This document shows, piece after piece, positions 1 to 64,000 of a stretch of DNA of 64,000 nt. Where the stretch lies: positions 248,001 to 312,000 of the forward strand of contig NIVC01000291.1 of the NCBI GenBank assembly GCA_002269645.1, in the 5' to 3' direction. Source of the DNA: Macrostomum lignano. Lineage: Eukaryota. The position numbers and the translations under genes were made by a program. The notes beneath the pieces are model-generated. The model was not told where the DNA came from, did not search any database, and saw nothing but the letters and a program-made list of their open reading frames with translations. How positions within the stretch are numbered: position 1 is the first letter of the stretch; each line of letters starts with the position of its first letter.

Positions 1-1301
1 ATTGTTCAAAGAAGTGATGTAGCTGGGCCTCCACTCTCCGAACGTCCTATGCAGCTGTTTTCCAGTCGGATGAGTGTATGATGCACTTCCTACAGGCACT
101 GGAGGATGTCGCCATTGCAGCATACAAGTGGAATGCGCGACATAGTCATTACCCTGCCATTCGCTCTGTCCGGGAGGAAGAGCAGTTCCAGACTGCCACT
201 CATTGCTGCTTGTGCGAGAAATTTCTTGATGATGATCGCCACTTCCATCATGATCATCTCAATGGCAAGTTTTTGGGTGCTGCATGCCCGTCATGTAATG
301 AGTCAGCTGTTCTCAAGCGCGACTTTCTTCCAATCTTTTTTCACAATTTCCGAGGTTATGATTCACACTTGTTGTGCAGCACGGTGATCGGTCGTATGAA
401 ACATTGGGAACTAAGTGTCATTGCACAAACAAAGGAGCGTTACATGACTCTAGAAGCCCGGATACCTATTGAGTCGGTCTATGATTCATCTAAAGATCGT
501 TTGGTGCCAAAATTCATGCGTCTGCGTTTTCTCGACTCTTTCCAATTCATGGCGTCGAGTCTTGCTCAATTAGTGCGCAATCTAACCCCGGCAGACTGTC
601 ACTACACGATGGAGATGCAGCAGCGATATCCACTCGCCTCCACCGAAGTCCTACTGCGAAAGGGGGTGTTCTCCTATTCCTATGTAACTAGTGATTCGAA
701 TTTAGATGAGCAACAGCTCCCATCCCAAGAAGCTTTTGCTAACGACTTGAACAATGAGCCTTGCAACGATCAGGACTATGCAACTGCCCAGCGTGCCTGG
801 AGAGAGTTTGGATGTAAGACACTGCGCGACTACATGCTTGCATACCTTGAAATGGACATTCGCCAGCTCGCCGATGTGTTCGAGGCGTTTCGTCGAATGA
901 ACCTCACTTCGGATGGGCTAGACCCAGTGCATTTTATAACCACGCCGGGAATGTCTTTCGAAGCAGCGCTTAAGTACTGTAAATTGGAGCTTGAATTGCT
1001 GCAATGTCCAGAGTTGTACAGCTTATTTGAAGAGGGTACTCGTGGTGGTATGACATTTGTCAACACACACAGAGCCAAAGCCAACCATCCCGGACTCGGT
1101 GAGCTGTATGATTCGCATCAACCTCAAACCTATCTTATCCCCATCGACGCCAACAACCTCTACGGACACGCCTTGTCCACCAAACTGCCATGGTGTGGGT
1201 TCCAAGTGCTTGACACTGTACCACCAAACAATGAGGTTGAGAGATGGATCAGGGATGAGGGGTTTAAAACTGTCGATAAAATAATATATAAAACAAACTA
1301 A
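1..1301 (+). pseudogene. Protein-primed family B DNA polymerase (pPolB), open at the 5' window edge, apparent frameshift near 60, C-terminally truncated
   Basis: EndoVII-like Zn insert (CCLC...HHDHLNGKFLGAACPSCN), exo motifs FFHNFRGYDSHLL and YLEMDIRQLADVFEAFR, LRFLDSFQFMASSL, RKGVFSYSY, motif A DANNLYG. Motifs B and C are absent; the frame runs into AT-rich DNA after ~1265. Confidence 0.9.
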
Positions 1302-1690
1302 ATTCAAATCGAAATACTAGTTTTTGTGTAAAATTAAATCGTGTAAAACAATGTAAAATTTCATGCACTTAAAAAAGGTTAAAAATCTCCATTGAAATAC
1401 ATGTGTTTTATGCAAAAGTATGCAAGTTTTCGTCCAGTGATTAAAAGTATGCAATACGGCGTGAATTTTTCGACAAAATGCGTCAATTTTCATGCACAGG
1501 TTCGGGTACAAATCCCTATTGAAATACATGTATTTTGTGCACAAGTATGCAAGTTTTCGTGCACAGTGTTAAAAAGTATGCAAAGTGTTGAGGTTTTTTG
1601 TGCACACATTCGGGTAAAAATTCCCATTGAAATGTATGTATTTTGTGCAAACATGCATGCTTTTTCGCGCACAACAGAGGCTAGAAACGC
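1265..1690. repeat. Degenerate AT-rich tandem repeat (~110-130 bp period) replacing the pPolB 3' half
   Basis: TTGAAATAC/GTATG...AGTATGCAAGTTTTCGT...AAAAGTATGCAA blocks recur near 1392, 1519 and 1627. Confidence 0.6.
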
Positions 1691-1784
1691 TAAATCCGCA
1701 GAAACTGGTGGGGGTGGGCAGTTATTATTTTTTTCAAGCAGGTGTTTGGCATAAGAAAATGATAGGTACTAGAAATTTGGTAAA

Positions 1785-3003
1785 ATGAAAAAGAAAAAGG
1801 CAATTTCAAACCTTCTGCCAGGTATTTATTTTGACTGCAGTAGACCGGGCAGCTATGGCGGCTATCAGGCATTAAAACGAGAGTTGCACAAACAGCACGG
1901 ACCCAAGTTTAGTGTAGGGCAGGTATGTATATACGATATACTTCTAAACCAATGATTTTTTAGAAAATTCCAGCTTAGGTTTTTAGTTTTATCCACTAGC
2001 TAGCAATTTCCAGTTTTTACAATTAAAGGTAAAAACGTGGCTCCAAGACCAAGATGTCTACACACTGCATAGAGATAAACGCAAAAACTTTCGTCGAGCA
2101 CCGATTGTGGTGCGGGGCATGGATGACCAGTGGGAACTGGACCTGGTTGAAATGCTACCGTTTGCCAAGTACAATGGCGGCGTACGATATATTTTATGCT
2201 GCATTGATGTGCTCAGCAAGTTTGCCTGGGCTCAGCCGGTGCGCCGCAAGACAGCCGAGGAGGTTGCAGCCGGATTCGAAGCGATCCTAAATCGAGCTCA
2301 CCCTCGATGCCCACGAGCAGTTCGGACCGACCGTGGAAAAGAGTTTTGTAACACCCAGTTCCGAGCCCTCTGCGTAAACCACAAAATTCATGCATTCACA
2401 TCAAGTAGTGACCAGAAATGCGCAGTCATTGAGAGATGGAACCGCACACTGAAATCCCGAATGTGGCGGTACTTCCGTCACAAGTCAACATTAACCTGGA
2501 CCGATGTGCTTCAACCCTTAGCAAAGGCATACAACCAGAGTATTCATCGGAGTATTCAAAGCCGACCAGTTGATGTCGACAAGTCAAACGAGATGGAAAT
2601 TTGGCACCGGCTTTACGATGGGAAGCTTCCTGAGACTCGTGAAAAGGTCTCCAGACCAAAGTTCAAGGCAGGAATGATGGTGCGAATCTCTCTTCGCAAT
2701 CTGGCCAACCCATTCACCAAGGGCTACACAAGGGGATGGAGTGAGGAAGTATTTGAAGTCAAGTCCCTCCACCCCAAGCATTATCCATACATGTACACTC
2801 TGATCGATGCCCGAGGTGAAGAGTTGGAAGGCAAGTTTTACGAGCCGGAAATGCAGCAAGTGACAGGAAACAAGAAGCTGTGGATCATCGACAAGGTTCT
2901 CAACATTAAGAAGCTGAAGAGTGGAAAGATTCGGTATTTGGTTCAGTGGCGCGATTCAGAAAAACCCAGTTGGATTGACGAAAAAGACTTAAGAAAAATA
3001 TGA
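1785..3003 (+). CDS. Maverick rve (DDE) integrase with C-terminal chromodomain, 2 exons (1785-1922, 2029-3003), ~370 aa
   Basis: Exon 1 MKKKKAISNLLPGIYFDCSRPGSYGGYQALKRE matches the Maverick integrase N-terminus. CAG|GTATGT...TTAAAG|GTA gives a phase-0 join to VKTWLQDQDVYTLH. Catalytic WELDL, RTDRGKEF, IERWNRTLK; chromodomain WIIDKVL...YLVQW...SWI. Confidence 0.92.
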
Positions 3004-3782
3004 AAAGGCAAAGATTTCAGGTAATGTCCGGCCCCGATGATGACCCGGCCAACTTTACTGCTGAGCTGCTGCATCCTGTGCTGCTGGATTCTGCTTTGGA
3101 CTATGAGTTGGGTCTGCTTGGAATCAGTTTTATCAACTGCATCTACACGATCCCTCATCCATTGTCGCTATATTATCAGCTTGAGGGTTCAATGCAATGT
3201 GCTGAAATTCCAGCTGGGCGCTACAATGACTTGAATGAGCTGATTGATGCAGTAAATGCTTTACTGATTGTAAAAGATTTTGATGAGTCTGGAATTGGCG
3301 AAACACCTATAAATGTGCATCTAATTAAATTTACCCTTGATTCAGTTAGCCATCATGTATACTATCAAATGGCTGGGATCTGTGGGAGATTTATCTTTCC
3401 AGAAAACAGCCAGATGGGGAAAATCTTTGGTGCTGCGCAGACAACCTATAGCGAGCAGGCAGGATGCTTTGAACGACCTGGCATGAACCCGGCCTGGAAT
3501 ACGGATTTGCTGCTTGTTGAGTGCGATCAGATTAGCCCGCGCTGTATTGGAAATCAGTTTACTCCAGCACTGCAGACTTTGAATATTGGTGGTCTTTTGC
3601 AGGATCACCGGTCGGAACTCATCTATAAGAATAAGCTGTTCTTCCCAATAGCAGCAAACCACCGCTTAACACACATGCAAATACGGCTACGACCGATCAA
3701 CTGTATCGAATCTATCCGATTACTCTTTGGACCCACAGTCTTGACTTTTGAGCTGCGTGAGTCATGGACATTCGACAAGTGA
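3000..3782 (+). CDS. Maverick minor capsid protein (penton-like, PX)
   Basis: ANFTAELLHPVLLDSALDYELGLLGISF and LLVECDQISPRCIGNQFTPALQ resemble the conserved Maverick mCP blocks; position is between integrase and MCP. Confidence 0.8.
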   Translation: MKRQRFQVMSGPDDDPANFTAELLHPVLLDSALDYELGLLGISFINCIYTIPHPLSLYYQLEGSMQCAEIPAGRYNDLNELIDAVNALLIVKDFDESGIGETPINVHLIKFTLDSVSHHVYYQMAGICGRFIFPENSQMGKIFGAAQTTYSEQAGCFERPGMNPAWNTDLLLVECDQISPRCIGNQFTPALQTLNIGGLLQDHRSELIYKNKLFFPIAANHRLTHMQIRLRPINCIESIRLLFGPTVLTFELRESWTFDK

Positions 3783-4027
3783 CCGAGTTTTATCGAGGCA
3801 GTTGCTTCAAACTTCCTCATGGGCACGGATATCCCACATCGCTGCTATCTCGACTGCCCCCTGAGACTCATGAAAATGCAGTTCTCCTTTCCCGCATACC
3901 ACCTCCATCGCAGAAAAAACATAAGAAAACGCCAAAAATCAAACCAAAGAAGAGCAAGCCAGTGCCCACAAAAAAGCGCAAGATACCGTTAAAAACAGTC
4001 AACCGAGTGCTCGATTCACTCTCATAA
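3764..4027 (+). CDS. Small basic protein, possible DNA-packaging/core protein
   Basis: 87 aa with FYRG...HGHG motif and a Lys-rich tail (KKHKKTPKIKPKKSKPVPTKKRK); sits directly before MCP with a TAATG overlap. Confidence 0.5.
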   Translation: MDIRQVTEFYRGSCFKLPHGHGYPTSLLSRLPPETHENAVLLSRIPPPSQKKHKKTPKIKPKKSKPVPTKKRKIPLKTVNRVLDSLS

Positions 4028-5300
4028 TGTATCGGACAAATCCACGGCTCAATCTGTTTGAGCCAATGACGCATGAAATTGGAGTGGATAGGTCTCACTT
4101 CATGGACTTTCATCCCATCGGCAGTCTCACGACTCCTGATGCACCGATTGAATTCGACTGCCACGCCTCCTCTGAGGACTACACCGATCTGCACGCCACA
4201 GTGCTGCAAGTCACTTGCCGGATAACTCGTGTGATAAACAATGCAGAGCTGACTAATGAAGATGATGCCCATGTCGGACTATCGAATCTCCCGCTTGCCA
4301 GCCTGTTTCGTGATGTCACTGTAAAACTCAACCAGCGGGTTGTGAGTGGTGGGGACCAGCTCTACCCATATCGAGCAATGCTTCAAGTGCTGACCAGCAG
4401 CAATGCCAACCAGCTTCAAGAACTGGCGGCCGCAGGTTATTATCCAGATACCGCTGGAGAGAGTGACACCATTGGGGAGCAAAATCATGGATTCACAAAT
4501 CGTGCGAGATTGCATGAGGCTTCTGCTGTTGTGCAATATGCCGGCCCGTTGTTTTCAGACATTTTCTCAATCCGGCAGTATCTGCTAAACCAAATCAGCC
4601 TGCAGGTCAAATTGACCCGGCATTGCAGCGCTTTTTCGTTGATGGTACCCAATAATGGAGTTGAATACCGTGTTGAAGTCGACAATGCTATTCTGCTTTT
4701 GAGGCGTCTCCGAGTAAACCCAACAGTGGCTCTCGCACATGAACAGGGGCTCTCACAACGTAATGCTCTCTACCACTTTGATAGAAGAGAGCTTCAGACA
4801 TTCACATTTTCTGTTGGGACAAGAAACAAGAGTCTCGATTCAATCACGCATGGTCAGCTGCCAAAATTTGTGCTCCTTGGAATGGTCAGCCAGACTGCTT
4901 TCAATGGATCTCTGCACCACAACCCGTTTTGGTTCAAGCATTTGGATTGAATAGTTTAAGCCTGTTTGTCAATGGAGAGCCAATTACTGGGCAGCCCATA
5001 GAACCACAGCAGCAGCACTCATCCGAATTTTTGCAGTTTGCCCGCAGTCTCGGTGGAAAATATTGCATAAGCTTTGATGAATATCGAGATAGTGCCTATC
5101 TGCTTGCGTTTGACCTTAGTCCAAGTGGCGATGAAGTAGGCAGCTGGTTTGGTCATAGGCAGGGTCAACTACGACTGGATATTCGCTTTTCCAACGCTCT
5201 CGCACAGCCAGTCACACTCATCTGCTTGTGCGTGTATGTGCGTGTATGCATGGAAATCACTAAAGAGAGGGATGTGCTGCTGGATTATCGCAGAGCATGA
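4027..5300 (+). CDS. Maverick major capsid protein (double jelly-roll, PY), split by an apparent 1-nt frameshift at 4941-4943
   Basis: DFHPIGSL...PIEF, YTDLHAT, LSNLPLASLFRDVTVKLN, YPYRA, GQLPKFVLLGMV, NPFWFKH then (shifted frame) GLNSLSLFVNG, YLLAFDLSP, GQLRLDIRF, EITKERDVLLDY. Confidence 0.9.
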
Positions 5301-5769
5301 ATTCCGAAGAGTTGGAAGCGTTCATTTCTCGCTGCCCCACATCTGTGCGGGATGCCTATTGCGGAAATTTTACAGTTGGAACAGTGACACCATTTTTCGA
5401 TTCAACCTGCCGACCCTGCTGCTTCATTTTGTATGAGCCATGGAATGATGAGTGCGGTCACTGGATTGCTGGAGTAGTAACCAGTAAAGTGCATTGTGAA
5501 ATTTTCAACTCTTTGGGAGGCTTGAGTAAAAATATGAAGAGCTGGTTAAAGAAAACTAAACCACGCGGATGGTGCTACAATGGAATACGGTCCCTGTTCA
5601 GCCCAGTTCGTCAACTCTATGCGGCTGGTATTGCATTTTTTACTTGATCCATCGACTGCATAAGAGAATGTCATATAATGCCTTGTTCATCAAGGTTTTG
5701 CACCCGGCAGCTGTGGCTCAAAACGATGCAATCATACTCAGACTCAAAAATCAGTTGCAAGGTGTTTGA
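5297..5769 (+). CDS. Adenain-type cysteine (maturation) protease, apparent frameshift near 5567
   Basis: GHWIA (His), EIFNSLG (Asp position reads Asn), then in the shifted frame VQPSSSTLCGWYCIFY (Gln, Cys). Confidence 0.85.
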
Positions 5770-6385
5770 TTCCAGACTGCGGATGGGAGGCTGCATGATG
5801 GTTTCGGGCCCTTCTCGAGCGGGAAAATCAACATTCTGTTTGCGGTTGCTGTCCCAACGACTGCTTCTGTTCGACCAACCTCCCAAGCGGATGATTTGGT
5901 ATCACGGATGCCCGCAGCCGGAACTCCACGCGACTCTGCGGCGGCTAGGAGTGCAAGTATGTGAAGGATTATCGAATTTGGATCTGCAGCCCCATGACCT
6001 GATTGTGATTGACGATTTACTGGATGAAGCAGCTGCAAGTCGAGAGCTACGACATCTGTTCACCCGTGAGGCCCACCACAAGCCCTGCTTTGTCATTCTC
6101 ATCACGCAAAATCTATTTTTCAAAGGCAGAGAGTGGCGCACAATTAGCATAAATTGCACCTACATTGTGTTGTTCAACAACCCCAGAGACGCCTCTGCGG
6201 TCCAAGCTTTAAGTCAGCAATGCTTTCCCAAACGGCGCACTCTGCTAGTAGAACTGATGGATCGATTGGTGCGAGATGGAGATCAGCGCTATCTGCTGCT
6301 TGATTTTCACCCCGCTTCACCCCATGAACTGCGCCTGAGAGCCAATTTTCTCCCCGATGAGGCCCCGCAGCGAGTTTATCTATAA
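5724..6385 (+). CDS. Packaging ATPase (A32/FtsK-like); start codon uncertain
   Basis: Walker A GPSRAGKS, Walker B LIVIDD, FTREAHH, ITQNLF, RTISINCTYIVLFNNPRD. Confidence 0.92.
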
Positions 6386-6415
6386 GAATGGCTCAGTCTC
6401 TGCACTGAGTTAAAC

Positions 6416-6748
6416 ATGAATAAACACATTGCACTAATAACTGTCTTTTGTGAGGGCACTATATCCTTGCGTCGCTGCATACTTACCTATGCAAATAAAA
6501 GCACCATTTGCTTTTTGGTCGAGTGTATTATCAACTTACTAGCAGGAAAAGTTGGCTGTGAAGATAGCTTGAAGCGGAGACTCAGGCGATATCGAAATAC
6601 TCTCCGGCTTGTTGCACAAAGCAAAAGTGTGAAAGAGGCTCGGCGCAATCTCTCACACCCGCATATCCTTCGTTGTCTTCCTCTGATTCTCACCTGTATA
6701 AAAAGACATGTACAAGGAAATGATACTGGTACCCCGGTTGGAGTATGA
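6416..6748 (+). CDS. Maverick hypothetical protein (110 aa, basic, helical)
   Basis: ECIINLLAGKV...LKRRLRRYRNTLRLVA pattern resembles a small ORF common beside Maverick ATPases; compact gene packing. Confidence 0.65.
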   Translation: MNKHIALITVFCEGTISLRRCILTYANKSTICFLVECIINLLAGKVGCEDSLKRRLRRYRNTLRLVAQSKSVKEARRNLSHPHILRCLPLILTCIKRHVQGNDTGTPVGV

Positions 6749-7304
6749 GGCACTTGTGAATCAGAGGGGCATGGAGACAGTCTGTGAACCCGAGCTAGAG
6801 GCGGAAAAACAGTTGCGCAAGATTAGGGACGAGCGTTGCGTGCAGCAGCTGCAGGCAAGTGCGACCCAAGAACAGCCTCCAGTAATTCACAAAGAACCGC
6901 AGTGGAAGGAGGTTTTATATCTGACGGTGAATCAGAAATGGCATCATCGTCTGCAGGCATTGATTAGCTTCATAACCGTAAAGTGCAAGTCGATTAGCAT
7001 AGATGATACGTATGAAGTTTCTGTCAATGGTAAACCGTTGTACAACTCAAACATCGTGGACCTGCTGCATTTCATAGTTAAAGATACGTACTCTAAGTAC
7101 CTTCAGCCACCGAATGGGATTAATGAGTTTGTTACGTGTCTTCAAGAAAACCACGTGCCTCTGTCTGCAGTTGGTCTGAACACTACAAAATTGCTGGAAA
7201 AGCCTCGGGAAGAAAAGTCCAGTCCTAAAAAACCTCGACTGCAAGGCTATAAGAAGACTCAGTCTCAGAAAGGATACGGCAAGTGGATCAAGTGGCCAAG
7301 ATGA
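6708..7304 (+). CDS. Maverick hypothetical protein (198 aa)
   Basis: EMILVP N-terminus, VNGKPLYNSNIVDLL and PNGINEFVTCLQENHVP blocks resemble a conserved Maverick ORF; its stop overlaps the next ATG. Confidence 0.65.
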   Translation: MYKEMILVPRLEYEALVNQRGMETVCEPELEAEKQLRKIRDERCVQQLQASATQEQPPVIHKEPQWKEVLYLTVNQKWHHRLQALISFITVKCKSISIDDTYEVSVNGKPLYNSNIVDLLHFIVKDTYSKYLQPPNGINEFVTCLQENHVPLSAVGLNTTKLLEKPREEKSSPKKPRLQGYKKTQSQKGYGKWIKWPR

Positions 7305-7720
7305 TTGTCATTGATTTTGAAGGATTTCCGCACCTCTACAAAACAGAGGACTTTGTGATTAAGGAAATTGCATGGGTTGAGTTTGCATGCGGTCAAACGA
7401 CGGCTCATTACTATTGCTACCAGCCGCCGCACAGCTTTGAGCTCTTTGATCGAGGACAGCGACGAACCTGCTACTGGCTCACCAATAAGCGGCACGGTCT
7501 AGACTGGGACAGGAGTGGGTTCCGACCCTACTCTTGTCTCTGGAGCGATATCTCTCACTTGCAAGGCCCGATATTTAGCAAGGGGATGTCAAGTGCCAGT
7601 TCCTGTCGCGTCTGCTGCTGCAGCCTGTCTACGACCTCGCACACCTAGCCTTTCCGAGTGCCTCAAAGTACGTGCTACCCTGCGCCCTGGCCAAAGTGGC
7701 GCTGTACGCTGATTGGCTGC
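7301..7720 (+). CDS. DEDD/DnaQ-like nuclease-fold protein, apparent frameshift at 7582-7585; 3' end uncertain
   Basis: MIVIDFEGF (DxE motif), FVIKEIAW, WLTNKRHGLDW, IFSKG, then in the shifted frame DVKCQFL...VYDLAHLAFP...CALAKVALYADWL. Confidence 0.65.
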
Positions 7721-7747
7721 GGCCTCGCGGCTACGGGTCTATAAAAG
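7712..7747 (+). promoter_or_regulatory. Inverted CCAAT box (ATTGG 7712-7716) plus TATA box (TATAAAAG 7740-7747) upstream of the TBP-like gene
   Basis: Consensus motifs; the TATA box ends 46 nt before the ATG at 7793. Confidence 0.55.
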
Positions 7748-7792
7748 TAGCGATCTGCAGCAGGCACTGGCGTTTCTCTCGATTGTCTAAAG

Positions 7793-8392
7793 ATGGTCGC
7801 AACAATTCGCGTGACAAACATCGTGACAGGAGCCGACCTGGCGACCCGGGTGGGTCTGCCACAACTAGCGAATTTCCTGACTCTTCATCTGCCTCAGTAT
7901 CACACAATCCGCCATCGCCTGGTTCATCCTCGAACACTGGCAGTGGTGATGAAGAGCGGGCAGCATCGAGTAACCGCGCTGGTGTATCCCACCGGACAAG
8001 TGTCTGTCTGTGGAGCCAAAAGCCTGGAGGAAGCTCTCGCAGAGACGGAGAAGATTGTGAAGCTGTGTGCGGACTTCTTGCGATTGACCAGTCTGCCCCA
8101 GATTCGCATCAAGACTATTACCTCTGTGACGGCCTTTCCCGCGGGTCCGCATCCACTCCGGTTGGGGGAAGTCAAGTCTAAATGGCCGCATCGGGGCACC
8201 TATGAGCCGGAAATGTTTAACGGACTTGTGCTCGAGTTTACTGCCTCTGTAAAGTTGATTTTGTTTCATTCATATCGCTGTATAATAGCTGGTGCTCGCA
8301 GCGTGGTTGAGGCTCAGACTGCAGCTGATGCCCTCTCTCGCATTTTGCTACCAGATCAAGCATCCGAACCTACTTTGCTGGACTCTGACTGA
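7793..8392 (+). CDS. TATA-binding-protein (TBP)-like protein, 199 aa, encoded by the Maverick
   Basis: Aligns by eye along the whole two-repeat TBP core: TNIVTGADL~[34 protein letters not shown]~[40 protein letters not shown]~[29 protein letters not shown]~IVLLIFVSGKVVLTGAK. Intronless and uninterrupted. Confidence 0.9.
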   Translation: [199 protein letters not shown]

Positions 8393-8399
8393 GCTCCTC

Positions 8400-8800
8400 T
8401 ACGGCATAACAGTAGTAGTGAGATCTGCCTATGCACCGAGTAATAATAATAATATTTTTGCTGTAACTTTACTTCTGTATTTTTTGTGTACAAAATATAA
8501 GAAAAAATAAACGCGAATGCGACTATGTTTGTGCAACAATGCTTACGAAAATGAAAGTTTTTTTTATTTTATTGGCAGGTCCATGGATTGCAAAGCATAA
8601 AATTACATGTTAAAAGCTCGTATTAGCACAAAAAAAGTTTATGAAGAATGGAAGGGCAGTATTAAGGCCCGTCGCGTGTATTTACAAAACAGTATTATCG
8701 CCAGGAATCAAAGCATGATGGGGAAATATTATGGCCAGTATTGACAAAGCAATATATACAACAGTGCATGATCAGTACTATGGTTCAAAACTATATTAAA
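8400..8800. terminator. AT-rich region between convergent genes with poly(A) signals
   Basis: AATAAA at 8506-8511 after the TBP-like stop; TTTATT near 8565 (AATAAA on the minus strand). Confidence 0.45.
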
Positions 8801-8806
8801 AAAAAG

Positions 8807-9509
8807 TTAATTGACGAAATGACCAGTTGTCGCTTCATGCATTGCGCGTCGCTTCATTGGTGGCTGGTGGAATGAAGGCTGTTGGTTCTTCTCAGCTGTT
8901 GGTGGCTCTTCCAGAGTTTCGAATGTAAATCTCTTTCTAAATTCAGCCTGAACTGCTTGGAAGGCCCCCCAGTGGTCGTCCCAATCTGCCGACTGCCTGT
9001 CAGGTACTTGCATCAGTTGGTCAAATGTAAGCTTTGCTGCCCATGCTGCACACTCTTCAGATTCCGTAGGGTGGTATCCCATCCACCATGGATTGCCGAT
9101 CGGCGGCTCGACCGGAGGCTCTCGCTTGTCAATTTTGTCTAGGACCCATTGCTTTTGAGCCCAGACTTCGCGCCAAAGTGTAGTAGGAAGCGGTAAGGCA
9201 CCGGCGGTGCCTTAGGTGCACCGGCGGTCCGAGTACAGTTGGAAGGCGCCAGAGTGTGATTACGCCATTTTGCACAACCACTTGCCTGTTGCCGCCCAGA
9301 AGGCATTGCGCGTCGATACACTTTCTTGCAAACTCTTCCAGTCGTTCCTTCAGGCTGCCCAAGTGGCAAAACTGGTGGACGGTGAGCTCCATGCCAGGCA
9401 GACCTGGTCGATACTCTTCGGCAAATTTGTACCACTTTCTGAAGCTGATGCACTTCGAGTGCGACCTGACGCCGATTCGAAATCTGTTCGATAATGTCTT
9501 GAACTCCAT
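8807..9509 (-). CDS. PC4/Sub1-like ssDNA-binding protein (ORF 9129-9509), possibly continuous with ORF 8807-9082
   Basis: ISFRKWYKFAEEYRPGLPGMELTVHQFCHL resembles the PC4 pattern (DIRxYW...xPxxKGIxLxxxQWxxL); a second similar unit starts LGGNRQVVV. TATATAA on the minus strand at 9559-9565. Confidence 0.6.
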
Positions 9510-9588
9510 TTTGTTCACTGTCAAAAACTGTGAGCTTTCCTTCCGGCTGTGCGCGAGATTATATATGACTGGAGTTGGTAAGTAACAC

Positions 9589-9768
9589 CAGCTCCCGCTC
9601 AATAGCAATAACCAATCCGAACCCCGAATCCAACCCCACACAACAGCCCTCCCGCGGGAACTATTGGCAAATCAAGAGCCCTTCCGGGGACCACTCAGCC
9701 ATTTATAAATCAGCTCCCGTTCCATAGCAATAACCAATCTGAACCCCGAATCCAACCCCACACAACAG
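9589..9768. repeat. 58-bp direct repeat (9589-9646, 9711-9768) containing CCAAT boxes
   Basis: CAGCTCCCG...ATAGCAATAACCAATC(C/T)GAACCCCGAATCCAACCCCACACAACAG occurs twice. Confidence 0.85.
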
Positions 9769-9939
9769 GAGGTGGCGGGACCTTCTTGCGGCCCTCTGGC
9801 CACCAAGAAGTAGCGGTCTAGGTCTAACGACCTCCCGCTGTACCCGCCACAGCAAGAAAAGAGTAGAGCCAAAGCATTGAATGCGGGTTTTGCCTTGGCT
9901 AGAGCCTTAAAAGCGGTAAGTGAGACGGGGAATAAGATT

Positions 9940-10535
9940 GGGGTTTAGAAATTAGGAGGGGGCATTGGTTTTGGATAGGGTACTGGATAGAAGGACCGTG
10001 TTATATGGGATGGGGTGCACGATAGGAGGGGGCCTTGGTATGGGGTGCAGGATAGAAGGACCGTGTTATATGGGATGGGGTGCAGGATAAGAGGGAGCCT
10101 TGGTTTGGGATGGGGTGCAGGATAGAAGCAGGCCTTGGTATGGGATGTACGGGGTGTAGGACACGAGGGGGCCTTGGTTATGAGATGGGGTGCAGGACAG
10201 GAGGGGCCTTGGTTTGGGAAGGGGTGCAGGATAGGAGGAGGCCTTGGTATGGGATGTACGGGGTGTAGGACACGAGGAGGCCTTGGTATGAGATGGGGTG
10301 CAGGACAGGAGGGGCCTTGGTTTGTGATGGGGTGCAGGATAGGAGGGGGCCCGGTTTGGGGGGCCCGGTTTGGGTCGGGGGTGGGTGCGTGGCGGCGTTG
10401 GGTCGGGGGTGGGTGCGGCGGTGGTGGGTCTGGGGTCGGGGGTGGACCTCTTTGGGGGGGCCCTCTCGCCTGATTGGCCGGGTGCCCCGGCCAATCCGGT
10501 GCGATGGCGGTGGAGGGTACCACTTTCCTACTACT
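9940..10535. repeat. Putative right terminal inverted repeat region with internal G-rich tandem repeats
   Basis: Repeated GATGGGGTGCAGGA(T/C)AG...CCTTGGT units ending in ACTACT. The left TIR is not in the window, so the inner boundary is approximate. Confidence 0.6.
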
Positions 10536-10546
10536 GTGGGTGGTAA

Positions 10547-16090
<5,544 letters not shown>

Positions 16091-16154
16091 CCGCTGGCCT
16101 CTGCCTGCCTGCATCCTGCTCTGCTCTGGGGCTGCGTTGCAGGGCTGCCGCTAG

Positions 16155-16515
16155 CCTCCCAGATCCTGGGTTGCTGGGCCAGCCTTCCAGATCCTCAGTT
16201 ACTGGGCCAGCCTCCCAGATCCTCAGTTGCTGGGCCAGCCTCCCAGATCCTCAGTTGCTGGGCCAACCTCCCAGATCCTCAGTTGCTGGGCCAGCCTTCC
16301 AAATCCTCAGTTGCTGGGCCAGCCTCCCAGATCCTCAGTTGCTGGCCAGCCTCCCAGATCCTCAGTTGCTGGGCCAACCTCCCAGATCCTTAGTTGCTGG
16401 GCCAGCCTCCCAGATCCTCAATTGCTGGGCCAACCTCCCAGATCCTCAGTTGCTGGGCCAGCCTTCCAGAGTGTCAGTTGCTGGGCCAGCCTTCCAGATC
16501 CTTAGTTACTGGCAC
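16155..16515. repeat. 28-bp minisatellite downstream of the ABCC stop codon
   Basis: AGCCTCCCAGATCCTCAGTTGCTGGGCC tandem copies. Confidence 0.9.
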
Positions 16516-16879
16516 CGTAACCCTATAAAATAAATCCATATAAACCGTATTAACATACACATCATTTGCTCCCGGAGAGTAGTATAGTAGGAACTGTATG
16601 GACTTGTATGCCGGGCTTTCAGATGTGTGCCATGTCCCTGAATGCAATAAATAAGAAAAGAGTTTAGCTGCTTGAAATGCCTTGATTGCTAAAATTAAGT
16701 TTAACACGGATTTCAATATGAATTGCATGTAGCCGCTTGTCAGTGTCAGTCAGTGTTATTTATTTTAAAAGCACAACCAGTGCTTCGACACGATAAAAAT
16801 ATTTTTGTTATCTTGCTTGCTTTCCAACCAACTTCAAAAATTTTAAGCATGCAATCAGAACTCAATTAGCAGCTGTCAG

Positions 16880-17200
16880 TTGGGTCGCAAGCCGCGCCGC
16901 CGACAACCCACGGCGCAGGTGTCAGCCATCAGGCAGTCGAGGAAACTCCGAGTGCGCGACCAGCCCCGCCGGTAGGGCGCCTGCAGCGTCAGCAGCACCT
17001 CCTGCACGGACTGCGGGCAATGCGACTCGGTGCGGTCGCCGATGGTGCAACAGGTCGCTTGGACGGACCAGGCCGGCGCAGCGATGCAGTGTCGCATTGG
17101 TGACTCGCTTGTCGCTGTTCTTGAAGCGATCTTCGAGCGAGTCCGTCAGCGTCCAGATCTCGGTGTTGTACAGCAGGACGGTCTCGACCACCGCCGATAA
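16880..17200 (-). mobile_element. Non-LTR retrotransposon (RTE-like) RT C-terminal fragment
   Basis: SAVVETVLLYNTEIWTLTDSLE...RVTNATLHR...SDLLHHRR resembles the LLYGxETWTLT motif of RTE-type elements. Confidence 0.6.
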
Positions 17201-17689
17201 TGATTGGCATACAACCATAGCAACCGAAATGATCCTTAGTCCTAAATTCTACCTGTAGGCTCTTGCAGTCTGCCAGTTACTGAATTACCTGCGGGAGTTT
17301 TTGCCAGTGTGAACTGAAAGTAGTTTTAAGAAATTCTCCTAAACAACTTACATGTAATTCAAGTAGCTGCCTTACCGAGTTCCCAAGCCTCACAGTTCAC
17401 CTGTCAATCATCGCCAGGCAGTCGACGCTCCGGTGAAATTAAATGGCGCAGAGCTCGAGTCGCTCGCTGGTCGATGCGGCATTGATTTGCTGCTCAGCAA
17501 CGACTCGAGCTGAGTAACTGGCAGGCTGGAAATTGCCCCAGTCTCTCTACTCCATCACTTGTTGCTTTTGCGCCCATTCGTTGCTGCTTCTGCCCGCAAG
17601 TACTGAAGATGTTCAGTCTGTGCCTCTGAGGCTCTCTGCTTTAATGCTTAGCTCAATTTGTTCTGATCGCGAGCTAAATCTGCTTTCCA

Positions 17690-18855
17690 TTCGTGCTCTT
17701 CTCTTCTCTCCCTCCTCTTCTGTCTTCTCTCCCTATTCTCTTCTCTCTTCTCTCTCCCTCTCTCTTCTCTCTCTCTCTTTCGCTTTTCTCTTCTCTCCTT
17801 CCTCTTCTGTCTTCTCTCCCTATATTCTCTTCTCTCTTCTCTCTCCCTCCTCTTCTGTCTTCTCTCCCTATTCTCTTCTCTTCTCTCCCTCCTCTTCTGT
17901 CTTCTCTCTCTCTTCTCTCTTCTCTCTCCCTCCTCTTCTGTCTTCTCTCCCTATTCTCTTCTCTTCTCTCCCTCCTCTTCTGTCTTCTCTCTCTCTTCTC
18001 TTCTCTCTTCTCTCCCTATTCTCTTCTCTCTTCTCTCCCTATTCTCTTCTCTCTTCTCTCCCTCTTCTCTTCTCTCTTCTCTCCCTCTTCTCTTCTCTCT
18101 TCTCTCCCTCTTCTCTTCTCTCTTCTCTCCCTCTTCTCTTCTCTCTTCTCTCCCTATTCTCTTCTCTCTTCTCTCCCTCTTCTCTTCTCTCTTCTCTCCC
18201 TCTTCTCTTCTCTTTTCTCTCCCTCTTCTCTTCTCTCTTCTCTCTCTCTTCTCTTCTCTCTCCTCTCCCTCTTCTCTTCTCTCTTCTCTCTCTCTTCTCT
18301 TCTCTCTTCTCTCCCTATTTTCTTCTCTCTCCTCTCTCTCTTCTCTTCTCTCTTCTCTCCCTCTTTTCTCTCCCTATTCTCTCTCTCTTCTCTTCTCTCT
18401 TCTCTTCTCTCTTCTCTCCCTCCTCTTCTGTCTTCTCTTCTCTCCCTCTTCTCTTCTCTCTTCTCTCCCTATTTTCTTCTCTCTCCTCTCTCTCTTCTCT
18501 CTTCTCTTCCTCTCTTCTCTCCCTATTCTCTCTCTCTTCTCTTCTCTCTTCTCTTCTCTCTTCTCTCCCTCTTCTCTTCTCTCTTCTCTCCCTATTCTCT
18601 TCTCTCTTCTCTCCCTATTCTCTTCTCTCTTCTCTCCCTCTTCTCTTCTCTCTTCTCTCCCTATTTTCTTCTCTCTCCTCTCTCTCTTCTCTTCTCTCTT
18701 CTCTCCCTCTTTTCTCTCCCTATTCTCTCTCTCTTCTCTTCTCTTCTCTTTTCTCTCCCTCCTCTTCTGTCTTCTCTTCTCTCCCTCTTCTCTTCTCTCT
18801 TCTCTCCCTCTTTTCTCTCCCTCTTCTCCTCTCTCTTCTCTCCCTATTCTCTCTT
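17690..18855. repeat. Pyrimidine-rich (CT/CTT) low-complexity tract, continued at 23881-24110 after the Gypsy insertion
   Basis: Almost pure C/T sequence on the + strand. Confidence 0.95.
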
Positions 18856-19620
18856 TGTTATATATCGCGAAGCCGAGAGGGTTATATCTTCTATAGCGCG
18901 CGGTCTGATGAAAATAAAGCTCAGAGGGCGTGGCCGTCTCTCTAGGCCGTCAACGTGTATTTATACCATAGACAGTAATATTCATACGAGTATAGCCCAA
19001 GCTTCAGTGTCACACACATGCATATGCACACTTATACACAACACCTCCCCCTTCAGTTACAATGCGACTTCTTGTCAGTCAATCGTAAGAAATTTTGCGG
19101 GGGTCAATCTGAAGCCTGTTGGGTGGCCGACGGTTTCTCGTAGGCCACGGTCTTGATCGTCCTTCTGGCCCTCTGGCTCCATTCGTACCTTGCGAGTCCG
19201 CAGGGCCAGTATTGGGCTGGTAGCGAGCTTCTGCCGCATGTGCTGGAAACCTTCTTCGTAGGAACTTTCGGTTTCTCCGAAGAACCCGGCCGCTGGTCAG
19301 CTTGACTAGAAAGTCGTTGTTTTTCATTAGCTCGACCACCACGCCGTACTTGTCCCATCGCTTGGTCTGGGCGTCCTGCACTGCAACTCTGTCTCGCACT
19401 CGCAAGGCTGGGAGTTGGTGAGCTGCTCTATTGTAGTACACCTCCATCCTCTCCCTCTTCTCCGCTGCCCTGTTGTCCACCTCATCTGCTGCTGCTTGCC
19501 ATTCCTTGGCGAACGCTCTCCGGTGAACTGGCAGGGTATCGCGAACCTCGTGACCGAACACCATGTGTGCTGGTGACCTGCCGTCGTATCGCGGAGTGTT
19601 GCAGTACATCAGTATCCCCT

Positions 19621-19960
19621 CATGGATGAATGAATAGAATGGATTGCTATTCTGGCTCTGACTATTTTCGTTTTTGACTCTTTTGCATCCGGTTCCCCCC
19701 CGTGCCTTTTCATTGGTTGATGATTGCCATAGACAATTGTCAGTTACTTGCAGAGAATGTCGAGCGCTCGTAGGTCTTCCCCCTTTATTTCAAAACACGA
19801 GCGAAAGCGCTTGTGCATCGAAAGAAAGGGGCGAAGGCCGAAAATTGTCTATGGCAATCATCAACCAATGAAAAGGCACGGGGGGGAACCAGATGCAAAA
19901 GAGTCAAAAACGAAAATAGCCAGAGCCAGAATAGCAATCCATTCTATTCATTCATCCATG
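19621..19960. mobile_element. 340-bp foldback MITE with ~118-bp TIRs and 8-bp TSD, inserted in the Gypsy integrase
   Basis: TIR starts CATGGATGAATGAATAGAATGG; TSD TATCCCCT at 19613-19620 and 19961-19968. Confidence 0.92.
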
Positions 19961-22900
19961 TATCCCCTGGCAGAGATCGTCTCAGTTCGGCTCTCTGGCT
20001 CCGTGATTCCCATTTCCACGCACCAGCTTTTTCATTGCCTTGACGGCTGCCTCCGCTCGCCCATTGCTCTGAGCGTACGTGGGGGATGATGTCCTCTGCT
20101 CCACATTCCAACGACACAGGAATCCCAGAAATGGCTTGGCTGTGAATTGCGGTCCATTGTCTGACCATAACGCCTCCGGCGCGCCCTTCTCACAGAAACG
20201 TCTTCGCAGCACGTTGATCACCTTGTACGTTGAGGCATCAGTTCCGAAGTAGTCTAGTGTTGGCCAACCAGACTTTCCGTCCACAGTCACCAGGAACATC
20301 TTCCCAGCGAATTGAAACAAGTCGGCATGGAATTCTTGAAAGACGCGTTCCGATTCCTTTCTCACAACCATCGGCTCCTTTACTTGACTAGGCAAAGTCT
20401 CTTGGCACGGGATGCACTTCCTGGCTGACATTTCTATATCGTTGTCGATTCCCGGCCAGTAGAAAATCATTCTGGCTCTCTCTTTCATCTTAACGATTCC
20501 CTGATGCATCTTGAGCATCCTATTCATGAATTCTGCTCGCATCTCCTTGGGAATGAGCAATCGCCTTCCTACAACGATCAAGTCATGCTCGACTGCTAGT
20601 TTGTCGTGGATATTCCAAAATTGTCTTAGATGGACCGGTACGTTTCCCTTCTCGTTAGGGAATCCTTGCTGAACCAATCGCTTCAGCTCCTGGTACTCCT
20701 GGTCTCTTCTGGCAATCCGCGTCAACTCTGCTTCAGAAGCTTGAATCTCATCGATAGCCATGATGATATTGCTCTCGTGCTCCTCCGCAAGTTCTTCGTC
20801 CGTGGTTGCCGGCTCTACCGGGGCTCTTGACAAAGCATCGGCGGCCTTGTGGTCACTGCTTTCACCCATTGAGCCGTGTACTGGAAGCAATCCAGTTTCT
20901 GTCGCAACCTCTGAAGCCTCGGATTCTCAATCTGATCCAAGGTGTATCTATTTAAAATCGGCTCCAACGGCTTGTGGTCGATGATTATCTCAAAATTCTG
21001 CAGTCCTTCGAGGAACAGACGACATTTCTTTGCCGCCCATACGACTGCCAACAGCTCCAGTTCAATCATGGCGTATCGCCTCTCTGTCTCCGAAATGAAC
21101 CGCGAGCCTGCTTGAACCACTTTCCAAATGCCATTGTCTTGCTTTTGCTTGAGCACGAATCCAAGCCCCTTCAGTCGAGACGCATCCGTGTGCAGTGCTG
21201 TCTGCCTCGTATGGTCATAGTAGGCCATTGTAGGAACATTGCTTAGTTCTTTCCGCATGCTGTCAAATGCTTTGTCGTGTTCGCAGCTCCACATGAACTC
21301 ATTCCTCGGTTTCAACAACTCTCTCAACGGCTCACCGAGGGAAGCTATCTTGTCACTACAGAACCCAATCTGATTCACTAGTCCGAAGAACGCTCTGAGG
21401 TCGGTCAGATTTTCTGGCTTCGGGAAGTCTCGAATCGCCTTCACTATGGCAGGGTCTATAGCGTATCCTTTCGAGTCCAACTGGAATCCGGCAAATGTCA
21501 CACTGGGCTGAGCAAACACAAACTTCTCTGGATTCAGGCTGATGCCGCGGTCCCTGCATCGCTGCAGAAACTCACGAACAGCACGGCGATGCTCGTCAAA
21601 GTCGTCGTGAGCCAACAGTACGTCGTCCACAATATGATAGGTGCTCTTCAGTCCCTCTAGCACTTCATCCACACGCCTATTGTAATGTTCCGATATGGAC
21701 GACAGTCCAAAGGGGGCACGTAGGAACTTGTACCGTCCGAATGGTGTGATGAAAGTTGTCAATATTTGTGACGCGTCATCCAGTGGCACTTGGTGGTATC
21801 CTTTCGTGGCGTCAACGGTTGTGAAGAACCTGGCGCCCTTGTGTACACTTGACACAACTTCAAATGGCGTTTGGCTGACGTAGCGCTCTCGGATGGCGTA
21901 TTTGTTTAAGCACCGTAGGTCGTCGCACATTCTTATCTTGCTCTGGCCTTTCTTTGGCTGCACGGTGATCGGGGCACACCATTCCGTAGGCTCTGTGACC
22001 TTTGCTATGATTCCATCTCGCTCGAGATCCTCCAGTTCCTTCTTGAGCTTTAACTTGAGCGGTTCCGCAATTCTTCTCGGGGTCGAAATGGCAAACGGCT
22101 TTGCGTCCGCTGATAGTTTAATTCTGAACATCTCACCAGCCATTCTGCCAACTTTTCCGGTGAACACGTCCGAAAACTCTTTTTTTAGGTCCTCCTCTGT
22201 GCCAGCGTTGGTATCGTGCTGATTCATGCTTGCCACGATTTGCTTTGGAAAGTTTCTTAGAATGATACCCAGATCACGACACGCTTCTCTTGATAGAATC
22301 ATGGTGGATATTCCGCTGAGGACGTGAAATGTACGCTGCAGCTCAGTCTTACCCATGGATACTTGCAGCTGAATCGAGCCCTTGGCTTTCAATAGCCGGC
22401 CGTCGACTGCCTTGGGTTTGATGACTGACGGATGTAGGTTTTCATATCTGCTCCCACTATAGGCAGCAAGCTCTCAGGGATGGCATCTATGAACGCGCCT
22501 GTGTCTGGTAAGGCGGCGATGGTCTTTGTTCCGTCAGGGGTGCGAATTTTTACCTGCACACAGCATGCTGAGGTCCCTTGTGCGCCAGTTGCGGCGAAGA
22601 TTGAGTGGACTCTCTCGCCCTGCTTGGCTCTGTTGAACAGGCCTTCCTGCCTGTCGATTCTCCGCTGCTCCAGTTCGCTTGGCCTTCCGGTAGCTTGACG
22701 CGTGTCGCACAGCGGAAACGGTCTGTGTCTCGCCCTTCATTATGGCGCAGTTTTTCCTCGAACTCTCCATCGACTCGCAAATGGTCTTTGCTCTCTCCAG
22801 CGTTAGCTCACTGCCTTCCTCTAGCAACTTCTCTACAGTGCTGGGGTCGCGCAGTCCCATGACAATTCAATTCCTAAAGCTGCGTACAGTAGCATCTTTA

Positions 22901-23069
22901 TTCCCCATAGACGTTCTTTGCTAAAATGCCACGTCAGTGAAAGCCACGTCATCATTACGTTACCGTAATATGGGCCATAGACATTCCTTTGCCTACCAAC
23001 GGCTTTACGGTACATTAGATATATAATATTAACAAAGCTGCTACTTTCTCAGCTAGGAAAGGGCTGGGT

Positions 23070-23108
23070 CATGGATGAATGAATAGCCATTCTATTCATT
23101 CATCCATG
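23070..23108. mobile_element. 39-bp mini-MITE of the same family
   Basis: CATGGATGAATGAATAG-CCATT-CTATTCATTCATCCATG flanked by the 8-bp direct repeat GGCTGGGT (23062-23069, 23109-23116). Confidence 0.85.
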
Positions 23109-25034
23109 GGCTGGGTACACTGAAGAGCTCGAAAATAATCATCTCAGAGCAAGATAGTTCAGAAATCATTGAAAAAATAATTTAACGAACGAAACTTGAA
23201 GATTGCAGAGATTTCTTTGATGGACACGTACCAATCATTGAAGCTCTCACCTTCTGCTTGATTTCGTAGCCAGAATTCCCTCCTCTCGAATATCTCGTTC
23301 TTCTGCCCGGTGATGAATGCTTCCAGGGCCTTGATGACCTCCTTGGCGTCATCTTTATCCTTTCCTAGTAGCTGAGGTAGGCTGTCCACCACTCGTAGGG
23401 TCTCCAGACTCAGGCAGTGTCGCAAAGCGAAGAGTTGGAACTTCTTCTTCTCGGCCTCCTGCTCGATGTCGTTCAGGCCTGATAGTTCCTCGAAAGCCTC
23501 CCACAACTGCTTCCATTGTGGGAATACGGCCTTCTGTGATTCGAGGTCGAAGTGTGAGGCGCTTTTTAAGTCAATTTTCGGCTTTGGAGGCATTTCTACA
23601 GGAACGCCCCAGAACAATTGCAGCTCTGCAATCTTGCTCTTGCTTAGCCTTGACTTCTTATTCGTGGGCTTCTTCTCTGGCTGCTTGCGAAGCCATGTTA
23701 TATATCGCGAAGCCGAGAGGGTTATATCTTCTATAGCGCGCGGTCTGATGAAAATAAAGCTCAGAGGGCATGGCCGTCTCTCTAGGCCGTCACGTGTATT
23801 TATACCATAGACAGTAATATTCATACGAGTATAGCCCAAGCTTCAGTGTCACACACATGCATATGCACACATACACAACACTCTTCTCTTCCTCCTCTTC
23901 TCTCTTCTCTCCCTATTTTCTTCTCTCCTCTCTCTCTTCTCTTCTCTCTTTTCTACCTCTTCTCTCCCTCTTCTCTCCCTCTTCTCTCCCTCTTCTCTCC
24001 CTCTTCTCTCCCTCTTCTCTCCCTCTTCTCTCCCTCTTCTGTCCCTCTTCTCCCCTTCTTGTCTCCCTTTTCTGTCCTCTCTTTCCCCCTCTTCTCTTCT
24101 CTCTTCCCTCTCTTGCATTTATATTTACAATGTACTTAATTGTTTATTGTGAGCCGAGTCGAACAATGGTCAGAAAACTCCGCGCTTTTTCGTACGCTCA
24201 CTACAACTCAGCTAGTTTTGCAACAAATACGAGCGTACACTCGTATAACTACCTATACTATATACTATACTAACTATAAAAAATATCTGCTAGTGAAAAG
24301 GGGCTTTAAGTATACATTTTAACAGCGTTTGCTGTTACTTCGTAGTGTCAGTGTGTTTGGAGCCTTTAGCTCGTCATGCCTTCCAGTTAGCTAACGTTTT
24401 TTTGGCATCCGGCATTCGTTGAGACTCTTCAAGCCTGTGCATAGTGTACGATGCTACTATAGACAAAATTTCTAACTCAAAATACATAACACACAGGTGG
24501 TTGGTTGCACTTCTAAAAGTTTCGATAAAATTGAGAACATTTTTGTTTACTGTACACATTCTATTTTCCGACACTCATAAAAACTGACTGTTTAATGTGC
24601 AACTTCAATGCGGTACTTCGTCATTTATTTAATTATAATTTCCAGAATAAGCAATGTAGTATAGTACAGTAAGCAAGTACAGTAAGCAATGATCAAGTAC
24701 GTGCAGTTATCGTTAAGCTTGTGCGTGTAAGACTGTCAGCGAATATTAAATACGCTGGTACGTGCATGCTTTGCTTTCGTACCTTATTTTTAAGGCGATA
24801 AAACTTGCAATTGAAACTTCGGTGAACGAGCGTATGGTTAGGCATATGATAATTTTACACCAAAATTATTCAATAAAATGGGAAAGTACCGGTTTCGCAA
24901 GTCCAAAAAATCGAGCAAGTATTGCGTCAAGGATATGCTCATTTTTGTTAATCTTCTCGATTTGGTGAGCTGCTTTGATTTTGTTTGTACACGAGCGTTG
25001 GCTCATTTTGAACATTCTGAAATTTTTCTTACAG

Positions 25035-27116
25035 GTCGCTGACATCCTGGCACATCTCTGTTCGCATCTCATCGGATTGACCTGCACGATCGTTAATTCC
25101 ACTGCCGTACTCCTGGAGGTCTGCAACAGAGCTGCGGCACCACACGCTCCGACAGCAGCCCACCTACTGGCTGCAGCAGCGCTCATCGCGGTTCTGATGG
25201 CCATTCAGATTTGGTCCATCGTGGAAATCGTCCAGGTCACTCGTAATTATGCTTTCTTGATTCGGAGTCAGGGCCAACTTACTAGTATGTGTGTCATCAA
25301 AAGACTTAGGTGGCAAAAAAAGCGCAAAGAAGCAGGTCCTATCACCCTTAACTTAGGCGTTGATCGACAGTCGAGGTGCTCAACCGAATATGAACAATCA
25401 CAAGAGGTGGAGAATGTTCAACTGGCTCAATTAAAGCCTCATGATGAAACAAACTTTGCTTCAATGACTGCTGAGACGCCTGGCGAAATTCAGAGCCAAC
25501 TTGCCAACTTAATCGGTACTCAGAGCCAAGCCGCGGGGACTGGGGCGCATCATCAGAGCCAGTCCAATGAAGCGCGAGCGGATCTTCTCAGCCAAGTCTC
25601 CGATTCTGGAGTCATGGCGACTCAGAGCCAAGCCGCGGGGACTGGGGCGCATCATCAGAGCCAGTCCAATGAAGCGCGAGCGGATCTTCTCAGCCAAGTC
25701 TCCGATTCTGGAGTCATGGCGACTCAGAGCCAAGCCGCGGGGACTGGGGCGCATCATCAGAGCCAGTCCAATGAAGCGCGAGCGGATCTTCTCAGCCAAG
25801 TCTCCGATTCTGGAGTCATGACGACTCAGAGCCAAGCCGCGGGGACTGGGGCGCATCATCAGAGCCAGTCCAATGAAGCGCGAGCGGATCTTCTCAGCCA
25901 AGTCTCCGATTCTGGAGTCATGGCGACTCAGAGCCAAGCCGCGGGGACTGGGGCGCATCATCAGAGCCAGTCCAATGAAGCGCGAGCGGATCTTCTCAGC
26001 CAAGTCTCCCATTCTGGAGTCATGGCGACTCAGAGCCAAGCCGCGGGGACTGGGGCGCATCATCAGAGCCAGTCCAATGAAGCGCGAGCGGATCTTCTCA
26101 GCCAAGTCTCCGATTCTGGAGTCATGGCGACTCAGAGCCAAGCCGCGGGGACTGGGGCGCATCATCAGAGCCAGTCCAATGAAGCGCGAGCGGATCTTCT
26201 CAGCCAAGTCTCCGATTCTGGAGTCATGGCGACTCAGAGCCAAGCCGCGGGGACTGGGGCGCATCATCAGAGCCAGTCCAATGAAGCGCGAGCGGATCTT
26301 GTGCGGCGGTGTCAAACCACAAACCGAAGCGAGCCAAGCAGGCAATCTTCCAGCCAAAGCATTCAAACTGTCGATGTGGTCTCTCAGAGCTACCAAAGTG
26401 CACCTGCTAAAGATTTGCCTCAGCCTGAAAGCAAAACGATTCTGCAGGAACGACGGGCCGACGTCTCAATTTCGTACGAAGAGGCTGCGCAGCCGCACTC
26501 TAACGAGCTCACTAATCACGTCAGCAGCGACCTTACTGCAATCAAAGGTACGGTGATTGAGAATAAAGATGACAAGTCGTTCGAGCCGGAGCTAAGCCTA
26601 TACCAGGGCCCCGATTCGCCCGAGCAGTTTTCCACGCTTGGAGAATTCAACTATAGCAGACATTTGCTGAGCGATGATTCAGCCGAAGCCGCAAGCATGC
26701 AGCTTGTTGCTGTTCAACTCTCAGCATATTTTATGTCTCAGTTCATGGCTGCGTTCTTCCTGCAGGCTGCTCAGTTTATTGCTGGGTCTAACGAGGTCAT
26801 TGCTGAATTGACGCCAGGGCATGGAGAGCAGCAGCTGCCGCCTTTACAGCCGCCGCAGCAACTACCATCAGATAATGCTCAGGACCCTGGAGATGCAGCT
26901 GGCGGCAGAGTCGAAGGCGGAGGCGGCAGCGGAGGCGGCGGTGGTGGCGGCGGTGGAGGCGGCGGTGGAGGCGGCGGTGGAGGCGGCGGTGGAGGCGGCG
27001 GTGGCGTGGGAGCAGCGGAACCTTCACAACTCCCTATAAGCCGTGGACCGATCTATATCCAGTATGGACAGGGTAGCCACATGCATTTCTACAACGGGCA
27101 GCCGCCGTCTTCTTGA
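25035..27116 (+). CDS. Unknown protein (last exon): hydrophobic segment, 34-aa tandem repeats, poly-Gly, short C-terminal tail
   Basis: Acceptor TTTCTTACAG|GTC in frame with a long ORF that stays open in unique sequence on both sides of the repeat; upstream exon not identified. Confidence 0.55.
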   Translation, partial: VADILAHLCSHLIGLTCTIVNSTAVLLEVCNRAAAPHAPTAAHLLAAAALIAVLMAIQIWSIVEIVQVTRNYAFLIRSQGQLTSMCVIKRLRWQKKRKEAGPITLNLGVDRQSRCSTEYEQSQEVENVQLAQLKPHDETNFASMTAETPGEIQSQLANLIGTQSQAAGTGAHHQSQSNEARADLLSQVSDSGVMATQSQAAGTGAHHQSQSNEARADLLSQVSDSGVMATQSQAAGTGAHHQSQSNEARADLLSQVSDSGVMTTQSQAAGTGAHHQSQSNEARADLLSQVSDSGVMATQSQAAGTGAHHQSQSNEARADLLSQVSHSGVMATQSQAAGTGAHHQSQSNEARADLLSQVSDSGVMATQSQAAGTGAHHQSQSNEARADLLSQVSDSGVMATQSQAAGTGAHHQSQSNEARADLVRRCQTTNRSEPSRQSSSQSIQTVDVVSQSYQSAPAKDLPQPESKTILQERRADVSISYEEAAQPHSNELTNHVSSDLTAIKGTVIENKDDKSFEPELSLYQGPDSPEQFSTLGEFNYSRHLLSDDSAEAASMQLVAVQLSAYFMSQFMAAFFLQAAQFIAGSNEVIAELTPGHGEQQLPPLQPPQQLPSDNAQDPGDAAGGRVEGGGGSGGGGGGGGGGGGGGGGGGGGGGGGGVGAAEPSQLPISRGPIYIQYGQGSHMHFYNGQPPSS
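25518..26299 (+). repeat. 102-bp tandem repeat (7 full copies plus 1 partial) in frame within the ORF
   Basis: Encodes TQSQAAGTGAHHQSQSNEARADLLSQVSDSGVMA. Confidence 0.95.
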
Positions 27117-27899
27117 CTGGACGTTGAGCTTCTGATGTTGAACGAAGGCATGTACGCGCGTACGGATCCAGTCGCTGGATTGAGAAGACAACAGGGATAA
27201 TGACAAGCTAGATGTGACATGCTTTATAGAAAAGACATCTTTCTGTTCTGATTAAACCAGAGATTTGTTCACTCAATGTAGATAAATGCGAATACAGAGG
27301 GAAAATGCACGTTAATTTACGAGTTTTTCAGCCGAAATTAACCTAAAAAGTGTCGGTGGTTAATTAACGTAAATTGCCTTTTTCAAAATTGTAACTGCAG
27401 TACATTAACCAACCAAAAGTAACTTTTCTTTCATTTAGTTTCAAGATTAACCCTTGTTTTCAACGGGGTGGTACAAACAGGCGTTATGACGCTCTGTGTA
27501 CGGGTAAGCTCGTTCTGGCGTGAGGACACGCAGATCTCGCGTTGCTCACAGAGATGTTGCGACACTGGTGCTTATACAGTGGGTACAGTATAAGAGTAAA
27601 GTATGGTATCCGCTCTCCTGGCGTTATGACGCTCTGTCTCTGGCAAGAAGGAAGCGCAGCCCTGCCTAGCAAGCTTCCCGGCAGAGAAGGAACAACTCCA
27701 AGCAGGCGGCTTGCCAGTGGCCGAGAAGCTGACGCGCTTTTATTTAGGTTCTCGACGGCAATAATACACCAATACGCGGGGCAGATTCGCTCGCAGGTCT
27801 CAAAACGGTGATGATCTCCTGATCTCTTGACTAAAAGCGATGTTTACTGTCTGTTTCCCTGACCCGTTCTGTATCACAAGGGGTCACAAAAAAGGGCGG

Positions 27900-28110
27900 G
27901 CGCAAGAGGGGAAAAAGGCGCATGGCAATAAATAGAAGCTTGGACGAACCACGCCGACGCAGCGATGCATGTCGCATTGGTGACTCGCTCGTCGCTGATC
28001 TTGAAGGCGGCGCGCAGCAGGCCAGTGTGCGCTCCCCGAACTCGCTGTTCAAGCGAGTCCATCAGCGACCAGGTTTCGGCGTTGTACAGCAGGATGGTCT
28101 TGACAACCGC
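27900..28110 (-). mobile_element. Second RTE-like RT fragment
   Basis: Homologous to 17080-17200; DSLEQRVRGAHTGLLRAAFKISDERVTNAT. Confidence 0.6.
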
Positions 28111-28609
28111 CTATGATGATTTGCATATAGCAGCCGATATGATCTTTAGTCCTAAATTCTACCTGTAGGTTCTTTCAGTCTGACAGCAGTTACCCAATCA
28201 CCTGCGGAAGTTTTTTTATCAGTTTAAACTGAAAGTAGCTTGTAGAAATCTCTTAAACAATCAACTTCAAGTCAAGTCCAGCTCATCCAGCTGCCTTACC
28301 GAGTTCCCAAGCCTCACAGTTCACCTGTCAATCATCGCCAGGCAGTCGGCGCTCCGGTGAAATTAAATGGCGCAGAGCTCGAGTCGCTCGCTGGTCGATG
28401 CGGCATTGATTTGCTGCTCAGCAACGACTCGAGCTGAGTAACTGGCAGGCTGGAAATTGCCCCAGTCTCTGTACTCCATCACTTGTTGCTTTGCGCCCAT
28501 TCGTTGCTGCTTCTGCCCGCAAGTACTGAAGATGTTCAGTCTGTGCCTCTGAGGCTCTCTGCTTTAATGCTTAGCTCAATTTGTTCTGATCGCCAGCTAA
28601 ATCTGCTTT

Positions 28610-29090
28610 CCATTCGTGCTCTTCTCTTCTCTCCCTCCTCTTCTGTCTTCTCTCCCTATATTCTCTTCTCTCTTCTCTCTCTCTTCTCTTCTGTCTTCTC
28701 TCCCTATTTTCTTCTCTCTTCTCTCTCTTCTCTCTCTCTTTCGCTTCTCTCTTCTCTCCCTCTTCTCTTCTCTCTCCCTCCTTATTCTCTTCTCTCTTCT
28801 CTCTCTTCTCTTCTCTTCTCTCCCTCCTCTTCTCTCTTCTCTCCCTATTCTCTTCTCTCTTCTCTCTCTCTTTCGCTTCTCTCTTCTCTCCCTCTTCTCT
28901 TCTCTCTCCCTCCCTATTCTCTTCTCTCTTCTCTCTCTTCTCTTCTCTTCTCTCCCTCCTCTTCTCTCTTCTCTCCCTATTCTCTTCTCTCTTCTCTCTC
29001 TTCTCTCTTCTCTCTCTCTTTCGCTTCTCTCTCTCCCTCTTCTCTACCTCTTTTTTCCCTCTTCCCACCCTCTTCTGACCCTCTTTTCTC
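28610..29090. repeat. Pyrimidine-rich tract paralogous to 17690-18855
   Basis: Same CT/CTT composition and same unique left flank. Confidence 0.9.
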
Positions 29091-30087
29091 CCTCTCCGAA
29101 GTGCACTTGAAATTTGCGTGCTTCTGTTCGCATGTCGGCATGCACTGTTTGACATGACTACGACAGTTCCGATAAAATCTCTGCAGACGTCGAACAGTAT
29201 TGGATGTGGTAAAATTACTTCTTTGTCAAGCAATTACACAGTGTCTGCGAATTGAACGCTCGCGAAATAAATAATCTGTGCACTTTTACGACTGAAGCGA
29301 TTTTGCGCAGTGCGTCGTGAAGTAAAAAATATTAATATTAATACGAGCGTATATTTAGCTCAGCACGAGGTCGTACTTGGGAAATTACATTTAAGCACTG
29401 CATGCAGTTTAGGAGTAGAGACCAGCGACAGCCAATCGTAGCGCGTTTAGGGAATGAAAATTTCTCTGCGGAGTGGGATGGCTGTCCAGGAGGGGTAAAG
29501 GGTTGGCGAAGGGTCAGAATGTACACTGAAGGCTGGCTGGGCTATCAACAGGCAGAATAGCTAAGTGTACATTGCAGTAATTTTCTGCCAGCCAATCAGA
29601 GTTGAGTCAGCTGTCATTTGATTAACGGGCGTATGAAAGTGTACTGTTGTCAATGGAGTTCAAATTTCTGTAATTGTCACAGACCTGGAATTGCTAGGAA
29701 TCTGATTCAGTTATATTGTATATATGAACAAGAAAGCGCACATGTTACTTATAAGAAGATTTGCCTCACAGCAAACTTCATTGAGATGGGAATTCTACGT
29801 CAGTTTTTTACAGAAAGTTTCTTCACCTTTTAAATCACTTCTTCAAATGTGAAAATAAAGCTTAGTGCTTTTTGCTTGCTGTAGGACTTTTGAAAATTCC
29901 AAATCTCCTAGCAAGCGCATACTGGCTTCATCAAATGTTAGTAAGCTGCTCAAGAAGACAAAACTTCGAGCCTCAAAACTGACAATCCCCTTCTCAACTA
30001 TGCATTTCCCCTTAAACCGTATTCTCCCACCAGTCCAAGTTTAGCCGCTCTTCATGCTCCAGAAGTCCTTGGCACGCAGGCGCCCGG

Positions 30088-31129
30088 CTACAGCTGCAGC
30101 CTGTAGCTCTTGCACTCGCACAGCAGGAAGCCGTCCATGGAGGTCTGGCGGCAGCGCGCGAACTGCCGGCGGCTCCTTGGGCTGTCGGGCTGGCCGTCCG
30201 CGGTGCACTCCGAGCCGCCGAAGCAGAGTAGCCGCAGGCAGCTGCAGGCGGACGTGGGCGAGGAGTTCCTGCAGTCCATGGGCTGCTGGGTGAGTCGGCG
30301 CAGCGGCATCCGGTAGTGCTCGAGCAGCTCCTCGCTGAACTGATCGAAGCTTCTGGCGAGGTGCTCGCCGTGCAACTGCTGCTGCTGCCGCGGCTGCACC
30401 GAGCGGCGCTCCTTCACACCGAACTTTTTCTTGAGCTTCATCAGGTGCTGCCGGTCTGAGCCGCCCGGGTTTGCTTCCTCGGATTCGTTATCGGATATCA
30501 GGCCGTCGTCTGCGGTTTGGGCAGTTGGAGGAGATGCCAGCGGTGTCTGGGGAGATGCCAGCGGAGCCTGGGGAGATGCCAGCGGAGCCTGGGGAGATGC
30601 CAACGGTGTCTGGGGAGATGCCAGCGGTGCCTGGGGAAATGCCAGCGGTGCCTGGGGAGATGCCAGCGGAGCCTGGGGAGATGCCAGCGGTGCCTGGGGA
30701 GATGCCAGCGGTGCCTGGGGAGATGCCAGCGGTGCCTGGGGAGATGCCAGCGGTGCCTGAGAAGATGCCAACGGAGTTTGGGGAGATGCCAGCGGTGCCT
30801 ACAGCGAGATATTTGAGCTGGACTGGGCGCGTATTTGAAGTGGGGTTGTCGGTGGGGTGTCAGTGGGGTGTCGGTGGGGTGTCGGTGGGGTGTCGGTGGG
30901 GTGTCAGTGGGGTGTCGGTGGGGTGTCGGTGGGGTTCGGTGAGGTGTCGGTTTGATAACTAGAGATGTATGGTCGTCGTTGGGATGCCAGTAAGATGTCT
31001 GGGATTCGGTTGATATTCAGGGGACGCAACTCAACGGTAAATGAAATTAATGAGTCAGGTCAGAGGGGGCTCACAGATGTTGAAGAAGCCGACCGCGCCG
31101 ATGAAGAGCAGCAGGCCGGCGGGGCGCAT
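30088..31129 (-). CDS. Secreted Cys-rich precursor protein 1 (exons 31075-31129 and 30088-30509; ~158 aa)
   Basis: Signal-like MRPAGLLLFIGAVGFFNI; phase-1 GT-AG join; KKK and RRS sites; C-x8-CSC-x4-CFG-x3-C...FxRC...LCECK. Confidence 0.7.
30530..30800. repeat. Intronic 21-bp minisatellite
   Basis: GATGCCAGCGG(T/A)GCCTGGGGA tandem copies. Confidence 0.9.
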
Positions 31130-31144
31130 GCCGTGATGCGGTGC

Positions 31145-31385
31145 CGCGTGCCGCAGCTCTGGTGCCGCAGCTCTGGTGCCGCAGCTCTGATGCCGCAGCT
31201 CTGATGCCGCAGCTCTGGCTCGGTGTACAGACGGCGGCTCGGGTGTACAAATGGCGGCTCGGGTGTACAGATGGCGGCTCGGGTGTACAGACGGCGGCTC
31301 GGGTGTACAAATGGCGGCTCGGGTGTACAGATGGCGGCTCGGGTGTACAGACGGCGGCTCGGGTGTACAGATGGCGGCTCGGCTG
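31145..31385. repeat. Short tandem arrays upstream of precursor 1
   Basis: GCCGCAGCTCTG(G/A)T copies followed by 20-bp GGCGGCTCGGGTGTACA(G/A)A(T/C) copies. Confidence 0.85.
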
Positions 31386-33256
31386 GTTCCGCTCGGATTT
31401 CCCACTGCCCGACCGAAGCGGAGCGGCTGCCTTCCGCCAATTTCAGCTTTCCGAGAAACTACAGAACGACAGATTGGTCAGACGCCATTCGTTGGCCGCC
31501 TGCCCTATCCATGGACTTTTAAGCCAATACCAATCTGGATTGGAAACAGCAGGCCCAGCTTCAATCAGCAGTTCGCGATGATCTTCACTTTCGCCTAAGC
31601 GCTTCGCATGAGTTCCGAAAAAAGCTTTTCCAGCCTGAGCGAGTCAGCCATCCGCGACTGCGACCTCCTGGAAAATATCAAGAACGCTTCAGCCAGCGAA
31701 GAAGCGCCCACTTCTTCTTTTTATGTTTGTCCATGGACTTTTAAAGCCCCCCCCCCCGGATGCTTGGCTTCAGTGTAGGATTCCACGGCTGCGGAGCGGG
31801 TGGCATGGGGGGCATGGGGGGTGGCATATGGCACCGGGGGGGCGCATAAGTGCCTGTCGCAGTGCTTGGCTGCGGCTGCGCCCAGGCCGGAGAGGCGGCA
31901 GGGCAGGCGGCCGCCCGGGTATTCCTGCCTGCAGCTTCGGCCCGGATGGGTCGCGGCGGCAGCTGCACAGAGTTGGAAATTGTGCAACAAATTAACTGCG
32001 ATACCCCCAGCAGCGGCGGGCGCAGCCATCATCCCAGCATGGAATTCTTCCCATCCCGGATCTGCGGGGGCACGGGGGACATTTCCCAGGAGGGCTGGCG
32101 GGTCAGGCAGCTGGATGGGAAATCGATGCAGCTTTATTGGCGGGCAATAATTTCCGAATTTTATTCGACCTCCCGCTGGGCTTCCCCAGCTGCAGCCCGA
32201 ACCGCTGTTCTGCTTTTCGATTTATGCGGTTGCGGGGGTAGCGCGGCTACCAAAGTCTGCCTGGCTCATGCTCAGCACCGCCCCTTGTAGCTCAGCTGCA
32301 ACTCATTTTTGTCTGGGCCTGTGGCTTCCTGCTTGCCGTTTTGGAGTTTTAGATGGATTTTCAAACATTATTACGTATTATTGTTATTATCTGCAACTGG
32401 AAGTTGACAGGGCCCAATAGCACCAATGGTGCCCCATGGCTACGAAAAGGAGAAGTGGAAAGGAAGTAAAAGAAGACAAAGAAAAAGAGAAGCCTAAAAA
32501 TTGATCAAGGCGGTCTGGTCTTTGAGACACTTGGCTCTTGCAAATGGATGGCTTGATGCCAGGATTAGCTAATGCTGCAGGTTGAGCATTCCATAATTTA
32601 CAGTAAGTGGGGAAGCACCGCTTTTGTTGCTCTGTTCTAGAGAAAGGAAGCCAATTAATTTGAAGCTGGAGCTAAAGGAGGTAGGGAGCTGCTGAAGCTC
32701 ACAGGAGCCTTGACGCCGCAGAAGTCCATGGACCAAAGCAAGTCCACCAACAGTCCTGCGAGTCCCAGGTCTATATGGACACTTTAAGAAGTCACCAATG
32801 ATCCTGGAAGCCTTCCGCTTGACAGATTTTAGTGAGAGCTGCGTTGCTACTTGCAGTAGAAGTCATTAAAATATGCACTTTAGATGCAAGGAATATAATT
32901 GCAGCGGTAGACTTCCACTCTGGTAAGGTGGATTTTATAATTAAGCTCGGTATTTCATGTCGTTAAAGACTTTCAGCAGCTTTCATTGGCTCGAATCCTC
33001 ACAGGAAAAAAGTTTTTGCATTGATCATTAGAAGATTCGCTTCGCATTCTTTATCTCTACTCGTAAGTAGCGAAACTCTTGTGTGCGTTATTTTGGGAAT
33101 CAATAAACTTTGACATGCAACTGACACTACCGTGCATCCAATGTGTCCTGTGTATAGCATTGAGAACATTGTGCGCAAGAGATTGACACGTCTGTCTTAT
33201 TCTTGCTGCAAATTGCAACATCGTGAAACCACAGCCCAAATCTTCTGGAAGATTTC

Positions 33257-34460
33257 AACTGGGGAAACTTCCTGTTGGGGAAGATTTCAGCTGGGGAAGA
33301 TTCCAGTTGGGGAAGATTCCAGTTGGGGAAGATTCCAGTTGGGGAAGATTCCAGTTGGGGAAGATTCCAGTTGGGGAAGATTCCAGTTGGGGAAACTTCC
33401 TGTTGGGGAAGATTCCAGTTAGGGAAGATTCCAGCTGGGGAAGATTCCAGTTGGGGAAGATTCCAGTTAGGGAAGATTCCAGCTGGGGAAGATTCCAGTT
33501 GGGGGAATATTCCAGTTGGGGAAGATTCCAGTTGAGGAAGATTCCAGCTGGGGAAGATTCCAGTTGGGGGAATATTCCAGTTGGGGAAGATTCCAGTTGG
33601 GGAATATTCCAGTTGGGGAAGATTCCAGTTGGGGAAACTTCCTGTTGGGGAAGATTCCAGTTGGGGAAGATTCCAGTTAGGGAAGATTCCAGTTGGGGAA
33701 GATTCCAGTTGGGGGAATATTCCAGTTGGGGAAGATTCCAGTTGAGGAAGATTCCAGCTGGGGAAGATTCCAGTTGGGGAAGATTCCAGCTGGGGAAGAT
33801 TCCAGTTGGGGGAATATTCCAGTTGGGGAAGATTCCAGTTGAGGAAGATTCCAGCTGGGGAAGATTCCAGTTGGGGAAGATTCCAGTAGGGGAAGACTCC
33901 AGTTGGGGAAGATTCTAGTTGGGGAAGATTCCAGTTAAGGAAGATTCCAGTTGGGGAAGATTCCAGCTGCGGAAGATTCCAGTTGGGGAAGATTCCAGTT
34001 GGGGAAGATTCCAGTTGGGGAAGATTCCAGTTGGGGAAGATTCCAGTTGGGGAAACTTCCTGTTGGGGAAGATTCCAGTTGGGGAAGATTCCAGCTGGGG
34101 AAGATTCCAGTTGAGGAAGACTCCAGTTGGGGAAGATTCTAGTTGGGGAAGATTCCAGTTAAGGAAGATTCCAGTTGGGGAAGATTCCAGCTGCGGAAGA
34201 TTCCAGTTGGGGAAGATTCCAGTTGGGGGAGATTCCAGTTGGGGAAGATTCCAGTTGGGGGAGATTCCAGTTGGGGAAGATTCCAGTTGGGGAAGACTCC
34301 AGTTGGGGAAGATTCTAGTTGGGGAAGATTCCAGTTGGGGAAGATTCCAGTTGGGGAAGACTCCAGTTGGGGAAGATTCCAGTTAAGGAAGATTCCAGTT
34401 GGGGAAGATTCCAGCTGCGGAAGATTCCAGTTGGGGAAGATTCCAGTTGGGGAAGACTCC
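33257..34460. repeat. 16-bp minisatellite array
   Basis: GGGGAAGATTCCAGTT tandem copies over ~1.2 kb. Confidence 0.95.
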
Positions 34461-34878
34461 AGCTTCGAGCTGCAGAGATTTGCACGATTTGACTCATTTG
34501 TTTATGACTCTCCGTCTGAAGCAGTTCTGTCGAGGAAAGCAGTTTTGGTTAATAAAAATTTTCAGGATTGTCCCAATAAGTAAAAAATCAGCCCCTGTTT
34601 ACGTCATGCTTTTATAATTTTCTCTCAGACCATCAAGAGAATACAGAAGTTAGCAATCATCCAGCGAGATTTTAACAGCAAATTGCAAAATTGTTCCAAA
34701 ATAATTTGCCCAATCAAGAGTAGAAAAGAAAAATCCAACATTTTATGCAATTGAGTAATAATACATGCAATAATTATTCCCAAAGTGGGCTCGGCATGTC
34801 TATAAAATGGGCGGCAGATCAGCACGGATTTCTCGCCATCGATCCCATCTTACATGCAGATCAGAGGCTCAGTGCACT

Positions 34879-35362
34879 AAGCTCTTGCTCAAGCACAAAG
34901 ACTGCTTAAGCACCGGCAAGCTCTTGCTCAAGCACAAAGACTGCTTAAGCACCGGCAAGCTCTTGCTCAAGCACAAAGACTGCTTAAGCACCGGCAAGCT
35001 CTTGCTCAAGCACAAAGACTGCTTAAGCACCGGCAAGCTCTTGCTCAAGCACAAAGACTGCTTAAGCACCGGCAAGCTCTTGCTCAAGCACAAAGACTGC
35101 TTAAGCACCGGCAAGCTCTTGCTCAAGCACAAAGACTGCTTAAGCACCGGCAAGCTCTTGCTCAAGCACAAAGACTGCTTAAGCACCGGCAAGCTCTTGC
35201 TCAAGCACAAAGACTGCTTAAGCACCGGCAAGCTCTTGCTCAAGCACAAAGACTGCTTAAGCACCGGCAAGCTCTTGCTCAAGCACAAAGACTGCTTAAG
35301 CACCGGCAAGCTCTTGCTCAAGCACAAAGACTGCTTAAGCACCGGCAAGCTCTTGCTCAAGC
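34879..35362. repeat. 39-bp minisatellite between a TATA box (34801) and the peptide-precursor ATG
   Basis: AAGCTCTTGCTCAAGCACAAAGACTGCTTAAGCACCGGC, ~12 near-identical copies. Confidence 0.95.
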
Positions 35363-35388
35363 AGACCACAAGCAGCGCCACGTCCGGC

Positions 35389-36338
35389 ATGAAGTTGACA
35401 GCCGCTCTCGCGCTGATCTGCCTGTCAGCGGTCGCATTGCAGCTCTGTGCCGCCCTGCCAGCAGCCAAAGACTCGGATGCCGTGGTAAGCAGAGCGTGAA
35501 GAGTTTATCGGGTGGAGATCAGTCACCCGAAAACTCCCACTTCCAAACCTTAAGCCTGGGAACAAAATTCAGTGATTACTTACCGGTGCGGCCCCTCTTC
35601 TTTGTCGGGCAGGTTCTCCGAGCTCGTTTCTTCGAATCTTCTTCCTCCGGAGTAGTCTTCTTGAGTTCTAAAATCGGCCGAATGTGAGAGCGTAACAATT
35701 CATTCCGTCGACGTTGAAGTATTCCTTGAGTGCAGAAGTCGATCAGTATGTTTCCTCGAGTGCCGAAATCAATATATGTCGGCCTTGAGTCGACCTTGAG
35801 CTCAAAACCGGTTTTTTGATGAGTTCACGAGGGAAATTTTATTACTTGACAGGGTTTTGAATAGAAAAGGGTGAGACTTGGGTCGCATTCAGGTTAACAT
35901 TTACCATATTTGGAAGTTCTAAAAATAGATGTCGAGAACCGGTTTTTCGGACAATAGCATAGTCACTCGCTGTTTGCGTGATATTGCTTGTATTACTAAA
36001 ATAGACTATGAAGCATAGCTATTTTTAAATTTGTATTCATACTTTTATCTTACTACTTCTAGTAGGCTATTATGTTTGGAGATCTCTACAAGCTCAGACT
36101 GAGTCCTTATCGATTTGGTTACTTAAAAATGGTGCATGAAAGCGCATCTGCGCAGCTCTGCATCCTCTGCTGCTCATCATTTCAGCAGCCAGCCTCGACG
36201 CTCAAGCAGCTGAGCGCAGTGGTTCCAAAGAAGGACCCTGCCCGGGACCGAGCTGCCCACTACCGACACGTTTGGACGGGAGTTCCTGTACATGTAGGCC
36301 GGATGGTGACGCGAGCTTGGCTCTCGCAGCTCGAATGA
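35389..36338 (+). CDS. Putative small secreted peptide precursor (exons 35389-35484 and 36186-36338; ~82 aa)
   Basis: Signal peptide MKLTAALALICLSAVALQLCAA; strong donor GTG|GTAAGC; acceptor ATTTCAG; KK and GR sites in exon 2. Confidence 0.55.
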
Positions 36339-36559
36339 AGGAAAAACTGTTAGGAACGGATCTTTAATGTTGTAAATTTATCAGCAAATATACAGTACGA
36401 CTGCGCCCTCGGAAGCTTCATGCATGACGCATTGCTGATTTTTGTCTTCAAAACACCATTCAATTGAAGCATAAATCACGTTTCTGAACTGCTTTTGTAC
36501 ATTTTTGAAGAGCTGCAGTTTTAACATCCTCAAACTTGTTTTAACACGCGTGGGCACTA

Positions 36560-37200
36560 CAGTGAAGTGAGCGCTGACCCCCAAGCACTGACCCCCAGCA
36601 CTGACCACCAAGCACTGACCCCCAAGCACTGACCCCCAGCACTGACCACCAAGCACTGACCCCCAAGCACTGACCACCAAGCACTGACCCCCAAGCACTG
36701 ACCACCAAGCACTGACCACTATACACTGAACACCACCAAGCACTGACCCCCAAGCACTGACCCCCAAGCACTGACCACCAAGCACTGACCACCAAGCACT
36801 GACCACCACCAAGCACTGAACACCAAGCACTGACCACCACCAAGCACTGAACACCAAGCACTGACCACCAAGCACTGACCACCACCAAGCACTGAACACC
36901 AAGCACTGACCACCAAGCACTGACCACCACCAAGCACTGAACACCAAGCACTGACCACCACCAAGCACTGACCACCACCAAGCACTGAACACCAAGCACT
37001 GAACACCAAGCACTGACCACCAAGCACTAAACACGAAGCACTGAACACCAAGCACTGAACACCAAGCACTGAACACCAAGCACTGACCACCAAGCACTAA
37101 ACACGAAGCACTGAACACCAAGCACTGAACACCAAGCACTGAACACCAAGCACTGAACACCAAGCACTGACTACTATACACTGAACACCACCAAGCACTG
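36560..37200. repeat. Minisatellite (CACCAAGCACTGA(A/C)-type)
   Basis: 14-17 bp variable units in tandem. Confidence 0.9.
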
Positions 37201-37754
37201 ACCGTCAGGCACTGAGGAAAAATGCCAAAAAAGCAAACACAACTCTGAAGTCACAGCAGCAGTTCGAGATAAGCTTGAATAAAACGCAGTGTTCAACTTT
37301 ATTTACAAAAAATATTTTCAATTTTTAATGTGAAAAATCTCAAAGTTGCAGTTGCTAAAACAAAAAACTAAGGACAAGCTAAATGTAGATTGCAGATTAG
37401 TGAAATAAATCACAGAACAAGGTTCAGAGACTAACAAACATGACTACACTACTCTTGCTAATAGTAGTATATAATGTAGCTTAAACATGTGCTGTGACTC
37501 CGTGAACGGCTGTGACTGTTACATGCAGAGTGAACAGCAGTGGACATTAGTTCTACAACAGTAATAATAACAGTAACTTGCGACAGCGGACTTCTAAAAA
37601 CTGACTAGACACAGCTTGTAAAGGACTGGAGCTTTTTGTGACAGACAAAAACAGCGAAATAAAAGCAAGCATAGCGACTCAAGGGGGAAAATCAGGAATA
37701 ATTTGTGACATGACAGGGAAATTGACAGCTCAGCTTTGACTGCGGGAGAATCTT

Positions 37755-49200: not shown

Positions 49201-52200
49201 TTTCGCGACGAAGTGGCGCCAAATCATGGCGAGTGAGTGGCTGCTGAAATTTGTTTCGTTACCCGCTACTGAGATAAATATACTCAGTAGTATTGTTAGT
49301 TTGCGCATTCTCAGCAAACAGTTTTGTTTAAAAAATTGTACCTGTGTGACCCGCACTGGAATAAACAAAATTTCCGATTTCCTCTCAAGTTTCGCTGTGC
49401 TCATGCAGGATGTTAAAAAGTTGATTAGCTGCGTGAAATTGGAAATTGCCTCATTCTGTTTTAGTTTAGCAGTGTTTTTTTCAATTCCGATGGAGTTTTC
49501 AGTTTTTATTCCGCTCATGCAGCTCAACGCTGCCCACCTTTAATCCTCCATTCTACCTTTGTAAGTCTGGCATCTCGCGAATTCCACTTTCTGTTTGTTT
49601 CCATGGACTACTCGAGTTAGAGATCTGGGTAGGAAACTACAGGCATTCTATTAGCGTTTGGCCATAAGAAATTTTCTATTTAATTAAAAAGAATTTTACA
49701 ATTGAAATGCACAGGTGTGAAATTTACTTAGAAATCGGTTGAGAATGGACAGGCAAATTTCAATGCTCTGAAGCTGTAGAGAAACCATGCAGAAACCGAG
49801 TGACCTCACCGCCCAGATTCTGTAGGGACTCCCTGTTTTGTCGGAGTTCTGAGATACCCAAACTCGCATATTCGCTCTGCTTTTTTGCCAGGTACGAGAA
49901 GCAGGGCCACGTGCCCAAGGAGGTCTGGCTGCAGGCCGGCAAGCTGGGCCTGCTGGGCGTCAGCACTTCGGAGGAGAACTTTGGCGTCGGGCTGGACTTC
50001 AAGTCATCCATGATTGTCAGTGAGGAGCAGTGAGTGCTGCTGTTTGCAACCAGCCGTTTCTATTGAGTGCTGCTGCTTGCAACCAGCCGTTTCTATTGAG
50101 TGCTGATGTTTGCAACCAGCCGTTTCTATTGAGTGCTGCTGCTTGCAACCAGCCGTTTCTATTGAGTGCTGATGTTTGCAACCAGCCGTTTCTATTGAGT
50201 GCTGCTGCTTGCAACCAGCCGTTTCTATTGAGTGCTGCTGCTTGCAACCAGCCGTTTCTATTGAGTGCTGCTTGCAACCAGCCGTTTCTATTGAGTGCTG
50301 CTGCTTGCAACCAGCCGTTTCTATTGAGTGCTGCTTGCAACCAGCCGTTTCTATTGAGTGCTGCTGCTTGCAACCAGCCGTTTCTATTGAGTGCTGCTGC
50401 TTGCAACCAGCCGTTTCTATTGAGTGCTGCTGCTTGCAACCAGCCGTTTCTATTGAGTGCTGCTGTTTGCAACCAGCCGTTTCTATTGAGTGCTGCTGTT
50501 TGCAACCAGCCGTTTCTATTGAGTGCTGTTTGCAACCAGCCGTTTCTATTGAGTGCTACTGCTTGCAACCAGCCGTTTCTATTGAGTGCTACTGTTTGCA
50601 ACCAGCCATTTCTATTGAGTGCTGCTGTTTGCAACCAGCCGTTTCTATTGAGTGCTGCTGCTTGCAACCAGCCGTTTCTATTGAGTGCTGCTGCTTGCAA
50701 CCAGCCGTTTCTATTGAGTGCTGCTGTTTGCAACCAGCCGTTTCTATTGAGTGCTGCTGCTTGCAACCAGCCGTTTCTATTGAGTGCTGCTGCTTGCAAC
50801 CAGCCGTTTCTATTGATTGCTGTTTGCAACCAGCCGTTTCTATTGAGTGCTGCTGCTTGCAACCAGCCGTTTCTATTGAGTGCTGCTGCTTGCAACCAGC
50901 CGTTTCTATTGAGTGCTGCTGCTTGCAACCAGCCGTTTCTATTGAGTGCTACTGTTTGCAACCAGCCGTTTCTATTGATTGCTGCTGTTTGCAACCAGCC
51001 GTTTCTATTGAGTGCTGCTGCTTGCAACCAGCCGTTTCTATTGATTGCTGTTTGCAACCAGCCGTTTCTATTGAGTGCTGTTTGCAACCAGCCGTTTCTA
51101 TTGAGTGCTACTGTTTGCAACCAGCCGTTTCTATTGAGTGCTACTGTTTGCAACCAGCCGTTTCTATTGAGTGCTACTGTTTGCAACCAGCCGTTTCTAT
51201 TGAGTGCTGCTGCTTGCAACCAGCCGTTTCTATTGATTGCTGTTTGCAACCAGCCGTTTCTATTGAGTGCTGCTGCTTGCAACCAGCCGTTTCTATTGAG
51301 TGCTGCTGCTTGCAACCAGCCGTTTCTATTGAGTGCTGCTGCTTGCAACCAGCCGTTTCTATTGAGTGCTACTGTTTGCAACCAGCCGTTTCTATTGATT
51401 GCTGCTGTTTGCAACCAGCCGTTTCTATTGAGTGCTGCTGCTTGCAACCAGCCGTTTCTATTGATTGCTGTTTGCAACCAGCCGTTTCTATTGAGTGCTG
51501 TTTGCAACCAGCCGTTTCTATTGAGTGCTACTGTTTGCAACCAGCCATTTCTATTGAGTGCTACTGTTTGCAACCAGCCGTTTCTATTGAGTGCTGCTGC
51601 TTGCAACCAGCCGTTTCTATTGAGTGCTGCTGCTTGCAACCAGCCGTTTCTATTGATTGCTGCTGTTTGCAACCAGCCGTTTCTATTGATTGCTGCTGTT
51701 TGCAACCAGACATTTCTATTGAGTGCTGTTTGCAACCAGCCATTTAGATAGCTAAAAGCTATATTCAGTTATACTATTCTTATGTCACTGACAGTCCTCC
51801 CACTGGGCTGCAGGCCCTCCGAGGAAGGAGAACTCAGTTCTAAATGAGAAGTAAATAAAAGAATACAGCCCAGGAGCAGAGGTTAACAGGCGGACTAACC
51901 AGCAGTCGGCTGCCTATCATTTGCCAAACAAACACCGCCTTCTCACTTTGTTGGCAGACAACAGCACACTGATTTTATCCCGCACCACATTTTTCCCTGT
52001 CAGATTAGTTTATGGTCTTGTGTTGAAACATTTTTTGACCAAAACACCGATGCAGAGTATCTCTGTTTCTCCTCTTTAAAGCATAGACAAAAGTAGCCGC
52101 CACGGAGTTCATTCCTGTTCGCTCTGACATCCATCCATCCTGTTAATTTTGCGATCAATAAATGCCATAGGCAAAACCAGCGGACAGATGTATGCATACC

Positions 52201-55200
52201 AACAGAGGACAGATGTATGCATTCCAACTGTTCTTATGCAAAATCAGTGGACAACTTGCTTCAACACTGCAGACTATTAATATTCGTACCATGTTTCTCT
52301 ATGGCCTGGTATTAGAATTAAAAAATCCACCAATAATAAAAAATGGGGGTTCTAGTATAGATTTCAGCTGCGAAATTGCCTAAAATGATGGTTAATTAAT
52401 TATAATTTCCACGGGCAACCAGATTGACAGCTCTCAGAGGACATAAAGCGTGATGGGATCTGATTCTAATAAAATAAAGCGGTACCACTTTGCTATTTCC
52501 ATCGCCATTATCAGACTTGGTCATCGATTGGACCAGTAAATAGGCGCGTTTCCTAACTGCTTTATTGTCAGCGGTGATCTATAGAAGGCATAGCTGATCA
52601 CAGGTACATTAGCTGCCCTTTAATCAGACGATAGGGTGGGACAGGTAGTACTTAGCAATCACAGCGAGCTATAACTTTAATTTGATTTGGCAACTGGCGA
52701 ATTTTAATACAATCCTGCTAACATCCAAGGCATTTAGAAAAACCACGTGTAATACCCTAGACCTGTTTCAGGTGTAGGGTATTAGACCTGTTTTTACCTG
52801 TAATGCCTTTGGTTTTCAGTGAGTCGATTTTTACGCTTCTCACGTATTTTCTCTCTTCTTTCTATGATTCTCGCTCAATAACGCTCGTACGGTAATGGGA
52901 AGAAAAGCTTCCGGGTTAGGGTTCCCTTCGTGCAAGAATTAATAATTTGCCCACAGCAGAGGCCTCTGTCAGACCGCAATCACAGTAACCCGGGTTCTCA
53001 ATCAGTCGATCGCTGGAAAGGAGGAAGCTGGGCGTGGGCTGCCATACGCCATGAGATGCTGCTGGCTCTGTTGCTCTTCCAGGTTGCGAGATGGATTTAA
53101 GGGCACGCAAAGTCAGTCACCTGTTAGGCCATGTGGGTTTTGCCACGGTTTTCGTGAACTTTCTGGCATGGAATCAATCGAGTGGACCGTTTGCAGTGAG
53201 ACTGTGAGAGTTTATAACAACAGAAAGTGTCGAGTCCCGATAGAAACTCATCAATCACTGGGAATCCAGTCAGCAATCTGCCATTATTCCGTCTAGATCC
53301 GCTTGAGCACTTGCTAATACTACATTGAGTACTTCAGTACCAGGCATTTGATAGAACAAGGACGCCCAGAAAGAAGATCCCCAGCATTTTAAGCAAAGTG
53401 CGAGACTGTTTGAATCTCTCTAAGACATATGCAATGATTGCAGTCGGATCCTAGCGAAGCCTGCAGTAATTTATTGTTGAAGGCATGCAGCAGGGGGAAC
53501 TGCTAGTAACCGTAGCTGGTTTTTGTTTGAATAATATTATATATTGCTTGTTTGACTGCTAATTTTCAATACAGACTAGGCGTACCTGCTAGCCGCTTAG
53601 CTGGAAAAAAGAATAGTTCAAGCTACAACAGGTAACCAAATATATAGTAAACATTTATTAATATATTTGCTTATACTTGACATGTGCAGTTGTGTGCGGT
53701 TGTGTTTAAATTGGATTAAACTGGTGCATACGGATGCTGTTTTTAGAGAAACACACTGAATGTGAAATTGAAACTTTTTGTGGGAGCTTTCTGTAGCTAA
53801 TTTTGTTTCCTAAAATATATCTTAATCTCTGAAAATTTATGAAAGCTTGGCGAAACGGCGATCGTTCCAATTAGCAAATCTTTTATTAATGAGCCAATGG
53901 TTTACTGCAAATTAGTGAAGACGAATTTTCATGGATCAGCGCTTGGTTGAGGTGCTAAAGCCTTGTTGTTTGCGGCTGTGCTTGCGGCTGCTGAGCACCT
54001 GTGCTGCCGGTCGCGGCCTGGTTGAGCTTGCCCTCGGTCCCTGCTCGGCACAGTTTAAGCAGAGCAGCTCGGAAAGACGGCATGAACACGAAGTAGATGA
54101 CGGGGTTCACGATCATGTTCGCGTTCACCAGCAGCAGTGTCGCATTGTAGAACAGCCCCTTCTGGTCGAAGTAGAAGACGTCGAACATGTGCAGCAGGTA
54201 GCTGATCTGATTAGCCGTGAAGCAGAGCACGTAAGCCACTCCAGCCACTAGGAAAGTCTTGATGAGTTTGCTGGACGCTGCCAGCTTCTTTTTCTGGCTC
54301 TCCTCCGAGATGCAGCTGCGGTTCCTTCGCAGCGTGACGATCATGGCGGAGTAGCAGATGCTCATGTTCACCACCGGCAAGGCGTACAGCATACTGAAGT
54401 TCACGAGCCCGAATGAGCGCGACACCCACGCTGGAATTGCGCGATTGTAGACGCAGCAGTTGCTATGGCTGCCGTCTCCGCGGCTCAGGTCGATGAAGAC
54501 GCGCCACATGTGCAGGGCGGTGTAGATCCAGATTCCAGCAATTCCGGCTTTGAGCTTGGTGGCGCTTCTGGTCACCAGTGGAAACACGAGGGCCACAAAG
54601 CGCTCCAGGGTAATGAATTGAAGGTTCAACTGCAGTGTTGGGAGGGTAAAATTGCCAAGAACTTAGTTAAGATAGTGATTGATATAAGTAGCAAGTATTC
54701 CAGAGGGTAAAAAGTGGTGCATGCTCAGAGGATGCAGTACCTACCGTACTGCATAGAACGGTTAGCCAGATAACGTATTCGCTGAACCACAGGTGGCACA
54801 CAATTGTGCCAATAAAGTTGGCCGGCACGCGGATTGGCGCGTAAATCGTCAGCCACTTGATGGCGGCCAGCACGCAGCCGATAAGGTCTACGCTGGCTTG
54901 GCTGATGATTAGCAGGCGGGGGTTGCTGCTGATCAGCTTGCGTTCTCGGATGAACACCGCCATAGACAGGCTGTTGGCTCCCAGACCGAATGCGGCCACA
55001 GTCAGGAACACCCAGGGGCCGGTCAGCATGATCCAGTTGCCTGGCTGCAGCGTGTCCTTGTAGTCCGGCAGGCAAGACGACAGTGTCTCTTTTGTCGGGT
55101 TGCTGTCTGCCAAGTTTTGATCGAGCGTTTTTAAAAGATCGATATCTATCTTGTAAAGATAAACACCTCGCAATAAGTAACTGGGATATTGCTACTTTTA

Positions 55201-58200
55201 AAATAATAGAACAAAGATCAGAAGAACCCTGTAAATTTGGTATTTATTCTGTAAACCCTGTAAAGCTTGCGTTGACGCTATCATTCTTTATCTACTGAAT
55301 CTCACGATATCGGTACAGCATTTTTAATTTTATTTAAGAGATTGAGCATTCAATTCAAGACACGGCCAGCCATATTCAACCGTGCTTTGACAATTGTCTA
55401 TGGCCAAAACAGTGTATGGGAGCATTGAATTAAAGCCATCAAACAGTCGAATTCAGACTTTAGAATCAAAACCATTATTAGACAAAAATTGTGTATTTTG
55501 TGACAGAAAGCAAACAAGTGATGTATATAATCTTTGTCTGTTCTTTTGGTGTCTCCTCGGCCTTTCTCTGCCATAGACACCAAAAGAACAGACAAAGATC
55601 GTACTTAATCTATAGATTTTGGAAGCGACTGGGAGTGGGAGTGAGGTATTCGTCAAAAGCAGGGTGTGGGGGCGCAGCCCCCACATTTAACCATAGACAA
55701 AAAAAATTAAAGTAAAAGATTCAATGCTTAAATTAAAAGCGAGAAAGGAAAGTTTTGGGCAATTTAAGCACGAGAACCTCTTTCTGACTTGGTTTCGAAG
55801 TGAGTCTGCCATTAAGAGCGTCAGATGGTACCAAAATGGACCTATCGGCCGGCATACTCTCGACTCCATTGTGGCGAATATCACCAAGCCCGTGTCTACG
55901 GATGGTAAATTCTCAAACCAGTCTCTAAGGAAGACTTGTGCCAGCACGTTGCATCGGGCTGGACTGGCTAGGGACGATATAGCCCGCGTCACTGGACATT
56001 CATCCAACGCAATTGAGAGGTACATACGGCTAGACGTCCAGGACCATTCGCGTATGACCTACGCTCTACACGCCGGAGGAGCCGTGGAGTCCAATGGGCG
56101 GACCAATGAGCAAGATGTCGTGTCTGAGGGTACTACCAAGAAGATGCGTATGACTGTCCACGGTGACACCAACACCGTAGAAATCATGTTCGAGTGAATC
56201 GGCAAGAATGAATCGGTCGTTACTGCTGTTGATAGTTTATACTTCTAATGGACTAACTGACAAATTATAGTCGTTCTAAAATGTTCTCAGGCCTTGTTCT
56301 TAGGCCTGTTAACCGGTTAACAGGCCTCGTTTTGAGTTCTCAGGCTTCGTTTTTAGTGAGGTTTGGCCATAGACTATCGTTCCTCTACAAAAGAAGGAGC
56401 CTAGGAATTTAGTGTGAACCGTCATATCTGTAGGTTAAGAATTAGTGAATTACGTAACATTTTGTGATGCACATATCGAACGAGTCAAACTGCAACTGAA
56501 TTAACTGTCAGACCACGTGTGCTCAATCAGATGTTTTTACAGGCCAAGCAGCGGTGTGGGAAGCGCAACGTGTGAGCATACCAGACAGGCTGAACCCTTG
56601 GCAACCGTGATATCCACGACTGACTTTGCGGTTCTTTGCTGTACCATGGAACGCCAGTCCTATCGATTGATTTCGTCTAATGGACTCTTCAGCTCCATTT
56701 GCATGGGCGCGCATGATTTGTCTGAATTTAACCACTTTTAGTCTTTCAAATTCAATGCTCTGCTTGTGCCATAGACGGTTTTTTGGCTATAGACGAAAGT
56801 ACGAGAAGATTGGCTGAATATGATTTGCGGTGTCTTAAAACAGATGCTTTGATTCTTTATTGAAATGAAAAATAATATTAGCCACTTACCATTGAGAAGC
56901 ATGGTATCGCTGCATGTCAGATATATAATAACTGTGATCTGACCGCTGATGCTTTGTTCTCTCGGTCTTCTGAATCTAAATATGCTTTCTGGAACTACCT
57001 GTATTTAAGATCGAAGGAATCTGCTGACCCATTCTCTGTTGCAATTGGTCAGTCCCTTAACTTTGTGCACTTAAATTGTTGCTCTGCGCTGGCTACTGTT
57101 AGTAGACTTAATGGCTGAGTCCCTCTTACCTGTAACTCGCCAGGTTCTACGCCAACCTGTCGGGCCCAGGCTTCAGCCTGCACTCGGACATTGTGATGCC
57201 ATACCTGTCCAAATACGGCTCGCCTGAGCAGAAGGAGCGCTACCTGCCACGCATGACCTCCGGCGAAGTCATTGGCGCCATCGCCATGACGGAGCCCGGG
57301 GCCGGCAGCGACCTGCAGGGCGTCAAGACGCGGGCGGTGAAGTCCTCGGGCGGCGACTACATTCTCAATGGCAGCAAGACCTTCATCACTAACGGCTGGA
57401 ACTGTGACCTCTGCATTGTGGTGGCCGTCACCGACCCGAGCGCCAAGTCGCCCGCCCGCGGCATCAGCCTGTTCCTGGTGGACTCGGAGTACGCCGGCTT
57501 CCGCAAGGGCCGCAAGCTGGACAAAATGGGCCTGAAGGCGCAGGACACCGCCGAGCTGTTCTTTGAGGACGTGCGGCTGCCTGCCTCGGCCCTCCTGGGC
57601 CAGGAGAACCGCGGCTTTGCCTACCTCATGAGCGAGCTGCCCAGGGAGCGGATGCTTATCGCTGACATTGGCCAGGCCAGCTCTGAGTGGATGTTCGAGG
57701 AGGCTCGCAGCCACGTCCGCGAACGACGCGCCTTCGGCCGCACGCTCTCGGCTTTGCAGGTAGGTGGTAGGTTGAGATCGCGATCCTCAGTTGCTGGGCC
57801 TTTTAACTTCCCAGATCCTCAGTTGCTGGGCCTTTTAACTTCCCAGATCCTCAGTTGCTGGGCCTTTTAACTTCCCAGATCCTCAGTTGCTGGGCCTTTT
57901 AACTTCCCAGATCCTCAGTTGCTGGGCCTTTTAACTTCCCAGATCCTCAGTTGCTGGGCCTTTTAACTTCCCAGATCCTCAGTTGCTGGGCCTTTTAACT
58001 TCCCAGATCCTCAGTTGCTGGGCCTTTTAGTTTCCCAGATCCTCAGTTGCTGGGCCTTTTAGTTTCCCAGATCCTCAGTTGCTGGGCCTTTTAGCTTCCC
58101 AGATCCTCAGTTGCTGGGCCTTTTAGCTTCCCAGATCCTCAGTTGCTGGGCCTTTTAGCTTCCGAGATCCTCAGTTGCTGGGCCTTTTAACTTCCCAGAT

Positions 58201-61200
58201 CCTCAGTTGCTGGGCTTCCTACTTCGCAGATCTTTCGTATCTGGGCCGCCGTCCTCCCACATCATCAGTTGCCTTGCATCTGACAAGACGCAAAAGCAGT
58301 CTGCAACAGTCCTCATTAATCTTCATTTGCGGGCAATTCTAAGTGACGGCTAGCGAGCTCCGTTGTTTCGCCCAGCACAAATTTGCACCTTGAGTTTGCA
58401 TTCAGCTGAATGTCTGTAGCTGCAGTAATGAGCACTCCGAGGTCTGAGTCCAATTACTGACCCGTCTGTAATTATCCAGTCGGACAGCTCCCGTAATTAT
58501 TGAGCAATAGCCTCCTGCACTTGGCTACTTAAAGAACTTCGTAGCGTATCTCATCTTCCTAATTGCGCTTTGTATCACTGGGTCCCAAAAAAATCCCCGT
58601 GTGTATTTTTAGCTTCAAGTTTTTAACAGGCACGTTAAGCTGCTTGCGGGGTGAAACCGGTTCCGGTTTTGATTGTTCGCGAGCTGCCTCCTGTGGTGTC
58701 GAAAGAATGATCGATACTGGCATCAAAGTTTCCGGCCAGGTTTGGGCCGCGTACTCGCGTTTGATGCGTGCGCGATTGACGCTAAAAAGACCGATGAGCT
58801 CAGGAGTCAGTAAAAATGAGCATTCTTAACCTCTTCCTGGGATTGAATTTCGTCAGAAGTTGCGCCAGCGCTCGCTGCTCCCCTGCAAGCTCTCGACTTC
58901 GATTTAGGCGAGCAGTCTCTGCGCATCTCTGCTAATGCATAAGCAGCTGCACACTCGCCATCTCCGAGTCCTCAAGCTCTGATTGGCTTGCGGGAAATCC
59001 CGCCTTTCCTGTCTTATAAAAGCAAGCGGGTTTGAGCTGTGTTCTTTACTCACTGCTGAGACAGCGGGTTTCTCATTCTCAAGAAAAAAGAACAGCAGAG
59101 AAATAGCAGATGCGGCAGCACCAGAGTCCTCTAATTGTAGCCGGCTCGACCGGCTCTGAGCAGGAGCAGAAGACGCTGCTCTCGGATTCCTGCTCAAGCA
59201 ATAGCAGCTGCAAGTCGGCTGAGAATTCAACCAGTTCTTCTCCGCGCTTTTCTGCTGCCAGTGCACTGCTTCCACCCGCACCGCCGCCGCCGCAGCAGCC
59301 GCAGCCGCAGAAGCAGCTGCTGACCCCCTGGTGGTGCCGGAAGTCGATCCGCTATGACCCTGGCGATCCAGGTGCCGACAGTGGCGAGCAGCCGGTCAAG
59401 CAGCTGCTGTTGCCAAAACGATTGCCACCTCCCAGGCGTTTGCCTCCCATTGTGCGCCCTCCAAAGATTAACAAATGACTGAGAGTAGAGGCGATGCTTT
59501 TGCGAAAAACCCTCTCTTTGTGATCTTGAATAAAATCAAGCTTTAAAATTGGTCTGCTGATGAGGCCAGAGTGACTGCTGCTTGACTGCAGTCATAGCAG
59601 GTTTAATATTCGTGTTGCTTGATACAGTAGCAGTTGTACAGTAGGAGTGCTAGTACTCTGAGTGGTGCTCTATCAAGGACCGTGGTTAATATGGTACAGT
59701 GCGCTAAGCGATTCGTTTGTTGACTGCAGGATCCATAGCGGCTAGGAGCACCGAAAATGTTTTATGGAAGATTAATTTGAAAAACCATCCCCAACCGTAG
59801 GCAAAACGTTGATCTAGGCCGCTAGAACTCCTTCACGTCACTGCCGCAAAATATAAGCTTACGAGAACGGTGTAATCGATCAGTCAGCTAGTCTAACCGC
59901 ATGCAGGGAATTAGTTTTTACAGATTCATCTAACTGGCTTAAATTTAAAACTGCCGGTGGTGTGACAGAGGAAAATAAAAAATAACGCTGGAGTAAAAAA
60001 CCGCGCCTACAAAGTTTCCATCCAAAGAAGGCAGTACCATTCAAGTCAAACAGCAAAATGTTGTGTACTTTGCACATGCTCTGCTTCAAGATGTACAGCA
60101 CAGTCTGTCTCTGTTAACCGGTTGTGTTGGGTTTATACGAGCGTATTCAGAATGGCCAGGTTGCTTAGAGCAGCAGAGGCAAGTCGCCACACAGTGGGAA
60201 ATCTTGGCTCCTGTGTTGACGCCTACAAAGCCAAAAGGCCAGCTCAGTTAAATTGTCACCAGAAACGCTGATTTCCTTGGTAGCGATGGCTGTCTCCATT
60301 CTCTGTCAATTGCTGGGATGCTGTCTTCGGGAAATCCAAGTGCTTTGGTCATCTTCGTTGCGCAATCAGACGATAGCTTCTGGACTCTGGTTGGGTCCAA
60401 AAACTGCGCCTGCCGCATCCGCCAGTGGTAGGTGTGCTTGCAGGTAGGTTGTAGGGGCCATGTAGAGTTATTTGCTTTGCCCTGAAGAAGTACTGCTTCT
60501 GGAGTCTTTCTGGGAATTCTCGAACCAAAAACTTGGTTTTCTCACCAACAAACATGTCACGGTCAGAGACAGTGCTCAAAGTCAACAAATTTGCAGGGTT
60601 GTCAGGAACAATGCATTTGCATTGGCACTCAGGTAGTCCAGCTTATCAAAGCAGCTCAGAACGTCCCCAAAATACTGGCGCACATTGGCATATATGAAGT
60701 GAATCAAAATAGTTTTCTGCAGAAAAAGCTTTTTTCAACTTGTCAAAGTTTGTCAAGACAAAATGAAAGAACTTGACCTCTGTTCTGCGGCAGCTCACAT
60801 GTCTTAATTTTTTTTCAAGGTTGCCAGTAGCCTCACGGCTGTTGTTGCGCTTCATGAACACTTGCAACGCTGGTAGCTGCTCCAGCGTTAGTCTGTTAAC
60901 TTCTCCAGGAAGCAGCTGAACCCAGCGAGTCTCCCTCCACACGACATAGAAAGCGGTGATGCTGAAGGTCGTAGTCTAATTTACATGCTCGTAGTGAGAC
61001 CAGCGAGCCGTGTACATAAGGTGCGAGTGGACGATATTAGACTCAAGCCTCACTGCCCAGATTGTCACAAGCGTGTTGCACGGCATTGGAATTTGGACAC
61101 TAGATGCAGAATACAAGTTGTGAGCTGCAGTGTGCATGATACTTAAACCACATATCCACGGAGTAATGAAAGAAGCAGAAACGCTAGAATATAAAAACGC

Positions 61201-62033
61201 TAGCTATTGCTTTTAAAACACTGACAATAACACTTCTTTTAAGCTTAGGTTCTCCAGCAAGAGACGTTAATTGGGTACCACGCCTTTCATTATTTTCCGA
61301 GCTCTCTCATTAGTAGTCAGTTGAGTTATCCTAATTTGAGTGGCACAAGGCGCATAAGCGCTTATTTCAGTTCCAACTCTAATCAGTGCTTTTGATCAAA
61401 GTCTCAGAGCGGCAACTGAAGGCTGAGATTTCAAAGGACTCCTTTCTCCAGCCAAAATCTGCTTCCGTAAACAGTGCAGCAAGCTGCATGGGCAACTGGC
61501 AGTAGGCAAAAGGTGTGCCCAATTAAATCCTGCTGTCTTAAATCCTCCTTTTGTCTACTTTATCAAACAAAAGAAGGAACAAAAAAGTCTCTCTAAGCCT
61601 CTGAGAGTCGCTCATTAATGTTCTTATTAAACATAGTGTATGAATAAGAAGTTGAAAGTGCTCAAAATGCTGCCCAGAATGAGCATGCAGGAGTCCCCGC
61701 CCACCCGCTCCGCACTGACAGACAATTCAGCACAAGCTGGCCGACCTGAAGACGGAGATCTGCGTGGCGCGCGCATTCGCTGACCAGTGCATCGAGTTGC
61801 AGAACGAGGGCCGCCTGGACTCGTTCACCGCCTCCATGGCCAAGCTGTGGTGCACGGAGATGCAGAACCGAGTTGCCTACGACTGCGTGCAGCTGCACGG
61901 AGGCTGGGGCTACATGTGGGAGTACCCAATCGCCAAGGCCTACGTTGACGCCAGAGTGCAGCCAATCTACGGCGGGGCCAACGAGATCATGAAGGAGCTC
62001 ATCGCCAGGCCCATCTGCGACCCGGGCAAATAG
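46276..62033 (+). CDS. ACADL: Mitochondrial long-chain acyl-CoA dehydrogenase, 5 exons: 46276-46325, 49077-49232, 49892-50029, 57144-57759, 61722-62033
   Basis: Transit-peptide-like MSLLRLSSGLRFF; LLDIGTRRIFTEEHDLLR; IGAIAMTEPGAGSDLQG; LNGSKTFITNG; GWGYMWEYPIAKAYVDARVQPIYGGANEIMKELIAR. All junction phases are compatible. Confidence 0.93.
47968..48053 (+). mobile_element. 86-bp retroposed insert with poly(A) tail and 12-bp TSD
   Basis: TAAAGAGACTAT at 47956-47967 and 48054-48065 flanks a GC-richer segment ending in A9. Confidence 0.6.
48430..48875. repeat. Telomere-like 28-bp array in ACADL intron 1
   Basis: AAACCCTAACCCAACCCTAAACTACCAT tandem copies. Confidence 0.9.
50035..51745. repeat. 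30/33-bp minisatellite starting at the ACADL intron-3 donor
   Basis: GAGTGCTGCTGCTTGCAACCAGCCGTTTCTATT over ~1.7 kb. Confidence 0.95.
53955..55173 (-). CDS. Rhodopsin-family GPCR nested antisense in ACADL intron 3 (exons ~54745-55173 and 53955-54629; start uncertain)
   Basis: TM1 GLGANSL, TM2 SQASVDL, TM3 ITLERFVALVFP, TM5 LPVVNMSICY, TM7 NPVIY; intron 54630-54744 is GT-AG, phase 0. Confidence 0.85.
55396..56374 (+). mobile_element. Crypton-like tyrosine-recombinase remnant (ORF 55724-56197) bracketed by 13-bp inverted repeats
   Basis: WYQNGPIGRHTL...FSNQSLRKTCASTL...VTGHSS...ERY is the C-terminal YR/DUF3504 pattern (H-x-x-R reads Q-x-x-R). GTCTATGGCCAAA at 55396-55408 and TTTGGCCATAGAC at 56362-56374. 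Confidence 0.7.
57785..58215. repeat. 32-bp minisatellite in ACADL intron 4
   Basis: TTTTAACTTCCCAGATCCTCAGTTGCTGGGCC tandem copies. Confidence 0.95.
59950..61200 (-). pseudogene. Heavily decayed hAT-like transposase remnant
   Basis: ETRWVQLLPGEVNRLTLEQLPALQVF resembles TRWLS...V.R.LEQW.AL..YF; FHFVLTNFDKL; fragments FW...FP...LA..AL further downstream; many stops and frameshifts. Confidence 0.4.
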
Positions 62034-62654
62034 ACTCAGTGGTGATAGACAGATCCAGCGCTGATCCATGTCCTTGATTACCTGTCTGATTGCTATAGCT
62101 GCAGGATTTGATTTCATATCGATCGATAATTAACCAATTTTACTGTAGCAAACTTCAATTGATATTGCTTGCACTTTTCACGCGGGATGTTTATTATGCT
62201 ACTAATAGTAAGCATTGCGGACTGTAATAATATTATGCGCGTCTGGTAATTTATTGTTATTGTAGCCACGCCGACTCCATCCATTTATATGCTGCGTGGT
62301 ATGCAGTGTCTTCATGTTGACAACTGAAATTAGACTAATTAATAATAAATAACTACTTAAACTTCTGATTGCCTGTCCTGTCAGACTTGCCAAATCAAAC
62401 CTGCGGTCAATGGTAACAAACAGCTAGCGGTATGCTTCAGCTTTATGACCATGTTATGAGCAAATGGACCATTTGCTCCTGGGCAGTGGGATCGAATGAG
62501 ATGCCTCAGTGGAACTGGGGCGAGTTAAGGAACAGGAAGTCGAGACTATAATGTTTTGTTTTTAAGTCCTGTCTAATTAATAAAATAGCAGTGGCACAAC
62601 TCTGACAACGCTAGTATATTTGAGTGCAGGCATTGCAGAGGAATGTACGAGTAG

Positions 62655-63667
62655 TCAGTCTCGACACTGGACTAGAGAATATCTTCCTGATTGAAGAAAA
62701 CAGAAAACAAAGGATAATTTACAGGCACTACAGAGCGCAGAGTCCCTAAGCACTGGAAAACGAGTTCCGCAGAGCCTCCCCAGCCAGCGGGGCGGCACCT
62801 GGCCTTCCAGGTTGAGCACGCGGTCGAAGTAGGCGAGGGCGTGCAGCCGGCCGGCGGTGACAGCACCGCTGAGCTGCAGAATTTTGGCGCGGCGCACCGG
62901 GCAGGGGCAGGCGAGCGCCAGCGCCAAGATGTGGCGCCGCTGCAAGGTGTCGATTCGATCGGGGTCGGCATAGCCTGCGGAGCAGCCAGTCTCCAGGAAG
63001 ATGATGGCGCGCAGCTGCAGCAGCTCAGCGTGGCGAAGGTCCAGCAGGCTCAGGCGCTGCGCCAGCACACGGGTGTGCCGGCTAATCGCGGGCACCTGGC
63101 GGATCAGCGGCTCCTGCCGCTCGTGCAGGCTGAAGCCGGAGCAGAAGTTCAGCCAGCCAGTGTAGGGGTGCGAGTTCCAGGCCACCTGCTCATAGCCAAG
63201 TGGGTCCAGGTGTGATGAGTATAGTATTATATATAGCAAGCTGGAGTACAGAACCCACTACGGCCAGCGGACTCCGCACCTGCAGGACGATGACATCCAG
63301 CCAGTGCTGCTGCAGCAGGGCCACCCGATCATCCAGGATGCCATCAAAGCCGGGCAGTCGCTTTGCCCAGCGCACCAGCGCGCCCAGGTATGACTCGACC
63401 AGCAACCAGATGCCTCTGGACATCAGCTCGGTCATGTCTGGGCCGTCCTGACCGGCGGGCCCGCCGCTCAGATCGACCTGCACCGCCTCCAAGTCCGGGG
63501 TGTCGTCCGCGTTTCCTGTCTCCGCCTGCGGCTGGTCTCGGACAGGCTGGTCGGCCGGAATTCCCGAGCCCGATGGCTTTGGCAGCAGGCGTTGATGGAA
63601 GCCTTGTTGAGGTGGCAGCGGTGGTTGCTGAACTCCGGCCACAGGAGTTTGGCAGGCGTGCCCGATC
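62655..63667 (-). CDS. Nuclear-receptor ligand-binding-domain gene, 3' exons (63280-63667, ~62655-63185)
   Basis: LVRWAKRLPGF...DDRVALLQQHW signature; LDLRHAELLQLRAIIFL (helix 8); 94-nt GT-AG intron 63186-63279. Confidence 0.75.
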
Positions 63668-63699
63668 CTGTCAATTCGTATTATTTAAGCTGCTCAGTC

Positions 63700-63910
63700 A
63701 CTGAATTAGCTTCCGTCACTTCGAACTAGGCTGAGTCACTTTGAACTAGCCTCAGTCACTCTGAACTAGCCTCAGTCATTCTGAACTAAGCTCGGTCACT
63801 CTGAACAAGCCTCAGTCACCTAGAACTAGGCTCAGTCACTCTGAACTAGCCTCGGTCATTCTGAACCAGCCTCAGTCACCCAGAACTAGGCTCAGTCACT
63901 CTGAACTAGC
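63700..63910. repeat. 20-bp minisatellite in the nuclear receptor intron
   Basis: TCACTCTGAACTAGCCTCAG and variants. Confidence 0.85.
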
Positions 63911-64000
63911 CCAGAATTATTCGGGCACTGATTCTCTCAGCCACTGAGGTTCCAATCAGTCACTAACCCCGTATCCGGGGCAAGCGATCGCACCAGAGCT

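Follow-up and report, generated by a model that had tools for sequence, protein, structure and literature searches.

A TATA-binding protein gene in a clade of flatworm Mavericks and a candidate TAAGAA promoter box

Introduction

Mavericks, Polintons and adintoviruses are described as carrying AGT/ACT-ended TIRs, a 6-bp TSD, and pPolB, integrase, ATPase, protease and putative capsid genes (available part of Starrett, 2021; PMC8502044), and the flatworm element analyzed here has the same features. Maverick particles have not been observed, according to the abstract of a vertebrate survey (PMC8097293). A TATA-binding protein (TBP) has already been placed on a map of viruses with an adintovirus-like PolB, where the legend of Fig. 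5 lists it (Starrett, 2021; PMC8502044); the statement in the initial annotation that no Maverick TBP had been described is therefore not supported in the strict sense. The accessible text of that article holds no analysis of the TBP alongside the legend entry. Compared with the adintovirus map, as far as the article could be consulted (PMC8502044), the gene described here is fixed and selected in a multi-copy animal clade, and is accompanied by a PC4-like gene and a promoter-like box.

Two groups of viral TBPs are known from larger viruses. ORF24 of KSHV, one of the beta/gammaherpesvirus vTBPs, is, like the Maverick protein, a viral protein of TBP fold, and is believed to recognize a variant TATA element at late genes and to employ host Pol II (PMC12529657, in the part available). 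Both proteins are polar at the equivalents of V122, T124 and V161 (Table 1 of PMC12529657); ORF24 has Asn at the first two and reads TATT, whereas the candidate Maverick box is xxTAAGAA. In the same portion of that article, ORF24 keeps all four Phe without the acidic TFIIB residues, whereas the Maverick TBP changes two Phe and keeps the loop; ORF24 also binds Pol II via extra domains and needs five more viral factors, whereas the Maverick protein is a bare core of 190-200 aa. The window's protein, a 199-aa core with an intact loop, thus does not have the architecture of the herpesvirus vTBPs (ORF24/BcRF1/UL87), and the likeness concerns only how the proteins may work. The TBPs of large DNA viruses are likewise two-lobed with a diverged N-lobe, and are mostly paired with a viral TFIIB, their acidic loop being ~40% conserved (Ravarani, 2020; PMC7221094, available part); in contrast, the Maverick loop is invariant and no viral TFIIB was found. 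Structural matches of the Maverick TBP among viral models have 10-18% identity in the top rows.

Polintons have 0 occurrences in Ravarani (2020; PMC7221094), and TBP, TATA and PC4 are unmentioned in the Polinton papers checked by term look-up. A literature search found no study of a Polinton-like-virus TBP, a flatworm Maverick TBP or a Maverick promoter box; subscription papers, Repbase and supplements may hold one. New here are the sense-strand xxTAAGAA box before core genes of the TBP-bearing elements and the PC4-like gene that travels with the TBP.

The Maverick element and its TBP gene

The window is a stretch of 64,000 nucleotides from Macrostomum lignano. The element is 12,862 bp long, runs from L031:4674, upstream of the window, to window position 10535, and has the termini AGTAGT and ACTACT. 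Its long TIRs are AG...CT-ended, as in Mavericks; the left one starts at L031:4674, and the right one (9523..10535, ~1 kb, ending in ACTACT) is 87% identical to it over 1066 columns. The 6-bp TSD GTGGGT follows at 10536..10541 (plus strand), and the same hexamer precedes the left end. The insertion site is an intron of a host ABC-transporter gene. A database gene model, P0008, joins Maverick pieces, part of the TBP included, to ABC-transporter exons of the host; this fused model, an annotation artefact, possibly hid the TBP gene.

The gene order is PolB, integrase, putative minor capsid, small basic ORF, putative major capsid, protease, ATPase, two conserved ORFs, nuclease-like ORF, TBP and a convergent PC4-like gene, which is missing from the initial annotation; all lie on the plus strand except this last. 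The protein-primed PolB starts upstream at L031:5786 and ends early in this copy (1..1301; PF03175, E 9.7e-7, over cut-off). The retroviral-type integrase (1785..3003; rve, E 1.7e-13), with a weak chromodomain match, has its long ORF at 2119-3003, and its N-terminal part lies upstream behind a possible intron. A GT...AG-bounded stretch of ~90-105 nt near 1.92-2.03 kb splits this N-terminus (1785-2119), and a 338-aa integrase open frame is common to 11 of 12 copies of the window's family (family A), among the best listed. The stretch is possibly a spliceosomal intron; if so, transcription by host Pol II would be indicated.

The putative minor capsid protein (3000..3782) and the putative major capsid protein (4027..4950, interrupted in this copy and 427 aa in one copy of a second family, B) are separated by a small basic ORF, an open frame at 3764-4027. 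Neither capsid candidate has a Pfam match, and their assignment as putative double and single jelly-roll proteins is based on position and cross-family likeness. The adenovirus-type cysteine protease (5297..5647), short in this copy, matches C48 with E 0.015, and its family B homolog matches Peptidase_C5 over cut-off (E 7.2e-5); the packaging-type ATPase (5678..6385, homology-supported start 5726) matches AAA_22 below cut-off (E 8e-5). The TIRs, 6-bp TSD, PolB and integrase, together with an ATPase below cut-off and a protease over it in the family B homolog, make this element a Maverick. Two ORFs of 110 aa and 198 aa (6416..7304), conserved among Mavericks by cross-family comparison, are those we take to be PW-like and PZ-like; the family C homolog of the 110-aa ORF matches Adeno_PX. 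The nuclease-like ORF (7301..7648) is 115 aa long in this copy, whereas 9 of the 30 that were read have 293 aa, with a DEDD-type start motif seen by eye and no Pfam match over cut-off. The PC4-like gene (coactivator p15 / ssDNA-binding fold; 9129..9509, minus strand) is shortened in this copy (Pfam E 0.0044), and its family B homolog scores over cut-off (E 5.5e-8). This copy of the element is damaged; its PolB stops prematurely, and other copies have longer capsid, protease, nuclease-like and PC4-like ORFs. The nuclease frame and the TBP gene overlap in most copies of family A, and the two are fused as a single frame of 354-363 aa in one family B gene model and at 4 of 30 family A loci.

The TBP itself is encoded at 7793..8392 on the plus strand by a 199-aa ORF with no stop and no intron, as the initial annotation had it. 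Pfam recognizes TBP as two stretches within the ORF (E 5.7e-18; 65 bits, the cut-off being 22.9), and a PDB sequence search with the protein gave TBPs as 35 of 36 matches. An AlphaFold2 model (pLDDT 86, pTM 0.75, from a 19-row alignment) has a TBP as its Foldseek top match (E 9e-13), and VIA-align superposes it on human TBP with Z 17.7 and an rmsd of 2.8 A over 172 residues, against Z 9.6 only for the best non-TBP fold. The presence of both TBP repeats was thus borne out by HMM and structure prediction alike, and the protein has the saddle fold of a two-repeat TBP. The ORF does lie on the TIR side of the nuclease gene; however, it does not adjoin the TIR, since the convergent PC4-like gene (9129-9509) stands between them.

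Families, copies and selection

A TBP search of the genome scored 197 candidates, and removal of 9 second fragments of the same locus from the best 150 matches left 141 places. Among these matches listed, 37 belong to family A (at least 66% identity) and 104 to family B (34-40%). A Maverick ATPase or integrase lies upstream on the same strand in at least 110 of the 141 places (A, at least 26 of 37; B, at least 84 of 104). Of the 11 family A places without such a match among those listed, 8 have a PC4-like match within 2 kb, and 5 of the 20 family B places sit within 2.3 kb of a contig start. The gene is therefore not a one-off host insertion; it is a fixed gene of one Maverick clade, present in two families whose TBPs are about 33% identical. 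In family B the central block is the same as in A, the genes for PolB and the PC4-like protein have traded ends, and the PC4-like gene accompanies the TBP in both families. The block order from integrase to TBP is constant between A and B, and each TIR drives one gene inward.

Family C is a third Maverick family with a different gene order. Among the TBP matches listed, 0 of its 62 ATPase rows have a TBP within 20 kb, and neither 18 kb of one family C element nor 5.5 kb of another gave a match to a viral-TBP profile. One family C Maverick (contig C1704) encodes a 1426-aa PolB and a dUTPase-like ORF, the latter from a motif seen by eye, and carries a second, inverted capsid-integrase block directly after the protease. 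Several Maverick subfamilies contain long runs of copies with identical scores, which suggests recent activity or assembly of homeologous copies.

The dN/dS ratio among copies gave purifying selection in family B and only a weak signal in family A. For 15 family B ORFs it was 0.30 (69 pairs with dS 0.3-0.8) and 0.21 (29 pairs with dS >0.8); for 18 close family A ORFs it was 0.48-0.80, values that may include decay after insertion. Within the family B TBP, dS of the N-half was 0.32 vs 1.58 for the C-half (80 of 105 pairs measurable), a difference that suggests recombination or conversion homogenizing the N-lobe.

Relatives in ENA, Logan and JGI data have TBPs with 47-76% identity to those of A or B, on contigs of at most 3 kb, and these sequences show that the clade reaches beyond the M. 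lignano genome. Database gene models of Macrostomum lignano include close homologs, one of them 99% identical to the family B TBP.

Residue pattern of the viral TBP

Residues were given yeast numbers via the canonical host TBP (offset 23), and the DNA-facing positions are those in Table 1 of PMC12529657. The 23 viral rows compared are 15 family B copies, the window's protein and 7 outside relatives. N69, V71, T112, L114, E186, P187, E188, F190 and F207 are invariant in all 23, and seven positions are replaced identically in all 23 (F99P, F116Y, T73G, T124C, Q158K, N159T, V208H). V122 is Ser in 20 and Thr in 3, and V161T occurs in 22 of 23; the window's protein has V122S and V161T. The canonical set of four Phe and an Asn pair is thus reduced to F190, F207 and N69, with F99P, F116Y and N159T in every row. 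This agrees with the asymmetry noted in the initial annotation, in which the C-lobe Phe pair is kept and the N-lobe pair is changed, and the motifs EMFNG, ILFHS, LVYPTG and KTIT were all found in the protein. The first Phe of repeat 1 is indeed altered, but in all 23 viral rows the 24-row alignment sets the Pro of H-P-R / W-P-R against it; a smaller alignment places Leu at this site (yeast F99) in family A, so that the register is partly loose and Phe is absent either way. V203K, present in one alignment and a gap in another, was set aside as unreliable.

Because proteins only one-third identical carry the same replacements, the DNA face was re-tuned and has been held since. As read from the alignments, it is a conserved change, not decay. 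The host TBP, 23-27% identical to the viral TBPs, has every canonical DNA-face residue, whereas the host TRF2/TLF changes another set (F99, F116, F190). The fold and the E-P-E loop are common to all three.

The acidic E-P-E loop of the C-lobe, which contacts TFIIB/Brf, is intact in 23 of 23 viral rows. The basic N-lobe patch is a binding surface for TFIIA, Mot1, TAF1 and Brf1 (PMC7221094, available part). Family A, as seen in the window's protein, has lost it, with L/E/K/D at yeast positions 133/137/138/145, whereas family B retains the basic helix, R/K standing at 137, 138 and 145 in 18-21 of the 23 rows; the patch is therefore not the shared function. No TFIIB was found by Pfam among the ORFs of the element, from which a very diverged one could escape. 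A genome search with the TFIIB family (PF00382; 23 candidates scored) gave 15 matches on 7 contigs, none of which carries a listed viral TBP, so that a TBP-TFIIB pair of the kind known in large DNA viruses was not found. When the viral TBP was modelled without DNA together with a partial host TFIIB core, which comprised a single exon and lacked the first helices, the complex scored 0.01, a value given no weight here.

TATA boxes and the TAAGAA box

Two kinds of candidate promoter element precede the genes of this Maverick. The first is the consensus TATA box. TATAAAAG stands at 7740..7747 (plus strand), 53 bp before the TBP start, where the initial annotation had placed a TATA motif. The TATATAA that it also reported, at 9559-9565, exists, but it is on the minus strand within the right TIR and faces not the TBP but the PC4-like gene, whose start is 56 bp away. 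A mirror TATATAA in the left TIR lies ~98 bp before PolB, and the consensus TATATAA precedes the TIR-driven genes in A and B1.

The second is an octamer with the core TAAGAA, always on the plus strand at the sites in the window. It occurs as CATAAGAA at 1750..1757, 35 bp before the likely integrase start at 1785; as ATTAAGAA (2905) and CTTAAGAA (2988) before the putative minor capsid gene, within 2905..2995; as TATAAGAA at 3624..3631, 140 bp before the small basic ORF (3764-4027), with TAAGAA 148-149 bp before this ORF in all three B elements; and as CATAAGAA at 3920..3927, 107 bp before the putative major capsid gene, the distance being 104 and 110 bp in two B elements. A near-box, CATAAGAG, lies at 5659..5666, 67 bp before the ATPase start at 5726, and TATAAGAA recurs at 6381..6388, 35 bp before the PW-like ORF, and at 7248..7255, 53 bp before the nuclease-like ORF. 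The family B TBP gene has CTTAAGAA ~80 bp upstream and no consensus TATA within 160 bp. Before the B integrase the octamer is retained between wholly different flanks.

YWTAAGAA occurs 5/0, 8/0, 6/0 and 7/1 times (sense/antisense) in the cores of A, B1, B2 and B3, against an expectation of 0.36-0.60; in family C there were 0 in two 5.5-kb cores and one in 12.7 kb of flanking element DNA. The genome-wide frequency of CTTAAGAA is about one per 68 kb on each strand. Of 36 starts in the TBP-bearing elements, 22 have TAAGAA at a distance of 30-110 bp upstream (4/9, 7/10, 6/9 and 5/8 in A, B1, B2 and B3) vs 0 of 14 in family C (0/7 in each of two elements), with a random rate of 0.08-0.10 and P from 3e-3 to 1e-5. 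In this count one B3 start was left out as unclear, three coordinates are a few bases off the ATG, and the family A integrase is outside the count. The box was spotted by eye in A and B1 and the 30-110 bp window was chosen afterwards; B2 and B3 were held out but are related to B1, and the contrast of A/B with C sets one clade against one.

The median distance from box to ATG is 49 bp; 18 of the 22 boxes lie at 35-80 bp and none of those counted at <35, a spacing that fits a -30 element. Two other family A boxes are only 11-12 bp from an ATG. The protease and PZ-like genes have a box at 0 of 8 starts, and may be read from the transcript of the upstream gene. The sequences downstream of the 22 boxes share no conspicuous initiator motif. 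The stretch is present in 20 of 24 sequencing runs, none of them recorded as RNA; in four runs guessed to be RNA, genes and spacers were covered alike and no splice joint was seen, which speaks neither for nor against expression.

Placed in register, xxTAAGAA corresponds, as a sequence, to a TATA element whose position 6 is G and whose positions 1-2 are loose. The position-3 pocket of TBP has been named (PMC13566119, available part), and by the two-fold symmetry of TBP the position-6 pocket would consist of V71, L114, V122 and T124; within it V122 (S/T) and T124 (C) are the changed residues. However, ordinary TBP tolerates G at position 6, and CTTAAGAA and TATAAGAA satisfy the structural rule for ordinary TBP binding given in the same source (PMC13566119, available part), so the box alone does not require a viral TBP.

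Proposed mechanism and alternatives

We judge it slightly better than an even chance that the viral TBP is a promoter-selectivity factor that reads xxTAAGAA and recruits host TFIIB and Pol II, working like the herpesvirus vTBP. Host TBP would read the consensus TATA boxes of the two TIRs, one driving PolB and the opposite one the PC4-like gene; in family A it would also read TATAAAAG before the TBP gene. The viral TBP, with its polar, reshaped DNA face, would then bind xxTAAGAA before the integrase, capsid, ATPase and neighboring genes, and its intact acidic C-lobe loop would recruit host TFIIB, and hence host Pol II, which is proposed because the element has no TFIIB or polymerase of its own to transcribe with. 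The PC4-like protein may help as a coactivator or ssDNA binder. One or two viral proteins would in this way operate an early-to-late switch.

Several observations argue for the selectivity factor. The gene is fixed in two families with TBPs only ~33% identical, with a dN/dS of 0.2-0.3 in family B; the DNA-face changes are shared, and the sense-strand box precedes genes of the same elements and is absent in family C; no TFIIB match lies on the contigs with a listed viral TBP; and the TATT-reading ORF24 is also polar at the V122, T124 and V161 equivalents (PMC12529657, available part). On the other hand, CTTAAGAA and TATAAGAA fit the rule for ordinary TBP, the motif and its distance window were picked post hoc with one clade against one, the protease and PZ-like starts are boxless (0/8), two A boxes are only 11-12 bp from an ATG, and family A has a dN/dS of 0.48-0.80. 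A clean early/late split is also opposed by the family B TBP gene, which carries CTTAAGAA and not a consensus TATA. Yeast mutants are a further point against the selectivity factor, as changes at N159 and V161 could weaken DNA binding; both positions are changed here. DNA binding, specificity, TFIIB recruitment and timing are accordingly put forward here as predictions from the sequences. The initial annotation had proposed that host Pol II or Pol III is redirected to viral promoters; the Pol II part gains from the candidate box and the intact TFIIB loop, and the Pol III part found no specific support.

It is unlikely, although the octamers fit the ordinary-TBP structural rule, that host TBP reads the boxes as weak versions of TATA and that the viral TBP adds supply or evades TAF1, Mot1 and NC2 with unchanged preference. 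Many family A boxes are TATAAGAA, one base off consensus, and family A is without the N-lobe basic patch that regulators bind, both of which would suit such a supplement. However, eight DNA-face positions are changed alike in 22-23 of 23 rows, which is needless for plain redundancy, and 16 of the 22 boxes begin with C, away from consensus.

A decoy or host shut-off factor, a TBP poor in DNA binding that soaks up TFIIB, TFIIA, Brf1 or Mot1, seems quite improbable. Changes in two of four Phe and one of two Asn, a TFIIB loop intact in 23 of 23 rows and the basic helix retained in family B are in keeping with it. The decoy for TFIIA/TFIIB/NC2 suggested by the initial annotation is nevertheless weakened, since the basic N-lobe patch is lost in the window's family and the DNA face is invariant, not variable or decayed; a decoy also leaves the box, and its absence from family C, unexplained.

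Slightly less probable still is a replication factor, in which the TBP would bend the terminal origin for the protein-primed PolB start and the PC4-like protein would be the single-strand binder. In adenovirus, origin-bending factors act in replication initiation. The PC4-like gene accompanies the TBP in both families, TATATAA is present in both TIRs, and 'SSDBP' is labelled in two adintovirus maps (Fig. S2 of Starrett, 2021; PMC8502044, available part), but the invariant TFIIB loop is needless for replication and the enriched box precedes genes and is not at the termini. The TAAG core recalls another class of promoter, that of the baculovirus-type late genes, which contains TAAG. It is very unlikely, however, that the core is a late promoter for the RNA polymerase of a helper large DNA virus, in the style of virophages, with the TBP serving that or another purpose: TAAG does lie within the invariant core, and the 11-12 bp between two family A boxes and an ATG are in keeping with initiation within the motif, but most boxes are 35-80 bp from the ATG, and host Pol II is favored by the family A integrase gene, given its possible spliceosomal intron. 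A captured host TBP retrocopy riding as a passenger with no role for the element is scarcely credible, for although family A dN/dS is near 0.5-0.8 at shallow depth and family C Mavericks persist with no TBP seen, it is largely refuted by selection and synteny (dN/dS of 0.2-0.3 in family B, the same gene position in families 33% identical, and a viral clade monophyletic at 100/99 with environmental relatives).

The selectivity factor and its matching box together suggest a small virus that steers the host transcription machinery to its own promoters. The fuller proposition, that an integrating animal virus of ~13-15 kb runs its own late program through just one captured and re-tuned TBP, which recognizes xxTAAGAA and docks to host TFIIB, we put somewhat below an even chance. 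If true, it would be a third solution beside the multi-protein vTBP complex of herpesviruses and the TBP-TFIIB pair of giant viruses, and the single-TBP solution may have arisen repeatedly in Polintons. It would also provide a natural altered-specificity TBP compatible with host TFIIB, useful for understanding TATA recognition. A TBP clade with a defined box offers a direct handle on the activation of Maverick capsid genes in a laboratory flatworm: the protein is named, the candidate target is 8 bp long and the host partner is predicted.

Origin and wider relatives

In the careful tree (32 rows) the 10 viral TBP rows, environmental relatives included, form one clade (100/99) on a long branch. 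Neither this tree nor the quick one (64 rows) places that branch; viral TBP, host TBP and TRF2/TLF are separate clades in a polytomy, and as sister to the viral TBP the AU test rejected neither host TBP (p-AU 0.48) nor TRF2 (p-AU 0.71). A scan of viral contigs for outside homologs of the viral TBP gave none, as did phage records, and an Atlas search with it returned generic TBP clusters only. A metagenome scan gave 32 TBP loci with 23-33% identity, none with a Maverick gene match; the seven loci inspected resemble archaeal, eukaryotic or giant-virus TBPs.

The window has two further features. Matches to RT, RNase H and integrase mark the remnant of a gypsy-type retrotransposon at 19079-22356 (minus strand), and the host introns at 10000-64000 are dense in minisatellites, with units of 11-102 bp in 49 repeat families.
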